This document shows positions 1-64,000 of a stretch of DNA of 64,000 bases, one piece after another (within the stretch, counting starts at the first letter, position 1; each line of letters opens with the position of its first letter). Under the pieces are notes generated by a model, which had not been told where the DNA came from, did not search any database, and was given only the letters and a program-made list of their open reading frames with translations. This stretch comes from Gammaproteobacteria bacterium (GTDB taxonomy: Bacteria > Pseudomonadota > Gammaproteobacteria > GCA-001735895): contig JBNKUM010000048.1 of assembly GCA_050298595.1 (NCBI GenBank), forward strand, positions 32,001 through 96,000. The letters run 5' to 3'. A program made the position numbers and the translations under genes.

Positions 1-523
1 AATGAACAATTGGCGACTGAAAAAACTCAATTTTGTTATCTTGTTTAGAACTCAAATGGTTGTCGTGGTTCATACTGACAACCTGGCAAACTATACAACC
101 CTGTCTGATCTTGCTGGAAAAACTGTAGCTGTTCAAAAAGGCACCAGTTACAGTACCTGGATCGAACAGCAGAACGCATCAGATTTTGCAAAAAATCCGA
201 TGCGGATAGAGTTCATGTCCACAGATGAGAGCATGCAGGCCGTGGATGATAAACTGGTTGACTTTACCATCATCGGCGCCGACGGCGCTTTAAACTGGAC
301 TCGGAATAAAATAAAGCATTCAAGTGTTGCCTTTCCCATTGGTGAGGCTTCACAGGTTGGTTGGGCATTCAGAAAACAGGATAAAGACCTGCAGATTGTG
401 GTAAAAGACTTTTTTGACTCCCAGGCCAGGGCTGGTTCCCGGTTAGATGCTATCTGGGCTGAAAAGGTTGGTATTCCCCTGAGCGAGTTCACCTTGTTCA
501 TAGCGAACCTGTTACAGGACTGA
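1..523 (+). CDS. Periplasmic substrate-binding protein (amino-acid ABC/PBP2-like), 5'-truncated by the window edge
   Basis: Motifs LSDLAGKTVAVQKGTSY and VGWAFRKQDKDL are typical of family-3 solute-binding domains; ends 6 bp before the kinase gene. Confidence 0.75.
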   Translation, partial: MNNWRLKKLNFVILFRTQMVVVVHTDNLANYTTLSDLAGKTVAVQKGTSYSTWIEQQNASDFAKNPMRIEFMSTDESMQAVDDKLVDFTIIGADGALNWTRNKIKHSSVAFPIGEASQVGWAFRKQDKDLQIVVKDFFDSQARAGSRLDAIWAEKVGIPLSEFTLFIANLLQD

Positions 524-529
524 TCCCAG

Positions 530-3500
530 ATGCACTCGATTAAAAATAGACTCATTCTTGTCATAACCGGCCTGTTACTATTCGTAATCGTGGCCTTAAC
601 GGTTGTTACTGGGCTGGATTCATCCAGATTGATGCATGACGTGCTGGATCGGGAATTGCGACAGAACGTCAGACAGGGGCGTGAGCTTTTCCTGAATTTT
701 CTGAAATGGCAATCCATGAATCTGGAATTATGGAATGACCACCCCATTACCCATATTATTTTTGAGAACCCTGCCTTAGCAAACCTTTCCCGTTCGGGCC
801 TGGAAACCGCCTTAGAAAGGACCATAGAGCGCGCTCCCTGGATCAGCAACGTCCTTTTAATCAGTAATAACGAACTGATTTACGATCATGTTTTCAGGTT
901 GGACAGGAACGTTGAAAAACGCATAATCAGAGAAGAGCCTGGCGCACTGATAGCAAAAGGCGAACCTTTTGTCGGCAATCTGAATCTGTTCAGTCCCGGT
1001 CAGGATAAGGATGTGCTGGTTCTGGTACATCAATTTTCAAACAAGGGCGCCAGAGTGTCGGGGAAATTCATCCTCATGCTGCTGGATTTGCAGCTGGTAA
1101 ATAAGAGACTGTTTTCAGAGCTATCTGTTGGGCAGAAAGGCTTCCTCTCTCTTTTGGGCTGGAACCCTGAAAACAAAATTACCTCAGCTGTCACGGTTTC
1201 CAGCAATACAGAGCAGCGCGCTTTTGCTGCAGAGATATCGCGGAATCATTCCATTGAGGATCTGGAGAACTTTGATGGTTCGCTTATTTTGTCGACTCTC
1301 CCTGTTCCCGGGTACCCGATTGCCATTGTTGGGGCAATTCCCCGGCAGGAATTGAATCAACCAGTCCGCCAGTTGATCACAAACTCCATTCAATTGAGTG
1401 TTTTAATTCTCCTGATCGGTGTAGCAAGCGCTCTTTATCTGTCCGAAAAGCTAGCGGGACCTGTACTGAAGCTTGCTTCACGGGTAAAAGCGATTTCCTC
1501 TGAAAATTTAAATATTGGAGACGTATTTCATGCCAGCAGTATGCTTGAACGATCCGATGAGGTAGGAGTTCTGGCAAATGCCTTCAGCCGAATGTTGATT
1601 GAGCTGAAAGAGTATACCAGCGATCTTGAAAACAAGATTTCAGAGAGAACGTTTGAACTGAATATGGCCAATACCCAGCTGACTCAGATCATCGATCTTT
1701 TGCCAGAAGCCACCTTTGTTATCAACGGAAGAGGAGAGGTGATTTCCTGGAACAGGGCCATGGAATCCCTGACACAGATCCGAGCTCGGGAGATCCTGGG
1801 AAAAGATAATTATGAATATAGCCTGCCGTTTCATGGTGAGCGTCGTCCGCTATTGATTGACAGGGCGGGAGAGGATCAGGCTCTGCTGGAAGCAACCTGT
1901 CCTTCTGTCAGAAAAACGGAGTTTGGCGGGGTTGTTGCCGAATCCTTTTACCCATTGTTGAGAGGAGGGCGTTATTTTCTGGAAACGGCAGGGCCACTTC
2001 TGGATCTGGACGGGAACCCAGCCGGAGCCATTCAGTCGATTCAGGATATAACCTACCTGAAAGAGATGGAGAATGAGATCAAGCAGGCAAAGGATCTTGC
2101 TGAAGCTGCCACTAGAGCTAAGAGCGATTTTCTTGCCAATATGAGCCATGAAATTCGCACACCCATGAATGCAATTCTTGGCATGTGTCATCTGGTACTG
2201 AAAACGGATTTGACCCCAAAGCAGCATGATTACATCAAAAAGATCGACAACAGCGCCAATTCGCTGTTGGGTATAATCAACGACATCCTTGATTTTTCCA
2301 AGATTGAAGCCGGAAAGCTTGATGTTGAAGCGATAGATTTCAACATTACGGAAACACTGACCAGCGTAGCCAATATGATCACGGTCAAGGCTCAGGAAAA
2401 AGAAAATCTGGAAGTGCTGTTCCGACTCGATCCGAGCGTGCCACATCATCTGATAGGCGACCCCTTGCGACTAAGCCAGATACTCATCAATCTGGGTAGC
2501 AATGCTGTAAAATTTACCGTCGAAGGAGAGATCGTTTTAAGCTGCACAATGGTGGAAAAATCGGAACAAACTATTTCTCTTCAGTTTAGTGTCAAAGACA
2601 GCGGTATCGGAATGACAGCTGAACAAAAAGCCCTTTTGTTTCAGGCATTTTCCCAGGCGGATGCATCAACCACCAGAAAATATGGCGGCACGGGATTGGG
2701 GCTGACCATCTGCAAACGTCTCGTCGGTATGATGGAGGGCAAAATCTGGGTGGAAAGTGAGCCAGGTACAGGCAGTGAATTTTTCTTTACGGTAGCGCTA
2801 AAGATTGGGGAAGATAAAGCAGAACAACCACTGGAGCTGACGCAAGACCTGAAAAATCTTCCGGTTTTGGTGATTGACGATAACAGTTCATCCCTGCAGA
2901 TACTCGATGAGATGCTTCAGGAGCTATCTTTTGAAGTGGATCTGGCATCTTCCGGTACAAAAGGGCTGGAACTTATTGCACATGCTGGAAAAAATCAGGC
3001 TTATCGACTGGTACTGATAGACTGGAAGATGCCTGGAATGGACGGTATTGAAACGGCCATGAAAATCCGCGCAATGGCCGAACTTCCTGAACAGCCCAAA
3101 ATTATCCTGATCACAGCCTTCGCCCATGAAGAGGCCCAGCAACAAGTCTGGAAAGTTGGTTTGGACGGACTGCTCATCAAACCGGTGTCCCCCTCCGACC
3201 TCTTCGATGCTGTGATGAAGGCATTCGGGAAAAGCGAAGACAAAGGGATGGTCAGGACCGATTGGCAGGATCGAGAAGCTGATATAGTCAGACCGATACT
3301 TGGTTCCCGCATTCTGCTGGTGGAGGACAATGAAATCAACCAGCAGATAGCTGAAGAAATCCTCTCAGGAGCCGGTCTTTCGGTGACTCTTGCCATTAAT
3401 GGCAAAGAAGCGGTTGACGCTGTCCGTGCAGGGAACTTTCATGCTGTGTTGATGGATATTCAAATGCCAGTTATGGATGGCTACGAAGCCACACGTCAAA

Positions 3501-4099
3501 TTCGAGAAATGGACCAGCATAAGGCACTGCCGATAATCGCCATGACAGCCAGTGCCATGACTCAGGACAAAGAAAAGGCTCAGCAGGCCGGCATGAACGA
3601 TCATGTGAGCAAACCGATCAATATACAGGAACTTTTCTCCACCCTGGTCAAATGGATTAAACCGACTGACTGGGAAGCTGTTTTGTCTGAAGAAAAGCCG
3701 CTGGTTCCGGCCCCTCCAGTCCAGGCCTCGGAGCCGATACGGGAACTGGCTAATATGCCGGGTATTTCAGTGGACAGCGGCCTGTATCATCTAAGAGGCA
3801 ACAAGACTCTCTACACCAAATTGCTGGTCCAGTTCGTCAACGAGTATCCGGATGCATTGGATGAAATTCGAGCAGCCCTGACCTCTGGAGACATGGAAAG
3901 GGCTCAGCTGCTGGCCCACACGCTCAAGGGAGTGTCGGGTAATCTGGGTTTTCACAATCTCCAGCCAGCAGCCGAAGCCTTAGAGCATGCGGTTAAAGAG
4001 GGAGATCTGACCGATATTGATGAGTTAATGGAAAACGTTGATACGACACTCAAGGATGTAGTTGCTACGCTGAGGAGTTTTACTCAGTCTGTGACGTAA
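530..4099 (+). CDS. Hybrid sensor histidine kinase (TM, HAMP, PAS, HisKA, HATPase, 2x REC, Hpt)
   Basis: H-box [15 protein letters not shown]-box NLGSNAVKFT, G-boxes DSGIG and GGTGLGL, two receiver domains (LIDWKMP, LMDIQMP), Hpt AHTLKGVSGNLG. Confidence 0.95.
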   Translation: MHSIKNRLILVITGLLLFVIVALTVVTGLDSSRLMHDVLDRELRQNVRQGRELFLNFLKWQSMNLELWNDHPITHIIFENPALANLSRSGLETALERTIERAPWISNVLLISNNELIYDHVFRLDRNVEKRIIREEPGALIAKGEPFVGNLNLFSPGQDKDVLVLVHQFSNKGARVSGKFILMLLDLQLVNKRLFSELSVGQKGFLSLLGWNPENKITSAVTVSSNTEQRAFAAEISRNHSIEDLENFDGSLILSTLPVPGYPIAIVGAIPRQELNQPVRQLITNSIQLSVLILLIGVASALYLSEKLAGPVLKLASRVKAISSENLNIGDVFHASSMLERSDEVGVLANAFSRMLIELKEYTSDLENKISERTFELNMANTQLTQIIDLLPEATFVINGRGEVISWNRAMESLTQIRAREILGKDNYEYSLPFHGERRPLLIDRAGEDQALLEATCPSVRKTEFGGVVAESFYPLLRGGRYFLETAGPLLDLDGNPAGAIQSIQDITYLKEMENEIKQAKDLAEAATRAKSDFLANMSHEIRTPMNAILGMCHLVLKTDLTPKQHDYIKKIDNSANSLLGIINDILDFSKIEAGKLDVEAIDFNITETLTSVANMITVKAQEKENLEVLFRLDPSVPHHLIGDPLRLSQILINLGSNAVKFTVEGEIVLSCTMVEKSEQTISLQFSVKDSGIGMTAEQKALLFQAFSQADASTTRKYGGTGLGLTICKRLVGMMEGKIWVESEPGTGSEFFFTVALKIGEDKAEQPLELTQDLKNLPVLVIDDNSSSLQILDEMLQELSFEVDLASSGTKGLELIAHAGKNQAYRLVLIDWKMPGMDGIETAMKIRAMAELPEQPKIILITAFAHEEAQQQVWKVGLDGLLIKPVSPSDLFDAVMKAFGKSEDKGMVRTDWQDREADIVRPILGSRILLVEDNEINQQIAEEILSGAGLSVTLAINGKEAVDAVRAGNFHAVLMDIQMPVMDGYEATRQIREMDQHKALPIIAMTASAMTQDKEKAQQAGMNDHVSKPINIQELFSTLVKWIKPTDWEAVLSEEKPLVPAPPVQASEPIRELANMPGISVDSGLYHLRGNKTLYTKLLVQFVNEYPDALDEIRAALTSGDMERAQLLAHTLKGVSGNLGFHNLQPAAEALEHAVKEGDLTDIDELMENVDTTLKDVVATLRSFTQSVT

Positions 4100-4131
4100 T
4101 GCATTGGGGTCGTCATTATCGTACTAACCTT

Positions 4132-4374
4132 TTATTGTCCCCCGACCTTGAAGCGGATGTTTAAACAGTTAAAAGAAAGTGGTATTAAGAAGAAATTCCG
4201 GATTTGTTTATCTAATACAAGCATACGATCCTCAATCCATTGCCTTCGATGTTTGTAATCATGTCCAGTCTGATTATCTTTGCCGCAGAGAAAGGTACGT
4301 CGAACGTAGCGTGAGGTGCAGTGGTAATAAGGGGTGGCCTCGAGAGAAACCTGAGTCTTCCTGGCTTTAGGCAT
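4132..4374 (-). pseudogene. Truncated Y1/RAYT-type (IS200-like, REP-associated) transposase, N-terminal ~55 aa only
   Basis: [31 protein letters not shown]...HRRQWIEDR matches the family N-terminus; similarity is lost afterwards, before the HUH and Tyr motifs. Confidence 0.8.
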
Positions 4375-4591
4375 AATGTGCTCCTTGCGTTGAGTCAATG
4401 GATTTTACGTTACCGTTGATCTATAGTAGCGTTAAGCTTCAAAAAGTGGATGTCCCAAAAAGATTAGTAAATTGGATAAAAGCCATCGATACAGCATGGC
4501 AAATTGGCATCAGAGCTATCAGGAGCCATGCAATAAAATGATCACCGCAATACAATCCCCTATTATTAAAGAGTGTGCCCATCGCGGCATA

Positions 4592-4650
4592 GTCCAACAG
4601 TCATTTATACAACGTGCTGTGCACTTTGTATAAATACTAAGCTGTTATGC
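4592..4650 (+). repeat. attC site, 59 bp
   Basis: GTCCAAC (4592-4598) ... ATTTATACAA / TTGTATAAAT inner stem ... GTTATGC (4644-4650). Confidence 0.75.
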
Positions 4651-4667
4651 TTCAAGAAGGATGTCGT

Positions 4668-5114
4668 ATGAAAGAAGAAATATCGCTTAGAGCTGCGGCC
4701 ATGGATGATGCGGATATGCTACTCGAATGGCGCAATGATCCAGGAGCAAGAAAAGCCAGCCACAATACGGCTGAAGTTCAGAGGATTGAACACATATCGT
4801 GGTTATCACAGACACTCAGCAATCCCAATCGAAGGCTATACGTCGCTGAAGAATACGGCGTTCCTGTCGGCACTATTCGAGCAGATTTTGCGGATGGTGT
4901 ATGGGAACTGTCATGGACGGTATCTCCGAAAGCAAGAGGGCGAGGGGTAGCAAAACACATGGTTGCTGAGATGGCAAATCAAATCTCGGAACCAATCCGA
5001 GCAGAGGTTAAAATTGGAAACATTGCGTCGGCGCGAATTGCCGAATATGCAGGTATGGAATTTGAGCGAGAGACTGGTGGTGTGCTTCATTACAAGAGAG
5101 CAGCACTAGGATGA
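4668..5114 (+). CDS. GNAT family N-acetyltransferase (cassette gene)
   Basis: Motif A VSPKARGRGVA and motif B NIASARIAEYAG; ATG 4668 preferred because 4647 lies within the attC core. Confidence 0.85.
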   Translation: MKEEISLRAAAMDDADMLLEWRNDPGARKASHNTAEVQRIEHISWLSQTLSNPNRRLYVAEEYGVPVGTIRADFADGVWELSWTVSPKARGRGVAKHMVAEMANQISEPIRAEVKIGNIASARIAEYAGMEFERETGGVLHYKRAALG

Positions 5115-5126
5115 ACATGAGGCATA

Positions 5127-5417
5127 ATCGGGATAGAGAGCTACTCAAGTAGCCCCCTCCCACAGCACCGTACATACGTGTCCGTATACGCCGCCTGACC
5201 TGTTATTAACTGAGATACTTCATCGGGCAAATGAATTCATATCAAGTGCCTATCGGGCCGTAGCCGGATGGTGAATCTTGCACCATAGCCTACGCACGGA
5301 GATGAGTCCTATCTTTTCGAAATGTGCATTGTTCAAACCAGCATTGCTCGCCAGTGTCTTCGACTGTCGCCAGTAACTTTTACGCGATAGCCCCAGACTG
5401 ATGGCATCAGGTTTTCG
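5127..5417 (-). mobile_element. Group IIC(-attC) intron 3' remnant: IEP C-terminus plus domains V and VI
   Basis: Minus strand reads ...AISLGLSRKSYWRQSKTLASNAGLNNAHFEKIGLISVRRLWCKIHHPATAR*, then D5-like CGTATACGGACACGTATGTACGGTGCTGTGGGAGG and D6 ending CTATCCCGAT joined to TATGC of the cassette inverse core. Confidence 0.85.
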
Positions 5418-5585
5418 CTGAAAAATTGAAAGTAACTCAATATCTGGAAACTTTCCGCCTATTCTGGTACAACCGTTTCAATGGATTCTGGACGAAGAAT
5501 ATGCTAAGTTTTTGAAATTGTAAGGAAATAACAATAAAAAGTGGTCTATACATGCTTAAAAATTCGTTATTAATTCCCCGGGATA

Positions 5586-5642
5586 GGCCGCAAGTTGCGG
5601 TAATTAGATGCCGCAACTTGCGGCCCAATTAGAATGTTAGCT
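5586..5642 (+). other. Putative attI-like recombination site preceded by a perfect 15-bp inverted repeat
   Basis: GGCCGCAAGTTGCGG (5586-5600) / CCGCAACTTGCGGCC (5611-5625), then GTTAGCT (5636-5642), complementary to AGCTAAC ending the next cassette; no upstream RYYYAAC, so not an attC. Confidence 0.55.
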
Positions 5643-5662
5643 GTAAAAAATGGAGTCCCATC

Positions 5663-6343
5663 GTGTTTGTAGGGAAAAAAGCACTACTGCTCGATATGAA
5701 CAGCACATTTATGTTTGACGAGGACAGATTCGGCGATTCCGAAGATTTCTCGGTGCACTATTCCAAGATAGGCGGAAAACTTCCGCAAGTTGAAATTAAT
5801 ATGATTGTGCGGGCTGTGTACGAGTACCTGGACGCTCGGTACCCAGACGAAAACTATCGGCATAGTTTCCCATCTATGGAAAGTGCAATACGCGAGGTTG
5901 CCGATAAAACTTTGAGCGGAGATGAGATCAAAAAAATTATTAATACCTTCGCCTTCCACGAACTTGGTTCTATCCCCAAAGAATACGCCGCAGCACTTCA
6001 TGAATTGCGGAAACGCTTTACGTTGGCAGCCGTCATCGACATCTGGGCACCAAAAACAGCATGGTTAAAAGAGTTCGAGCGCGCGGATATTTCAGGCCTG
6101 TTTTCCGCCACCTCGTTCTCCTCCGATCATGGTATGGTAAAGCCATCGCCGAGGCCCTTTGAGTTAGTGTTGAGCCAACTTGGAATGGAGAAATCTCAAG
6201 CCATTGTGGTCGGTGACTCCCCGCGAAGAGACCTTGGTGGTGCGAAGAGCGCTGGCATTGATTGCATATTGGTTGGTGGTGCTGAACATCCCGGCGCACT
6301 GAAAAGCTTTAACAACTTGCTAGAGTTATGCAACGTAATCTAA
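5663..6343 (+). CDS. HAD-superfamily hydrolase (cassette gene)
   Basis: Motif I LLLDMNSTF, motifs III/IV KPSP...VVGDSPRRDLGGA. Confidence 0.85.
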   Translation: MFVGKKALLLDMNSTFMFDEDRFGDSEDFSVHYSKIGGKLPQVEINMIVRAVYEYLDARYPDENYRHSFPSMESAIREVADKTLSGDEIKKIINTFAFHELGSIPKEYAAALHELRKRFTLAAVIDIWAPKTAWLKEFERADISGLFSATSFSSDHGMVKPSPRPFELVLSQLGMEKSQAIVVGDSPRRDLGGAKSAGIDCILVGGAEHPGALKSFNNLLELCNVI

Positions 6344-6347
6344 ACAC

Positions 6348-6407
6348 AGCTAACAAATCACCCCAGCCAACGCCAAAAAGCGGCGCGACAGAGCTTTAAC
6401 GTTATGC
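6348..6407 (+). repeat. attC site, 60 bp
   Basis: AGCTAAC (6348-6354), inner CGCC/GGCG stem, GTTATGC (6401-6407). Confidence 0.85.
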
Positions 6408-6429
6408 GCAATATTGAGGAACATAAGTC

Positions 6430-6867
6430 ATGAGCTCGGCATTGTTACCAATTCATCTCTCCTTTGTAGGATTATGGTTGGGGTGTGTGCTTACAGAGGC
6501 GTTATTTGAGCGGGCATTGCTTGGGAAAGGTACAGAACAGGTGCTTACGCTTGTTGCGCTCCACAAGCGTGTTGATCTGATCGTGGAGATCCCCGCCTTT
6601 GTTACTGTTCTGATTACAGGCGCTCTAATGTACTCGTCGGAAACTACAAGTGGCCTGATTCACACAAAGATTGCGTTCGGCCTTCTAGCTATTGCTGCGA
6701 ACGTATATTGCGTATGGTTGGTTTTCCAGCGGGCAGTAGCCGCAGAAGAAGGAAATTGGAAAGAGTTTGACCGCCTTGACCATAAACAACATAAGTACGG
6801 AGCTGTTGTGCTTTTTGCAATTATCGCAGCTTTGGTCATCGGGGTGTCCGTCTATGGCAACGTATAA
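6430..6867 (+). CDS. Hypothetical membrane protein, ~4 TM helices (cassette gene)
   Basis: GAGG RBS, hydrophobic segments; stop codon lies within the attC inverse core. Confidence 0.75.
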   Translation: MSSALLPIHLSFVGLWLGCVLTEALFERALLGKGTEQVLTLVALHKRVDLIVEIPAFVTVLITGALMYSSETTSGLIHTKIAFGLLAIAANVYCVWLVFQRAVAAEEGNWKEFDRLDHKQHKYGAVVLFAIIAALVIGVSVYGNV

Positions 6868-6930
6868 CTATACGCTCCAGCCTATGTCAGGCCGCAACGC
6901 GGCCTTCCTCGGCTCAGCGTCGCGGTATGA
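6862..6930 (+). repeat. attC site, 69 bp, core mutated (GGT instead of GTT)
   Basis: GTATAAC ... ACGCTCCAGCC / GGCTCAGCGT arms, AGGCCGC/GCGGCCT inner stem ... GGTATGA. Confidence 0.8.
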
Positions 6931-6957
6931 TTATTAGAGGTTGCCTCTAAGAGGAAA

Positions 6958-7920
6958 ATGACATTGAACGAAGCTGAATCAGTCAAGGTTTATATTCATC
7001 GAGTTAATCGAGTAATAGATTATATAAAGGCCAATCTTGATAGTGATTTATCTTTAGATCGTTTATCTGGTGTTGCAAACTTTTCCAAGTATTACTTTCA
7101 TCGAATATTCAAAGCCGTGATGGGTGAGAATGTAAATGCATATGTTGGTCGCTTACGTGCTGAGAGATCAGCGTTTATGCTGCTTTATAATCCAGGTAAA
7201 TCAATCACATCTATAGCTTACGACGTTGGCTTTAGTAGTCCATCGGTGTATTCACGTGAATTTAAATCTTTCTATAAACTACCTCCTTCCAAATGGAGGA
7301 AAATTAAAAATAGCAATCTTTGCAAAGTAGAAAGCAATTTTAGCAAAGAACTGCATAAGCCTGGGTTTTATATTAATTTCTCCGAAACAAAGCCTATATG
7401 GAGTAATAATATGACTCAGAATATTGAATTAAATATTGAAGTTCGTGAAATGCCCGAGATTCCTATCGCCTACGTGAGACATCATGGTGCGTACGATCCA
7501 TTAGATAAACAACTATTCCAATCATTATTTCAAAAATTAATGTCTTGGGCTGTACCGCTGAATTTATTTAAACCGCCGCAAACCAAAGCCATGACTATCT
7601 ATAGTGGTGGCCACCCAGATACAACAGAATCAGACAAGCTTACAGTCGACGTCGCAATTAGTCTTGAAGGAGCTGTAAATGTCAAAGGTGATATTGGCGT
7701 GCGGTCCATTCCAGCGGGACAGTACGCAGTTGTGAGTCTTGTTGATGCCACTATGGACGAATCCGGAAAGGCTTGGGATACACTCTTTAATGATTGGTTA
7801 CCTCACAGTGGCTACCAGCCCGGGGATGGCGCGTATTATATAAATCATCAAAACGATCCTGAGCAACATCTCCAGAAATTGTACACCCTGGAGATGTATT
7901 TGCCGGTGAAGCCGCTATAG
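6958..7920 (+). CDS. AraC-family regulator with C-terminal GyrI-like effector domain (cassette gene)
   Basis: N-terminal LSLDRLSGVANFSKYYFHRIFK and ITSIAYDVGFSSPS; C-terminal IAYVRHHGAY, IPAGQYAV, WLPHSGYQP. Confidence 0.9.
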   Translation: MTLNEAESVKVYIHRVNRVIDYIKANLDSDLSLDRLSGVANFSKYYFHRIFKAVMGENVNAYVGRLRAERSAFMLLYNPGKSITSIAYDVGFSSPSVYSREFKSFYKLPPSKWRKIKNSNLCKVESNFSKELHKPGFYINFSETKPIWSNNMTQNIELNIEVREMPEIPIAYVRHHGAYDPLDKQLFQSLFQKLMSWAVPLNLFKPPQTKAMTIYSGGHPDTTESDKLTVDVAISLEGAVNVKGDIGVRSIPAGQYAVVSLVDATMDESGKAWDTLFNDWLPHSGYQPGDGAYYINHQNDPEQHLQKLYTLEMYLPVKPL

Positions 7921-7926
7921 AAAAAA

Positions 7927-8035
7927 ACATAACAATGGCGCTTAACTCGGACACATCTACGCAATGTAAATTTTGTGCTTTGAATAGCAAAAAATATCCA
8001 TTGCTACGGCGTGTCGGTTGGCGCTGTCGTTAGAA
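7927..8035 (+). repeat. attC site, 109 bp
   Basis: ACATAAC ... GGCGCTTAAC / GTTGGCGCT arms, GACAC/GTGTC and GCAATG/CATTGC stems ... GTTAGAA. Confidence 0.85.
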
Positions 8036-8052
8036 GGAAACAAAAGAAGAGC

Positions 8053-8694
8053 ATGAATCAGATACTAATATACTCAGACAGTCTCACTTGGGGAATTATC
8101 CCTAACACAAGGAAACGACTTACATACGATAAAAGATGGCCCGGGGTATTCGAAAAATCTTTATCTGAAATGGGCAAAAATATTCGTGTTATTGAAAATT
8201 GTCTTAATGGACGGAGAACAGCATGGAGTGACCCATTCAAAGAGGGTAGAGATGGTTCAGTCGGTTTGGCACAAGTTATTGAAATGAACTCCCCCTTAAA
8301 GCTTGTAATCTTAATGTTGGGAACTAATGATTTTCAATGTATGCATGATAATAATGCCTGGTTATCATCCCAGGGAATGGCTAAGTTAATAAACATAGTA
8401 CGTCAAGCCTCAATAGAGCCTGGAATGCCAGCGCCAGAAATATTGGTCGTTTCTCCACCAAAAATAATAAAACCCAAGGGTTCAATTGCACCAAAATTTA
8501 GTGGTGCTGAGAATAGAGATATCGGTCTTGCCTCTGAACTTGAACGAATCTCAAAGGAATATTCGACTTATTTCTTTGACACAGCTACCGTGACAGAGGC
8601 AAGTGCTGTTGATGGTATTCACCTGGATGAAAATCAACATTTAGAACTAGGTAAAGCAATTGCAAAGGCTGTTGCAGATGTCATCACCTTCTAA
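8053..8694 (+). CDS. SGNH/GDSL hydrolase (cassette gene)
   Basis: Blocks YSDSLTWG, LNGR, MLGTND, DGIH; the upstream GTG at 8011 lies inside the attC, so ATG 8053 is used. Confidence 0.9.
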   Translation: MNQILIYSDSLTWGIIPNTRKRLTYDKRWPGVFEKSLSEMGKNIRVIENCLNGRRTAWSDPFKEGRDGSVGLAQVIEMNSPLKLVILMLGTNDFQCMHDNNAWLSSQGMAKLINIVRQASIEPGMPAPEILVVSPPKIIKPKGSIAPKFSGAENRDIGLASELERISKEYSTYFFDTATVTEASAVDGIHLDENQHLELGKAIAKAVADVITF

Positions 8695-8753
8695 CAATGC
8701 CTTCAAAGATGGACGCCGCACAAACTCGGCGCTCTTTAACTTAACCGTTATGC
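8689..8753 (+). repeat. attC site, 65 bp
   Basis: TTCTAAC (exact complement of the cassette's left GTTAGAA), CGCCG/CGGCG stem, GTTATGC (8747-8753). Confidence 0.85.
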
Positions 8754-8765
8754 GTAGGAAGAAAC

Positions 8766-9194
8766 GTGACTAAAAAAATTGATTTTGATTTGGCTTGGGG
8801 CGGTTACTATGTGTGTTCCGAAAAAGACAGTGATGCTTTTTCAGTTATTCGAATACTTGACTTCAATCGTGATGCATACCATGCCTCGCTTTATGACGAG
8901 TCCTTCGACGACATTCCAAGCGCTATTGATATCGAGAAGCTTTCTCCATTTATAGGTCATGCGCCAATAGATGCAAAAGGTCTTTTAAAATATGAAATGT
9001 TGACCCTAATAGATAGAAAGCCATTAACTCGAAGTGACTTAGAAGGTTATATGTACTATCTGGCTGAGTTTGATGTTTCTGAAGATGAAAGGGAAGAACT
9101 TACTAATTCGTTAATAAATTTTAGTAATGAAAAACCTATGGCTTTGAGCCTATATCTTTCTGAGGGTGAACTTCAAATTGAAGAGAGGGTATAA
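8766..9194 (+). CDS. Acidic hypothetical protein (cassette gene)
   Basis: 142-aa ORF with AGGA RBS, bounded by attC sites. Confidence 0.7.
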   Translation: MTKKIDFDLAWGGYYVCSEKDSDAFSVIRILDFNRDAYHASLYDESFDDIPSAIDIEKLSPFIGHAPIDAKGLLKYEMLTLIDRKPLTRSDLEGYMYYLAEFDVSEDEREELTNSLINFSNEKPMALSLYLSEGELQIEERV

Positions 9195-9209
9195 GATTGA
9201 CGATAAAGC

Positions 9210-9288
9210 ACATAAGAATAGGGTCAAGTTGCTCCCTGAGGTCACGGGAATCTGGCTACCTCTCGCCCCCTTACCCTGTGTGTTATGT
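9210..9288 (+). repeat. attC site, 79 bp, inverse core mutated (AAG instead of AAC)
   Basis: ACATAAG ... AGGGTCAAG / CTTACCCT arms with one extrahelical base ... GTTATGT. Confidence 0.75.
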
Positions 9289-9296
9289 GAATCAGT

Positions 9297-9599
9297 ATGA
9301 GTAGGCTAGCTCCTAAACAGAAAGAACTCTGGGAGAAAATCCAAAGAATACTCTGGGAAAAGTGGGACCCAATCGGAGTCTACGAAGAAGATAGTGAATG
9401 GGACGATGAGTACGATAGCTATGCGCCCCACATATTTAGATTGGTAATTGAAGGAAATGATCATATTCGTATTGCAGCGTCATTAACTTCAACAATAAAT
9501 CAAAATATTGGGTTGAGTGCCAGTAATAATAATGAGCACGACTTAAAAGTAGCTAAGTTAATTGTTCAGGCTAAAAAAGAAATTCTAGGCAGATACTGA
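9297..9599 (+). CDS. Hypothetical protein with WDPIGV...DEYDSY motif (DUF1871-like; cassette gene, attC lost)
   Basis: Motif LWEKWDPIGV...DDEYDSYA; runs directly into the second intron remnant. Confidence 0.7.
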   Translation: MSRLAPKQKELWEKIQRILWEKWDPIGVYEEDSEWDDEYDSYAPHIFRLVIEGNDHIRIAASLTSTINQNIGLSASNNNEHDLKVAKLIVQAKKEILGRY

Positions 9600-9768
9600 G
9601 ATACTTCATCGGGCAAATCGAATTTCATGTCAAGTGTCAATCGGGCTGTAGCCGGATGGTGAATCTAACACCATAGCTTCACATGAAGATGAGTCTTATC
9701 TTTTCGAAATGTGCATTGTTCAAACCGGCATTGGTCGCCAGTAACTTTTACGAAGAGCGCCGAGGCTC
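9595..9768 (-). mobile_element. Second, more decayed copy of the group II intron IEP 3' end
   Basis: Aligns with ~5209-5400 (ACTGAGATACTTCATCGGGCAAAT...CTTTTCGAAATGTGCATTGTTCAAACC...); has an 18-bp deletion and lacks D5/D6. Confidence 0.8.
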
Positions 9769-9883
9769 AGGTCTTGTCTTTTGACTATCAACCTGACAGT
9801 AGAGACTAGACCTACAGGGCGGACCTACTTAAGATAGAAACTACACCCATATATTGAAACACATGAGTAGTGAGATTTAATCC

Positions 9884-10492
9884 ATGAAAAATTTTTTTAA
9901 AAAATCTATATTAGGTGGTCTGGTTGTTATATTGCCTGTTGCCATTTTAGCGTTTTTCTTTAAATGGCTATTCAGGTTAGTAACAGATCTTATCCAGCCA
10001 CTGACTGACTATGCATCTGGAAGGTATTCTGTCCCTGAAATTGTCGCGGACATGCTTGTTATTATGATTATCGTGTTTAGCTGTTTTTTTGTGGGCGTAC
10101 TGGTCAGCACTAAACTTGGCAATTTTCTGCATCGGACATTTGACGATGTATTGCAACAGATGGCACCCGGTTACCGAATGGTTAAGGAAGTGGTCGTGCA
10201 ATTATTTGGTTCGTCAGGGAAATCGCCTTTTTCTAACGGTATCGTCGCCCGGGTCAGAATATTTGGTGCTGATTGCCCGACAGAAATAACGGGGTTAGTG
10301 GTAGACCGTTCTATTGATGATACCTTTACTGTTTTTGTGCCGACAGGACCTAACCCTACATCAGGCAATATCTACCACGTGCAAAAAAATCAGGTCACTT
10401 TGTATCCTGATATTAAACTGGATTCTGCAATGCGTACGGTGATTGCCTGTGGTGCAGGTTCTGCTGAAATATTTAAAGATAAGGTGGTTTGA
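9884..10492 (+). CDS. DUF502 family membrane protein
   Basis: N-terminal GLVVILP TM segments; C-terminal VFVPTGPNPTSG signature. Confidence 0.9.
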   Translation: MKNFFKKSILGGLVVILPVAILAFFFKWLFRLVTDLIQPLTDYASGRYSVPEIVADMLVIMIIVFSCFFVGVLVSTKLGNFLHRTFDDVLQQMAPGYRMVKEVVVQLFGSSGKSPFSNGIVARVRIFGADCPTEITGLVVDRSIDDTFTVFVPTGPNPTSGNIYHVQKNQVTLYPDIKLDSAMRTVIACGAGSAEIFKDKVV

Positions 10493-10973
10493 CAGAGTCT
10501 AAGGTGGAGCCACGATCAAGTCATGTCTTTTGCCTATTCACCTAACACGGATTTAAGGAGAGAGATTCTATGATCAGTGCCACTTCATTTAACTGCATGA
10601 CCAGGCTGTGGATAGTTTTTTTGTCATCAATAAGCGCTAATCCAAAAAAACGAAGCCCCCTCCTCCCCAATATCTTCAGAGAGGGGAAATAGGATTCATA
10701 GCCTCAAGATAAGACGATTCCTTTAAATACTGCCGCTGTCCGTCCCAGCCAAGAATCTGGTCATGATTATCGACATCAAATTTTAACTTACCAACCAATT
10801 TGAATGGCTCCTGATACCAGATCTGATTGTCTGAATCAAAATAGATAGTGCCATAATAAATCTTGTTGAGCCTCATGTAATTGAACACTCCTCGACCTTT
10901 CTGCCGCTTTTTAATATAAAAGGAGTCGGATATAGGAAAGCACTAAATAATGAGCTAATTAAAGATGAATTAG

Positions 10974-11124
10974 GGAAGATCTGAATAATTCATCCATGAA
11001 TTATCAGAGCACGAAAAATGAAAAGTGTGATTTTCGTTTTTCTCACAAAATCAATGGCTTGTAACCATCAATTTTGGCGGCACATCCCTGTACCGCAGGA
11101 TCCTCTGAATTAATCAGAGATTCC
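10974..11124. mobile_element. 151-bp MITE with IS5-like ends and TTAG target duplication
   Basis: Terminal IRs GGAAGATCTGAATAATTCA and (reverse complement) GGAATCTCTGATTAATTCA, 16/19 identical; TTAG at 10970-10973 and 11125-11128. Confidence 0.8.
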
Positions 11125-11328
11125 TTAGAAAGTTCTGAGAGGTTTCTTAATCCCTCGAAATTTGAAGACTATTTTGTAGTCGCTAAGGCTGCTGACAAAG
11201 AACATGAAATTACAATAGAATTTATGATAATTAATCCGTCACAACAGTATGTTTCCGAGCTTAACAAAGATAACAATTAATAATGATTGAAGGCATAACA
11301 AGGTCAATTCAGATGGATAGCAGGCGAT

Positions 11329-13128
11329 ATGTCGCATAAGTCTACCGTTACCATCCCGTTAAACAGGAAGGTTTTACCCGGCGAAGTTATTCTGTTTGAC
11401 AGGTCGATGGATGTTTGGCTGCTCTTTCAAAATCCGCTGGAAATAGTTTCTGCTAATTCATTATCTGAAGTGAAGGAGAAATTGGAACGGGTGGAAAATC
11501 TGACACAACAACAAGGTTTCCACGCTGCTGGATTTATCAGCTATGAAGCTTCTCCGGCATTTGATAATGCACTTCGGGTCAATTCTAATAACCGGTTTCC
11601 GCTGCTTTGGTTTGCCGTTTATGAAGAGGCTGTTCCTGTCACATTTACAGAAACAGAAACTGCTGATGTAAAAAGTGAATTCGAATGGACCCCAAGTGTT
11701 ACACGAGCAGAATATAATCAGGCGATTGACCGCATCAAAAAGCATATCGCTGAGGGGGATACCTACCAGGTAAACTATACCTTTAAGTTACAAAAAGGCA
11801 TGGATGACAATGGGTTTCGTTTATTTATGGATCTGGCTCAGTCTCAGGGAAGCGGCTATCCGGCTTATATTAATACCGGTGAATACGTGATCTGCTCGGT
11901 TTCACCGGAGCTATTTTTTTCAATGGATGGTGATCGAATAACCACCCGACCAATGAAAGGAACGGCTCCAAGAGGTCGCTTTATAAAGGAAGATAGAGAA
12001 AAAGCAGAGTGGTTACACAAATCAGAAAAAAACAGGGCCGAAAACCTGATGATCGTTGATATGATCAGGAATGATCTTGGCAAGGTAGCCAAAACAGGAA
12101 GTGTACAGGTTGATCATCTTTTCGATGTCGAGAAATATCCGACGGTATGGCAGATGACATCAACAGTCTCTGCAAAATCAGTAGCAACAATCAGCGAAAT
12201 TATAACGGCTCTTTTTCCATGTGCTTCAATAACCGGTGCCCCAAAAGCGAATACGATGAAGATTATAAGCGACCTGGAATCGTCGCCACGGAATATCTAC
12301 ACGGGAAGCATTGGTTATATCAGGCCTGGTAGAAAAATCCAGTTTAACGTTGCCATTCGTACCATATTGATCGACAGGAAGCACTCGACTGCTGAATACG
12401 GCGTAGGCGGGGGAATCGTGTGGGATTCGGCCAAAACTGATGAATACGAGGAGTGCAAAGTCAAAGCAAGAGTTCTGTCGGATAGGCGCCCGGAATTTTC
12501 CTTGCTTGAAACTATGCTGTGGTCACCACAGGAAGGGTATGTATTGCTAGATGAGCATATGCAGCGTCTCAAAGATTCTGCCGCTTATTTTGACTACCCT
12601 TTGAATTCAAGACTTGTCCATTCACAGCTAACACAGCTGGTTTCGGATGTGGACAAATCCGATTACAAAGTGAGACTCCTGTTAGCTCCTGATGGGTCAC
12701 TGAGTTTGCAAAAATACAAGTTAGACTTATCTTCATCAGATCATGTTCGCCTGGCCCTGGCGGCTGAACCGGTTCGATCTGATAATATCTTTCTCTACCA
12801 TAAAACGACGAACCGCGAAGTCTATGACTATGCTCGGAGTCTGGTGCAGCAAGAATGTGATGATCTATTGTTGTGGAACGAACAAGGTGAAATCACCGAA
12901 TCGACCATAGCCAATGTTGTCGTACAGATAGATGGAAAGCTTTATACCCCACCGGTTTCCTGCGGTCTTCTTGCGGGAACCTTTCGCCAATCACTGATCC
13001 GGCAAGGCAGAGTTCAGGAGATGGTCATACCTGTTTCCAGGCTTAAGGATTGCGAAAAAATATTCCTCATCAATTCTGTTCGTCTCTGGCGCGATGTGGA
13101 GATCATCGACGGGATCGGACCTACATAG
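11329..13128 (+). CDS. pabB: Aminodeoxychorismate synthase component I fused to ADC lyase (class IV aminotransferase-like)
   Basis: GDTYQVNYT, SPELFF, PMKGT, KNRAENLMIVDMIRNDL, SITGAPK; C-terminal HKTTNR, EITESTIAN, GLLAGTFR. Confidence 0.9.
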   Translation: MSHKSTVTIPLNRKVLPGEVILFDRSMDVWLLFQNPLEIVSANSLSEVKEKLERVENLTQQQGFHAAGFISYEASPAFDNALRVNSNNRFPLLWFAVYEEAVPVTFTETETADVKSEFEWTPSVTRAEYNQAIDRIKKHIAEGDTYQVNYTFKLQKGMDDNGFRLFMDLAQSQGSGYPAYINTGEYVICSVSPELFFSMDGDRITTRPMKGTAPRGRFIKEDREKAEWLHKSEKNRAENLMIVDMIRNDLGKVAKTGSVQVDHLFDVEKYPTVWQMTSTVSAKSVATISEIITALFPCASITGAPKANTMKIISDLESSPRNIYTGSIGYIRPGRKIQFNVAIRTILIDRKHSTAEYGVGGGIVWDSAKTDEYEECKVKARVLSDRRPEFSLLETMLWSPQEGYVLLDEHMQRLKDSAAYFDYPLNSRLVHSQLTQLVSDVDKSDYKVRLLLAPDGSLSLQKYKLDLSSSDHVRLALAAEPVRSDNIFLYHKTTNREVYDYARSLVQQECDDLLLWNEQGEITESTIANVVVQIDGKLYTPPVSCGLLAGTFRQSLIRQGRVQEMVIPVSRLKDCEKIFLINSVRLWRDVEIIDGIGPT

Positions 13129-13443
13129 CCTTCTAATATTATTTAATTTTAGCCCTGAAAAAACCTCAATTTAACGCTTAAATGACTCATATTCAGGTCT
13201 CCCTATGAGACGCCTGGACTGCTGCATAGCCCTGTGTCCGAGTTTCCTCTTCTGTGCCTGAATATCAGCTATTTGCCCCAGAGGACCTTATAGGAATTTG
13301 CTGGACTACCTGCTCGGTCGAGATAGCACAGTCTACCCTTAGTCGTCTCGCCTCTGCGCTCAGAGAGGTGAACCATCATTGGCTATTATTCCGGAGCAGT
13401 TGCGATTATCCTAGCCTCTAAATGGATTTAGGCTGGAGTTTGT

Positions 13444-14607
13444 GTGGTTATTAACATCAATTTTCTTTCCGTATTGTATCTAATTGGGGCGGCGCAAGGG
13501 TTATTCCTGGCGGCTGCTTTGGCGACAAAAGATATTGGCAGCCATGTTGCTAATAAATATCTGGCCCTCTTTCTGTTTATTTTCAGCCTGTCACTCATTG
13601 ATGAGTTCTTTTTTCAATCTCACTACTTTTATGATTACCCGCACCTCATCGGATTGATCTGGCCGCTAGATTTTCTGTATGGCCCGATATTCTATTACTA
13701 CCTTCGCCTGTTAACGGCAGCCGACCCGGACGAGGCCAGCCGGAGTAAGCGCAAGCATTTCGCACTATTTGGCGTAGGCATTTTGCTGGCAATTCCATTC
13801 TGGGTGTTATCTGGAGAACAAAAGCTGGCGTTTATGTATAACCTTCCCGATGAGCCGAGTCAGTCAACAATGGTTGTAGTCACCGATTTAACCGCTAGTT
13901 TATTAGCCATTATTCAAATGCTGGTTTATCTGGTGCTATGTTTTCGCACGCTTAAGCTACATCAAGCGGCAGTGGAGGATAACTTTTCAAGCCTGGAGAA
14001 AGTAAATCTTGCCTGGCTACGCTCACTACTATGGATGTTGGTAATGCTTTGGGCGTTTTATCTGATCGATATCTTTTTCTCTGAACCTTTCGGAATGGGA
14101 GAATCTTTCGGAGAGGCCCTGCACATTTGTCTTGTATTGATCTTTTATGCCATGGGGTATCGAGGGATGCGACAGGGGAAGATTTTCCAGAAACCAGAGA
14201 CAATTGCGGCTTCATCAGCTCCGACAGGGCCTAAATATGCCTCTTCGGGGCTAGCTAAAGAGGTAAGTCCCAGGATCGCCGAGTTACTTCAAAAGTGTAT
14301 GTCCGAATCCAGGCCCTATCTAAAGAATGACCTGACCCTGGCGGAATTAGCCGAGATGGTAGGGGTAACCAGTCATCACTTATCACAGGCAATCAACGAA
14401 CAACTTGGCAGGAACTTTTTTGACTTCATTAATCAGTTTCGTGTACAGGAAGCGAAAGCCCTGCTATTTCAGGCAGCCCCCAAAATGACCGTAATTGAAG
14501 TCGCCATGGAGTCAGGTTTTAATTCAAAGACTGCTTTTTATGAGGCGTTTAAGAAACACACCGGGATGAATCCCTCTCAATTCAGAAAAAATCATTCAAA
14601 TTCATGA
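13444..14607 (+). CDS. Membrane-anchored AraC-family regulator
   Basis: About 7 N-terminal TM segments; C-terminal YLKNDLTLAELA...NFFDFINQFRV...SGFNSKTAFY. Confidence 0.9.
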   Translation: MVININFLSVLYLIGAAQGLFLAAALATKDIGSHVANKYLALFLFIFSLSLIDEFFFQSHYFYDYPHLIGLIWPLDFLYGPIFYYYLRLLTAADPDEASRSKRKHFALFGVGILLAIPFWVLSGEQKLAFMYNLPDEPSQSTMVVVTDLTASLLAIIQMLVYLVLCFRTLKLHQAAVEDNFSSLEKVNLAWLRSLLWMLVMLWAFYLIDIFFSEPFGMGESFGEALHICLVLIFYAMGYRGMRQGKIFQKPETIAASSAPTGPKYASSGLAKEVSPRIAELLQKCMSESRPYLKNDLTLAELAEMVGVTSHHLSQAINEQLGRNFFDFINQFRVQEAKALLFQAAPKMTVIEVAMESGFNSKTAFYEAFKKHTGMNPSQFRKNHSNS

Positions 14608-14719
14608 TGCTTCAATAACTCATTGAAAATGATACTGTATTTTTTATCCGCATTTATCGGGACGGAAGGATTTGGGCTTTAGCAGCGCTATACTAATCGC
14701 TCATTAACGAACAGAAAGG

Positions 14720-15079
14720 ATGGTATTAATGGATAATAAAGCGTTGATTCTCTTGATGACTGTGGTAATTATCAATGGTTGTAGCTCTTACAAACCGCTG
14801 GAGGATGGTGTATTTAAAGTAGGTTACAAGGAGACCAAATTAGAGAATGGTGGCTACCTGCTAACCTATTACGGGTCCGACCATGATAACGAGGAAGATG
14901 TAGAAAAATTCTGGCATCGTCGTGCCCGGGAGTTGTGCTCCCCAGCCGAGTATGAAGTTGTAAAAGGCCACGCAGGCGAGTGGAAAAGTGAGGGCTATGT
15001 CGTACTACCCCCCGTTTTAGTAGCTGCAGAGAATGCTAACCCCACCTTTAGTGGCGAGGTGCATTGTAAGCCTAAGTGA
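14720..15079 (+). CDS. Putative lipoprotein
   Basis: Lipobox-like INGC after a hydrophobic stretch; GYKETKL...RARELC pattern. Confidence 0.7.
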   Translation: MVLMDNKALILLMTVVIINGCSSYKPLEDGVFKVGYKETKLENGGYLLTYYGSDHDNEEDVEKFWHRRARELCSPAEYEVVKGHAGEWKSEGYVVLPPVLVAAENANPTFSGEVHCKPK

Positions 15080-15108
15080 CTTATGCAATGAGTCTGCTGA
15101 ATACTTGA

Positions 15109-15161
15109 TCGCCTTGAGCTGAAAGCGAAGAGCCTTATGCCCAAGCTGTAGCTCAAGGCGA
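15109..15161. repeat. Perfect 12-bp inverted repeat between convergent genes (terminator- or REP-like)
   Basis: TCGCCTTGAGCT (15109-15120) / AGCTCAAGGCGA (15150-15161). Confidence 0.5.
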
Positions 15162-15370
15162 AAATCCATACACTCAAGTCGTGCCTTTTGCCTGTTCACC
15201 TGGCGACCCCAGAGTTAAAATGATGCTGCTATAAAGAAATCCTCCTGGTCCTTATGTTCATCACTCACTCAGATTTCGCATACCTGCTTGCTGTATTCAC
15301 CCCAAACAATTGACAAAACTAGCCCTGTATTTTTAATCTCTCAAAAATAAATTTCACACTATTACAGGGT

Positions 15371-16651
15371 TCAATTCATTGCGGACTCACGGCTAAACAG
15401 TATCAGCACAAATGATAATAATGCCCATCCAGCCAATAATGAAAATCCGGCTGAGTAGGCATCCAGGTTATAGACTTTAACCTGATTGACTGTTTCCCCC
15501 TGCCAGCCCCGATCTAGCATCCAGCCAACTGCTGGCTGCAAAACCATCGGCCCGGTCATCACGCCCATATTGACAACCCCGGACACTGTACCAGAGAGAT
15601 TTTGAGGAACCGACTCCTTGGCAAAGGCAAACCCTAAAATCATGCACCCCGAAGCCAGCCCAATGATCATTAACAAAGTGATCAACCAGATTTTTTCCAG
15701 ATCTGGAACCAGATAGATAATACTCCAGCCCAGTGCTATCACTGCGCAACCAAAGATATAAAGAGGTTTACGTCGTCCAAAGTGGTCTGAGAAAAATCCA
15801 AACAGGGGGCCTGCTATAGCCCAGGCGATCAACATGGCTGAACAGATGGCTGCAGCTTCTGTTTTACTCATTCCATGATGGGTCACCAGAAATGGTACAC
15901 CCCACAATCCGGCAAAGGCTGTAATACTTCCAACCACCCCACCAGGGACTATGCTTAACACCCAGGTATTTTTAAAGCGAAATACCTCCCGCAAACCCTT
16001 CAGAGCGTGTATCCAGGGTTGAGTATCGGTACTGGATTCCATACTAATATGACCCTGATACCCCTTTTCTCGAGGATCATCGCGCACCACGATCCACACA
16101 ATCAATCCAATAATAATGGGCCATGCGGCCGACACAGCCATCACCTGTCGCCAGCCATAGGACTCTATCCACATCTGTAAAGGCACCCCCGCAAACACGG
16201 CCCCCACAATACCCACAAATAATGCCATGCCTGAGGCCAGAGCAAACTGACGTGGTAAAAACCAGTGGTGTGCCAGTTTTAACATGCTGACAAAAGTGAC
16301 CGCTACCGAGCCTCCAATCAATAAACGGCCTATACCCGCCAGTCCTATATCGGATGAAAAGGCGAACATTAAAGATCCTAAACCCGCGACCAGAGCTCCT
16401 GCTGTTAATAAACGTCTGGGCCCCCAGATATCCGCCAGGATACCTGTCGGAATCTGCATCGCCACATAGCTATAAAAATACAGTGCTGAAAGATTGCCCA
16501 GTGCTGCTGCACTCAAGCCAAACTCGACACTTAATTCGGATGTCATGACTCCAGGTGCAACACGCTGAAAAAATGCAAACAAGTAAAGTGCAGCTGCCAG
16601 CCCCCATATCGTCCAGCTCAGACGTAGAGGCGGTAAAGATTTATTGTTCAT
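15371..16651 (-). CDS. MFS transporter
   Basis: Motif A GILADIWGPRR and GFFSDHFGRRK; about 12 TM segments. Confidence 0.92.
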   Translation of the reverse strand: MNNKSLPPLRLSWTIWGLAAALYLFAFFQRVAPGVMTSELSVEFGLSAAALGNLSALYFYSYVAMQIPTGILADIWGPRRLLTAGALVAGLGSLMFAFSSDIGLAGIGRLLIGGSVAVTFVSMLKLAHHWFLPRQFALASGMALFVGIVGAVFAGVPLQMWIESYGWRQVMAVSAAWPIIIGLIVWIVVRDDPREKGYQGHISMESSTDTQPWIHALKGLREVFRFKNTWVLSIVPGGVVGSITAFAGLWGVPFLVTHHGMSKTEAAAICSAMLIAWAIAGPLFGFFSDHFGRRKPLYIFGCAVIALGWSIIYLVPDLEKIWLITLLMIIGLASGCMILGFAFAKESVPQNLSGTVSGVVNMGVMTGPMVLQPAVGWMLDRGWQGETVNQVKVYNLDAYSAGFSLLAGWALLSFVLILFSRESAMN

Positions 16652-16816
16652 TATTATTAGAAACTCTGGTTAATAGGTAACTACAAGGCCTACGAAGACT
16701 TGGCAGTTTGCAGATTGCCACGCTATACCAGCAATGACAATCAATACTGAATCATTCAGAGTTTTTCTGAAAAGAACCAGGGCCTGTTAACACTAATTTT
16801 ATTGTCTTTGTTGTGG

Positions 16817-17284
16817 TCAAAAATTTAATGCTGTCTTTTTGCTGACTGTTCGCAGCATAAAACTTGAGCGTATTCTAGAAACATTTGGAAAGTTGGATAG
16901 ATACTGCCTGTGAATCCGTTCATAATCCTCTGCATCAGAAGCTACCACTCTTAATAGATAATCTGAGTCACCTGACATTAGGTAGCACTCCATGATTTCT
17001 GGACATTCTTGAACTGCTTTTTCAAAACTATCCAGAGACTCCTCATTTTGACTACTCAAACTAATTTCGACAAAGATGTTTGATGGTTTCCCTACTTTTC
17101 TTTGGTCTAACAGCATGACACAACCTTCAATAATCCCGCTGGATTCCAACCTCTGAACACGACGCAAACATGACGAGGGGGAAAGGCTGATTCTTTCAGC
17201 TAATTCCGAGTTAGTTATTCTGCAATCTTGTTGTAATAGATTGAGAATTGTTCGATCTTTTTTATCCAGTTCAAAATTCAGCAT
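16817..17284 (-). CDS. Lrp/AsnC family regulator (AldR-like), divergent from ald
   Basis: LDKKDRTILNLLQQDCRITNSELAERISLSPSSCLRRV; MSGDSDYLL. Confidence 0.93.
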   Translation of the reverse strand: MLNFELDKKDRTILNLLQQDCRITNSELAERISLSPSSCLRRVQRLESSGIIEGCVMLLDQRKVGKPSNIFVEISLSSQNEESLDSFEKAVQECPEIMECYLMSGDSDYLLRVVASDAEDYERIHRQYLSNFPNVSRIRSSFMLRTVSKKTALNF

Positions 17285-17293
17285 AATATTCTA
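17279..17293. promoter_or_regulatory. Lrp-type operator overlapping the regulator start codon
   Basis: CAGCATAATATTCTA matches 14/15 of the E. coli Lrp consensus YAGHAWATTWTDCTR. Confidence 0.5.
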
Positions 17294-17408
17294 CCATCCT
17301 GCCATCATACGAAAGTAAGTTGCACTATAAGCTAATTACATAGAATTAAAAGCAAACATATTCTGTTGGCTTTTAAACATAATGTATTCACCTTAAAACT
17401 TAACGTAG

Positions 17409-18530
17409 GTGAAGACAGTGTTGATTGGTGTACCAAAAGAAATAAAAAACCACGAATACCGTGTCGGCATGACCCCTGAGTCGGTGGTCGCAGCAATCGC
17501 TCATGGGCATCAGGTTATGGTCGAGACCAATGCCGGCGAAGGGATAGGCGCCAATGATTCAGTATATAAAAAAGCAGGTGCGATGATCTTAGACTCTGCA
17601 CAAGAAATTTTCTCGAAAGCTGAAATGATTGTGAAGGTTAAGGAACCACAGGCTGTTGAGCGAGATATGCTCCGTCCAGATCAGATTCTATACACTTATC
17701 TACATCTTGCTCCTGATCCTGAGCAAACTAAAGATCTGGTGAATTCAGGTGCGGTTTGTATCGCCTACGAAACCATTACGGACGAACAGGGTGGTCTACC
17801 TCTATTGAAACCAATGAGTCAGGTGGCAGGACGATTGTCTATTCAGGCCGGAGCTACCGCATTGGAAAAAAGCCACGGAGGTCTGGGTAGTCTGTTAGGA
17901 GGTGTTCCGGGAGTGGCCCCAGCAAAAGTGCTGATCATCGGCGGTGGAGTGGTAGGATTTAATGCGGCTCAAATGGCAGTCGGTATGCAGGCAAACGTCA
18001 CTATTCTTGATACAAATCCTTACACAGTTGAACGGTTAAGTAATTTCTTCAGCCCAAAAGCCAGGGTTATACATTCCAATAAAGCGGAACTTGCAGCTGA
18101 ACTGAAGGTTTCGGATCTGGTTATTGGTGGCGTTCTAGTAGCAGGAGCAGCGGCACCCAGGTTAGTCACAAAAGAAATGCTGGCCGATATGAAAGAGGGT
18201 TCTGTTTTGGTCGATGTTGCGATTGATCAGGGTGGTTGTTTTGAAACATCCAAAGCTACGACCCATGCTGAGCCTACCTATGTTGTTGATGGGGTTGTTC
18301 ATTATTGTGTTGCGAATATGCCTGGTGCAGTACCTCGTACCTCTACCTATGCACTGAATAATGCCACGCTTTCAGGATTACTGGCTATCGCTGACAAAGG
18401 CTGGAAGAAAGCATTAAAAGATGATCCACATTTATGTAATGGACTAAATGTTTGTAACGGAAAAGTGACTTACAAAGCCGTTGCAGAAGGTTTGGGTTAT
18501 CCATATGTAGATGCCAAAACATTATTGTAA
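17409..18530 (+). CDS. ald: Alanine dehydrogenase
   Basis: [58 protein letters not shown]. Confidence 0.97.
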
Positions 18531-18597
18531 AGTACACGATGTAATAGCAACCATAAGAGTCAGCTTATAAAAAAACTAATCGGGGAGTAGTATTTAT

Positions 18598-19152
18598 ATG
18601 ATTAAAGTAAAACGTGCCAGAAATTTAGGATTGATTCGTTGGATGATGGGCGGACATAAACAAACAGCAACAAAAATGGCACATATTACTAATTCGAATT
18701 ACGTCTCTAAAATGATCAATGGGGAAAAGCCTATTCCAGATAAGATAGCCCGTGACATCGAAAAAGCATTTGAACTTCCCGAACACTGGCTGGATAGAGA
18801 TAACGAGGAACTCATCAAAATTAGTATTGAGAGCAATAAACTGATACCCAGTATTCTTCCAGGAACCACAGATTCAAAAATAGAAACCAGGCGTTCTCGA
18901 AATCTGGATATGATACGCTGGATGGCAGGTGGGCATTCAGTTGCGGCTAAAAAAATTCTCCACATCATTAATCCCACGTATTTATGTAAAATGGCAATGG
19001 GACAAATGATTATTCCGGATAACGTAGCCCGTACTGTTGAAAAAGCATTTGAACTCCCTGAGCGATGGCTGGACAGGGATAATGAAAAACTGGCCACAAT
19101 AAGTCATGAAGATTACCAGTTAATATCCAGTAAAGGTCATTCTTTTGGCTAG
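18598..19152 (+). CDS. Tandem-duplicated Cro/CI-like HTH protein
   Basis: Two ~75-aa repeats R.RNL..IRWM.GGH...IPD..AR..EKAFELPE.WLDRDNE; GGGGAG RBS. Confidence 0.7.
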   Translation: MIKVKRARNLGLIRWMMGGHKQTATKMAHITNSNYVSKMINGEKPIPDKIARDIEKAFELPEHWLDRDNEELIKISIESNKLIPSILPGTTDSKIETRRSRNLDMIRWMAGGHSVAAKKILHIINPTYLCKMAMGQMIIPDNVARTVEKAFELPERWLDRDNEKLATISHEDYQLISSKGHSFG

Positions 19153-19560
19153 GGTCTGTTAACTGGCCTTGGTTTTTTTGGGGTTAGGTCGACTTTATCG
19201 TTGCTAGCCTCAATATTGAATCTGCGGCGTATGTAGAAAGCAGTACACTGCAGACTTAACGCAGTTTTCACCAGAGATAGCCTTTACCTCTGGTGATGAC
19301 ACATCCTTTCGCTTTTACTATAAACCATCCCCTACCCTACCTTTGTATAACAGTACCTGAATCATAGATAAACATCTTCAGAATTTCTTGCTTTGGTACA
19401 ATTCAATTTGCCCCAATACTTCCTGTCGTGATCTTGCGAAAACAGATTTATACGGTAATACTCCTTACCCGTGTTTGTATACAGCTAAAATCAGTCGATT
19501 ATTAAACCATCCTTAGTTTAAAGACTAAGAATAAAAACTCTTACAGCTTATGATTTATTT

Positions 19561-20562
19561 ATGACAATTCCTGTAACCATCTGTGATGATTCGTCATTCG
19601 CTCGAAAGCAAATAGCACGCGCTTTACCCGAGCATTGGGATATTAATATGACGTTTGCAAGTAATGGGAATGAAGGCCTGCAAGCTGTACGCCAGAACCT
19701 GGCTGAGGTGCTGTTTCTTGATTTAACCATGCCAGAGATGGATGGTTTCGAAGTACTGGGTCATATCTTTAACGAACAACTGAATTCTGTTGTTATTGTT
19801 GTGTCAGGGGACATCCAACCCGAAGCAAGAGAGCGTGTAATGTCACTGGGTGCGATTGCTTTTATCAAAAAACCCTGCAGCGCGGAAGAAATCACTGAGA
19901 TCCTGCAACAGTTCGGCCTCATGAATGAGCTGATCGAAGGCTCTAACCAAGTGTTGGAAACCATCGAATCAACCCAGATCCCCCTGCAAAATGTGTATCA
20001 GGAAATTGCCAACATCGCGATGGGTAAGGCAGCCGACCTGCTAGCGCGTCATATGGATGCATTTATCGTGTTGCCGGTACCTTCGGTAAAGACGATAGAG
20101 CTCAGTGAACTGCAAATGGCACTACAGTCCATCGTAGGTGATCAACAAATACTTTCAGTTTTCCAGGGTTTTATTGGCAAAAGTATCGCGGGTGAAGCAC
20201 TATTGATTTTTAATAATTCCAGTTTTAGTGACATTGCCAAATTACTCAAGTACGAAGGTGAGATAGATGCCAATGCTGAATCTGAATTAATGATGGATAT
20301 GGCCAGTATATTAATCGGTACCTTTTTGAAAGCGTTTGCCGAACAACTGGATATCCAGTTCAGCCAAGGACATCCAAAAATTTTACAGGATGCTCATATT
20401 ATAGATCTTATGAGGCCGGAATGTATTAAATGGAAGCAAACCTTATCGATTGAAATTGATTACAGAATCGAAGGATACGATGTAAATTGCGATTTATTAT
20501 TGCTGTTTACAGAAGATTCGATCAATGAGCTAAACAGTAGAGTATCCTGTTACGCATCATGA
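19561..20562 (+). CDS. Response regulator with C-terminal CheC-like domain
   Basis: REC motifs ICDDS, FLDLTMP, KKP; CheC-like QEIANIAMGKAADLL. Confidence 0.88.
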   Translation: MTIPVTICDDSSFARKQIARALPEHWDINMTFASNGNEGLQAVRQNLAEVLFLDLTMPEMDGFEVLGHIFNEQLNSVVIVVSGDIQPEARERVMSLGAIAFIKKPCSAEEITEILQQFGLMNELIEGSNQVLETIESTQIPLQNVYQEIANIAMGKAADLLARHMDAFIVLPVPSVKTIELSELQMALQSIVGDQQILSVFQGFIGKSIAGEALLIFNNSSFSDIAKLLKYEGEIDANAESELMMDMASILIGTFLKAFAEQLDIQFSQGHPKILQDAHIIDLMRPECIKWKQTLSIEIDYRIEGYDVNCDLLLLFTEDSINELNSRVSCYAS

Positions 20563-21530
20563 GTATCAATACAAACGCTAGTACAGAGATCAGGGAACTC
20601 CACTGGATGATGGATATGTTAACCAACGTCGATGTTGGCCTGGTGGTATTAGATGCATCGCACAAGATCCAGATGTGGAATCGTTTTATGGAAGACCACA
20701 GCGGTATTCTTGAGAGTGAAGCAAAATATAGAAATATCTTTGGCCTGTTTCCAGAATTACCCGAAGCCTGGTTCATGCATAAAATTAATTCCGTGTTTAC
20801 CCTGCAATGCCGAGCTTTTTCTACCTGGGAGCAACGCCCCTACCTGTTCAAGTTCAAGAATTATCGCCCCATTACCGGTACCGAAGAGTTTATGTACCAG
20901 AATACCACCATGATCCCTCTGGTATCTGCGGATGGCGAAATCAATCATGTTTGCCTGTTGATTTACGATGTGACTGACGAAGCCGTCAGTCAAAAAGAGA
21001 TGCAACGCCTGAATAATGAACTGGAGCAAATCAGCCGTATAGACCGATTAACAGGACTGAATAATCGAGGATTCTGGGAAGAAAGTTTTCAGCATGAATT
21101 TGAACGTTGTAAACGCTATAAAACAGTTTCCTCAGCCATTATGTTTGATATCGATCATTTTAAAAAGGTGAATGATAACTATGGACATCAGGCAGGGGAT
21201 GAAGTGATACGAAAAACAGCTAAAATGGTCAGGAATATGATTCGTAAAACCGATGTCGCTGGACGTTATGGTGGTGAAGAGTTCGTGATTTACCTGCCCA
21301 ATACATCAGCAGATAATGCAAAAATATTTGCTGAAAGATTACGTCAGAATATTGAAAAAACAGAAGTAAAACATGAAGCGCTCCGCATCAAGATTACGAT
21401 CAGTATAGGCATATGCGAATTTCATGAATCCCTGTCGAATCATGAAAAGTGGATCGAAAAAGCGGACCAGGCCTTATACCTGTGCAAGAAACAGGGGCGT
21501 AACCAGACAGGCATTGCCATCTTTGATTAA
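20559..21530 (+). CDS. PAS-GGDEF diguanylate cyclase
   Basis: DIDHFKKVND.YGH..GD, RKTD I-site, RYGGEEF; overlaps the upstream stop codon (ATGA). Confidence 0.93.
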   Translation: MSINTNASTEIRELHWMMDMLTNVDVGLVVLDASHKIQMWNRFMEDHSGILESEAKYRNIFGLFPELPEAWFMHKINSVFTLQCRAFSTWEQRPYLFKFKNYRPITGTEEFMYQNTTMIPLVSADGEINHVCLLIYDVTDEAVSQKEMQRLNNELEQISRIDRLTGLNNRGFWEESFQHEFERCKRYKTVSSAIMFDIDHFKKVNDNYGHQAGDEVIRKTAKMVRNMIRKTDVAGRYGGEEFVIYLPNTSADNAKIFAERLRQNIEKTEVKHEALRIKITISIGICEFHESLSNHEKWIEKADQALYLCKKQGRNQTGIAIFD

Positions 21531-21721
21531 TACCTGATGTTGGCCCTACCCCCGCTTACTATCTCATCATTTTACCAATAACCTGAAAGAAACTATACTG
21601 CCTCTAAAAATGAGTGGATAAATAATAAGGCTGGCTTTCAAATATGTATTCAGATTCCAACGGATTTTGAATACTACGGTTAGATTTACATGAAGCCGCT
21701 TCACCAACCAGGAGGTGCTCC

Positions 21722-22012
21722 ATGAATCAAGATGAAAAAATGAAGTTAGGGATGTGCTGGTTTGATGCAGAACAATGGCAGCTTCTAAAAGAATTAGACC
21801 CTGAAGGTACTGATGACGGCTATGAGGAATGGCGCAAACAAGCCAATTCAGCGTTCTCTGAATTACGCGCGGCCGGCCATAATATCGTCAAGGTTTCGAT
21901 AAAAATTAACGATCTACTGGCTTGGTGTAAAGAGCACGGGAAAGACCCCGTTAGTTCATCCAGGTCTGAGTTCGCGGCATTTAAGCTACAGATGAAAGAT
22001 AAAGGAAATTAA
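21722..22012 (+). CDS. Hypothetical protein
   Basis: Strong AGGAGGT RBS; 96 aa. Confidence 0.7.
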   Translation: MNQDEKMKLGMCWFDAEQWQLLKELDPEGTDDGYEEWRKQANSAFSELRAAGHNIVKVSIKINDLLAWCKEHGKDPVSSSRSEFAAFKLQMKDKGN

Positions 22013-22112
22013 ACCTAATCAGTAGGTAAAATTTTCCTGTTATGCGAGCTGGGGGCTCCTCTGAACTCCAGCTCCTTAGTTCAAAAGCAGCTGTAAGAAA
22101 ATCAGGATTTCT

Positions 22113-22868
22113 ATGAAAAACATTAAGGAAAACCATTTTGAATACTCCCTGATTGGTACTGGTGAGCAAAGTATTGTTTTTCTAAATGGATTCAGGATGA
22201 AGTTTGACAGTTGGGATAAGGTTTGCGTAAACATCCTCGCTGATTACCAGTTACTTCTTTTTAATAGATCTGGCGTTGGAGCATCAAACAGGGCGAAAAC
22301 CCGGCAAACAGGGAATGTGATTGTTAATGAACTGCATGAATTCTTATCCAGCCTGGATATCAAACCGCCGCATCTTCTTGTTGCACATTCATTGGGTGGC
22401 ATCTATGCCAATCTATACGCTCGCAATTTTCCTGATGATGTTGCAGGGGTTGTGTTTGTTGATACCCCTCACCCGTCTGAAATCTATGAGCAACGCAGAT
22501 TCAAAGCACCGATTATTTTGCGGGCAATAAATGAGGGATTAAAACGTATTGAGAAATGGTTCGATGAATTCAAATACTCCGAGGACGAATGCATAGAAGA
22601 AACCGTTTTACAAATTGAAAGCGCTGGTCCATTTCCAAATATTCCAGTTGCAGTTGTGACAGGGATAAAGAAAATGCCCTTTGTACCCCAGGCGGCATTT
22701 GATACACATCTGCATTACCAGGAAAAACTACTTGAACTGACGGCTCACTGCAGGCAGTACAGATGTAGGGGAAGTGGTCACTTCCCACAGATAACTGAGC
22801 CATTAATTGTAGCAAAGGCAATCTATGAAACCGCAAATGATGCAAAAAGACCACTTACGATCGGCTAA
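22113..22868 (+). CDS. Alpha/beta hydrolase
   Basis: Nucleophile motif VAHSLGG, FNRSGVGAS, SGHF. Confidence 0.88.
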   Translation: MKNIKENHFEYSLIGTGEQSIVFLNGFRMKFDSWDKVCVNILADYQLLLFNRSGVGASNRAKTRQTGNVIVNELHEFLSSLDIKPPHLLVAHSLGGIYANLYARNFPDDVAGVVFVDTPHPSEIYEQRRFKAPIILRAINEGLKRIEKWFDEFKYSEDECIEETVLQIESAGPFPNIPVAVVTGIKKMPFVPQAAFDTHLHYQEKLLELTAHCRQYRCRGSGHFPQITEPLIVAKAIYETANDAKRPLTIG

Positions 22869-23213
22869 ACAGGGACATCAAACTCTGTAGAGAGGTAGTT
22901 AACCATGACAGACCAGGTTATATATCTATTCATAACTTTTGCTGCTATCCGTCCTTTTCATTACCACTAACCCTGACGAATCAATTAAAATCTCTGAAAA
23001 GTTGGCTACTGCGGTTGAAAAATTCACCGATGACAATAGTGAAGAGGAAACTGCTAACAGCGATTTTCTGAAAACGAGATCACCTATGCACGTTACATGG
23101 AAGCGGCCAGGGATTTGTACAAGGGTTGGTTCCGTAATCTAAGAGAGGTTGTTGTCTCACTTAAAAGTGTAAATCAGCCGATATCAATCGACTGAGAGAT
23201 CAGGTTAGCAAGC

Positions 23214-23720
23214 TTGCACTTGATTCTGATAAAAACTCTGCTGAAATTTCAACAATCAATGAGCGTATATCTATTCATGACCAACAACATCAGCGCGTTA
23301 AGGAACTCTATACCCTCAACTTCCGATACGGTGAATGTCGAAGTACCTCCGGCACCTTTTTCTCTAATCCAGAAATCTGCTTTTTATGCTGCAGCAGAAG
23401 ACCTGGTCGCAGGAGGTAAGACCGCTATCTATGATGGCGTGGTCGTTTCTTTATCCTTATTGCTGGACGCAAAGAAAGCCGAACCCGATGCCGAATTGAT
23501 GCTGTTTGTTTTATCCGATGGAGAGAATACGGATGGATTGAATCTGGGGGATGTTGAAGAAGTGGTTTCTTCACTGGGTATTCCGATTTATACCATCGCT
23601 TATGGAGAAGATTTACCGGAGCTTAAACAATTATCGAGTCTGGTCGAGGCTACCATGGTCAAAGCCAATGAAGGCAATGCCGCCTTCACAATAGGTAACT
23701 TACTGAATGCCCAGATGTAG
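23214..23720 (+). pseudogene. C-terminal VWA-domain fragment
   Basis: GGKTAIYDGV, FVLSDGENTDG, IPIYTIAYG; lacks the N-terminal MIDAS DxSxS and a credible start. Confidence 0.6.
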
Positions 23721-23728
23721 AAACTGAT

Positions 23729-24139
23729 ATGAAAATTTTCGCAAAATGGCTGTTGTTCAGCTTATTACTGTATTCATCAACAGGCATGGGGCTGCATTTT
23801 TACTATTCAGTATATCCCGCGAAAACATTTGTGTTACTGGACGCTTTATCTGGCATGAAGGCCAAATGGAGTGTTGCAAAAAGCAAGCTTGATTCTCTTA
23901 CCCATAATGCTTCCTATCAAGAATTCGCATTAGCCTCGGGTAAGAACAAAGTCCATGCCTGGTCAGACTCACTGGATATAGGTACCACACTCACCTATGG
24001 TCCGAGAAAAATCACCAGGTACTTAAGCACGACAGACATGAACGAAATCGAAGAAGCTGATCAGAAAATAGTCATAACAAACGATGCTATAAGCGCTCAA
24101 CAGTTCGAAGATAAAGGGAGGGTAGCAATCCGTCTTTAG
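23729..24139 (+). CDS. Hypothetical exported/membrane protein associated with the VWA fragment
   Basis: Hydrophobic N-terminus; starts 8 bp after the VWA fragment. Confidence 0.55.
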   Translation: MKIFAKWLLFSLLLYSSTGMGLHFYYSVYPAKTFVLLDALSGMKAKWSVAKSKLDSLTHNASYQEFALASGKNKVHAWSDSLDIGTTLTYGPRKITRYLSTTDMNEIEEADQKIVITNDAISAQQFEDKGRVAIRL

Positions 24140-24312
24140 GTATTTCCTGAATCAGTAGAATTGTTGATCGAAAGTATCTTAAATAAATCATATACATTCC
24201 AAATCTGGCATAATAGACATCTTAAAAAAATGGATACGACCTCCATTTTCATCAACCATCCAATTAGCAATCTTTTGCTTCTGATAGAAGCTACAACTGC
24301 GGAACCCATCTA

Positions 24313-26505
24313 ATGGAAATCAAAGTTAATTTCCTCGACAATCTCAGACTTGAAGCCAGGTTTGATGACTTTACTGTGATCAGTGATCAACCCATTCGTT
24401 ATAAGGGGGATGGTTCAGCGCCTGGTCCGTTTGATTACTTCCTGGCGTCATCCGCGCTTTGTGCGGCCTACTTTGTGCGGGTGTATTGTCTGTCACGCGA
24501 TATTCCAACTGACGATATCCGCCTGTCACAGAATAATATTGTTGATCCCGAGAACCGATACAACCAGATTTTCCAGATTAAGGTTGAGCTTCCAGAAAGT
24601 ATTTCGGAAAAACACCGTCAGGGCATCTTGCGCTCAATTGATCGCTGTACTGTTAAGAAGGTGGTTCAGCAAGGCCCCGAGTTTACTACCGAACTGGTTG
24701 AGAACCTGGAACAGGATGCTCAGGCCATGCTAATGGCCCAACCCGATGCTGATTCCAGCACATTGATTCTGGGCAAGGATTTACCCCTTGAAGACACTAT
24801 CGCAAATATGACGGGTATTCTGGCCGGGCTGGGGATGAAGATTGAAATCTCATCCTGGCGCAATATCGTGCCCCACGTGTGGTCACTACATATTCGTGAT
24901 GCGGCGTCGCCGATGTGCTTTACCAATGGCAAGGGTGCCACTAAAGAAAGTGCGCTTTGCTCAGCGCTGGGTGAATTTATCGAACGCCTTAGTTGCAATT
25001 TCTTTTACAACGATCAGTATTTTGGTGATGAGATTGCACATAGTGATTTTGTGCATTACCCGAATGAAAAATGGTTTCCCCTGCAAGCTGATGATGCGCT
25101 TCCACAGGGCATCCTGGATGACTACTGCCTGGACATTTTTAATCCCGAGGGTGAACTTCGAGGCTCTCATTTAATTGATACGAATTCAGGCCTGATTGAA
25201 CGAGGGGTTTGTTGTATCCCCTATCGACGTCATTCCGATGGCGAGCTTGTGTACTTCCCATCAAATTTGATAGAGAACCTTTTTTTAAGCAACGGTATGA
25301 GTGCGGGTAACAATCTGTATGAGGCTGAGGTTCAATGCCTGTCAGAGATCTTCGAGCGTGCGGTAAAGAGACAGATCATACAGGAAGAAATCGCCCTGCC
25401 CGATGTACCGCAGCAGGTGCTGGAAAAATACCCGGATATTATGCAGGGCATTCAGGCGCTAGAGACGCAGGGCTTCCCGGTATTAATCAAGGATGCATCA
25501 TTGGGTGGTCAATTTCCCGTCATGTGCGTAACGCTGATGAACCCTAGAACCGGTGGTGTGTTTGCCTCGTTCGGAGCTCACCCCAGTTTTGAGGTTGCGC
25601 TGGAACGTAGCTTAACCGAGCTGTTGCAGGGGCGTAGTTTTGAAGGTCTGAATGATGTACCCCGACCTACCTTTAATAGCCTGGCCGTGACTGAACCAGA
25701 AAATTTTGTGGAGCATTTTATTGATTCAACAGGTGTAATTTCCTGGCGTTTTTTCAGTGCTAAACAGGATTATGAATTCTATGAATGGGATTTTTCAGGC
25801 ACTAACCAACAGGAGAGTGATTACCTGTTCTCAATTCTAGAGAACCTGGGTAAAGAAGCGTATGTTGCCGTGTTTGATAACCCAGGTGCCGCAGCCTGCC
25901 GTATTCTTGTTCCTGACTATTCTGAAATCTATCCGGTAGAGGATCTGATCTGGGACAATACGAACAAGGCACTGCAATACCGCGCAGACATTTTGAATCT
26001 ACATGCGTTGAACAATGAGTCCTTAGCCAGTTTGTTAGCGCGTCTGGAGGAAAACCAGCTGGATAACTACACCGATATTCGAACCCTTATTGGTATTGAG
26101 TTTGATGAAAATACAGTGTGGGGACAACTGACTATCCTGGAACTGAAAATCCTGATCAACCTGGCTTTGAGTGAACTTGAGGAAGCCCTTGATCTGGTAG
26201 CAGAGTTCCTGCAATACAATGACAACACCGTCGAGCGCGGATTATTCTATCAGGCAGTGCACACCGTATTGGAGATCATGCTGGATGAAGAACTGCAGCT
26301 TGAGGATTTCATTAGCAACCTGCAGCGAATGTTTGGTGAAGAAACCATGGCCAACGTTGTCGGCTCGGTAAATGGTCAGGTTAAATTCTTTGGGTTAACC
26401 CCAACCAGCATGAAACTGGAGGGCCTGGACAAACATCTTCGGCTTATAGAGAGCTATAAGAAGCTGCACAAGGCCCGCGCAACTATGGCGAAAGCTGCCA
26501 GTTGA
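24313..26505 (+). CDS. OsmC-domain / YcaO-domain protein
   Basis: OsmC part DQPIRYKGDGSAPGPFDYFLAS..LC and RCTVKK; YcaO part NGKG...SALGEFIER, SNGMSAGN, EIFER, ALERSLTELLQGR. Confidence 0.92.
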   Translation: MEIKVNFLDNLRLEARFDDFTVISDQPIRYKGDGSAPGPFDYFLASSALCAAYFVRVYCLSRDIPTDDIRLSQNNIVDPENRYNQIFQIKVELPESISEKHRQGILRSIDRCTVKKVVQQGPEFTTELVENLEQDAQAMLMAQPDADSSTLILGKDLPLEDTIANMTGILAGLGMKIEISSWRNIVPHVWSLHIRDAASPMCFTNGKGATKESALCSALGEFIERLSCNFFYNDQYFGDEIAHSDFVHYPNEKWFPLQADDALPQGILDDYCLDIFNPEGELRGSHLIDTNSGLIERGVCCIPYRRHSDGELVYFPSNLIENLFLSNGMSAGNNLYEAEVQCLSEIFERAVKRQIIQEEIALPDVPQQVLEKYPDIMQGIQALETQGFPVLIKDASLGGQFPVMCVTLMNPRTGGVFASFGAHPSFEVALERSLTELLQGRSFEGLNDVPRPTFNSLAVTEPENFVEHFIDSTGVISWRFFSAKQDYEFYEWDFSGTNQQESDYLFSILENLGKEAYVAVFDNPGAAACRILVPDYSEIYPVEDLIWDNTNKALQYRADILNLHALNNESLASLLARLEENQLDNYTDIRTLIGIEFDENTVWGQLTILELKILINLALSELEEALDLVAEFLQYNDNTVERGLFYQAVHTVLEIMLDEELQLEDFISNLQRMFGEETMANVVGSVNGQVKFFGLTPTSMKLEGLDKHLRLIESYKKLHKARATMAKAAS

Positions 26506-26525
26506 TACAGTATTAAAGAATTGCT

Positions 26526-29500
26526 TCAGCCCTTATGTGCTAGCAACTCTTCAAACTCAGGCAGGGCAACGGGTTTACTAAATAAATACCCCTGATAGGT
26601 GGTGCAGCCATGTTGTTCCAGAAATTGTCTCTGTGCTTCGGTTTCCACGCCCTCAGCAATAACCGATAGTCTCAGACTCTGAGCCATTGTGATAATGGTC
26701 TGAGTCACCACAGCATCATCTGAATTCTCTGGCAAATGGTCAATAAAGGATCTGTCAATCTTAAGCTGCCCTAGAGGTAGCCGAGTCAGGTAGGACAGGG
26801 ATGAATAACCCGTGCCAAAATCATCCAGTGAAAACTCCACACCTAATGCCTTGAGAGCATGCATTTTTTTGATCGAGTCTTCGATATCATTGATCAAAAG
26901 ACTTTCTGTCAGTTCGATTTTCAGATATCTGGGCGGTGCCTGTGTCTGCTCCAGTACCTGACGCACCTGATCGACAAAATCGGTCTGCTGAAACTGATAC
27001 TGACTGACATTAACCGCCAGTTGTAATTCACTACAGTGCGCATCTTGCGACCAGATTTTAAGTTGTTTACAGGCAGTTTCCAGCACCCATTGACCAATAG
27101 GCAGAATAAGCCCACTTTCCTCGGCTAACGGAATAAACTGATCTGGCGACACCAGACCACGTTCTGGGTGGTTCCAGCGTATCAGAACCTCTGCACCTAT
27201 AATGCCGCGCTCATTATCGACCTGAGCCTGGTAGTGAAGACAAAACTGCTGATCCTTGATACCGTGCCGTAGTGCGATCTCAAGAGCTGCACGTTCATCC
27301 AGAGAGGTCTGAATTTGTGGATCGAAGTAGCGTAGCGTATTGCGCCCATCATTCTTAGCCTGATACATCGCTATGTCGGCCTGTTTCAGTAGCTCCTGTG
27401 CGCTACTTTGAGTACCCACGAACAAAGTAATCCCTATGCTCGGGGTTATATGGTGTATCTGCTCTGCAAGCTTATACGGCTGACCGAGTGCCTGAAATAC
27501 CTTCTCAGCCACGCGCCTGAGCTTTTCAGAAGCCTCCTGAGAGTTTGTACCCAGATCTTTTAGCATGATCATAAATTCATCGCCACCAAAACGCGCAAGT
27601 GTATCTTCTTTACGCACACAGCTGAGAAGACGCTGGGCGACCTCGATCAATAATTGATCCCCCGCATCGTGCCCGCGGGTATCGTTAAGCACCTTGAAGT
27701 TATCCAGATCGATATACATAAGGGCTCCTCGGTTATCGCTGCGCTCAGCAGCTGATAACGCCTGCTCAAGCCGATCCAGAAGCAGCCGCCGGTTGGGTAA
27801 CTGGGTTAACGAGTCATGATAGGCGAGATGCTCAATCTTCGCTGCTGCCGCCTTGCGCTCTGTAATATCAGTCATGGTACCCACATAATGAGTGACCTTA
27901 CCACTATCCGTCTGTACTGCGGTGATGTTCAACCACACCGGATAGATCTGGCCATTTTTATGGCGATTCCAGATTTCATCCTGCCAGGCACCATTTTGAC
28001 GAATACTGTCCCACATTTTCTGGAAATAATAGTCATCATGTTGATCTGATTTAAGCATATTCGGGCTAGCACCCACCGCCTCCTCAGACGAATAACCGGT
28101 AATCTCGCTAAAGGCAGCGTTGACACGCAGGATGCGAAACTGTGCGTCGGTGATAATGATACCTTCCTGGGCTTCGAATGCCGTGGCCGCAATTCTGATC
28201 TGCTCTTCGGCCTTGTCATGTTCGATACGTCTGCGCAGAGTGACGATACCGAAGGCCAGATCCTCTGCAAGCTCTGATAGCAGGCGTTTCTCTTCCTCTG
28301 GAAAGGCATTCGTTTTTGAAGAGTAGATACACAGGACACCGAACACCTGGTCATTTTCGTCCTTCAGGGGTAAGCCTATACAGGATTGAAAACCATTTTT
28401 CAGGGCCAAATCACGCCAGGGTATTGCCAATGGATCTGTGGCAAAGTTGTCTATGCAGGCTATTTCCCCGCTGCGGATGGCTCTTCCAGTGACACCTTGC
28501 CCGTATACCGTATCCCCCCAGCTGAACTTCGCCTGTAACAGGCTATCATCCTCGGTACCGGCCAGTCCCACCGGAAGGATTGTTTTATCTACGTCGTTTT
28601 GCCGATACCCCACCCAGGCCAGGTGGTAGCCTGCCTCATCACAGATAATACGGCAGATATCATCGAGCAAATCCTGTTCGTCTACGGCGCGCACCAGAAC
28701 CTGATTACAATCACTGATCGCACGTAGTTCCCGATTCAGGCGTTGCAATGTCTCTTCGTCTCTTTTACTTTGGGTAATATCGCGACCAATGGCCAGCACA
28801 CCGACCACACTCCCTTGCGTATCATGCTCCGCATAAAAGCGCAGTTGATGATTGCGCAATTCACCAGTAAAGTTTTTAAGAACCATCTCCATTTCACTTG
28901 ACTCACCCGTTTCAATGACCCGCTGCACATAACCTTCAACCTCAGTATTTAACGCTATTAGGTCATCTTGGCCTGAGTCCGCAGGAGTGCTTTGAGCAAA
29001 TTCCACCGGGGTCTTGCCTAGCAATCGCTCGACATCAATATTCAGGTTCTGCTTTATTGCAGGGTTGTAGTAGATAACGCGGCAGTTCCGATCATAACGG
29101 AGGATATTATCGGGAAAGTTTTCCGCCAGACTACGGTATTCCAGCTCACTCCTGGCAAGCGCTTGCTGTGTCTGTTTGCGCTCGATGATTTCTTTTTTCA
29201 AACTGTCATTGGCTGCTGCCAATTCAGCGGTGCGTTCTACAACGCGTTGTTCCAGATCCTGCTTCGCTTCCTCAAGTTTTAGCGTCAATTCCCTCAGGTG
29301 CAGATGCGTGCTAACTCTTATTAACACCTCCTCCTGTTGCAGCGGCTTGGTGATGTAATCCACTCCACCTGCTTTAAAACCCTTGATCTTGTCTTCCGTT
29401 TGCGTCATTGCCGTCATAAAAATCACCGGGATATCCCGCGTTTTTATATCCGCTTTCAACAGGCGGCAGATTTCATAGCCGTCCAAACCCGGCAACATCA

Positions 29501-29678
29501 CATCCAGTAGAATCAGGTCGGGGAGAGTAGTTTGGGCGATCTTAAGCCCAGTCTCACCGCTACCGGCAACCTTGATTTGAAAACCGGATTGAACCAGATG
29601 CTCAGCCACCACCGCCAGGTTGGCCGGAACATCATCCACAACCAGAATGCTGTGCTTATGCGGATCAGTGATATTCAT
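26526..29678 (-). CDS. REC-PAS-GAF-PAS-GGDEF-EAL c-di-GMP signalling protein
   Basis: LVVDD and LLDVMLP receiver; RFGGDEF; EVLIRW; DDFGTGYSS; AEGVET. Confidence 0.94.
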   Translation of the reverse strand: MNITDPHKHSILVVDDVPANLAVVAEHLVQSGFQIKVAGSGETGLKIAQTTLPDLILLDVMLPGLDGYEICRLLKADIKTRDIPVIFMTAMTQTEDKIKGFKAGGVDYITKPLQQEEVLIRVSTHLHLRELTLKLEEAKQDLEQRVVERTAELAAANDSLKKEIIERKQTQQALARSELEYRSLAENFPDNILRYDRNCRVIYYNPAIKQNLNIDVERLLGKTPVEFAQSTPADSGQDDLIALNTEVEGYVQRVIETGESSEMEMVLKNFTGELRNHQLRFYAEHDTQGSVVGVLAIGRDITQSKRDEETLQRLNRELRAISDCNQVLVRAVDEQDLLDDICRIICDEAGYHLAWVGYRQNDVDKTILPVGLAGTEDDSLLQAKFSWGDTVYGQGVTGRAIRSGEIACIDNFATDPLAIPWRDLALKNGFQSCIGLPLKDENDQVFGVLCIYSSKTNAFPEEEKRLLSELAEDLAFGIVTLRRRIEHDKAEEQIRIAATAFEAQEGIIITDAQFRILRVNAAFSEITGYSSEEAVGASPNMLKSDQHDDYYFQKMWDSIRQNGAWQDEIWNRHKNGQIYPVWLNITAVQTDSGKVTHYVGTMTDITERKAAAAKIEHLAYHDSLTQLPNRRLLLDRLEQALSAAERSDNRGALMYIDLDNFKVLNDTRGHDAGDQLLIEVAQRLLSCVRKEDTLARFGGDEFMIMLKDLGTNSQEASEKLRRVAEKVFQALGQPYKLAEQIHHITPSIGITLFVGTQSSAQELLKQADIAMYQAKNDGRNTLRYFDPQIQTSLDERAALEIALRHGIKDQQFCLHYQAQVDNERGIIGAEVLIRWNHPERGLVSPDQFIPLAEESGLILPIGQWVLETACKQLKIWSQDAHCSELQLAVNVSQYQFQQTDFVDQVRQVLEQTQAPPRYLKIELTESLLINDIEDSIKKMHALKALGVEFSLDDFGTGYSSLSYLTRLPLGQLKIDRSFIDHLPENSDDAVVTQTIITMAQSLRLSVIAEGVETEAQRQFLEQHGCTTYQGYLFSKPVALPEFEELLAHKG

Positions 29679-29684
29679 AGCTGA

Positions 29685-32600
29685 TCAACTTAAAAATTGC
29701 TTTATAAAAGCTTCAATATGATCCATATCAAATCCTTTGGCCAGTTTTAGTAACTGCTGGGCAAAAGGGGCGTAGGACTCATCTAGCGCTTGCAAACGCT
29801 TTGCCTGATCCTGAATTTCGAAAATCTGTCCTTCTTCTGCTAACTTATACAGCAGCTGCAATTCTTTGATTGGTGGTGCCACTATGGACACTTCCTGCTC
29901 AGCCTCTGCCTCAGCGTAAACCCATTTCAAGTCCAATTTCCTTGCCAGCAAATCCAGCAGATGCTTCGGCTTGATCGGCTTGGGCAGAAATGCGTCACAG
30001 CCTGCTTGAATACTTTTTCCCTTGTCTGAATTGGACACACTGGCCGAAACGGCGATAATAATCAGTTTCTTCAACTCAGGCCGCTGTCGTATCTCCTGGG
30101 CTGCTTCAATACCGGATTTTATCGGCATCACCAAATCCATCACAATGGCATCGGGCTGCCATTGCAAAGCCTGATTCATGACTAGCTGTCCATCTTCAAG
30201 CGTATGTATCTCAAAACCCAGGGGTTCCAGCAAATCCACCAGTAGCATACGGTTATAGAGTTTATCATCAACTACCAGTAGCTTGCGGCGCTTTCCTTTA
30301 TAGCCCACGATGTTTTCGATCTTTGGCATGTCTTCCTCAAGCTCAGCCTCGCTCACTGGTAGAGTCACATCAAACCAGAAGCTAGTGCCCCGGCCCAGTT
30401 CGCTCTCCACCAGTAACTGTCCACCCATTTCCTGCACAAGCTTCTGGCTGATGGCCAGGCCCAATCCAGATCCATTAGAATACAGTCTGGCTTCACCGGA
30501 CTGTTCAAAGGGCTTGAAGATCAACTCTAACTGATCTTCGGAGATACCTATTCCAGTATCTTGCACGCAAAAACGCAGAGCGACTTCCGAAGTAGTGGCC
30601 TGATCTTTATCAAGCACCTCTACCGTCAGAGTAACATTGCCCTGTTTGGTGAATTTGACTGCATTGCCTAACAGATTGAGCAAGACCTGGCGCAAACGCG
30701 TCTCGTCAGCCTGGATCACGCTAGGCAAGGGTGAGAGATTCTCGCAGGTCAGTGTCAGGTTCCTGGCTTCGTGCCTGGAAAGGACAATATCCATAATCTG
30801 CTGCAGGAAGCTGGGCAGGTGGAAGGGTGAGGAATGCAGCTCCAGCCTGCCAGCTTCGACTTTTGCCAGATCGAGGATGTCGTTGATCAGCATCAGCAGA
30901 TGCTCTCCACTTTGTTCCATAACGTTCAGATCATCGGCCATCTGGCCCGTGTTACCGGCTCGTTGTTTGAGGATATAAGCGTAGCCTAATATTGCGTTGA
31001 GCGGTGTACGAAGCTCATGGCTCATATTAGCAAGAAAAACACTCTTGGCCTGGTTAGCTATCTCGGCCTTTTCCTTGGCTATGCGCAGTTCTTCGGTACG
31101 TTGGAAAACTTCTTCCTGCAGATGATGGCGATAATGTCTCAGTTCATCCTCCTTCAATTTCTGCTCGGTGATATCCTGCACCGTACCGATGGAACGGAGC
31201 GGCTTTCCGCTCGAGTCATAATCATGCTCGCACATCTCGCGCACATACTTGATCCGCTTATCCGGGAACAATAAGCGATGCACAATATCATAGGGCTGCC
31301 TGTTCGCGAGCGACTCTGTGTAAGCGTTGTTAACCATCTCGCGATCTTCGGGGTGAATCGTCTCCAGAAAGGCCTCGTAGGAGGCACCGAATTTCTGCTG
31401 GTCTATTTCAAAAATCTCGAATATCTCATCCGACCAGGTCAACTGGTTTTCAATCAGATCAAGCTCCCAGTTACCGAGATGTGCGAGGCGCTGTGCCTCT
31501 ACCAGTCGTCGTTGGCTCTCACGCAAGTTACGCAACACCAGCAGGCTAGTCAGTGCATCGGTAAGTCGCCGACCAATCTCTTCCAGCAACTGTTCCTCTG
31601 CTTTACTCCAGACTCGTGCGTTGGAACACTGCTGAAGCGCAAATAGCCAGGGCTTGCCCACTTTAGGAAAAAGAGCCTGGCAAATCATCGACTTGATAGA
31701 TAAGCGCTGGTGAATTTCACTAGACAGCTGCCACTTTGTGTCAGCACCGACCTGAAGCACACCGGGGTGACTCACAATATGTTGGATTACTGCCGTCATG
31801 CTGTCATCTAGCAGTAACTCTTCATTCAGGTCTCCAGATCCCTCATACTCCAAACGTGTGCGTTGCATGGGGATAGTCCAGGCTGTTGTAGCAGGGTCGC
31901 AGGGATACATTAGAAATACACGGTCGCAGTCGAATATCTCAAGTACCTCATCCAGCACGTCGCGCAGCATGGTTTCGAGATCACCAGCGCCCTGGATGGC
32001 GCGGTTAACCCGGTCCATATTGACCAGAAACTCAGCATGCTGCCTACGCTCCTGTTCAGCCTTTTTAAATTCGGTGATATCTCGCCCTTCTGGAATCAGT
32101 TGAATAACACGGCCTGTGGAATCGGTGATGGGTGAAAGGGAAAAGTCGACATGGTGTATATTGCCATACCTGTCGGGATGGGTGACCTCGAAGCGCATAA
32201 ACTCTCCGCCCGCTACCCGACGAATCGCATCCTTCAGTTGTTGTTGCAGTTCAGTGGAATGACTCCACCAGGGTGTCTCCCAGAACGGTTTGCCGATGAC
32301 CTCAGTCTCCTCGATTCCACTAAAATTCAGTGCGGTACGGTTGACTTTAAGGACTATTCCATCCACTGATAACAGGCCAATAAACTGGAAGGTCTGGTCG
32401 ATGATTGCCTGTAGCTTCTGTTCGCTGCTGCGCAGTTCCTCCTGCATATGCATGTGTTCAGTCACGTCTCGTGAAAGAAGTAGAAATCGAGCTTCACTGC
32501 CAGGAACGTCGGATGGCTTTTTCGAAATGGATAACTCAAACCAACGGGTACCTTCCGGCAGGTCGAGACTCAGGATATTACCGAACGACAGACCTTTCTT

Positions 32601-33749
32601 CTCCGCTTCGTAAATGGCCTTCATACTGACAGCAGCGGCTTCGGCTGGGAGTACCTCATTGATAGTCTTACCGAGTAAGTCCTCTCGTGGTGCCGCCAGT
32701 AACTCTGGCTGCCACGTCCAGATGTTGAGGTATCTTCCTTCTATATCGACCTCGATCAGTATATCTGGTAATGCGTTAATCACCCCCTCAGTAAACGCCA
32801 ACGCCTGCTTGAGTTGACGCTCAACCTCCTTGCGTTGGGTGATGTCGAACAGGGAAACAACCACTCTGGACAGGCTCTCTTCATACCCGGGGCAAACGGT
32901 TACAGTTACGGTAACCTCAATCGTCACACCCGCAAGCGTTTTCACCACTGCATCGCTGCTCATCGTGGTATTGCCCTGCCACAGGTGGATCAGCTCCTGG
33001 CGAAATGAAGCTAACGATTCGGGTGTAAAGGTGTTAATCAGTCCCGCTAGTAGCTCTTCTTTGTTAGTGGCCCCATGTAACCGCAAAGCGGCATTGTTTA
33101 CATCAATGACTCTGACCAGCTCTGCGCACTGCTGAACGATTTCTGGATGCTGCTCGAAGTGGGCTTCGATATCGGTCACGCCGTTATTGCGCAGATCATC
33201 TAAAAGCGTTTTTATCGCGGAAAAATCTTCCTCCCAGGTTGGCACCGGGGAGTTCTCGAAGATCTGGCGGTAGCTCGCTTCGTTTTCCTTCAACACGTTC
33301 AGGTTTTGGGCATTCTCGAGGGAAACCGCTGTCAGAGATGCGAGCATTTCTATAACCGAGCGCTGTTGCTGTGTGAAGCTGTTCCCTGTGAGGTCGTTTT
33401 CGAGGTAGATGACGCCTAAAGGCCCAGCCTTGCCTGAAAGCGGCAAGCACAGTAACGACTTTGGCTTTGTTTTCAGCAGGTGATCATCATTGGCAAAGTC
33501 ACCAATATCCCTGTCCACTTCAGCCAGCAATACGCCACTGCCTGTTTGTTTTACATGCCTGGTAATTGTCTCGGCAATACCCGGGTAGGCAGGCGATGGC
33601 GCATGATGGATTTCAATCTCTCCCTGTGCTTCCGCCAGCGCATATAACTCCAGATTGGGTTCTACTGACAGGTAGCCTTTTTGTGCGCCAGCATGCTCCA
33701 TGGCATGACATAGAAATGTCTCCGCGACTATGTCCAATTGTTTGCTCAT
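29685..33749 (-). CDS. Cytoplasmic GAF/multi-PAS hybrid histidine kinase with REC domain
   Basis: GAF GVIYLEN, several PAS domains, [42 protein letters not shown]. Confidence 0.93.
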
Positions 33750-34759
33750 CGCATATATAAGCTGATAAAAGCTAAAATCTGTTGCATATCAAATCCTTTG
33801 GCCAGTTTCTGTAGTTGCTGTGCAAACGGAATGTAAGCCTCATTCTCTGCTTCCAGACGAGAAGCCAACTCCTGTATTTCATAAATTTGTCCTTCTTCGG
33901 CTAACTTGAATAACTCGCTCAACTGCTCGCTGGGCGGCGCAACCAGGGGTGCTTCGCCTTCACTATCTACCTCAGCATATACCCATGTCAATCCCAGCTG
34001 TGCTGCCAGCCAGTCAAACAGGTTCTGTGCCTTGATCGGCTTCGGCAGAAACTCATCAAAGCCGGCTTCAAGGCTTTTGTCCCGATCTGATTTTGACACA
34101 CTGGCCGAGACAGCGACAATAAACTTATCCTTTAACTCTGGCCTCTGGCGCATCTCCCGCACTGCATCAACGCCTGATTTCACTGGCATCACCAGATCCA
34201 TAACGATGACATCTGGTTGCCACAGCAGGGCCTTATCTATCGCCTGCTGTCCATCTTCGGCCTCGTTCAGCCACCACAGGGTGTCGTTGGCCAGACTATT
34301 GGGGTTGTGTTCGTCGTGTTGATAGTATTTCCAGGTGTTGTGTACCGGGTCATATCGAACCAGTCTGGCACCATAGTTGCTGAACCACAGCGTGCCATCA
34401 CGACCTTCGAGCATAGTGTAGTAGAAATGCGGTGTGCTTTTGCTGCCCTCGGCCTGGGGCATGAAGGTGGTCATCGTCATCCCATCATAGCGGTTAATGC
34501 CCTCGACGGTGGTCATCCAGATAAAACCCTGACGATCCTGCTGGACGTGGAATACCGAATTGTGTGACAGGCCATCATCGATAGTCAGATGCTGGAATAC
34601 GGCCTGTTTTGATGGACTTTGTCGAACTGGATTAGAGTGATCAGGCTCTGCCGCTACAGTATTGCTATTGATAGTCGTACTGATTATGGTGAGGATAAGT
34701 GGAATCAGAACGATAACAGCCAGAGCTAATATCTTTTCTAACAGGACTTTGATCTTCAT
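33746..34759 (-). pseudogene. Internally deleted hybrid kinase: two-component propeller start fused in frame to a partial REC domain
   Basis: FQHLTIDDGLSHNSV...QDRQGFIW...GINRYDG propeller repeats join at EAEDG to a receiver lacking its first strand and acidic pair. Confidence 0.7.
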
Positions 34760-35082
34760 TTGTGGTACCCAGATTCAGGTTAGTCGACCTTGATGGAATA
34801 AGTCTGCCTGACGCTCGAAATATCACTGCCACGATTGAATTAATACTCAATAGATCGAGCAATCGCTCTGTTATTATTCAATTATAGAGGATTGTGGATG
34901 AATTCTTATATAAACCCTTCCATTGCCTGATCTTGGCCAATTTTTTCTAATCCCATGTTTACTCAAGTGATTTAACAACCATTCTTATACTTTACTAACT
35001 AGCTTTACTAACTAGAGTGAAAAGCAGTATTGCTGCGCACCCTCAATTGACCAGACTTATAATGAAGTCCAAAATCTATTAG

Positions 35083-36693
35083 ATGGAAACACTCTTATCA
35101 TCCATTCCTCCCAGTGATCCTATCTGGCTTGCGATTGCCTTTATATTCGGGTTTCTGGTTAAGTTAACAGGTTTACCTCCTCTAGTCGGGTTCCTGTTTG
35201 CTGGCTTTATACTCAATGGTCTGGGTGCTGAAGGTGGTGAGTTTCTAAGTTCAATAGCTGATCTTGGGATCACTCTTCTACTTTTTACCATAGGCCTTAA
35301 ACTGCAGGTTAAATCCCTCGCCAGACCTGAAGTCTGGGGAGTGGCATCAATACATATGGCAGGAGTGACATTACTACTGTCAGGAATAGTTTTCCTGATA
35401 GCTCAATTTAATCTTTCTCTATTGAATGAGCTGGATTTCCAGGCTGCGTTACTTATTGGTTTCGTTTTGTCGTTTTCCAGTACTGTTTTTGCAATAAAAA
35501 TACTCGATGAACTAGGTGCTACCTCTTCGGCGCATGGAAGGATTTCGATTGGTGTGCTTGTAGTTCAGGATATTGTAGCCGTAATATTTCTAGCCGTATC
35601 TGTCGGTAAAATACCATCACTATGGGCAGTCGGCCTGCTCTTGCTTTTACCTGCCAGGCAGGTGTTGAGAAAAGCTCTGGATTACTCAGGACATGGAGAA
35701 TTATTAGTTTTATTCGGTATTGTGCTTGCGTTAGGTGGCGCAGATATATTTGAACTGGTCGGAATGAAAGGTGATGTCGGCGCGCTTATTTTAGGCATGT
35801 TGTTGGCTAACCACCCTAAATCCAGTGAATTGTCCAAGGCATTATTAAGCTTCAAGGATTTGTTTCTGGTTGGTTTTTTTCTCAGTGTCGGCATGACCGC
35901 TTTGCCTGGCTGGCAGGAATTCTGGGTAGCTCTGATATTCATCGCTTTTCTACCCATTAAAACGGCTCTCTATTTTGGCCTGTTCAATGTTTTTTATCTT
36001 AGAGCCAGCACCTCGTGGCGGGCCTCATTAAATCTTGCAAACTATAGTGAATTTGGACTCATCGTCGGGTCGTTAGCAACCGTATCTGGCTGGTTACCCA
36101 AAGAATGGTTAGCGGTTTTTGCTATAGTTTTATCTTTATCTTTCATTATCTCTTCACCACTGGTTTCAATACGTGATCATCTTTATAAACAATGGCGATC
36201 ATCTTTTAAGCAGTTTGAACGTAAGACAAGACTCTCTGGTGAAGAAGACCTGGATTTAGCGCATATTGAAGTTGCTATTTTTGGTATGGGGCGTATGGGT
36301 AGTGCAGCCTATCAAGCCATTGAACTGGATTTTCATAATCGTTTACTTGGCGTTGAAATCGATGCTGACAAGGCCTTAAAACACCAGCAATTAAATCGTT
36401 ATGTAGTGGCGGGAGATGCAACCAATCTCGACTTCTGGTCAAGAGCGCCACAGCTCATTGATGGTTTACAATGGGTGTTACTCACCTTGCCTACGCATAA
36501 TGCGAATAAGGCAGCAGCATTACTGCTGCAGGATATGGGGTTTAAAGGAAAAATTGCAGCAACCTCAAAATATGATGACGAGGCTGAGGAGCTCAGTGCA
36601 ATTGGTGTCGACTGTTCATTTAATATTTATGCCGAAGCAGGCAGCGGATATGCAAATGACCTGAAAAGTCGATTGAACCCCTTATCATTATAA
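35083..36693 (+). CDS. CPA2/Kef-type cation:proton antiporter with TrkA-N domain
   Basis: GLPPLVGFL, LFTIGLKL, SFSST, VQDI, SEFGLI; C-terminal GMGRMG and GDAT. Confidence 0.9.
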   Translation: METLLSSIPPSDPIWLAIAFIFGFLVKLTGLPPLVGFLFAGFILNGLGAEGGEFLSSIADLGITLLLFTIGLKLQVKSLARPEVWGVASIHMAGVTLLLSGIVFLIAQFNLSLLNELDFQAALLIGFVLSFSSTVFAIKILDELGATSSAHGRISIGVLVVQDIVAVIFLAVSVGKIPSLWAVGLLLLLPARQVLRKALDYSGHGELLVLFGIVLALGGADIFELVGMKGDVGALILGMLLANHPKSSELSKALLSFKDLFLVGFFLSVGMTALPGWQEFWVALIFIAFLPIKTALYFGLFNVFYLRASTSWRASLNLANYSEFGLIVGSLATVSGWLPKEWLAVFAIVLSLSFIISSPLVSIRDHLYKQWRSSFKQFERKTRLSGEEDLDLAHIEVAIFGMGRMGSAAYQAIELDFHNRLLGVEIDADKALKHQQLNRYVVAGDATNLDFWSRAPQLIDGLQWVLLTLPTHNANKAAALLLQDMGFKGKIAATSKYDDEAEELSAIGVDCSFNIYAEAGSGYANDLKSRLNPLSL

Positions 36694-36806
36694 GAATAGA
36701 GACGGGTAAGATATTGCAGGGCAACTCTGTAGAGACAACACCCCTTTAGCTGTCATGGGGAGAATATCCGATGCTCAAGCCATAAAGAAACTATGATTTA
36801 AGGACT

Positions 36807-37556
36807 ATGCAACAGGTTAAAATTCGTTTTTATGAAGAGCTCAACGACTTCCTGCAAGCTGATCAACAAAAAACCGAATTCAGTTATGAGCTAAAGCAGA
36901 CCCGGTCTATCAAAGACCTTATTGAGTCAATCGGAGTACCTCACACAGAAGTAGACCTGATTATTGTGAATGGCGAATCCGTTGATTTTAATTACCAGAT
37001 TCAAAACGATGATCATATCAGTGTATATCCAGTTTTTGAGTCGCTGGATATCTCCCACCTTAAACATTGTCAGCCAACCCCCTTACGCAACACACGCTTT
37101 GTACTTGACGTTCACCTCGGCAAGCTGGCGGCTTACCTTCGCATGCTCGGTTTCGACACACTATACCGTAATGACTACGATGATCCGGAACTCGCCAGAA
37201 TATCAATAGATGAACATCGCATACTGCTCAGCTACGACCGACAGTTGCTGATGCGTAAACATATTACCCACGCATACTTTGTGCGCAGCCGATACCCCCA
37301 ACAACAGGTATTAGAAATTCTGTCTCGCTTCGACCTGTACAATAATCTAAAACCCTTCACCCGCTGTATGCAGTGCAATGGAAAAATCCAGCTAGTAAAA
37401 AAACGGGACATAGAAAGCAGACTGCAAGCTCAAACTAAAAAACATTACGATGAATTCTTTCAGTGCAGACACTGTAATAAAATTTACTGGAAAGGCAGCC
37501 ATTATCAAAAAATGAGCCGGATGATAAAGCAAATTGTCGAACGAGATACTCCTTAA
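36807..37556 (+). CDS. Ubiquitin-like domain plus Mut7-C (PIN-like) RNase with Zn ribbon
   Basis: RFYEELNDFL...KDLIESIGVPHTEVDLIIVNG; DVHLGKLA..LRMLGFD; CMQC...CRHC..IYWKGSH. Confidence 0.9.
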   Translation: MQQVKIRFYEELNDFLQADQQKTEFSYELKQTRSIKDLIESIGVPHTEVDLIIVNGESVDFNYQIQNDDHISVYPVFESLDISHLKHCQPTPLRNTRFVLDVHLGKLAAYLRMLGFDTLYRNDYDDPELARISIDEHRILLSYDRQLLMRKHITHAYFVRSRYPQQQVLEILSRFDLYNNLKPFTRCMQCNGKIQLVKKRDIESRLQAQTKKHYDEFFQCRHCNKIYWKGSHYQKMSRMIKQIVERDTP

Positions 37557-37679
37557 AGAAAGTCGAGATCAGTGTTTAAGGTAGCTTTGTAGGTAGCAAT
37601 TTTGTACTTAATATTCTTCATGAGTAACGGCCACATATTCATGTAAAATATCGGCTCCCAAAAACACTGGCTTCATCTC

Positions 37680-39731
37680 ATGCCCAAGAACACTGTCTAT
37701 TCCGTCTGCCCCCATGATTGTCCCAGCGTGTGTGCGTTGGAAGTTGAAGTACTGGAAAATAATCGTATCGGCAAGGTAAATGGCTCAAAACAGCTGCCTT
37801 ATACCGATGGCATTGTTTGCGGCAAGGTGGCTCGCTATAGCGAACGTATCCATCATCCTGAGCGCCTTTTATATCCCATGAAACGAGTCGGTGCGAAAGG
37901 CTCTGGTCAGTTCAAGCGCATTAGCTGGGATGAGGCGCTTGATACGGTTGCCAGTGCTTTGTTAAAAGCAGAACAGGAACATGGTGCAGAATCAGTGTGG
38001 CCCTATTTTTATGGCGGTACCATGGGGTTGTTGATGCGTAAAGGCATTAATCGCCTGCGCCATGCAAAAGGTTATTCCAATATGGCAGGAACCATTTGCA
38101 TTGCTTTATCCAACCCCGGCTGGCAGGCTGGTGCAGGTGGTTTTAATGGTGTAGATGCGCGTGAAATGGCGAAATCCGATGTCATCGTTATCTGGGGCAC
38201 TAATGCTGTTTCGACTCAGGTACATGTGATGACTCATGCGCTGGAAGGCGTGCGTAATGGTGCCAAACTGGTTGTTATTGATCCTTACCGAACCAGGACC
38301 GCACAGCGTGCTGATATGCATCTGGCGGTGCGCCCCGGCACCGATGGTGCGCTTGCCTGTGCACTTATGCATATTCTGTTTCGTGATGGCTATGCTGATC
38401 GAGAATACCTGGCCCGTTACACCGATGCGCCGGATGAGCTAGAGCAGCACCTTAAGACTAAAACGCCTGAGTGGGCGGCTAACATTACGGGTCTATCTAT
38501 TAAGCAGATAGAACAATTCGCGAGACTATACGGTAGTACCAAAAAATCTTATATCCGCCTGGGCTATGGGTTTTCCCGCTCGCGTAATGGTGCGGTGAAT
38601 GTGCATGCTGTGTCGTGTTTACCGGCGCTGACTGGAGCCTGGTCTGTACAAGGTGGCGGAGCATTGTATTCCCTGAGTCCACTGGCACAGGTGAATATGC
38701 AATTGATCGAAGCCCCTGAGCTGAAACAGGCTGGCACACGTACTCTGGACATGTCGCGTATAGGCGATATTTTAACCGGCGATAGTGACGCTCTGTGTGG
38801 CGGAGTTCCGGTCAAAGCCATGTTGATTCAAAATACCAACCCCGTCGTGGTTGCCCCTGAATCAGCCAAAGTCAAAGCCGGTTTTATGCGTGAGGATCTG
38901 TTTGTCTGTGTGCATGAGCAATTCATGACTGAGACAGCACGAATGGCCGATATCGTATTACCGGCCACCATGTTTCTGGAGCATGATGATATCTATAGTC
39001 CAGGCGGTCATGCGGTACTACAGGTCGCTAAAAAAATAGTGCCTGCGCCAGGTGAATGCCGCTCCAACCATGAATTGATTTGTGCATTAGCTAAAAGACT
39101 GGGACTTAAACATCCCGGCTTTGAAATGTCCGCCTGGGATATTCTGGATGAGTCCCTGCTTCGCTCTGGTTACCCTGATGCCGAGCAAATTCATCAACAA
39201 CAGGGACTGGATGTTAGCACTTCATTTGAAGAGTCACACTTTCTCAATGGCTTCCTGCATGCGGACGGTAAGTTTCACTTTAAAGCCAACTGGGCTGCTT
39301 TAGGCTGCGTGGGACCTGGGATGCCATCATTTCCGGATCATTGGGCGGTGACAGATGAGACCTCAGAACACAGGCCCTACCGCTTAGTCACGGCACCTGC
39401 GCAAAATTTTCTCAACTCCAGTTTTAATGAGGCCCCATCTTCCCGCCAGAAAGAATCACAACCGAAAGCCATGATTCATGCAGACGTATTAAACAAAATA
39501 GGCGTACCAAATGGCGCTACGGTTCGTATTGGTAATGACAGGAATTCTATTTTAATCATAGCTGAGGCGGTGACAGGTCAGCATACAGATACCATTGTTG
39601 TAGAAGGGCTATGGTTAAACAGCGACTTTATTGAAGGCCTGGGCATCAATGCCCTGACCTCCTCTGAGCCTGGTTTTCCAGCAGGCGGTGCAGCTTTTCA
39701 TGATACCAGTGTCTGGTTAAAGCCATCATAA
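37680..39731 (+). CDS. Molybdopterin-dependent oxidoreductase
   Basis: CPHDCPSVC...C Fe-S motif, RLLYPMKR, ISWDEALD, RPGTDGALA, ADIVLPATMFLE. Confidence 0.92.
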   Translation: MPKNTVYSVCPHDCPSVCALEVEVLENNRIGKVNGSKQLPYTDGIVCGKVARYSERIHHPERLLYPMKRVGAKGSGQFKRISWDEALDTVASALLKAEQEHGAESVWPYFYGGTMGLLMRKGINRLRHAKGYSNMAGTICIALSNPGWQAGAGGFNGVDAREMAKSDVIVIWGTNAVSTQVHVMTHALEGVRNGAKLVVIDPYRTRTAQRADMHLAVRPGTDGALACALMHILFRDGYADREYLARYTDAPDELEQHLKTKTPEWAANITGLSIKQIEQFARLYGSTKKSYIRLGYGFSRSRNGAVNVHAVSCLPALTGAWSVQGGGALYSLSPLAQVNMQLIEAPELKQAGTRTLDMSRIGDILTGDSDALCGGVPVKAMLIQNTNPVVVAPESAKVKAGFMREDLFVCVHEQFMTETARMADIVLPATMFLEHDDIYSPGGHAVLQVAKKIVPAPGECRSNHELICALAKRLGLKHPGFEMSAWDILDESLLRSGYPDAEQIHQQQGLDVSTSFEESHFLNGFLHADGKFHFKANWAALGCVGPGMPSFPDHWAVTDETSEHRPYRLVTAPAQNFLNSSFNEAPSSRQKESQPKAMIHADVLNKIGVPNGATVRIGNDRNSILIIAEAVTGQHTDTIVVEGLWLNSDFIEGLGINALTSSEPGFPAGGAAFHDTSVWLKPS

Positions 39732-39751
39732 GTGCTTTAACCATAATAAAT

Positions 39752-39778
39752 AAAACCATCTCATTTGAGATGGCTTTT
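39752..39778. terminator. Probable bidirectional intrinsic terminator
   Basis: AAAA-CCATCTC-ATTT-GAGATGG-CTTTT just after the oxidoreductase stop. Confidence 0.65.
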
Positions 39779-40051
39779 GAAAATAATTTTTTTGTCAGGC
39801 AAATTAATCAGGAATCTTTATGCTCAAGCTCTAATAAAGAACCCCATACATCATCCTTAAAATCGCATCTATTGCTCGTTTGTCCTGGATGGACCCGATT
39901 GAGCACTGTAGTTGCCCAGAACAAAAGTAAATTAGTGGCATACCTGCCACCATGAAAATCAACATTCATCAGCAATTTATTAATACCGGAATCCATGATT
40001 TCAGGACGAGTTTATAGCGTAACAAATTCAGGTCAAAACGAGAATATTCAG

Positions 40052-40603
40052 CTACTTTAACTGTGCTATCACCTGTTGAGCATCTGCAACCAGCGGGTGG
40101 TCTGGGTTTTCATCAACAAATTTCTGCATGCTTGCTTTTGCTTCTACCTTTTTACCTAATCCTGCATGACATAGTGCTTTAGCAAAAAGCGCATTTGGTA
40201 CCAGAGAGCTGTTGCTGTATTGCTGAATAAATGATGCGAAGGCTTTTTGTGAATCGTCCAGTTCACCATTATCCATTAACTGTTGCGCTTTGGAGAATTT
40301 CTTCAACTCCTGCTGGAATTTTTCATCTTGCGATAAATCACCTTTCCAGTAGGGTTGAATCAAGGTTTCCGTTGCTTCAGCTCCACGAATTCCGGCGGTA
40401 TAGACTGCGTTATGTTTCGCCTCGTAACGAGTTTGCGGATTGAAGGCTCGCAACTTTGACCACACATTCAGGAAAAAACCCTTGAACACACTGTGAGTTT
40501 CCGTCTGTGTAATGATTGTCTGTGGCGGGGTCTCGGTCTCTGCCCGGGGTAGCCCGCTATACAATATTGAAAGCGGGATCAGGATCATGAATATTGTTTT
40601 CAT
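40052..40603 (-). CDS. Exported small TPR protein (YbgF/CpoB-like C-terminus)
   Basis: Signal-peptide-like N-terminus; FIQQYSNSSLVPNALF and FVDENPDHPLVADA. Confidence 0.75.
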   Translation of the reverse strand: MKTIFMILIPLSILYSGLPRAETETPPQTIITQTETHSVFKGFFLNVWSKLRAFNPQTRYEAKHNAVYTAGIRGAEATETLIQPYWKGDLSQDEKFQQELKKFSKAQQLMDNGELDDSQKAFASFIQQYSNSSLVPNALFAKALCHAGLGKKVEAKASMQKFVDENPDHPLVADAQQVIAQLK

Positions 40604-40615
40604 CGTGTTTTACCT

Positions 40616-43600
40616 TTACTGGTTTAACAATTTGCCGTAAGCCGAGTAGCTGGTTTTTAATTCTGGTTTTATTGCTACTGCATTGGCAAACAGGGTGGCA
40701 GCGGTTTTTACATCACCCTTGCGGTAATTCGCCATCGACAAATTGAGTAAGATTCCGCCATCCTTATCATCAAGTTTTACTGCTTTCTGGTAACTCTCAA
40801 TAGCTTTATCATATTTTTCGGACAATAGATAAAGATTGCCCAGGTTGCTATGCACGGCGCTATCATCCGGTGCCAGCTCAAGCAGGGCATCAAAGGCTAG
40901 CTGTGCATCATCGAACAATCCATATCGCGTATACAGTATGGCAATCTGTAAACGCGCTCTGATATCTTTAGGGTTATTAACTATCATGCTCTGGTAAGGC
41001 AGGATCACGCGATCGATGCTTTTATTGAGTAATTGATTTTGCGCAGTTTTGACCAGTGATGCAGTTCGTGCCTGTGGTGGTAAATCTATACTGTAATTTG
41101 CCTTGCTTAAGGTTACCGGCGGGTATTGCTGCCAGGCTTTTTTCAACTCGATTATGCCCAGCTTATTTTCAGATAGCGCTTTTTGATATTTGCGTGCTCC
41201 TTCTGCCCAGGCTTCATTAAAACTGGCACCGACCATAGTCGCTTCTACGGGTATCCAGACCTTGTCCTGGTTGATCGCCAGCAGGCTTCTATCACGGCTG
41301 ATGAGTCCTGCATCTTCAGCGTCTAATCCCGTATTAAACATCATCAATAAATGTCCCGGTACTTCCAGTAACACGGTTTCTATGCCCAGGTTTTCCAGAC
41401 CCGCACTGAGTAGTACCGATAGATCATCACAGTCACCACTTTTTAATTTAAGGGTCTCTCGTGGAAACTGCACATAATCAACCTGGTCTTCACGTAAGCT
41501 GCTGTACGGTGTATTGGGGTCTACGATATATCGGGTACCGATCGCGTTTATACTACTGAAGTAAGTCATAGCAGCTACCAGCTTGTCATTTAGTGGACCT
41601 GCTTTTGGCTGGTACTCGTTGATCACCGTTCTTACAAAGTTGCGCAGGGTGTCGTCTTTAGGTGTCACAAATGAACCGACCATCTGTGGATTGCCCCAGA
41701 CCATCGCATTTTTACCATAGATCGTCATCGGCTGAGTCAGGCGGATAGAATCCTTCTGTCCATCACGCGAAAAGATAAGCTTTACCTCAACCTGTACGCC
41801 GGTATCTTCATCCACTTCAAGAATTTTATTATTAAAGGTGACCCTGAAATCATACTGCTGGGTTTGTTTGCCTTTGATCAGTGGGATTTCCTGAGTCACC
41901 GGGAAGTCCATGTATTCCCTGATCTGAAACGAGAGTTGTAGATTGCCGTACTCGGTAGTACTTACATTTTTCAACGTAACTGAACCGATAGGTTTATTTG
42001 CATACTGTTTATAGGCGGCAGAAAATACGTGCTGTAAATTCAGGTCGCTTAACTGTAACTGCGGTGCATTGCTCTTGAACTCCATGGATTTTTTCTTCTC
42101 GGCAAAAGCGCTATTTAACATTGCTCGATTATTGTCCGAAGGGTCGAGTGATACCGCTTTCTCAAAAGACTGAATAGCTTCGTCGAATAATCGGCGTTTG
42201 GTAAATAACTGGCCCATGGCGACATGGGGATCTGCCCAGGATGGGTTGATGCCAGCAGCTTTCTCCAGATGCTCACGAGAGGCATCAAAAAGGTTGGCAT
42301 TCTGATATACACGGCCGAGTTGATATTGTAACTGCGGTGAAGCGGGTTCAATACTGATTGCCGTCTTCAGGAATTCGATAGCCGATCCGACCTTACCCTG
42401 CCTGTCGGCTATATCGGCCTGCAGCGTCAATACTTCGATATCTCTGGGGGCTATGCGCGCAGCTCTTTCTGCATAGGTAGCGGCAGTCCGGTAATTGCGT
42501 GAAGAAAACAGACTGCGAGCATAGAGTTTATTCGCCGCCAAAGACTGTTTGTTTAGTCTCACCGCTACATCCAGATATTCATTGGCCTCGGGAAAATGTT
42601 CCTGTTCAAGCTCCAGCCTGCCCGCCATCTCAAACAGTTGAAACGACTCTGGGTTAGCGCTCGCTCCCTTTTTCAGCGCGCTTACTGCCCGGGGTAACTG
42701 ATTCAATTCAACATAGGCTCCAGCCAGAGTCAGCCATGCATCAATATTTTTTGGTGTGATCTTGCTGGCACGGGTTAAACGTAATATCGCTTCAGTATAT
42801 TTTTGCTGCTTGACTGAAATCTTACCCAGTACATAGTAACCCTCACCCTGGGTTTTTTTCTGTGCAGATAATTTAACGGCTATGGCTTTTGCTTCATCAT
42901 CACGATTTAGTTTTAACAGTGCATTGGCCTTTCCTACGGCGGCTTTGCCACTGCCTGGTTCGGCCTTACTGACATAGCTATAGTGGGTCAGAGCCTCTTT
43001 ATATTGCTTTAACTGCATCAATTCATCAGCAATCAATAAGCGGGTAGTATTATCCTTCGGGTGATTTTTTATTACGGTCTGAAATTCAGGCAGAGCAGAG
43101 TCTGGAATGCCAGCGATCAGGTAGGCCTTACCCAGCAGGTACCTTAAACGGGCGTGTTGTGGATGTAGTGCCAGGCCATCTTCAGCACAGGTAACTGCGC
43201 CGATGGCATCATTAATCTGAATACTGAGCTGGGTACAGATGAGATAGGGGTCAGCCTCTTTTGGCTGCGTGGCAAGAACCTGGTCTATCAGGGCCTTGGC
43301 ATCCAGATATTGCTCCAGTTCAAAGTACGCCTGCACCTGTTTTCTGATGGCGATATTTTTATACTGTGGATACTTTTGAAGTTGTACAAAGCTGCTGATT
43401 GCGGCCTGTTGCTGGCCGGATGACAACTCGCTGTCTGCTTTTATCAGCAGGGTATCGGCGTTATCCGGGGCAGTTTTTAATAACTGCTCTGCCAGTGCAA
43501 TAGCCTTGTCGTATTGTTTGGCCTGATAGAGTTTATCCAGTTTGAAAAACTTGTTTTCCCTGGCTTTTGACGGTTTCGCCTTAAGCTCAAAACCACTCAC

Positions 43601-45577
43601 TGACACGATACGAAACCAGGGCAGATTACGGGTTTCTTTATGGCTCAATGTTTTGCTTACATCCGTACTACTGGCAATCTTCTCAAATGGGCCATCTTCA
43701 GTGGCCGCTGCCTGGATTTCATAAGATGCAATTAATGGGCTTTGAGTACTGTCCCACTGTAATGTGACCTGTGACTTATTAGCCGATACCTGCAGTCCAA
43801 AAGCGGCATCGGGGGGCTCCAGATAATCGAAACGGAATAGCTGCTTTAGTCCGGTATCGTTGATATATATACTATTTCTGTCAGTGGACGCGACAGACAT
43901 GGATTCGGCGTTATCGAAGAATGCAGGCGTACCATTTTCAGCACCTGAACCGAATTCGAGTACCTGCTGATGGTCCTGATAAACCCTGACGCTGAAATCA
44001 TTAATATCAGAGCTAAGTAGAGCATACAGACGGTCTTGCTGATCTATATCCAGCGCATAAATTTTTGTAGCCTTGTGTGATGAATCTTCGGTGTAGCCTA
44101 TGGAAGCTATAAGCTTAAGACTGGCATCGAACACACGGATCATTGGATGACTGCCCGCTTCCGCGACATACAGGTTTTGCTGACTATCTACTGCCAGTGG
44201 CCCGACAGTTTTAAAGGTCTCATCCAAACCACCCTTGATTTGCGCAATAAACTGGCCATCCTGAGCAAAAATCTGCACCCGGTTATTGCCCTTATCCGCA
44301 ACATAAACCTTATTGTGTGCCGTAAATACGTGTATCGGTTTATCAAATGCCCCCTCAGCAATGCCATAACGCCCAACGGAATAGATTTTTTTCCCTGCAT
44401 GGGTATAGGTATGCAGCACGTTTTTGGATAATACGGCTACCATTTGCGGCCCACTATGTAAGGTAGTGATGCTCTTCAGACCCTTGGCAAATTGACCAAC
44501 CTCCTTGCCCTGTGCTGAAAGAATGGTAATCGATTTGGCATCCGGTTTAATACACAGAGTTTGGTTATTGATAAAAGCATGTACCGAACGGCAGTTACTG
44601 GCAATCTTCTGGCCTAACTGGAGTAATCCGCTGTGAAGCGGTGTATTATATTTTTTTTGCTCCAGTTGATAGATTTCGACCTTTTTATTGACTTTATCCA
44701 GCACCGCCAACTGGCCCTGATTATTGACTGATAAACGGGCTATATTCCGGTACTGGCCACGTGACTGTCCCAGTGAGCCAAAACGGTTAAGTATCTTATC
44801 CTGCTGCCAGTCGTAGCTGAATATCTGTTTGCTATTATCATCTGCCAGATAGATCAATCCATTTAAATCGGCGGTCATTGCACTAAAATCGATACTGGAT
44901 CCCAACTGTTTGGCGATAGCTTTGGTATTCAGTTGTTTGATCAGGCGACCATCAGCCGCATAGATTCCCACTCGGTTCGCGTCACCAGATTCCAGCACAT
45001 AGATATTCTCATGCGCATCAAGCGCTATATGAGTCGGTCTGGAAAGATCGGTTTTCCTGCGATCATGATGGCCAAAATGCTGTAGAAAAAGCCCCTGATC
45101 ATTGAAAACAGAGATACGATGGTTATCCCGGTCAGCTATATAAATACGCTTATTGACAGAAACAACCAGGTCAACGGGGTCATCAATTTCACCCGCATCA
45201 TCACCAGATTTTGAAAACTGGAGCAATCTGCTGCTGGCATTGCTATCGGTAATCACGACACTATTACTGTCACGATCTGCTATCACCAGACGTCCATCGC
45301 TCATCTGGTCAATGCCTGACACATCGTCATCCTTGAGTATTGTAGGGGTCAGAGCTATTTTTTCAAAAGAATCACCCTGCTGTCTTAGCAGTACGCCATC
45401 TTCACTGGAAGTAAGCAGTACCTGACCTGAGTTATTCATTCTCAGCCCTTCTGCCTTTTTGATAAAATCCTGCATGGACTTATCATCCAGCATGTGCGTT
45501 ATAGTCTGCGCCTGTAGGAAAAACGTGCAGGTCACTAACACAAAGAACACGGAAAACCGAAACATGAGTGAACGCAT
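40616..45577 (-). CDS. Large secreted NHL-repeat / FN3 / TPR protein with a transglutaminase-like domain
   Basis: Signal peptide; NHL repeats (IYIADRDNHRISVF, VYVADKGNNRVQIF); FN3-like VTLQWD...YEI; many TPRs; DYVQFPRETL..KSGDCDDLS...PGH...WIPVEAT. Confidence 0.85.
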   Translation of the reverse strand: MRSLMFRFSVFFVLVTCTFFLQAQTITHMLDDKSMQDFIKKAEGLRMNNSGQVLLTSSEDGVLLRQQGDSFEKIALTPTILKDDDVSGIDQMSDGRLVIADRDSNSVVITDSNASSRLLQFSKSGDDAGEIDDPVDLVVSVNKRIYIADRDNHRISVFNDQGLFLQHFGHHDRRKTDLSRPTHIALDAHENIYVLESGDANRVGIYAADGRLIKQLNTKAIAKQLGSSIDFSAMTADLNGLIYLADDNSKQIFSYDWQQDKILNRFGSLGQSRGQYRNIARLSVNNQGQLAVLDKVNKKVEIYQLEQKKYNTPLHSGLLQLGQKIASNCRSVHAFINNQTLCIKPDAKSITILSAQGKEVGQFAKGLKSITTLHSGPQMVAVLSKNVLHTYTHAGKKIYSVGRYGIAEGAFDKPIHVFTAHNKVYVADKGNNRVQIFAQDGQFIAQIKGGLDETFKTVGPLAVDSQQNLYVAEAGSHPMIRVFDASLKLIASIGYTEDSSHKATKIYALDIDQQDRLYALLSSDINDFSVRVYQDHQQVLEFGSGAENGTPAFFDNAESMSVASTDRNSIYINDTGLKQLFRFDYLEPPDAAFGLQVSANKSQVTLQWDSTQSPLIASYEIQAAATEDGPFEKIASSTDVSKTLSHKETRNLPWFRIVSVSGFELKAKPSKARENKFFKLDKLYQAKQYDKAIALAEQLLKTAPDNADTLLIKADSELSSGQQQAAISSFVQLQKYPQYKNIAIRKQVQAYFELEQYLDAKALIDQVLATQPKEADPYLICTQLSIQINDAIGAVTCAEDGLALHPQHARLRYLLGKAYLIAGIPDSALPEFQTVIKNHPKDNTTRLLIADELMQLKQYKEALTHYSYVSKAEPGSGKAAVGKANALLKLNRDDEAKAIAVKLSAQKKTQGEGYYVLGKISVKQQKYTEAILRLTRASKITPKNIDAWLTLAGAYVELNQLPRAVSALKKGASANPESFQLFEMAGRLELEQEHFPEANEYLDVAVRLNKQSLAANKLYARSLFSSRNYRTAATYAERAARIAPRDIEVLTLQADIADRQGKVGSAIEFLKTAISIEPASPQLQYQLGRVYQNANLFDASREHLEKAAGINPSWADPHVAMGQLFTKRRLFDEAIQSFEKAVSLDPSDNNRAMLNSAFAEKKKSMEFKSNAPQLQLSDLNLQHVFSAAYKQYANKPIGSVTLKNVSTTEYGNLQLSFQIREYMDFPVTQEIPLIKGKQTQQYDFRVTFNNKILEVDEDTGVQVEVKLIFSRDGQKDSIRLTQPMTIYGKNAMVWGNPQMVGSFVTPKDDTLRNFVRTVINEYQPKAGPLNDKLVAAMTYFSSINAIGTRYIVDPNTPYSSLREDQVDYVQFPRETLKLKSGDCDDLSVLLSAGLENLGIETVLLEVPGHLLMMFNTGLDAEDAGLISRDRSLLAINQDKVWIPVEATMVGASFNEAWAEGARKYQKALSENKLGIIELKKAWQQYPPVTLSKANYSIDLPPQARTASLVKTAQNQLLNKSIDRVILPYQSMIVNNPKDIRARLQIAILYTRYGLFDDAQLAFDALLELAPDDSAVHSNLGNLYLLSEKYDKAIESYQKAVKLDDKDGGILLNLSMANYRKGDVKTAATLFANAVAIKPELKTSYSAYGKLLNQ

Positions 45578-46097
45578 TATCTATCTCCCCTGATATTTTT
45601 TTCTAATACGCACACACAAGCGTATACCAAAATCATGACATAATGAAAATTATAGCGTAATGCCCAGGTTTATTAGGAAATAATATTGTCAGGGCTTAAT
45701 CTACATAAAAGAATGGACAGATTTTCGGATAAGGAACCTGATTAACAATAGAGGTGCTGTGCAAGTAGCTGATAATTCCTTTTATTTTATCAACCTAAAC
45801 AAATTAGTAGAGCCTGCCGAATATTAAAACTAGCACAGGATTTTTTTGATTGAAGGTTATCTGGAAGTTATGTCGGAGGCTTTGGAATTAAACCTGCCGA
45901 TATCCGCAGGCTTGCTGCCAGTAAGACATGTAAGTTCATTATAGGGACCTGCTTACGCCTATGCTTTGGTAAAGCTTTACGCCACACACTCGACTCTGAC
46001 CCAAATATATTTGATCGCTTAAGTATGATGAGTCAGGTAATATCCGGAGTCAGTGATGAAGCATCTAGAATGATCGAACTACCAGGATAATAAGCAA

Positions 46098-47261
46098 ATG
46101 ATAACTAACTCCGTAATACAAACCCTGGGGCGACGTCTACGCCTGGGTATTATTGGTGGTGGGCCCGGTTCATTTATCGGACATGTGCACCGTGCAGCAG
46201 CTCTGCTTGAAGGACAGTATGAAGTCGTAGCCGGAGTGTTCTCCTCAGATCCTCAGCGTTCTCTTGAAGCGGCCAGGAATCTGAGTATTAAGCGAGGTTA
46301 TGCCGAAGCTGAAGAAATGATAAAGACTGAAGCGGAGCTAACTGATGGCATTGACGTGCTGGCTATCATGACACCCAACAACAGTCACTACGCCCTGGCC
46401 TGCTCTGCGCTGGATCATGGCTTTCATGTTGTATGTGAAAAGCCTTTAACCAATACCGTGCCCGAAGCACTCGATCTGGTTGAGCGAGTCGCTAAAGCCA
46501 GACGCCAGTTTTGTGTCGCCTATGCCTATACTGGTTTTCCAATGATACGTCAGGCACGAGCGATGGTTGAAGCGGATGAAATCGGCGACATTCGTATGGT
46601 TCAATGTGAGTATATTCAGGGACATTTAGCAAAGTTAACTGAGGCAGAACAAATAGGTGAAAACTGGCATACAAATCCAGATATCTCGGGGCCGTCACTG
46701 ATCCTTGGTGATATAGCCACGCATAGTTATCACCTGGCCGCATTTGTCACCCAAATGCTACCTACAGAACTGAGTGCAGAGGTAACCAGCATTGTGCCCG
46801 GACGAGAATCACACGATTACTCTGCAATTCTCACACGCTACGAAAACAATGCGCGTGGCATATTCTGGGTTACTCAGGCGGCAGCTGGCGGCGTGCATGG
46901 TTTACATCTGCGTATTTTCGGTAGCAAGGGTGGACTCGAATGGCATCAGGAGCAGCCTAATCAGTTGATTGTTAGAAAACTGGATGCTCCCGCCTGTACG
47001 CTGGAAAAAGGCGGACCCGGTCTGCATGAGGCAGCTAAGCGTGTAAGCCGAATTGCCATTGGACACCCCGAAGGTTATCAGGAAGCTTTTGCCAGTCTGT
47101 ATAGCGATCTGGCTGAAGCGATTGTTGCCCAGGCCACAAATACTGCGCCGAATCCACTGGCCCTATGGTTCCCGAGTGTGCAGGAAGGTGCACAAGGGGT
47201 TCAGTTTGTTAAGATGGCGTTAGAGTCTAGCAATCAAAATGGTGCCTGGGTCAAGCACTGA
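46098..47261 (+). CDS. Gfo/Idh/MocA oxidoreductase
   Basis: GIIGGGPGSFIG, TPNNSHY, VCEKP, GDIATH, GHPEGY. Confidence 0.92.
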   Translation: MITNSVIQTLGRRLRLGIIGGGPGSFIGHVHRAAALLEGQYEVVAGVFSSDPQRSLEAARNLSIKRGYAEAEEMIKTEAELTDGIDVLAIMTPNNSHYALACSALDHGFHVVCEKPLTNTVPEALDLVERVAKARRQFCVAYAYTGFPMIRQARAMVEADEIGDIRMVQCEYIQGHLAKLTEAEQIGENWHTNPDISGPSLILGDIATHSYHLAAFVTQMLPTELSAEVTSIVPGRESHDYSAILTRYENNARGIFWVTQAAAGGVHGLHLRIFGSKGGLEWHQEQPNQLIVRKLDAPACTLEKGGPGLHEAAKRVSRIAIGHPEGYQEAFASLYSDLAEAIVAQATNTAPNPLALWFPSVQEGAQGVQFVKMALESSNQNGAWVKH

Positions 47262-47265
47262 GATT

Positions 47266-47414
47266 GTTAAACCCTGAATCCGCAGTTGGACGAGTTGTAC
47301 TGCGTTTGCGGTGGTGTAGATCAAGGCATGACAACGCGGAATAGCATGCTATTCCAGGGAGCTACAAAGCTGCCGCGTCCTGCTCACGCCCCTTACCTAT
47401 CATCAGGGTTCAAC
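47266..47414. mobile_element. ~150-bp MITE-like element
   Basis: Terminal IR GTTAAACCCTGA / TCAGGGTTCAAC (11/12); internal palindrome GGAATAGCATGCTATTCC. Confidence 0.5.
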
Positions 47415-47557
47415 GAAAGGAGCTGACGTATCTTGTCATAATTGGCCCTGCCATCAGTCTCTATTTTTCCTGTATCAGCCTTGATTTGTTCGATCTCGGC
47501 CTTCCAGTCGTCAATGCGCTTTTGCATGAGTTCCTGATTGTCTTCACGTACTGTCAT
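47393..47557 (-). pseudogene. Small coiled-coil stress-type protein truncated by the MITE (below the ORF-track cutoff)
   Basis: AAGGAG RBS; MTVREDNQELMQKRIDDWKAEIEQIKADTGKIETDGRANYDK..., with the last codons read from the MITE end. Confidence 0.55.
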
Positions 47558-47633
47558 GATATTGCTCCTTCAACAGGCTTAGTTTGGCTGTTAGTATGAG
47601 CCACCATAGATAAAGCAACCCGAAGCGCATGTC

Positions 47634-47649
47634 TGTACGCTATCGCACA
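47634..47649. promoter_or_regulatory. Palindromic operator, Crp/Fnr-like geometry
   Basis: TGTACG-CTAT-CGCACA about 77 bp upstream of the small coiled-coil gene. Confidence 0.45.
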
Positions 47650-47775
47650 TGGATATGCATAGCATCAAACTCCGTCTGCTCTCTGATTGCCTGTAATTCA
47701 GCGCAGGTTTTCGCTCTACGTAATTTTAAACCTAATAAGTAGTAAGTGTTTTTTATCATTGTAAGCACACACCCT

Positions 47776-48660
47776 TTAGCTCTGCCCCAGTGCTTCGAAA
47801 CCTGAAATCACATCAAACAGTTCCTCATCGATACCACTCTGGCGCAGGCGGTGGAAGGTTCGATTTAGATCTTCCTGTAATTCATTTATATTTTTTTCCG
47901 CGCGTTGCATGGCGGCGAGACGGCTGGCATTTTCACTGGCTAAAGATTCAGCGCAGGCGCGGAAAAGCGTGACAAAAAGATATTCACGCACTAGCGCGCG
48001 TAAGGTTCTTTCCCGGTTGCCCATCACCTGTGGCAGGTTTTCTGTTGGCCAGGGAATGTTGGCCAGATTATGTAGCCAGGTTTCATCCAGCGGCAGCAGT
48101 TGCTGACTTGCGGGACGATAAATCGATCCGCTCTGCGGGTGATTATGAAACAGGTAAACCTGTTCTATGAGCCCCTGTTCGCGCTGTGCTTCCATTTCGA
48201 TCAGAATCTGCCCTACCAGTGCTGCAATCGCATTAATCGAATTGGGCAGAGCAAAACCTCCCATTGTGTTCAGATCGGTTTCTGCAAGGCGCGACTGAAT
48301 ACGTGCACCCACCGCCCAGACCTTTTTTTTACCCGCTAGTTTTACCAGCGTATCTACAGCGTAGTCCACCATGATCTCATTAAACTGACCGACCAGGCCC
48401 TGATCAGAACCAAATACGATTGCGCCAATGGGTGTCTGCTTTTGCGGTTTTATTGGCGCGTTAACACCCAGTGATTTATCTTCCCGGAAGCATGCGGCGA
48501 CACCCAGTTGTACCGTTCGATAATAATCATCCAGTGAATGCACCGCTTTCTCGTACTGACCGATGCTGGATGCCGCCATCGCTTTCATTGTACGCACAAC
48601 GGATTCCAGCTCTTTTGCACTGGCAATCTGGTGACGCAGGCTGGCGACGCTATCGCTCAT
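47776..48660 (-). CDS. atpG: N-ATPase gamma subunit
   Basis: [48 protein letters not shown]. Confidence 0.95.
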
Positions 48661-50198
48661 GATTTTTCTGTCGGCTCAGCTTGAAAACTGGTGAGTGCAT
48701 TGCTGGCAATTTTAATAATCGCAGCCCGATCCTCATCGCTCAGTTTTTTTGCGCTGTCAAATCGCTCGCACAGCGCCTGCGAAATATCTGCGGCTGCCTC
48801 ACGCACGGCCTGCTGCGCGGCTGTCATCTGTTCAAGTGGCACGTCGTCAAACAGATTGGCCGTCAGCGCCTGTAACACGGCAATCTGCTCTGCAGTGGAA
48901 AGCGGATCAAATTCCTGCTGTTTGAGACAGGCACGGATGCGTCGACCGTGTTCAAGAATTTTACGGGTATTATCATCCAGCCGGGCACCAAAGCGGGCAA
49001 AGGTTTCCATCTCTTCGAACTGGGCATAGGATAGTTTGAGATCGCCCGCCACAGCGCGGTAGGCGGCGCGTTGGGCCTTACCACCAACACGTGAAACCGA
49101 CTTACCCACGTCTACCGCAGGTAACACACCCAGTTCAAACAGCGATGGCGAGAGGTAAATTTGTCCATCAGTAATGGAAATCAGATTGGTCGGAATATAG
49201 GCGGAAATATCCTGCGCTTCGGTTTCGACTATCGGTAATGCCGTCATCGAACCCGCGCCGAGATCCTGGCTAAGATGTGTGGCGCGTTCCAGAAGGCGTG
49301 AATGTATATAGAAAATATCTCCGGGAAACGCTTCACGACCGGGTGGACGACGCAGCAATAAAGATAGCTCACGATAGGCCCGAGCATGATGTGTCAGGTC
49401 GTCATAAACAATCAGTACATCTCGCCCCTGCTGCATGAAGTATTCCGCAATGCTGGTCGCTGCATAAGGTGCCACATAAGCGAGGCCGGGAGGATCATTG
49501 CCTTCGGTAACCACCACTACGGTGTATTCCAGCGCACCCTGTTCGCGCAATGTAGCGATCACCTTAGCGACGCCCGAGGCGCGCTGACCGATGGCACAAT
49601 ACACACACAACACATTTTTATCACGCTGATTGAGTATAGTGTCGAGCGCGATGGCGGTCTTGCCGGTCTGCCGATCACCGAGAATTAATTCACGCTGACC
49701 GCGGCCTACCGGAATCAGTGCATCTATGACCTTGATACCGCTTTGCAGCGGTTCAGTGACCGGTTCACGATCCAGTATAGCGGGCGCAGGACGTTCAATC
49801 GGCAGGCGTTCACTGGCAACCACCCTGCCCTTGCCATCCAGCGGCTGACCCATGGGATTAATAATGCGTCCAAGCAATCCATCGCCCACCGGCACATCCA
49901 CCACGTGCCCGCTGCGTTCAACTTCATCGCCCGCATGTAAGTGCCAGTATTCACCCAGCAGTACCACACCGATTTCATCTTCATCAACATTAAAGGCAAT
50001 ACCATAAATATCGCCGGGGAATTTAATCACTTCCTCAAAACCGACACCGGGTAGACCGGACACCTTGGCAATGCCGGTAGCAATACTGGTAATACTGCCA
50101 ACCTCGCGTGGCTGCAAAGCCGGCACAAAAGATTCGCGCGCCTGGCTTATGCCAGAGAAGGCCGCATCGAATACATTATGCAGCGTGTCAGGCGCCAT
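48657..50198 (-). CDS. atpA: N-ATPase alpha subunit
   Basis: [40 protein letters not shown]. Confidence 0.97.
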
Positions 50199-51018
50199 CT
50201 GATTTTACATCCTGCGTCGAATTCGCTGCCTTATCCCTGGCTTGCGTACTTTCAGTTTGGGTATTCGCCTTCAGCAGAGCGTCGACACTGTTTGCCAGTG
50301 AGGTTAGATAATCAGCAATACTCCAGGCGATCTTGTGGCCACTGCAACTGAGTTCGATCCCACTCACCAGCTCTGGCACGATATCGAACTTGATGTGTTT
50401 ATCCTTACCCAGAATTTCCCCGATAAGCGTTTCAATATCGCTGCATTGTTGCGCTGGCAGTTCAAAGGCTGTGCGTATCAGCAGTGGATCGGACGATGTT
50501 TTAAATGCCGATTTCAACTCAAGCCTCTGCTTATCGTTCAACTCACGCAAACGATCAAGGAAGATCTCCGTCATGCGTTGTTCCAGGCTTGTTGCGGCAA
50601 GATCAGACAGTGCCTTGCGAGCAATCGCGAATACTTCTTCGCGTGCGCGGCGGCTAAGCTCTTCGTTCAGGCTAAGCTGTTCGTTTGTTAACGCCTGCTG
50701 CAACCTGGCGCGCAAATCCTCAGACTCCTGTCGTGCTGCATCCAGTAACTGCTCACGCTCTGTTTTGGCCGCTTGTAGCATCTCATTCATGTGTGCGTTG
50801 CGTTGCTGATCGAATTCCTCGTTTTTCTGCTGAAACGCATCGCGTTGTTTCTGCGCCTCGCTTTCTTTTGCCTCGGCATCGGCAATTTTTGTCGCTATGC
50901 GTTGTTCACGTGCGTCAATCGCATCGAGAATTGGCTGGTACAGAAATCGCTTAAGCAACCACACCAGAATGAGGAAGTTGATAACCTGCGCAACAACGGT
51001 AAACCAGTCGATCAACAT
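50188..51018 (-). CDS. atpF: N-ATPase b subunit (extended, delta-like C-terminus)
   Basis: [30 protein letters not shown], coiled coil, GIEL...KIAWS. Confidence 0.93.
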
Positions 51019-51021
51019 GGT

Positions 51022-51303
51022 CTATTTTCCCACCGCCTGATCGATAACATAATTCCAGAATGGATTGGCAAAAATCAGGATCATCGAGACCACGAAGCAG
51101 TAAATTGCCGTGGACTCAATCATCGCCAGACCGACAAACAGCGTGCGGGTAATGGTGGCGGACGCATCGGGTTGCTGCGCGAGCGAGGTGAGCGCCGTTG
51201 CCACTGCCCTGCCTTCGCCCAGTGAAGGTCCGATAACCCCGATGGCAATAGTAATACCTGCGGTGAATATTGATACCATCGCAATAATAGTCAGGCTGTC
51301 CAT
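51022..51303 (-). CDS. atpE: N-ATPase c subunit, Na+-binding type
   Basis: GPSLGEG, AQQP loop, AMIESTAIY; start at 51303 after GGAG. Confidence 0.95.
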   Translation of the reverse strand: MDSLTIIAMVSIFTAGITIAIGVIGPSLGEGRAVATALTSLAQQPDASATITRTLFVGLAMIESTAIYCFVVSMILIFANPFWNYVIDQAVGK

Positions 51304-51334
51304 AATATCTCCGTTAAGTGTGGTAATTGATGTT

Positions 51335-52042
51335 TCAATGTGTGCTTTCCGATTCGTTGTTGTGTTCTGGTCTGTCTTCGCGCACTCTTGTGGCCGCAGC
51401 AATATAAACCGTGGCCAGAATGCTGAAGATGTACGCCTGCACCATACCAGTCAACAGACCCAGCGCACTCATCACGAGTGGAAAAAGATAGGGTGTGATG
51501 GTCAGCAAAATGGCGAGGATCATGGTGCCACTCATCATGTTGCCAAACAGACGTACAGCCAGCGCCAGGGTACGTGAGATCTCACTGATGATATTAAATG
51601 GCAACATGATCAGCGTCGGTTTCAGATAGCTGCTCAGGTATTCACCCACTCCGCTCGCTTCGATGCCAAACATTGGCACTGCCACAAACACGCAGATTGC
51701 CAGCGCGGTGGTGGTGGAGAGCGAACCGGTAGGTGGTTCATAGCCAGGTATAATCGTGAACAGGCTCGCCATGGCGACAAACAGAAACAGGGTACCGATA
51801 AAGCCGATATATTTATGCGGATTTTTCAGCCCCACCTCTTCGATTTGCTGATTAATGCCGGTGACGATAATCTCCATCAGATTCTGCCATCGCGAACGAT
51901 GATGATCTGTCGATAGATGCCGTGTAATGAGTTTTGAAGCGATGACGAGCACCAACATCAACCCCCAGGTGTAAACAATAGTGGCATTGAGTTTAAAAAA
52001 GCCTACCTGCCAGTAAATGATATTGTCGGGACTCAGGTTCAT
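51335..52042 (-). CDS. atpB: N-ATPase a subunit
   Basis: SRTLALAVRLFGNM, VQAYIF. Confidence 0.95.
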   Translation of the reverse strand: MNLSPDNIIYWQVGFFKLNATIVYTWGLMLVLVIASKLITRHLSTDHHRSRWQNLMEIIVTGINQQIEEVGLKNPHKYIGFIGTLFLFVAMASLFTIIPGYEPPTGSLSTTTALAICVFVAVPMFGIEASGVGEYLSSYLKPTLIMLPFNIISEISRTLALAVRLFGNMMSGTMILAILLTITPYLFPLVMSALGLLTGMVQAYIFSILATVYIAAATRVREDRPEHNNESESTH

Positions 52043-52048
52043 CAGCCA

Positions 52049-52345
52049 TCAACCATTACTAATGGTTTTTATCTGATCCACAGAGTGCGTGAGCCGGGTT
52101 ATCATGCTGCGCGCGTTAACAAAACCAATCAGCCCTGCGACCAGATGTAGCCAGTCATCGTCCAGAATAAAATAGAAGCCCACTATGACAACACTGAAGC
52201 GCAGCAACAAACTGCCTAAAAACAATAGCCCAAGCATTTTGCTCGAGCTAAGCCTACGTACTGTCCACAACAGACCAACGAAAAAAAACACGCCGAGTAT
52301 GGCGCCCTCTAAAAATGCCAGTAAAAGTTGCAGAATTTCATTCAT
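52049..52345 (-). CDS. atpR: N-ATPase subunit AtpR (ATP synthase subunit I-like)
   Basis: G..LG.FFF.GL.WTV...SLLLR; position between atpQ and atpB. Confidence 0.85.
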   Translation of the reverse strand: MNEILQLLLAFLEGAILGVFFFVGLLWTVRRLSSSKMLGLLFLGSLLLRFSVVIVGFYFILDDDWLHLVAGLIGFVNARSMITRLTHSVDQIKTISNG

Positions 52346-52689
52346 GATTATTCTCCTCTTTATTATTCAGGTCTTTATTATTCTGATGAATCTCCTGGTC
52401 TTCCTTAACAATCCAGCGCCAGGCAGTAAAACACCCTAGACCAAGCCCTAAAGTCAGCAGCGCCAGTGTCCATGAATGTTCATCTGGATAACGTTTATCG
52501 ATCCACAGTCCGAGTGCCGCGCCGAGCAGGGTTGGCATTGCCACCGACCAGCCCACCAGACCCATCATACCGAGGCCGGACCACACGGTTTTAGTCACAT
52601 GTCGTTGCGCCTTCAGTTTGCGCTCTGCCATATCTCCTACCTGCTGGCTGAATGGGGTTTTGCCTGGGCGCTTTTTGATGTCTGGTTTT

Positions 52690-52697
<8 letters not shown>
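52338..52697 (-). CDS. atpQ: N-ATPase AtpQ (AtpZ/AtpI family)
   Basis: GLGMMGLVGWSVAMPTLLGAALGLWID; start re-assigned to 52697. Confidence 0.85.
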
Positions 52698-55889
<3,192 letters not shown>

Positions 55890-56301
55890 ATGTCCACATC
55901 CTGATAAACATTCGGATCCGTTGCGCTGTATGCACCTTCCAGAAAACTGCTGGCGAGCAAACCCGCTGCGCCATGGTTAAAGCATGTGAAACACGTCCAA
56001 CCTACCGACTACTGGTTGAAGGTTGCAATGTTATTAATATAGATCACAAACAGGGTCAGAGCTATCAGACTTTATCTGGTGAACCCACAAAAAAGGTCGA
56101 CTTTGCCTTGTCAGATTCAAATCTCTTTACCAGGATGAACATTTTTTTGTTTTTCAATAATCTGCTGCGCTTTCATGGTGAGTCGTTTGTACTGGTTTTA
56201 TGCAAGCTCCAGCCGCTGGCGACCAGCGCCATGAGTTCGCATAGCAGGTTGATACCAACATAGGGTCCAAATTTTTCTTAATTTGACACTACCCTATAAA
56301 C

Positions 56302-57068
56302 TCATCCACTAATCGCACTGAGTGCTCGAAGTAGATATTTTGGATTGTGGGCGGGCTCGTACATAGGGTGTACCTTCTTACCAGTATCAAATAACCCATA
56401 AACTGCCATTTGCGCAGTGCGAACAGAGTATTCAACGGTAAAGACACAATCATCGGGTGCTTCAGCAAATTGTCCTAAAAAGGCAAAATTGATGGCTCCA
56501 TCTGGTATCACTTCTGACCTGTCACCTTTTTCTCTGGGCATAAAAAGACTATCTATAAACGGCATAGCCACAGGGATACAATTGACCTTTCCGGCTTGTG
56601 TAACCGGTTTCATTATGTCTTGAATCTTTAAATGAAAATAAAGCTCTTCCAGCATTTCAGCACCGTTGCACTCTGCCATTGTTTTGTCTATGTAATTGCC
56701 TTTTCCATCTGGATAGAGTCCATAGCCCCAGAAAATCTTGACGTCATCAGGCTGGTCTGGAAAGTGAGGTTGTCGTGCTATAACAAATGACATCAACCAG
56801 TTGGAATCTGTCAAGGTAACAAGACCGCCTGTTCCATCGACATTGCCCGAGAAGTTTTCCATATAATCGTGGAATGTAGAGTCTTTCATAGTTGCGGTAA
56901 ATGAAGTTGCGATGTGGCAAAAGCTATACCTTTTGCAGCTGTTTCCACCCAGACACTTACCTTCAGCTTTGTCCTGTCCCATGGCTGATACATGTAGTGG
57001 GGCAACTGATAATAAAGTTACCGCTGTTGCTGCAAGTGCAACTCCAGATAATTTTTTTGCTTTTTCAT
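56302..57068 (-). pseudogene. Chimeric pseudogene: frameshifted Cys-rich secreted peptide (BufA2-like) N-terminus fused to an oleate hydratase C-terminus
   Basis: GAGGAG RBS and ATG 57068; after a frameshift reads KAKKLSGVALAATAVTLL...EGKCLGGNSCK; then GTGGLVTLTDSNWLMS, QPHF, FWGYGL, FLGQF, VFTVEYSVRTA. Confidence 0.7.
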
Positions 57069-57353
57069 ATTACTCCTCACTTTTTTTAATTGCTCCTTCA
57101 CCTGATGCAGGCAGGAGTATATTTATAAACATTTCATATGTATTAAAAACCAGGTTAACGTACTGGATTAGCCATCTTAAAAAAATTCAAAATGGCCTGT
57201 GATTCTTCTATTGATAAGGAACTACAAGGGTATGAAAAAATGTCGCAACCCGCCTGGATGAATGATTATCGATAACGCCGATGATGGAATCCCATCTTCG
57301 ATTCATGTTATTTAAACGGATGGTTTATTCCTGATCAGGAACTGAGCGTCGGT

Positions 57354-58781
57354 TTAAGCTGGGGGAATAACAACTACACAATTGCGGCCCTGATCTTTTG
57401 CCATATATAAGGCGTCATCAGTACGTTTAAGACAACTATCCAGGCTTTCACCTGGCTTAAATTGAGTAACACCAAAACTGCCCGTTACGGTAATCAATGT
57501 ATTCGCTGAATCAATACGGCTGCCGTCCAGATTTTTACAGAGGCGCTGAGCAAGATGCTTTGCCTCTTCGAGGCCAGTCTGAGGAGACATGATTAAAAAT
57601 TCCTCACCGCCCCATCTTCCCAAAACATCACTATCCCGAATGCCGTTATCCAGCCGCTCAACAGCGTGTTTTAGCGTTAGATCACCCATATCGTGTCCGT
57701 ATTGATCGTTGATATCCTTAAAATGATCAAGGTCGATAAGAATAATACAGAAACTTTCCTGCTCGTTTGAATTTGTCTGGGACGCTTCTTCCAGCAATTG
57801 AGTAATCGCTCGTCGATTAAGAATCCCGGTTAGATAGTCAGTCCGAGAAAGTGTCTCCAGTTTTTCCTCCATCAGCTTTCGTTCAGAGATCTCCTTAAGT
57901 AACTGCTGATTAGCCTTAACTAACTCTGACGTACGTTCACTTACTCGAACTTCCAGTTCATCTCGAGCATGTTTCAGGGCTGTTTGATTTTCTTCCAGTT
58001 TCTTATGATTTTTTCCGAGTCTAATCGACATTCTCTCGAAGGCATCGCTCAAATTCTCAAACTCATCACCGATTATTGTGAGTGTTTCTTCGTTATCAGC
58101 GGGTGCTATTGATGATAGTCGTCTCATCACATTAGCAATGCGCTGGGTGAAATTACTGCTAAGAAAGCGGCTGAACAAAGCAGCCAGCAGAATCGATAGT
58201 GCCAGAGAAAGCAGACCTGCCAGGCGCATTTTTTCCAGTTTCGATTGCACTTCATCAGCTTTCATATCAATACCGACAAGATAGCTACCCTTACCAGTAT
58301 CGAGTGGTGAATAGCCTGAAAGAAAACTGCCCCATCGGTCTGTTGTAATCTCGCTATCTACTGAAGGACGCAGGAACCCCTCCATGAGTGCGGGAACATT
58401 CTGCGGATAGACTTCTCCTGGCAATGCTGGCTCGACCATGTCTGAATCCAGCACAAAAACCGGTTTGTTATCTAACTTTCTCATCACGTAAATAAAAGCA
58501 ATGTCAGGGTTAGCTTTAACAAAATCTCGCAAAGAATCAACACCCTGTTTATACACCAGACTGTTTACATCATCAGGCCCCTGAATCTGGTCAAGACTTT
58601 TAACATACAGACCCTGACTGATTAAGGCAGCACTATTCTGCAGCCTGGATCTTAATGCCTCTGTCAGGTTTTCGATAGCACTATCGTAGAAATAACTGCC
58701 GACACTGCCAGACACAAGTACGATAGCTGCAAAGTGACTTAGAAAGAGTTTTGTCTGGATAGATAATCGCATGTTTTTCAA
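57354..58781 (-). CDS. Membrane-bound diguanylate cyclase (periplasmic sensor, HAMP-like, GGDEF)
   Basis: Two TM segments, DLDHFKDIND.YGH..GD, RDSD I-site, RWGGEEF. Confidence 0.92.
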   Translation of the reverse strand: MKNMRLSIQTKLFLSHFAAIVLVSGSVGSYFYDSAIENLTEALRSRLQNSAALISQGLYVKSLDQIQGPDDVNSLVYKQGVDSLRDFVKANPDIAFIYVMRKLDNKPVFVLDSDMVEPALPGEVYPQNVPALMEGFLRPSVDSEITTDRWGSFLSGYSPLDTGKGSYLVGIDMKADEVQSKLEKMRLAGLLSLALSILLAALFSRFLSSNFTQRIANVMRRLSSIAPADNEETLTIIGDEFENLSDAFERMSIRLGKNHKKLEENQTALKHARDELEVRVSERTSELVKANQQLLKEISERKLMEEKLETLSRTDYLTGILNRRAITQLLEEASQTNSNEQESFCIILIDLDHFKDINDQYGHDMGDLTLKHAVERLDNGIRDSDVLGRWGGEEFLIMSPQTGLEEAKHLAQRLCKNLDGSRIDSANTLITVTGSFGVTQFKPGESLDSCLKRTDDALYMAKDQGRNCVVVIPPA

Positions 58782-59542
58782 TGAATACTTAATTTACTAA
58801 AAGTAATTGTATAAGAACTTGTCAAATTAGGGCATAAATTGTAAAGCGGCATATTTATTTATTATATTAAAGAGCATTGCATTTCTGATGACCCGACATC
58901 TGACACTATTTTAAATCTTTGCTCCCCCCTGCCCCGATGAACAAAATATGAGGTAATCATTGTTACAACTCCAATCACTACAATTGCTCAGATAACACCG
59001 ACAAGCCACGAACGGTCACCTTCCAATACACGATCACATGGGTTCAGATTGAAATTAAATTAATCCTCGTATTTTTTTCGCCACACCCCCCTCCCTACAT
59101 TTTTTAGATTTTCTCATATTAATTATTTACTTTAGAGTTTAATTTGTATGACCCCAATTATTCCTCTTCATCAGACTTGCATAAATCGATCAAATTCTTG
59201 TACTTATCTGTCAAACCCTCTAACTGCTCCTTTCGTGTTTATCCGTTCATATAGTAAATTACAAGATAGACTCAGGTACCTAAGGACTAACTGAAAATAA
59301 ATTAAATGAGCTTTTAGATAGCCCATTTAATTAAATTCCATGTTTGTTATTTAAGGAAAAATTAGAAGTGAATCGTCTAATGCTTATAGGATTATCTATT
59401 ACTTCCGTTTTTACCTGACTGCACACCTCTAAACCATAGAGATTAAAATCTGGTCTTAGAGTACCCAGTCAGTCACGGCAAATCGAGAGTATCCAGTTGA
59501 GCCAGCGATGCAGTGTAAATCCATCTCAAGGTATTCCGAAAA

Positions 59543-60598
59543 ATGCAGTGTCTGAAACATCTTATCTTACAATTTCTTTTGATAGCTACCTTACTTTCTC
59601 TGGTCACTATTAATGTTCAAGCGGCCGAAATCACACTCACTGTCGAACATTTTTTACCCCCACAAGCGCCTGCTCATAAAAACTTCATCATTCCGTGGAA
59701 AAAAGCTATTGAAAAGGAATCGAATGGTCGTATTGAAGTCAAGGTCTATCCGGCAATGCAGCTTGGTGGTAAAGCACCGGATTTAATTAATCAGGTGAAA
59801 GACGGGAAGGTCGACATCGTCTGGACATTACCAGGTTATTCTCCAGGCCGCTTCCCGGCTATTTCGGTATTTGAACTCCCTTTTATGGTGACCAATGCTG
59901 AAGGTAGCTCGCAGGCTGTACAGGAGTTCTATGAAACCAACCAGGCTGCACAGGATGAATTTAAGGATGTCCACCCTCTAATGTTCTGGACTCATGATCG
60001 AGGTGTTTTGCATACCAGTAAGCATCCCGTCAAAAGCCTCGAAGATCTTAAGGGGTTAAAAATTCGAGCACCAAGTCAACGAGTTGCTGATGCCCTGACG
60101 ACCTACGGCGCTGTACCTGTACAAATGCCCTTACCGCAAATGCCAAAAGCTTTGACCGACAATAAAATTGACGGCAGCGTAATACCATGGGAGGTGGTAC
60201 CAGCTTTCCATATTGAAAAGCTGGCCAGATATCACACTGAATTTCCAGGTCTACGCGGCATTTATACTGCAGTTTTTGTATTTGCTATGAACAAGGAAAA
60301 ATATTATTCACTACCAGAAGATTTAAGAAAAATCATTGACCACAATTCTGGCATGGCATTATCCAAAGCGATGGGGAAATTATGGGTCCAGAGTGAGAAA
60401 CCCGGCAGAAACCTGGCCAAAAATAACGGTAATACAATATTCCAGATGCCTAAAAATGAGGTAGAAAAATTTCGCGCAGCATCGTATTCTGTACATGCAG
60501 CCTGGGCGAAAGACATGAGTGAAAAAGATTTAAATGGGCGCCACCTGTTGTTATCTGCCTATAGCCTGCTCAATAAATACAGTAGCACTGTGAAATAA
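59543..60598 (+). CDS. dctP: TRAP transporter substrate-binding protein (DctP family), orphan
   Basis: ESNGRIEVKVYPAMQLGG, VFELPF, DLKGLKIRAP, AMNKEKY..LP. Confidence 0.9.
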   Translation: MQCLKHLILQFLLIATLLSLVTINVQAAEITLTVEHFLPPQAPAHKNFIIPWKKAIEKESNGRIEVKVYPAMQLGGKAPDLINQVKDGKVDIVWTLPGYSPGRFPAISVFELPFMVTNAEGSSQAVQEFYETNQAAQDEFKDVHPLMFWTHDRGVLHTSKHPVKSLEDLKGLKIRAPSQRVADALTTYGAVPVQMPLPQMPKALTDNKIDGSVIPWEVVPAFHIEKLARYHTEFPGLRGIYTAVFVFAMNKEKYYSLPEDLRKIIDHNSGMALSKAMGKLWVQSEKPGRNLAKNNGNTIFQMPKNEVEKFRAASYSVHAAWAKDMSEKDLNGRHLLLSAYSLLNKYSSTVK

Positions 60599-60787
60599 TT
60601 AGGCTTTGATTACTGATCATTATAATTAAGGTTAAATGAAGCCTGAAGGTTGTCCATTATCAGGGGTTATGTGACTACCGCGAATATTGAAATATGCAGC
60701 ATTAATTTTGCAGTATCTTCCCATTCATTATGTGATTAATCTATAAATGGAAATAGCTCTTTCCTGTCATTTACTATCTTTTAACAA

Positions 60788-61438
60788 TTACCCCAAATTC
60801 TGTTGCAAAAACTCCAGACTCCTAACCCATGCTAATTCAGCACTTTCACGGTGAAAAGTTTCTCGCGGTTCACAACTGAAAGCATGCCCTGCTTCTTCAT
60901 AGATAAAAAAAGTGGCATCAGGATTTACATTTTGCACCGCTTCTATATCTTCAACTGATACCAGATGATCTTTAGCGCCGAATTGAAACAGAAACGGACA
61001 TGCTGGTTTTTGATCGAGGTTCTGGTGTATACGGGTACCGTAATAGGCGATCCCTGCATCGATGTTTAATTGACTGGCGGCAAGGTATGCCATTGTCCCG
61101 CCCCAACAGAATCCCATCACGGCTACCCTGGAGTTTTTATGACTGTCGATTACGGCTGCTATGTCGAGTATCACCTGGTCGGGCTGTAACTGCATGGCCA
61201 GCTCTCTACCCAGGTCAGCATCGTTATAGGTGAGTTGAACCCCCGGTTGCAGACGATCAAAAAATGCTGGAACCACGCCAATATAGCCCTCCTTAGCCAG
61301 CTTATCAGCGGTTTCACAAAGATGATCGGTTACGCCAAAAATCTCCTGGATGATGATGACCACCCCACGAGGTGCTGTTACTGGTTCACTCTGGTAGGCC
61401 ACAAATTGATGCCCGTCGGATGAGGTAAATGATTTCAT
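60788..61438 (-). CDS. Dienelactone hydrolase family protein
   Basis: IQEIFGV, GFCWGG, FGAKD, AGHAF. Confidence 0.92.
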   Translation of the reverse strand: MKSFTSSDGHQFVAYQSEPVTAPRGVVIIIQEIFGVTDHLCETADKLAKEGYIGVVPAFFDRLQPGVQLTYNDADLGRELAMQLQPDQVILDIAAVIDSHKNSRVAVMGFCWGGTMAYLAASQLNIDAGIAYYGTRIHQNLDQKPACPFLFQFGAKDHLVSVEDIEAVQNVNPDATFFIYEEAGHAFSCEPRETFHRESAELAWVRSLEFLQQNLG

Positions 61439-61774
61439 TAGATTTCTCAATAGCTGCCTTAAGACTATGGCCAAGCTAATCATGGTTGTGTTTACACATC
61501 AAGTGGAGTCAGGATCGGGTCTTTGATCATTATTAACAAAAGTCAAAAATGGAAGTTATTTCAGACTCATTTTGTCAACACCGCTCCACTTGACATTAGT
61601 CAGTCTTTCACCTTGTTTCGCCACTACATATGACTACCGTTAACGGCATAGCTATATCATAATGTCATACTTTTCTCGGGCCTATCCTTATCTACTTGCT
61701 AATCACCAGTCGGTTTAGCCAAACTGATTAATGATAGGCAGATTTACCAACCCTAATTCAATAAAGATAGAAAA

Positions 61775-62869
61775 ATGATGGACTATGCAGCAATTACCGG
61801 CTGGGGAAAATGTCTTCCTCCCGCCATTCTAACCAATGATGATCTGGCTACTTTTCTCGATACGGATGATGAGTGGATCCGTAAACGCACCGGCATGCAA
61901 CAGCGCCGCATCTCTCACGTTCCAGTTTCTGAGCTGGCCTATGTCGCAGCTCAACGTGCGCTTGCTGCAGCCGGAAAAAGTGCTGAAGATGTGGATTTAA
62001 TCGTATTTGGTACAACGACACCCGATCGTATCTGTCCCAATACTGCTTCGGGGCTGCAAAAACTACTGTCTGCCAGCAATGCGGCCTGTATGGACCTGAA
62101 TACCGCTTGCACCAGCTTCCTCTACTCAATGACCGTGGCCAGCAGCATGATCCGCACAGGCGTTGTGCGTAATGCTCTGGTCATAGGTGCAGAGGTCATC
62201 TCGCCAATCATGGACTGGAACGACCGTAATGTGGCAGTATTGTTTGGCGATGGCGCTGCCGCCTTTTTTCTGCAAGCAAGCGAAGAACAGCAGGGGATTA
62301 TGGCTGAGTCCATTGGCTGTTACGGAGAGGTTAGAGATATCCTTTACCTACAGGGCTGGGGATCTGAACACGCCAATGAGGGCGTAATGTTAGGCGACGT
62401 CAAATGGCAGTTTGAAGGTCAGGAAATCTTCAAGCGTGCGGTCAAAGGCATGGCTAATGCCTGCAACGATGTACTTAACAAGTCTGGCACATCTATGGAT
62501 GAGGTTGATCTTGTGGTACCTCACCAGGCCAATCTTCGGATTATTGAAGCACTGGCGAACCGAACCGGAGCGCCAGCAGAGAAAGTCTTTATCAATATCC
62601 ACCGCTACGGCAACATGTCGGCAGCGACGGTACCCATAGCCCTGGTGGAAGCGCTGGAAGAAGGTCGAGTAGAAGCTGGAAGCAATATCCTGATGCCTGG
62701 CTTCGGTGGCGGGTTGACCTGGTGTGCTCACCTGCTGAAATGGGGCCAGAGAACCGCACCATTGTCCACTTCGGATGCTGAATTACCACCAAATGATAAA
62801 TCCGCACTGGAACTGGTACAGGAAATCAGACGACGTAAGAATGAGTATAAAACCAGCAGTACTGATTAG
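61775..62869 (+). CDS. fabH: 3-oxoacyl-ACP synthase III (FabH family)
   Basis: ACTSF (Cys), LFGDGA, PHQAN (His), YGNMSAA (Asn), GFGGGLTW. Confidence 0.9.
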   Translation: MMDYAAITGWGKCLPPAILTNDDLATFLDTDDEWIRKRTGMQQRRISHVPVSELAYVAAQRALAAAGKSAEDVDLIVFGTTTPDRICPNTASGLQKLLSASNAACMDLNTACTSFLYSMTVASSMIRTGVVRNALVIGAEVISPIMDWNDRNVAVLFGDGAAAFFLQASEEQQGIMAESIGCYGEVRDILYLQGWGSEHANEGVMLGDVKWQFEGQEIFKRAVKGMANACNDVLNKSGTSMDEVDLVVPHQANLRIIEALANRTGAPAEKVFINIHRYGNMSAATVPIALVEALEEGRVEAGSNILMPGFGGGLTWCAHLLKWGQRTAPLSTSDAELPPNDKSALELVQEIRRRKNEYKTSSTD

Positions 62870-63216
62870 TTGACAGCTACAATCTGTTATTCGTGTACTG
62901 ATTTTGATGAAAAATGTGGTCTATAGTCGCAAGCTCACCCATTTGGTGAGCCATGCTGCTGCGTGAATTGCACGTCACATATTTGTGCGATAAATAAGTA
63001 TTGTGTCTCTTCAGATTTATAACTTTTAAAAGATGGGTGAGCAATCGAAGACTACGTGACTTTTTAAAAACTATCTCCCACGTTAATTAATCACTGAAGA
63101 TATCGAAATCTCTGAAAAAAGAGAAAAAGCCGTTAACCCGAGCAAGGCTAAGGGCGCGTATTGATTAAATAAAGCGCCACTATCCGGGAACCCGCATTAC
63201 AGCACAATTGGTGTGC

Positions 63217-64000
63217 TTACCTGGCTTTAATCAGACCCAGCTTCCAGGGCAATCTATTGTAATCAGACACACCAGAGTTTGGATCCACCCCCTGATACAG
63301 ATACTCCATATTGCAGGCATTAATGGTCATTTTCTCGTTGTAGCCAGAACGTATCATCTCACCATGGCTAATATCATTGGTCCACTTGGAGCCACTGAAT
63401 GTCACGTTAGCAGCACCGGCAAATGGATTCGACTGGGTATCTGCCAACGGTGTCCATGGGCCGTCCAGACTGGTGGATGTCCATGAACGGAAGTAGCGGG
63501 GTGCGTAAGCTTCGACCAGCAGCAGATATTTGTTGGTGCCATCCACTTTATAAACATTGGACGCTTCAAACAGTCTGCCCACTACAGAATCTCTCATCAC
63601 AATCTCATAACCTGAGAAGTTCGGGAAGTTTCCGATGGACACTTTGGAACGATATAGATTTCCATCGTCTCCCGAGAAGAACAGGTAACAATTGTTATCA
63701 TCGCAAATAACCCAGTAATCAATACCATTGTTTAGTCCGCTACTCAACAGAGGTTTTGGTGAACTCCAGCCAGATGGGTTGCTGATATCACTGTTGGTAG
63801 AGTATTTGGCCCCCCACTGATAAATCAGGTACCACTTTTTTTGCGGCTCAAAGTAAAACACCTGTGGAGCAACAGCACCGCCAGCCGGGGTGGTTGACAT
63901 ATCAACCTGTTGAGCGGAATTGGCCTGAGCCCAGTCGCTGAAGTTCATATAGACACCACCATAGCCATTTCTAGTTTTATCAACTATCGATGCAAATACG
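63217..64000 (-). CDS. Glycoside hydrolase family 62 alpha-L-arabinofuranosidase, 5' part outside the window
   Basis: APQVFYF.P.KKWYLIYQWG, IDYWVICD, LFEASNVYK, RYFRSW, ISHGEMIRSG. Confidence 0.92.
   Translation of the reverse strand, partial: VFASIVDKTRNGYGGVYMNFSDWAQANSAQQVDMSTTPAGGAVAPQVFYFEPQKKWYLIYQWGAKYSTNSDISNPSGWSSPKPLLSSGLNNGIDYWVICDDNNCYLFFSGDDGNLYRSKVSIGNFPNFSGYEIVMRDSVVGRLFEASNVYKVDGTNKYLLLVEAYAPRYFRSWTSTSLDGPWTPLADTQSNPFAGAANVTFSGSKWTNDISHGEMIRSGYNEKMTINACNMEYLYQGVDPNSGVSDYNRLPWKLGLIKAR

What the first reader, a model, noticed from the sequence alone, without database searches (positions are those of the whole stretch)
5122..5417. Group IIC-attC intron remnant at the exact canonical attC insertion point
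Seen: after the GNAT stop the inverse core begins GCATA and is cut off. On the bottom strand a D5/D6-like RNA ends ...CTATCCCGAT joined to TATGC, preceded by a maturase-like C-terminus ending IHHPATAR*. Established: class C-attC group II introns insert into the attC bottom strand at TTGT/TA, opposite to cassette orientation; the surviving 3' junction fits this. Inference: the 5' part of the intron, most of the RT and the rest of the attC were deleted, and the D5 triad appears mutated (CGG for CGC), so it is inactive. The ORF track misses this element.
Basis: partly seen in the sequence, partly recalled or inferred. Interest (0 to 1): 0.7.

Follow-up and report, generated by a model that had tools for sequence, protein, structure and literature searches.

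The report
Truncated attC-intron remnant in integron
This is the dead 3' stub of a mobile group II intron that had inserted into the recombination site behind an integron gene cassette and was later cut down by a deletion that also removed a neighbouring integrase gene: an ordinary decay product of known elements.

Summary
Observation confirmed, interpretation supported and extended. Window 5127-5414 (minus strand) is the last 289 nt (about 15%) of a ~1.9-kb group IIC-attC-type intron. It holds D5/D6 (5127-5196; Rfam Intron_gpII 31.6 bits, E 3e-4, under the 40-bit cut-off; sister copies score 43-48 bits). It also holds the last 61 codons of the intron-encoded protein, 72% identical to the C-terminus of a 454-aa RT/maturase in a full-length relative. 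The intron's 3' end abuts GCATA (5122-5126). That is the stub of the R'' box expected for the GNAT cassette, which begins at G|TTATGC (4644-4650). Full-length relatives sit at TTGT|TA in attC bottom strands, as known integron introns do.

New points:
- The 5' break is fused at 5406-5416 to the intI-attI intergenic region of a second integron that has lost intI. Its attI crossover is G|TTAGCT at 5636, and the genome holds six copies of this region, each with a different first cassette.
- The same fusion occurs at 88.6% identity in a congener, with other genes on both sides, so it is old.
- The genome holds 11 fragments of this intron family and no intact copy.
- The D5 triad is CGG here and CGC in 16 of 18 copies.

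Known kind of element; low to moderate interest.

The parts
4592..4650 (+). attC of the cassette that precedes GNAT: R'' GTCCAAC (4592-4598) and R' GTTATGC (4644-4650). The crossover G|TT at 4644|4645 marks the start of the GNAT cassette.
   Evidence: Motif positions. The bottom strand folds at -14.2 kcal/mol, z -3.60, with 1 of 200 shuffles folding as well.
4645..5126 (+). GNAT cassette. It starts TTATGC. The ORF runs 4647/4668-5114 and matches Acetyltransf_3 at E 3.6e-12. It ends in the R'' stub GCATA (5122-5126), which was cut by the intron.
   Evidence: The 5 surviving letters are the exact complement of the cassette's own first letters (TATGC of TTATGC).
5127..5196 (-). Intron domains 5 and 6; the 3' splice site is at 5127. 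The D5 triad reads CGG instead of CGC, and there is one further change in the D5 loop.
   Evidence: Rfam RF00029 at 31.6 bits, E 3.2e-4, model positions 1-77 of 77. Compared with sister copies.
5197..5249 (-). Intron sequence between the IEP stop codon and D5 (the 3' part of domain 4).
   Evidence: Continuous homology of 84-94% to full-length and partial copies.
5250..5414 (-). C-terminal end of the intron-encoded RT/maturase. The stop codon is at 5250-5252. The protein alignment runs to 5435, but DNA homology to other intron copies ends at 5414-5416.
   Evidence: The stretch equals intron positions 1607-1895 of the 1895-nt L038 intron.
5406..5416 (.). Deletion junction between the intron remnant and the attI-side repeat. 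These letters (ATCAGGTTTTC) match both parents: the intron copies up to 5414-5416, and the C39 copy of the attI region from 5406.
5406..5642 (+). Truncated intI-attI intergenic region (delta-attI). The attI core GTTAGCT is at 5636-5642, with the crossover at 5636|5637. It contains a 15-bp-arm palindrome at 5586-5625. No intI is present.
   Evidence: Six copies in the genome are 85-90% identical, and all end at GTTA followed by unrelated sequence. The C53 and C78 copies continue leftward into an IntI N-terminus.
5637..6401 (+). First cassette of the downstream array (HAD-family hydrolase, ORF 5663-6343). It starts TTAGCT. Its attC has R'' AGCTAAC (6348-6354) and R' GTTATGC (6401-6407).
   Evidence: R'' is the exact complement (7 of 7) of the core at the cassette's start. 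The fold of this attC is not better than shuffles (z 0.89).
9595..9782 (-). Second, internal fragment of the same intron family (intron positions about 1668-1813). It lacks D5/D6 and has a ~20-nt internal deletion. It lies where the R'' of the 9297-9599 cassette should be.
   Evidence: blastn at 89% over 149 nt to 5209-5355; alignment; tblastn pieces; no Rfam hit.

Best explanation
A ~1.9-kb group IIC-attC-type intron retrohomed into the bottom strand of the attC site of a GNAT gene cassette. It entered between GT and TATGC of the R'' box, antisense to the cassette, as this lineage is known to do.

Later one deletion of at least about 2.7 kb joined intron position ~1607 to a point roughly 40-50 nt upstream of the intI start codon of the next integron downstream. 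The join shows a few letters of microhomology. The deletion removed:
- the intron's ribozyme domains 1-4;
- the RT and X domains of its protein;
- the rest of the GNAT attC;
- intI itself.

What remains is a 289-nt non-functional stub: the IEP tail, the end of D4, and D5/D6. It is sandwiched between the R'' stub and a truncated attI region that still heads a cassette array. The stub has since decayed further, with the D5 catalytic triad changed from CGC to CGG.

Shown: identity of the pieces, their boundaries, orientation, the 3' junction, the absence of intI and of an intact parent copy, and the age of the junction. Inferred: the order of events, and that a single deletion made the junction.
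For: Intron identity.
- D5/D6 covariance match over the full model, E 3e-4.
- IEP tail 72% identical to a full-length RT/maturase that carries RVT_1 and GIIM.
- 84-94% DNA identity over 283-298 nt to copies in congeneric genomes and in 7 full-length introns.

Lineage.
- Full-length relatives L038 and L036 hit the same Rfam families as the known integron intron L077: RF02001 and RF00029, plus RF01998 in L038 and L077.
- Their IEP has no endonuclease domain.
- They sit at TTGT|TA (6 of 7), inside hairpin-forming, attC-like 5' exons.
- The best plasmid matches of the peptide are ltrA genes lying antisense between cassettes of class 1 integrons.

attC context.
- Cassette start and R'' are complementary for GNAT (5 of 5 surviving letters), HAD (7 of 7) and SGNH (7 of 7).
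- A canonical attC lies just upstream of GNAT.

Deletion into attI.
- Six genomic copies of 5406/5418-5639 all end at GTTA with different downstream sequence, and two of them run into intI.
- Contig C48 has no IntI match.

Decay.
- D5 triad CGG in 1 of 18 copies.
- No copy with RT sequence of this family in the genome.
Against: - The window's D5/D6 score is below Rfam's gathering score.
- Only 5 letters of R'' survive. This intron family's 3' exons often start TATG anyway: 4 of 6 3'-end fragments in this genome. The match to the cassette start is therefore weaker evidence than it looks.
- attC identity rests on box motifs and folds, not on a calibrated attC model. Of 6 putative attC bottom strands folded, only 2 beat all but 1 of 200 shuffles, 1 was moderate (5 of 200) and 3 were no better than shuffles.
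- Two further cassette/R'' pairs match only 6 of 7 and 5 of 7, and one cassette start could not be found.
- The IEP tree does not resolve a clade joining this family with the two integron introns; they form a polytomy.
- The same junction in G001:C120 has a different gene on its left, starting exactly at GCATA. A single local deletion does not explain that by itself.
Confidence: 0.85

Rival explanations
1. The copy was never full length at this site. Target-primed reverse transcription stopped early, and the short cDNA was joined to whatever DNA end was available, as happens with 5'-truncated retroelement insertions.
For: Six fragments in this genome keep the exact 3' end and have different 5' break points: 62, 78, 86, 119, 225 and 289 nt. 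More such fragments occur in G001. Passages of PMC7923331 propose incomplete reverse transcription for other 5'-truncated integron introns.
Against: Four fragments keep only the 5' end (C108, C66, C96, C75) and one is internal, so decay is not restricted to the 5' side. The sequence next to the break is not the remainder of the attC but the promoter side of an attI region whose intI is missing, and a deletion explains both facts at once.
Confidence: 0.07
2. The intron did not insert in the GNAT attC. It inserted behind intI (for example at its terminator), in the same orientation as intI. A short deletion then removed intI and the intron's 5' part. Under this reading GCATA next to the 3' splice site is only the intron's usual target preference.
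For: The remnant has the orientation intI would have. Class C introns also use terminators (passage of PMC7923331). In G001:C120 the composite lies next to genes with no recognisable attC upstream.
Against: GNAT is preceded by a canonical attC ending G|TTATGC. It is followed, 7 nt after its stop codon, by the complementary GCATA. This is the layout seen behind blaIMP-4 in L077.
Confidence: 0.05
3. Chance resemblance: the region contains no intron-derived sequence.
For: The Rfam score is below the gathering score, and Pfam finds nothing in the peptide.
Against: There is 84-94% identity over ~290 nt to the 3' ends of full-length introns that carry RT ORFs and D1-D4 matches. The protein alignment has E 3e-29.
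Confidence: 0.01

Closest known systems
Group IIC-attC introns of class 1 integrons. Examples here: the ltrA-bearing introns behind blaIMP-4 or yjjG (L077, L078) and behind arr-2 (L079). S.ma.I2 of Serratia marcescens is described in PMC3001079 (passages read).
   Same: - Antisense to the cassettes.
- 3' end ...CCCGAT|TA a few letters after the cassette's stop codon.
- In the full-length relatives: 5' exon ending TTGT, intron start GT(G/A)(T/C)GCCC(G/A)GCATGGGCATG, the same Rfam D1-D4 families, and an IEP with RVT_1 and GIIM but no endonuclease domain.
   Different: The window holds only the last 15% of the element. The IEP tail is 42% identical to that of L077. The host is an environmental gammaproteobacterium with chromosomal arrays, not a clinical plasmid. 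The tree leaves the relationship unresolved.
UHB.F1, a 5'-truncated group IIC-attC intron in a cassette array from a soda-lake metagenome (PMC7923331, passages read).
   Same: It is a 5'-truncated, non-functional IIC-attC intron lying antisense within a cassette array. That paper also notes that fragmented introns outnumber full-length ones in bacterial genomes.
   Different: No fusion to an attI region is mentioned in the passages I read.
Delta-attI-type ('unusual') gene cassettes, with the architecture attC-ORF-delta-attI (PMC12901181, passages read; that paper cites Partridge et al. 2009 for three types of unusual cassette).
   Same: The unit attC(4592-4650)-GNAT-...-truncated attI(5406-5642) has this architecture. 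It retains about 230 nt of attI-side sequence, comparable to the delta-attI2-238 case named there. It also belongs to the type 'attC disrupted by a class C-attC intron'.
   Different: Here an intron stub lies between the ORF and the delta-attI. The attI belongs to an uncharacterised chromosomal integron class. Recombination activity is untested.
Class C group II introns at terminator hairpins. Example here: the copy in Halalkalibacterium halodurans in L049 (the name B.h.I1 is recalled, not taken from a call).
   Same: The same broad IEP clade (19 rows, support 100/99), and a D5 stretch 87% identical over 38 nt.
   Different: These fall in the 11-row group (support 88/98) that excludes the window's family. 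Their targets are terminators, not attC sites (recalled; the passage of PMC7923331 says class C introns use such hairpins).

Membership tests
Group II intron (any class) | Domain 5/6 structure at the 3' end | tested here: met
   RF00029 matches over the full model at 5127-5196 (-), 31.6 bits, E 3.2e-4. This is below the 40-bit gathering score. Sister copies that are 95-96% identical score 43.0 and 45.6 bits.
Group II intron (any class) | Ribozyme domains 1-4 and an RT/maturase ORF in domain 4 (an intact element) | tested here: not met
   No D1-D4 family hit anywhere in the window. Only the last 61 codons of the IEP remain, with neither RVT_1 nor GIIM. It is a remnant, not a working member.
Group IIC-attC intron lineage | Inserted in the attC bottom strand at R'' (TTGT/T), antisense to the cassette | tested here: met
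   3' half...CCCGAT|TATGC abuts the stub of the R'' box predicted from the cassette's start, and the remnant is antisense to GNAT. The 5' half is deleted in the window. In 6 of 7 full-length relatives the 5' exon ends TTGT. The consensus comes from passages of PMC7923331.
Group IIC-attC intron lineage | IEP falls within the monophyletic attC subset of class C | tested here: inconclusive
   Tree of 22 IEP rows. The family (L036, L025, L038, L039; support 100/100) lies inside the class-C-like clade (100/99). It lies outside the 11-row Bacillota/other group (88/98). Its relation to the two integron introns (L077, L079) is an unresolved polytomy. Only two reference attC introns were on hand.
Group IIC-attC intron lineage | Class C ribozyme type and an IEP without an endonuclease domain | tested here: met
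   This could be tested only on full-length relatives. L038 and L036 hit RF02001, as does the known integron intron L077. The L038 IEP has RVT_1 and GIIM only. It cannot be tested on the window's stub.
Integron gene cassette / attC site | R'' (RYYYAAC) complementary to the GTTRRRY core at the cassette's start, and a bottom-strand hairpin | tested here: met
   Exact for GNAT (5 of 5 surviving letters), HAD (7 of 7) and SGNH (7 of 7). It is 6 of 7 and 5 of 7 for two others; one start could not be found and one R'' is lost. Folds are mixed: z -3.60, -3.45, -2.16, -1.51, -0.06 and +0.89. No calibrated attC model was available.
Integron (complete) | An intI gene next to attI | tested here: not met
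   TIGR02249 finds no match on contig C48. Over the cut-off: C89 and C75 without stops, C99 with two internal stops. The locus is an intI-less attI followed by an array.
Delta-attI-type cassette | The attC downstream of the ORF is replaced by a truncated attI that IntI can still recombine | not testable with these tools
   The architecture fits. Different first cassettes at the same GTTA in 6 genomic copies and in G001:C120 suggest that the site has been used. Recombination itself needs an assay.

The most novel reading that the evidence does not exclude
The block 'R'' stub + 289-nt intron stub + truncated attI' may be more than debris. It is kept as one piece at 88.6% identity in a congener whose core gene nearby is 89.8% identical, so the block is about as old as the split of the two species. 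In the two genomes it is joined to a different gene on its left, with the change exactly at the intron's 3' end, and to a different first cassette on its right. This is the footprint expected if homologous recombination between intron copies hitches new genes to an integron recombination site. That would be the intron-mediated cassette-formation model described in the Background of PMC7923331 (its reference 8), here with an attI that keeps working in trans after losing its own intI.
Probability: 0.1. Interest if true: 0.6.

Novelty: new member of a known kind. Interest (0 to 1): 0.3.

Why it matters
The finding shows that attC-targeting class C introns have been active in the chromosomal integrons of this environmental gammaproteobacterial genus, not only in clinical class 1 integrons. 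The genome now holds 11 fragments of one intron family and no working copy. The locus is also a natural example combining two of the published 'unusual cassette' types: an attC broken by an intron, and an attC replaced by a truncated attI. It includes an attI that has lost its integrase yet heads different cassettes in two genomes. For annotation, the practical value is that 5127-5414 should be labelled a group II intron fragment. The 75-codon frame is not a gene.

Tried and rejected
- The default Rfam scan of the whole window found nothing. Only the permissive local scan showed the D5/D6 match.
- Pfam on the 75-aa and 54-aa peptides found nothing. The tail lies beyond the GIIM model.
- I first thought residues 1-36 of the peptide were IEP-derived. 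The own-genome search showed that they belong to another repeat, later identified as the attI-side region.
- I asked whether 5406-5639 could be the intron's 5' domains left by an internal deletion. I rejected this. Its outer end does not resemble the intron start GTGTG. It is too short. In C53 and C78 it continues into intI.
- A second Rfam scan at 9300-10100 found no D5/D6 in the second fragment.
- The promoter and terminator scan of 4400-5700 gave nothing above the shuffle expectation in the remnant.
- A search for the junction as a degenerate pattern in metagenome contigs gave 0 hits.
- I looked for an intact parent in the genome by blastn with two full-length introns and by tblastn with a full IEP. 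Neither found one. The other RT genes, C75 (43.6% identical, frameshifted) and C13 (38.6% identical), belong to another group in the tree.
- The IEP tree was meant to test membership of the attC clade and did not resolve it.
- Supplements were closed. Supplementary Table S1 of PMC12901181 and the additional files of PMC7923331 (the structure of UHB.F1) may bear on how unusual the intron-plus-delta-attI combination is.
- Print search for truncated integron introns: (15 and 14 papers held the terms). I read passages of three papers only. The names Kl.pn.I3 and B.h.I1, and the Dai and Zimmerly compilation of fragmented introns, are recalled and come from no call.

Full report
**What is there**

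The GNAT ORF matches Acetyltransf_3 at E 3.6e-12. It ends with TGA at 5112-5114, and GGCATA follows at 5121-5126. From 5127 the minus strand reads as the 3' end of a group II intron. A permissive Rfam scan of 4900-5700 gives Intron_gpII at 5127-5196 (-), model positions 1-77 of 77, 31.6 bits, E 3.2e-4. That is below the family's 40-bit gathering score, which is why the default scan of the whole window listed nothing. A search of the whole genome finds three matches over the cut-off: C18 at 48.2 bits, C74 at 45.6 and C100 at 43.0. The C74 and C100 copies are 96% and 95% identical to the window's sequence.

Upstream of D5 on the minus strand lies a stop-to-stop frame, 5250-5477, ending WCKIHHPATAR*. 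Its last 61 residues are 72% identical (44 of 61, E 3e-29) to the C-terminus of a 454-aa frame in locus L038. That frame carries RVT_1 (E 1.7e-36) and GIIM (E 8e-13). The residues are 42% identical (20 of 48) to the annotated ltrA of an intron that lies behind blaIMP-4 in a plasmid integron. Pfam sees nothing in the peptide itself, because it lies downstream of the GIIM domain.

**Extent of the remnant**

blastn of two full-length relatives against the genome maps the window's copy to intron positions 1607-1895 of 1895, which is window 5414-5127. Alignment with three copies from congeners places the loss of homology at 5414-5416. The remnant is therefore 289 nt, about 15% of the element. It comprises the IEP tail, the end of domain 4, and D5 and D6.

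**What kind of intron**

A scan of reference genomes with a longer IEP fragment from a congener (L025, 216 aa, including YADD) returned 42 loci. Seven of them held introns that I aligned: L036, L038, L039 and L043-L046. Four were measured at 1893-1904 nt. All seven start GTGTGCCCGGCATGGGCATG and end CTATCCCGAT. Their 5' exons end in TTGT in 6 of 7 (TGGT in L039), and all 7 have 3' exons starting TA. Several 5' exons show attC-like inverted repeats.

The known integron intron in L077 reads ...TTTGT|GTACGCCCAGCATGGGCATG at its 5' junction and ...CTACCCGAT|TAGAAA at its 3' junction. It lies antisense to blaIMP-4. A second and a third plasmid example lie antisense between cassettes next to intI1. 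L038, L036 and L077 all match Rfam RF02001 and RF00029. Passages of PMC7923331 state that group IIC-attC introns insert at R'' of the attC bottom strand, in the consensus TTGT/T, opposite to cassette transcription. PMC3001079 says the same of the bottom strand and orientation.

An IEP tree of 22 rows puts the family in a well-supported class-C-like clade (19 rows, 100/99). It lies outside an 11-row group (88/98) that holds the Bacillota copies and this genome's other two RT genes. Its relation to the two integron introns is an unresolved polytomy. Clade membership is therefore consistent but not shown.

**Is the target an attC?**

In an integrated cassette the first letters (TTRRRY) belong to the same core that is complementary to that cassette's own R''. 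The results in the window are:

| Cassette | Start | R'' | Match |
|---|---|---|---|
| GNAT | G\|TTATGC, 4644-4650 | GCATA (stub), then the intron | 5 of 5 surviving letters |
| HAD | G\|TTAGCT, 5636-5642 | AGCTAAC, 6348-6354 | 7 of 7 |
| SGNH | G\|TTAGAA, 8029-8035 | TTCTAAC, 8689-8695 | 7 of 7 |
| Membrane protein (6430-6867) | G\|TTATGC, 6401-6407 | GTATAAC, 6862-6868 | 6 of 7 |
| ORF 8766-9194 | G\|TTATGC, 8747-8753 | ACATAAG, 9210-9216 | 5 of 7 |
| AraC-type | not found | ACATAAC, 7927-7933 | not assessable |
| ORF 9297-9599 | G\|TTATGT, 9282-9288 | replaced by a second intron fragment | lost |

The site just before GNAT has a canonical R'' (GTCCAAC, 4592-4598). Its bottom strand folds better than all but 1 of 200 shuffles (z -3.60). 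The AraC-cassette site does likewise (z -3.45). One site is moderate (z -2.16), and three are no better than shuffles (z -1.51, -0.06, +0.89). I had no calibrated attC model.

One caution applies. This intron family's 3' exons often begin TATG: 4 of the 6 fragments in this genome that keep the 3' end. The 5-letter match at GNAT is therefore partly explained by target preference alone.

**The other side of the break**

Window 5406/5418-5639 is a separate repeat with five more copies in the genome (C39, C53, C57, C78, C23), 85-90% identical. All six copies end at GTTA, followed by unrelated sequence: GTTAGCT, GTTATCA, GTTATGC, GTTATAC, GTTATGT and GTTATGG. In C53 and C78 the repeat continues leftward into the N-terminus of an integron integrase on the opposite strand. 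It is therefore the intI-attI intergenic region, with the crossover at 5636|5637.

In the window this region is cut about 40-50 nt short of where intI would start and is fused to the intron stub. Contig C48 has no IntI match, whereas C89 and C75 carry stop-free matches over the family cut-off. The letters 5406-5416 match both parents, which suggests a microhomology join.

The simplest history is one deletion running from inside the intron to just upstream of intI. It would have removed intron positions 1-1606, the rest of the GNAT attC, and intI. The resulting architecture is attC-GNAT-(stub)-truncated attI. This corresponds to the 'delta-attI-type' unusual cassette and to the 'attC disrupted by a class C-attC intron' type, both listed in PMC12901181 (passages).

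**Age and relatives**

Of 41 genomes searched (40 relatives plus G000), 8 have matches to the remnant. They are confined to the same family, and 6 of the 7 relatives with a match are in the same genus. A query spanning the junction matches end to end only in G000 and in G001:C120 (14 genomes searched). The G001 copy (L088) is 88.6% identical from GCATA to the attI end (window 5122-5600). It has a different ORF on its left and a different first cassette on its right, and that cassette again obeys the start/R'' rule. A core gene beside it is 89.8% identical to its G000 counterpart on another contig. The fusion is thus about as old as the two species.

G001 also has a 725-nt contig that is 99.7% identical to window 4583-5200. 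G001 is rated 6% contaminated, so I draw nothing from this contig. How the left neighbour came to differ exactly at the intron's 3' end is not explained by the deletion. Homologous exchange with another intron copy is the obvious candidate (inference).

**Decay**

Besides the window's copy, the genome holds:
- five fragments that keep the 3' end: C100 (119 nt), C85 (225), C76 (86), C74 (78) and C60 (62);
- one internal fragment, at window 9595-9742, extending to about 9782 at the protein level;
- four fragments that keep the 5' end: C108, C66, C96 and C75.

No copy carries RT sequence of this family. The assembly is 98.6% complete in 119 contigs, so a copy collapsed in unassembled repeats cannot be excluded.

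The D5 triad is CGC in 16 of the 18 copies caught by my pattern, CAC in one (C85), and CGG only in the window. The change produces a G-G mismatch in the D5 stem.

**Verdict**

The element is a decayed member of a known lineage at its known target. Truncated copies of such introns in cassette arrays are already in print (PMC7923331). The added points are modestly interesting and do not change the category: the fusion to an intI-less attI, the age of that fusion, and the genome-wide pattern of fragments.

Noticed in passing
window 9595-9782 (-): A second fragment of the same intron family lies in the same array. It is internal (intron positions about 1668-1813), has a ~20-nt deletion between direct repeats, and lacks D5/D6. 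The stop codon of ORF 9297-9599 lies inside it, so that cassette's end and its R'' box were probably lost.
   Followed up: partly
window 5406-5642; G000 C39:1435-1667, C53:3262-3483, C57:30901-31123, C78:58015-58208, C23:32988-33167: There are six copies of one intI-attI intergenic region in a single genome, each followed by a different first cassette. Two copies (C53, C78) continue into a short IntI N-terminal piece, and a third (C57) keeps only the first few intI codons. The genome also has two stop-free IntI matches over the family cut-off (C89, C75), one with two internal stops (C99), and several further fragments. It is a genome with many partly decayed integron platforms.
   Followed up: partly
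window 5586-5625: A perfect 15-bp-arm palindrome (GGCCGCAAGTTGCGG, 10 nt, CCGCAACTTGCGGCC) lies about 10 nt before the attI core. Copies C78, C23 and G001:C120 lack 23 nt and keep a single arm. Its role is unknown; it could be an IntI or regulator binding site.
   Followed up: no
window 4132-4466 (-): A multi-copy element (more than 20 blastn matches across the genome, 70-91% identical) holds an 88-aa frame with no Pfam match. To my eye its N-terminus looks like an IS200/REP-associated tyrosine transposase; this is recalled, not tested. It sits between the histidine-kinase gene and the attC at 4592.
   Followed up: no
G000 C75:90850-92101, beside IntI at C75:87838-88698: A different, frameshifted group II intron RT (43.6% identical to the L038 IEP) lies about 2 kb from a stop-free IntI match that passes the family cut-off. 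A third RT, a 474-aa open frame, fills most of the 3.7-kb contig C13. In the tree both fall in the other class-C-like group.
   Followed up: partly
window 10956-11128: A ~170-nt repeat is shared with C75:87620-87785 (just past the 3' end of intI there), C48:2213-2377, C47, C24 and others. Its nature is unknown.
   Followed up: no
G001:C62 (four matches at 24806-29851): In the congener G001, four ~147-nt pieces of the same intron 3' region recur about every 1.6 kb on one contig. This looks like a tandemly repeated unit or an array with a remnant in every cassette.
   Followed up: no
L038 6991-7269 (-): The Methylococcales MAG contig that carries a full-length relative also has a second group II intron of another type (Rfam group-II-D1D4-6, 77 bits) about 2 kb away.
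   Followed up: no
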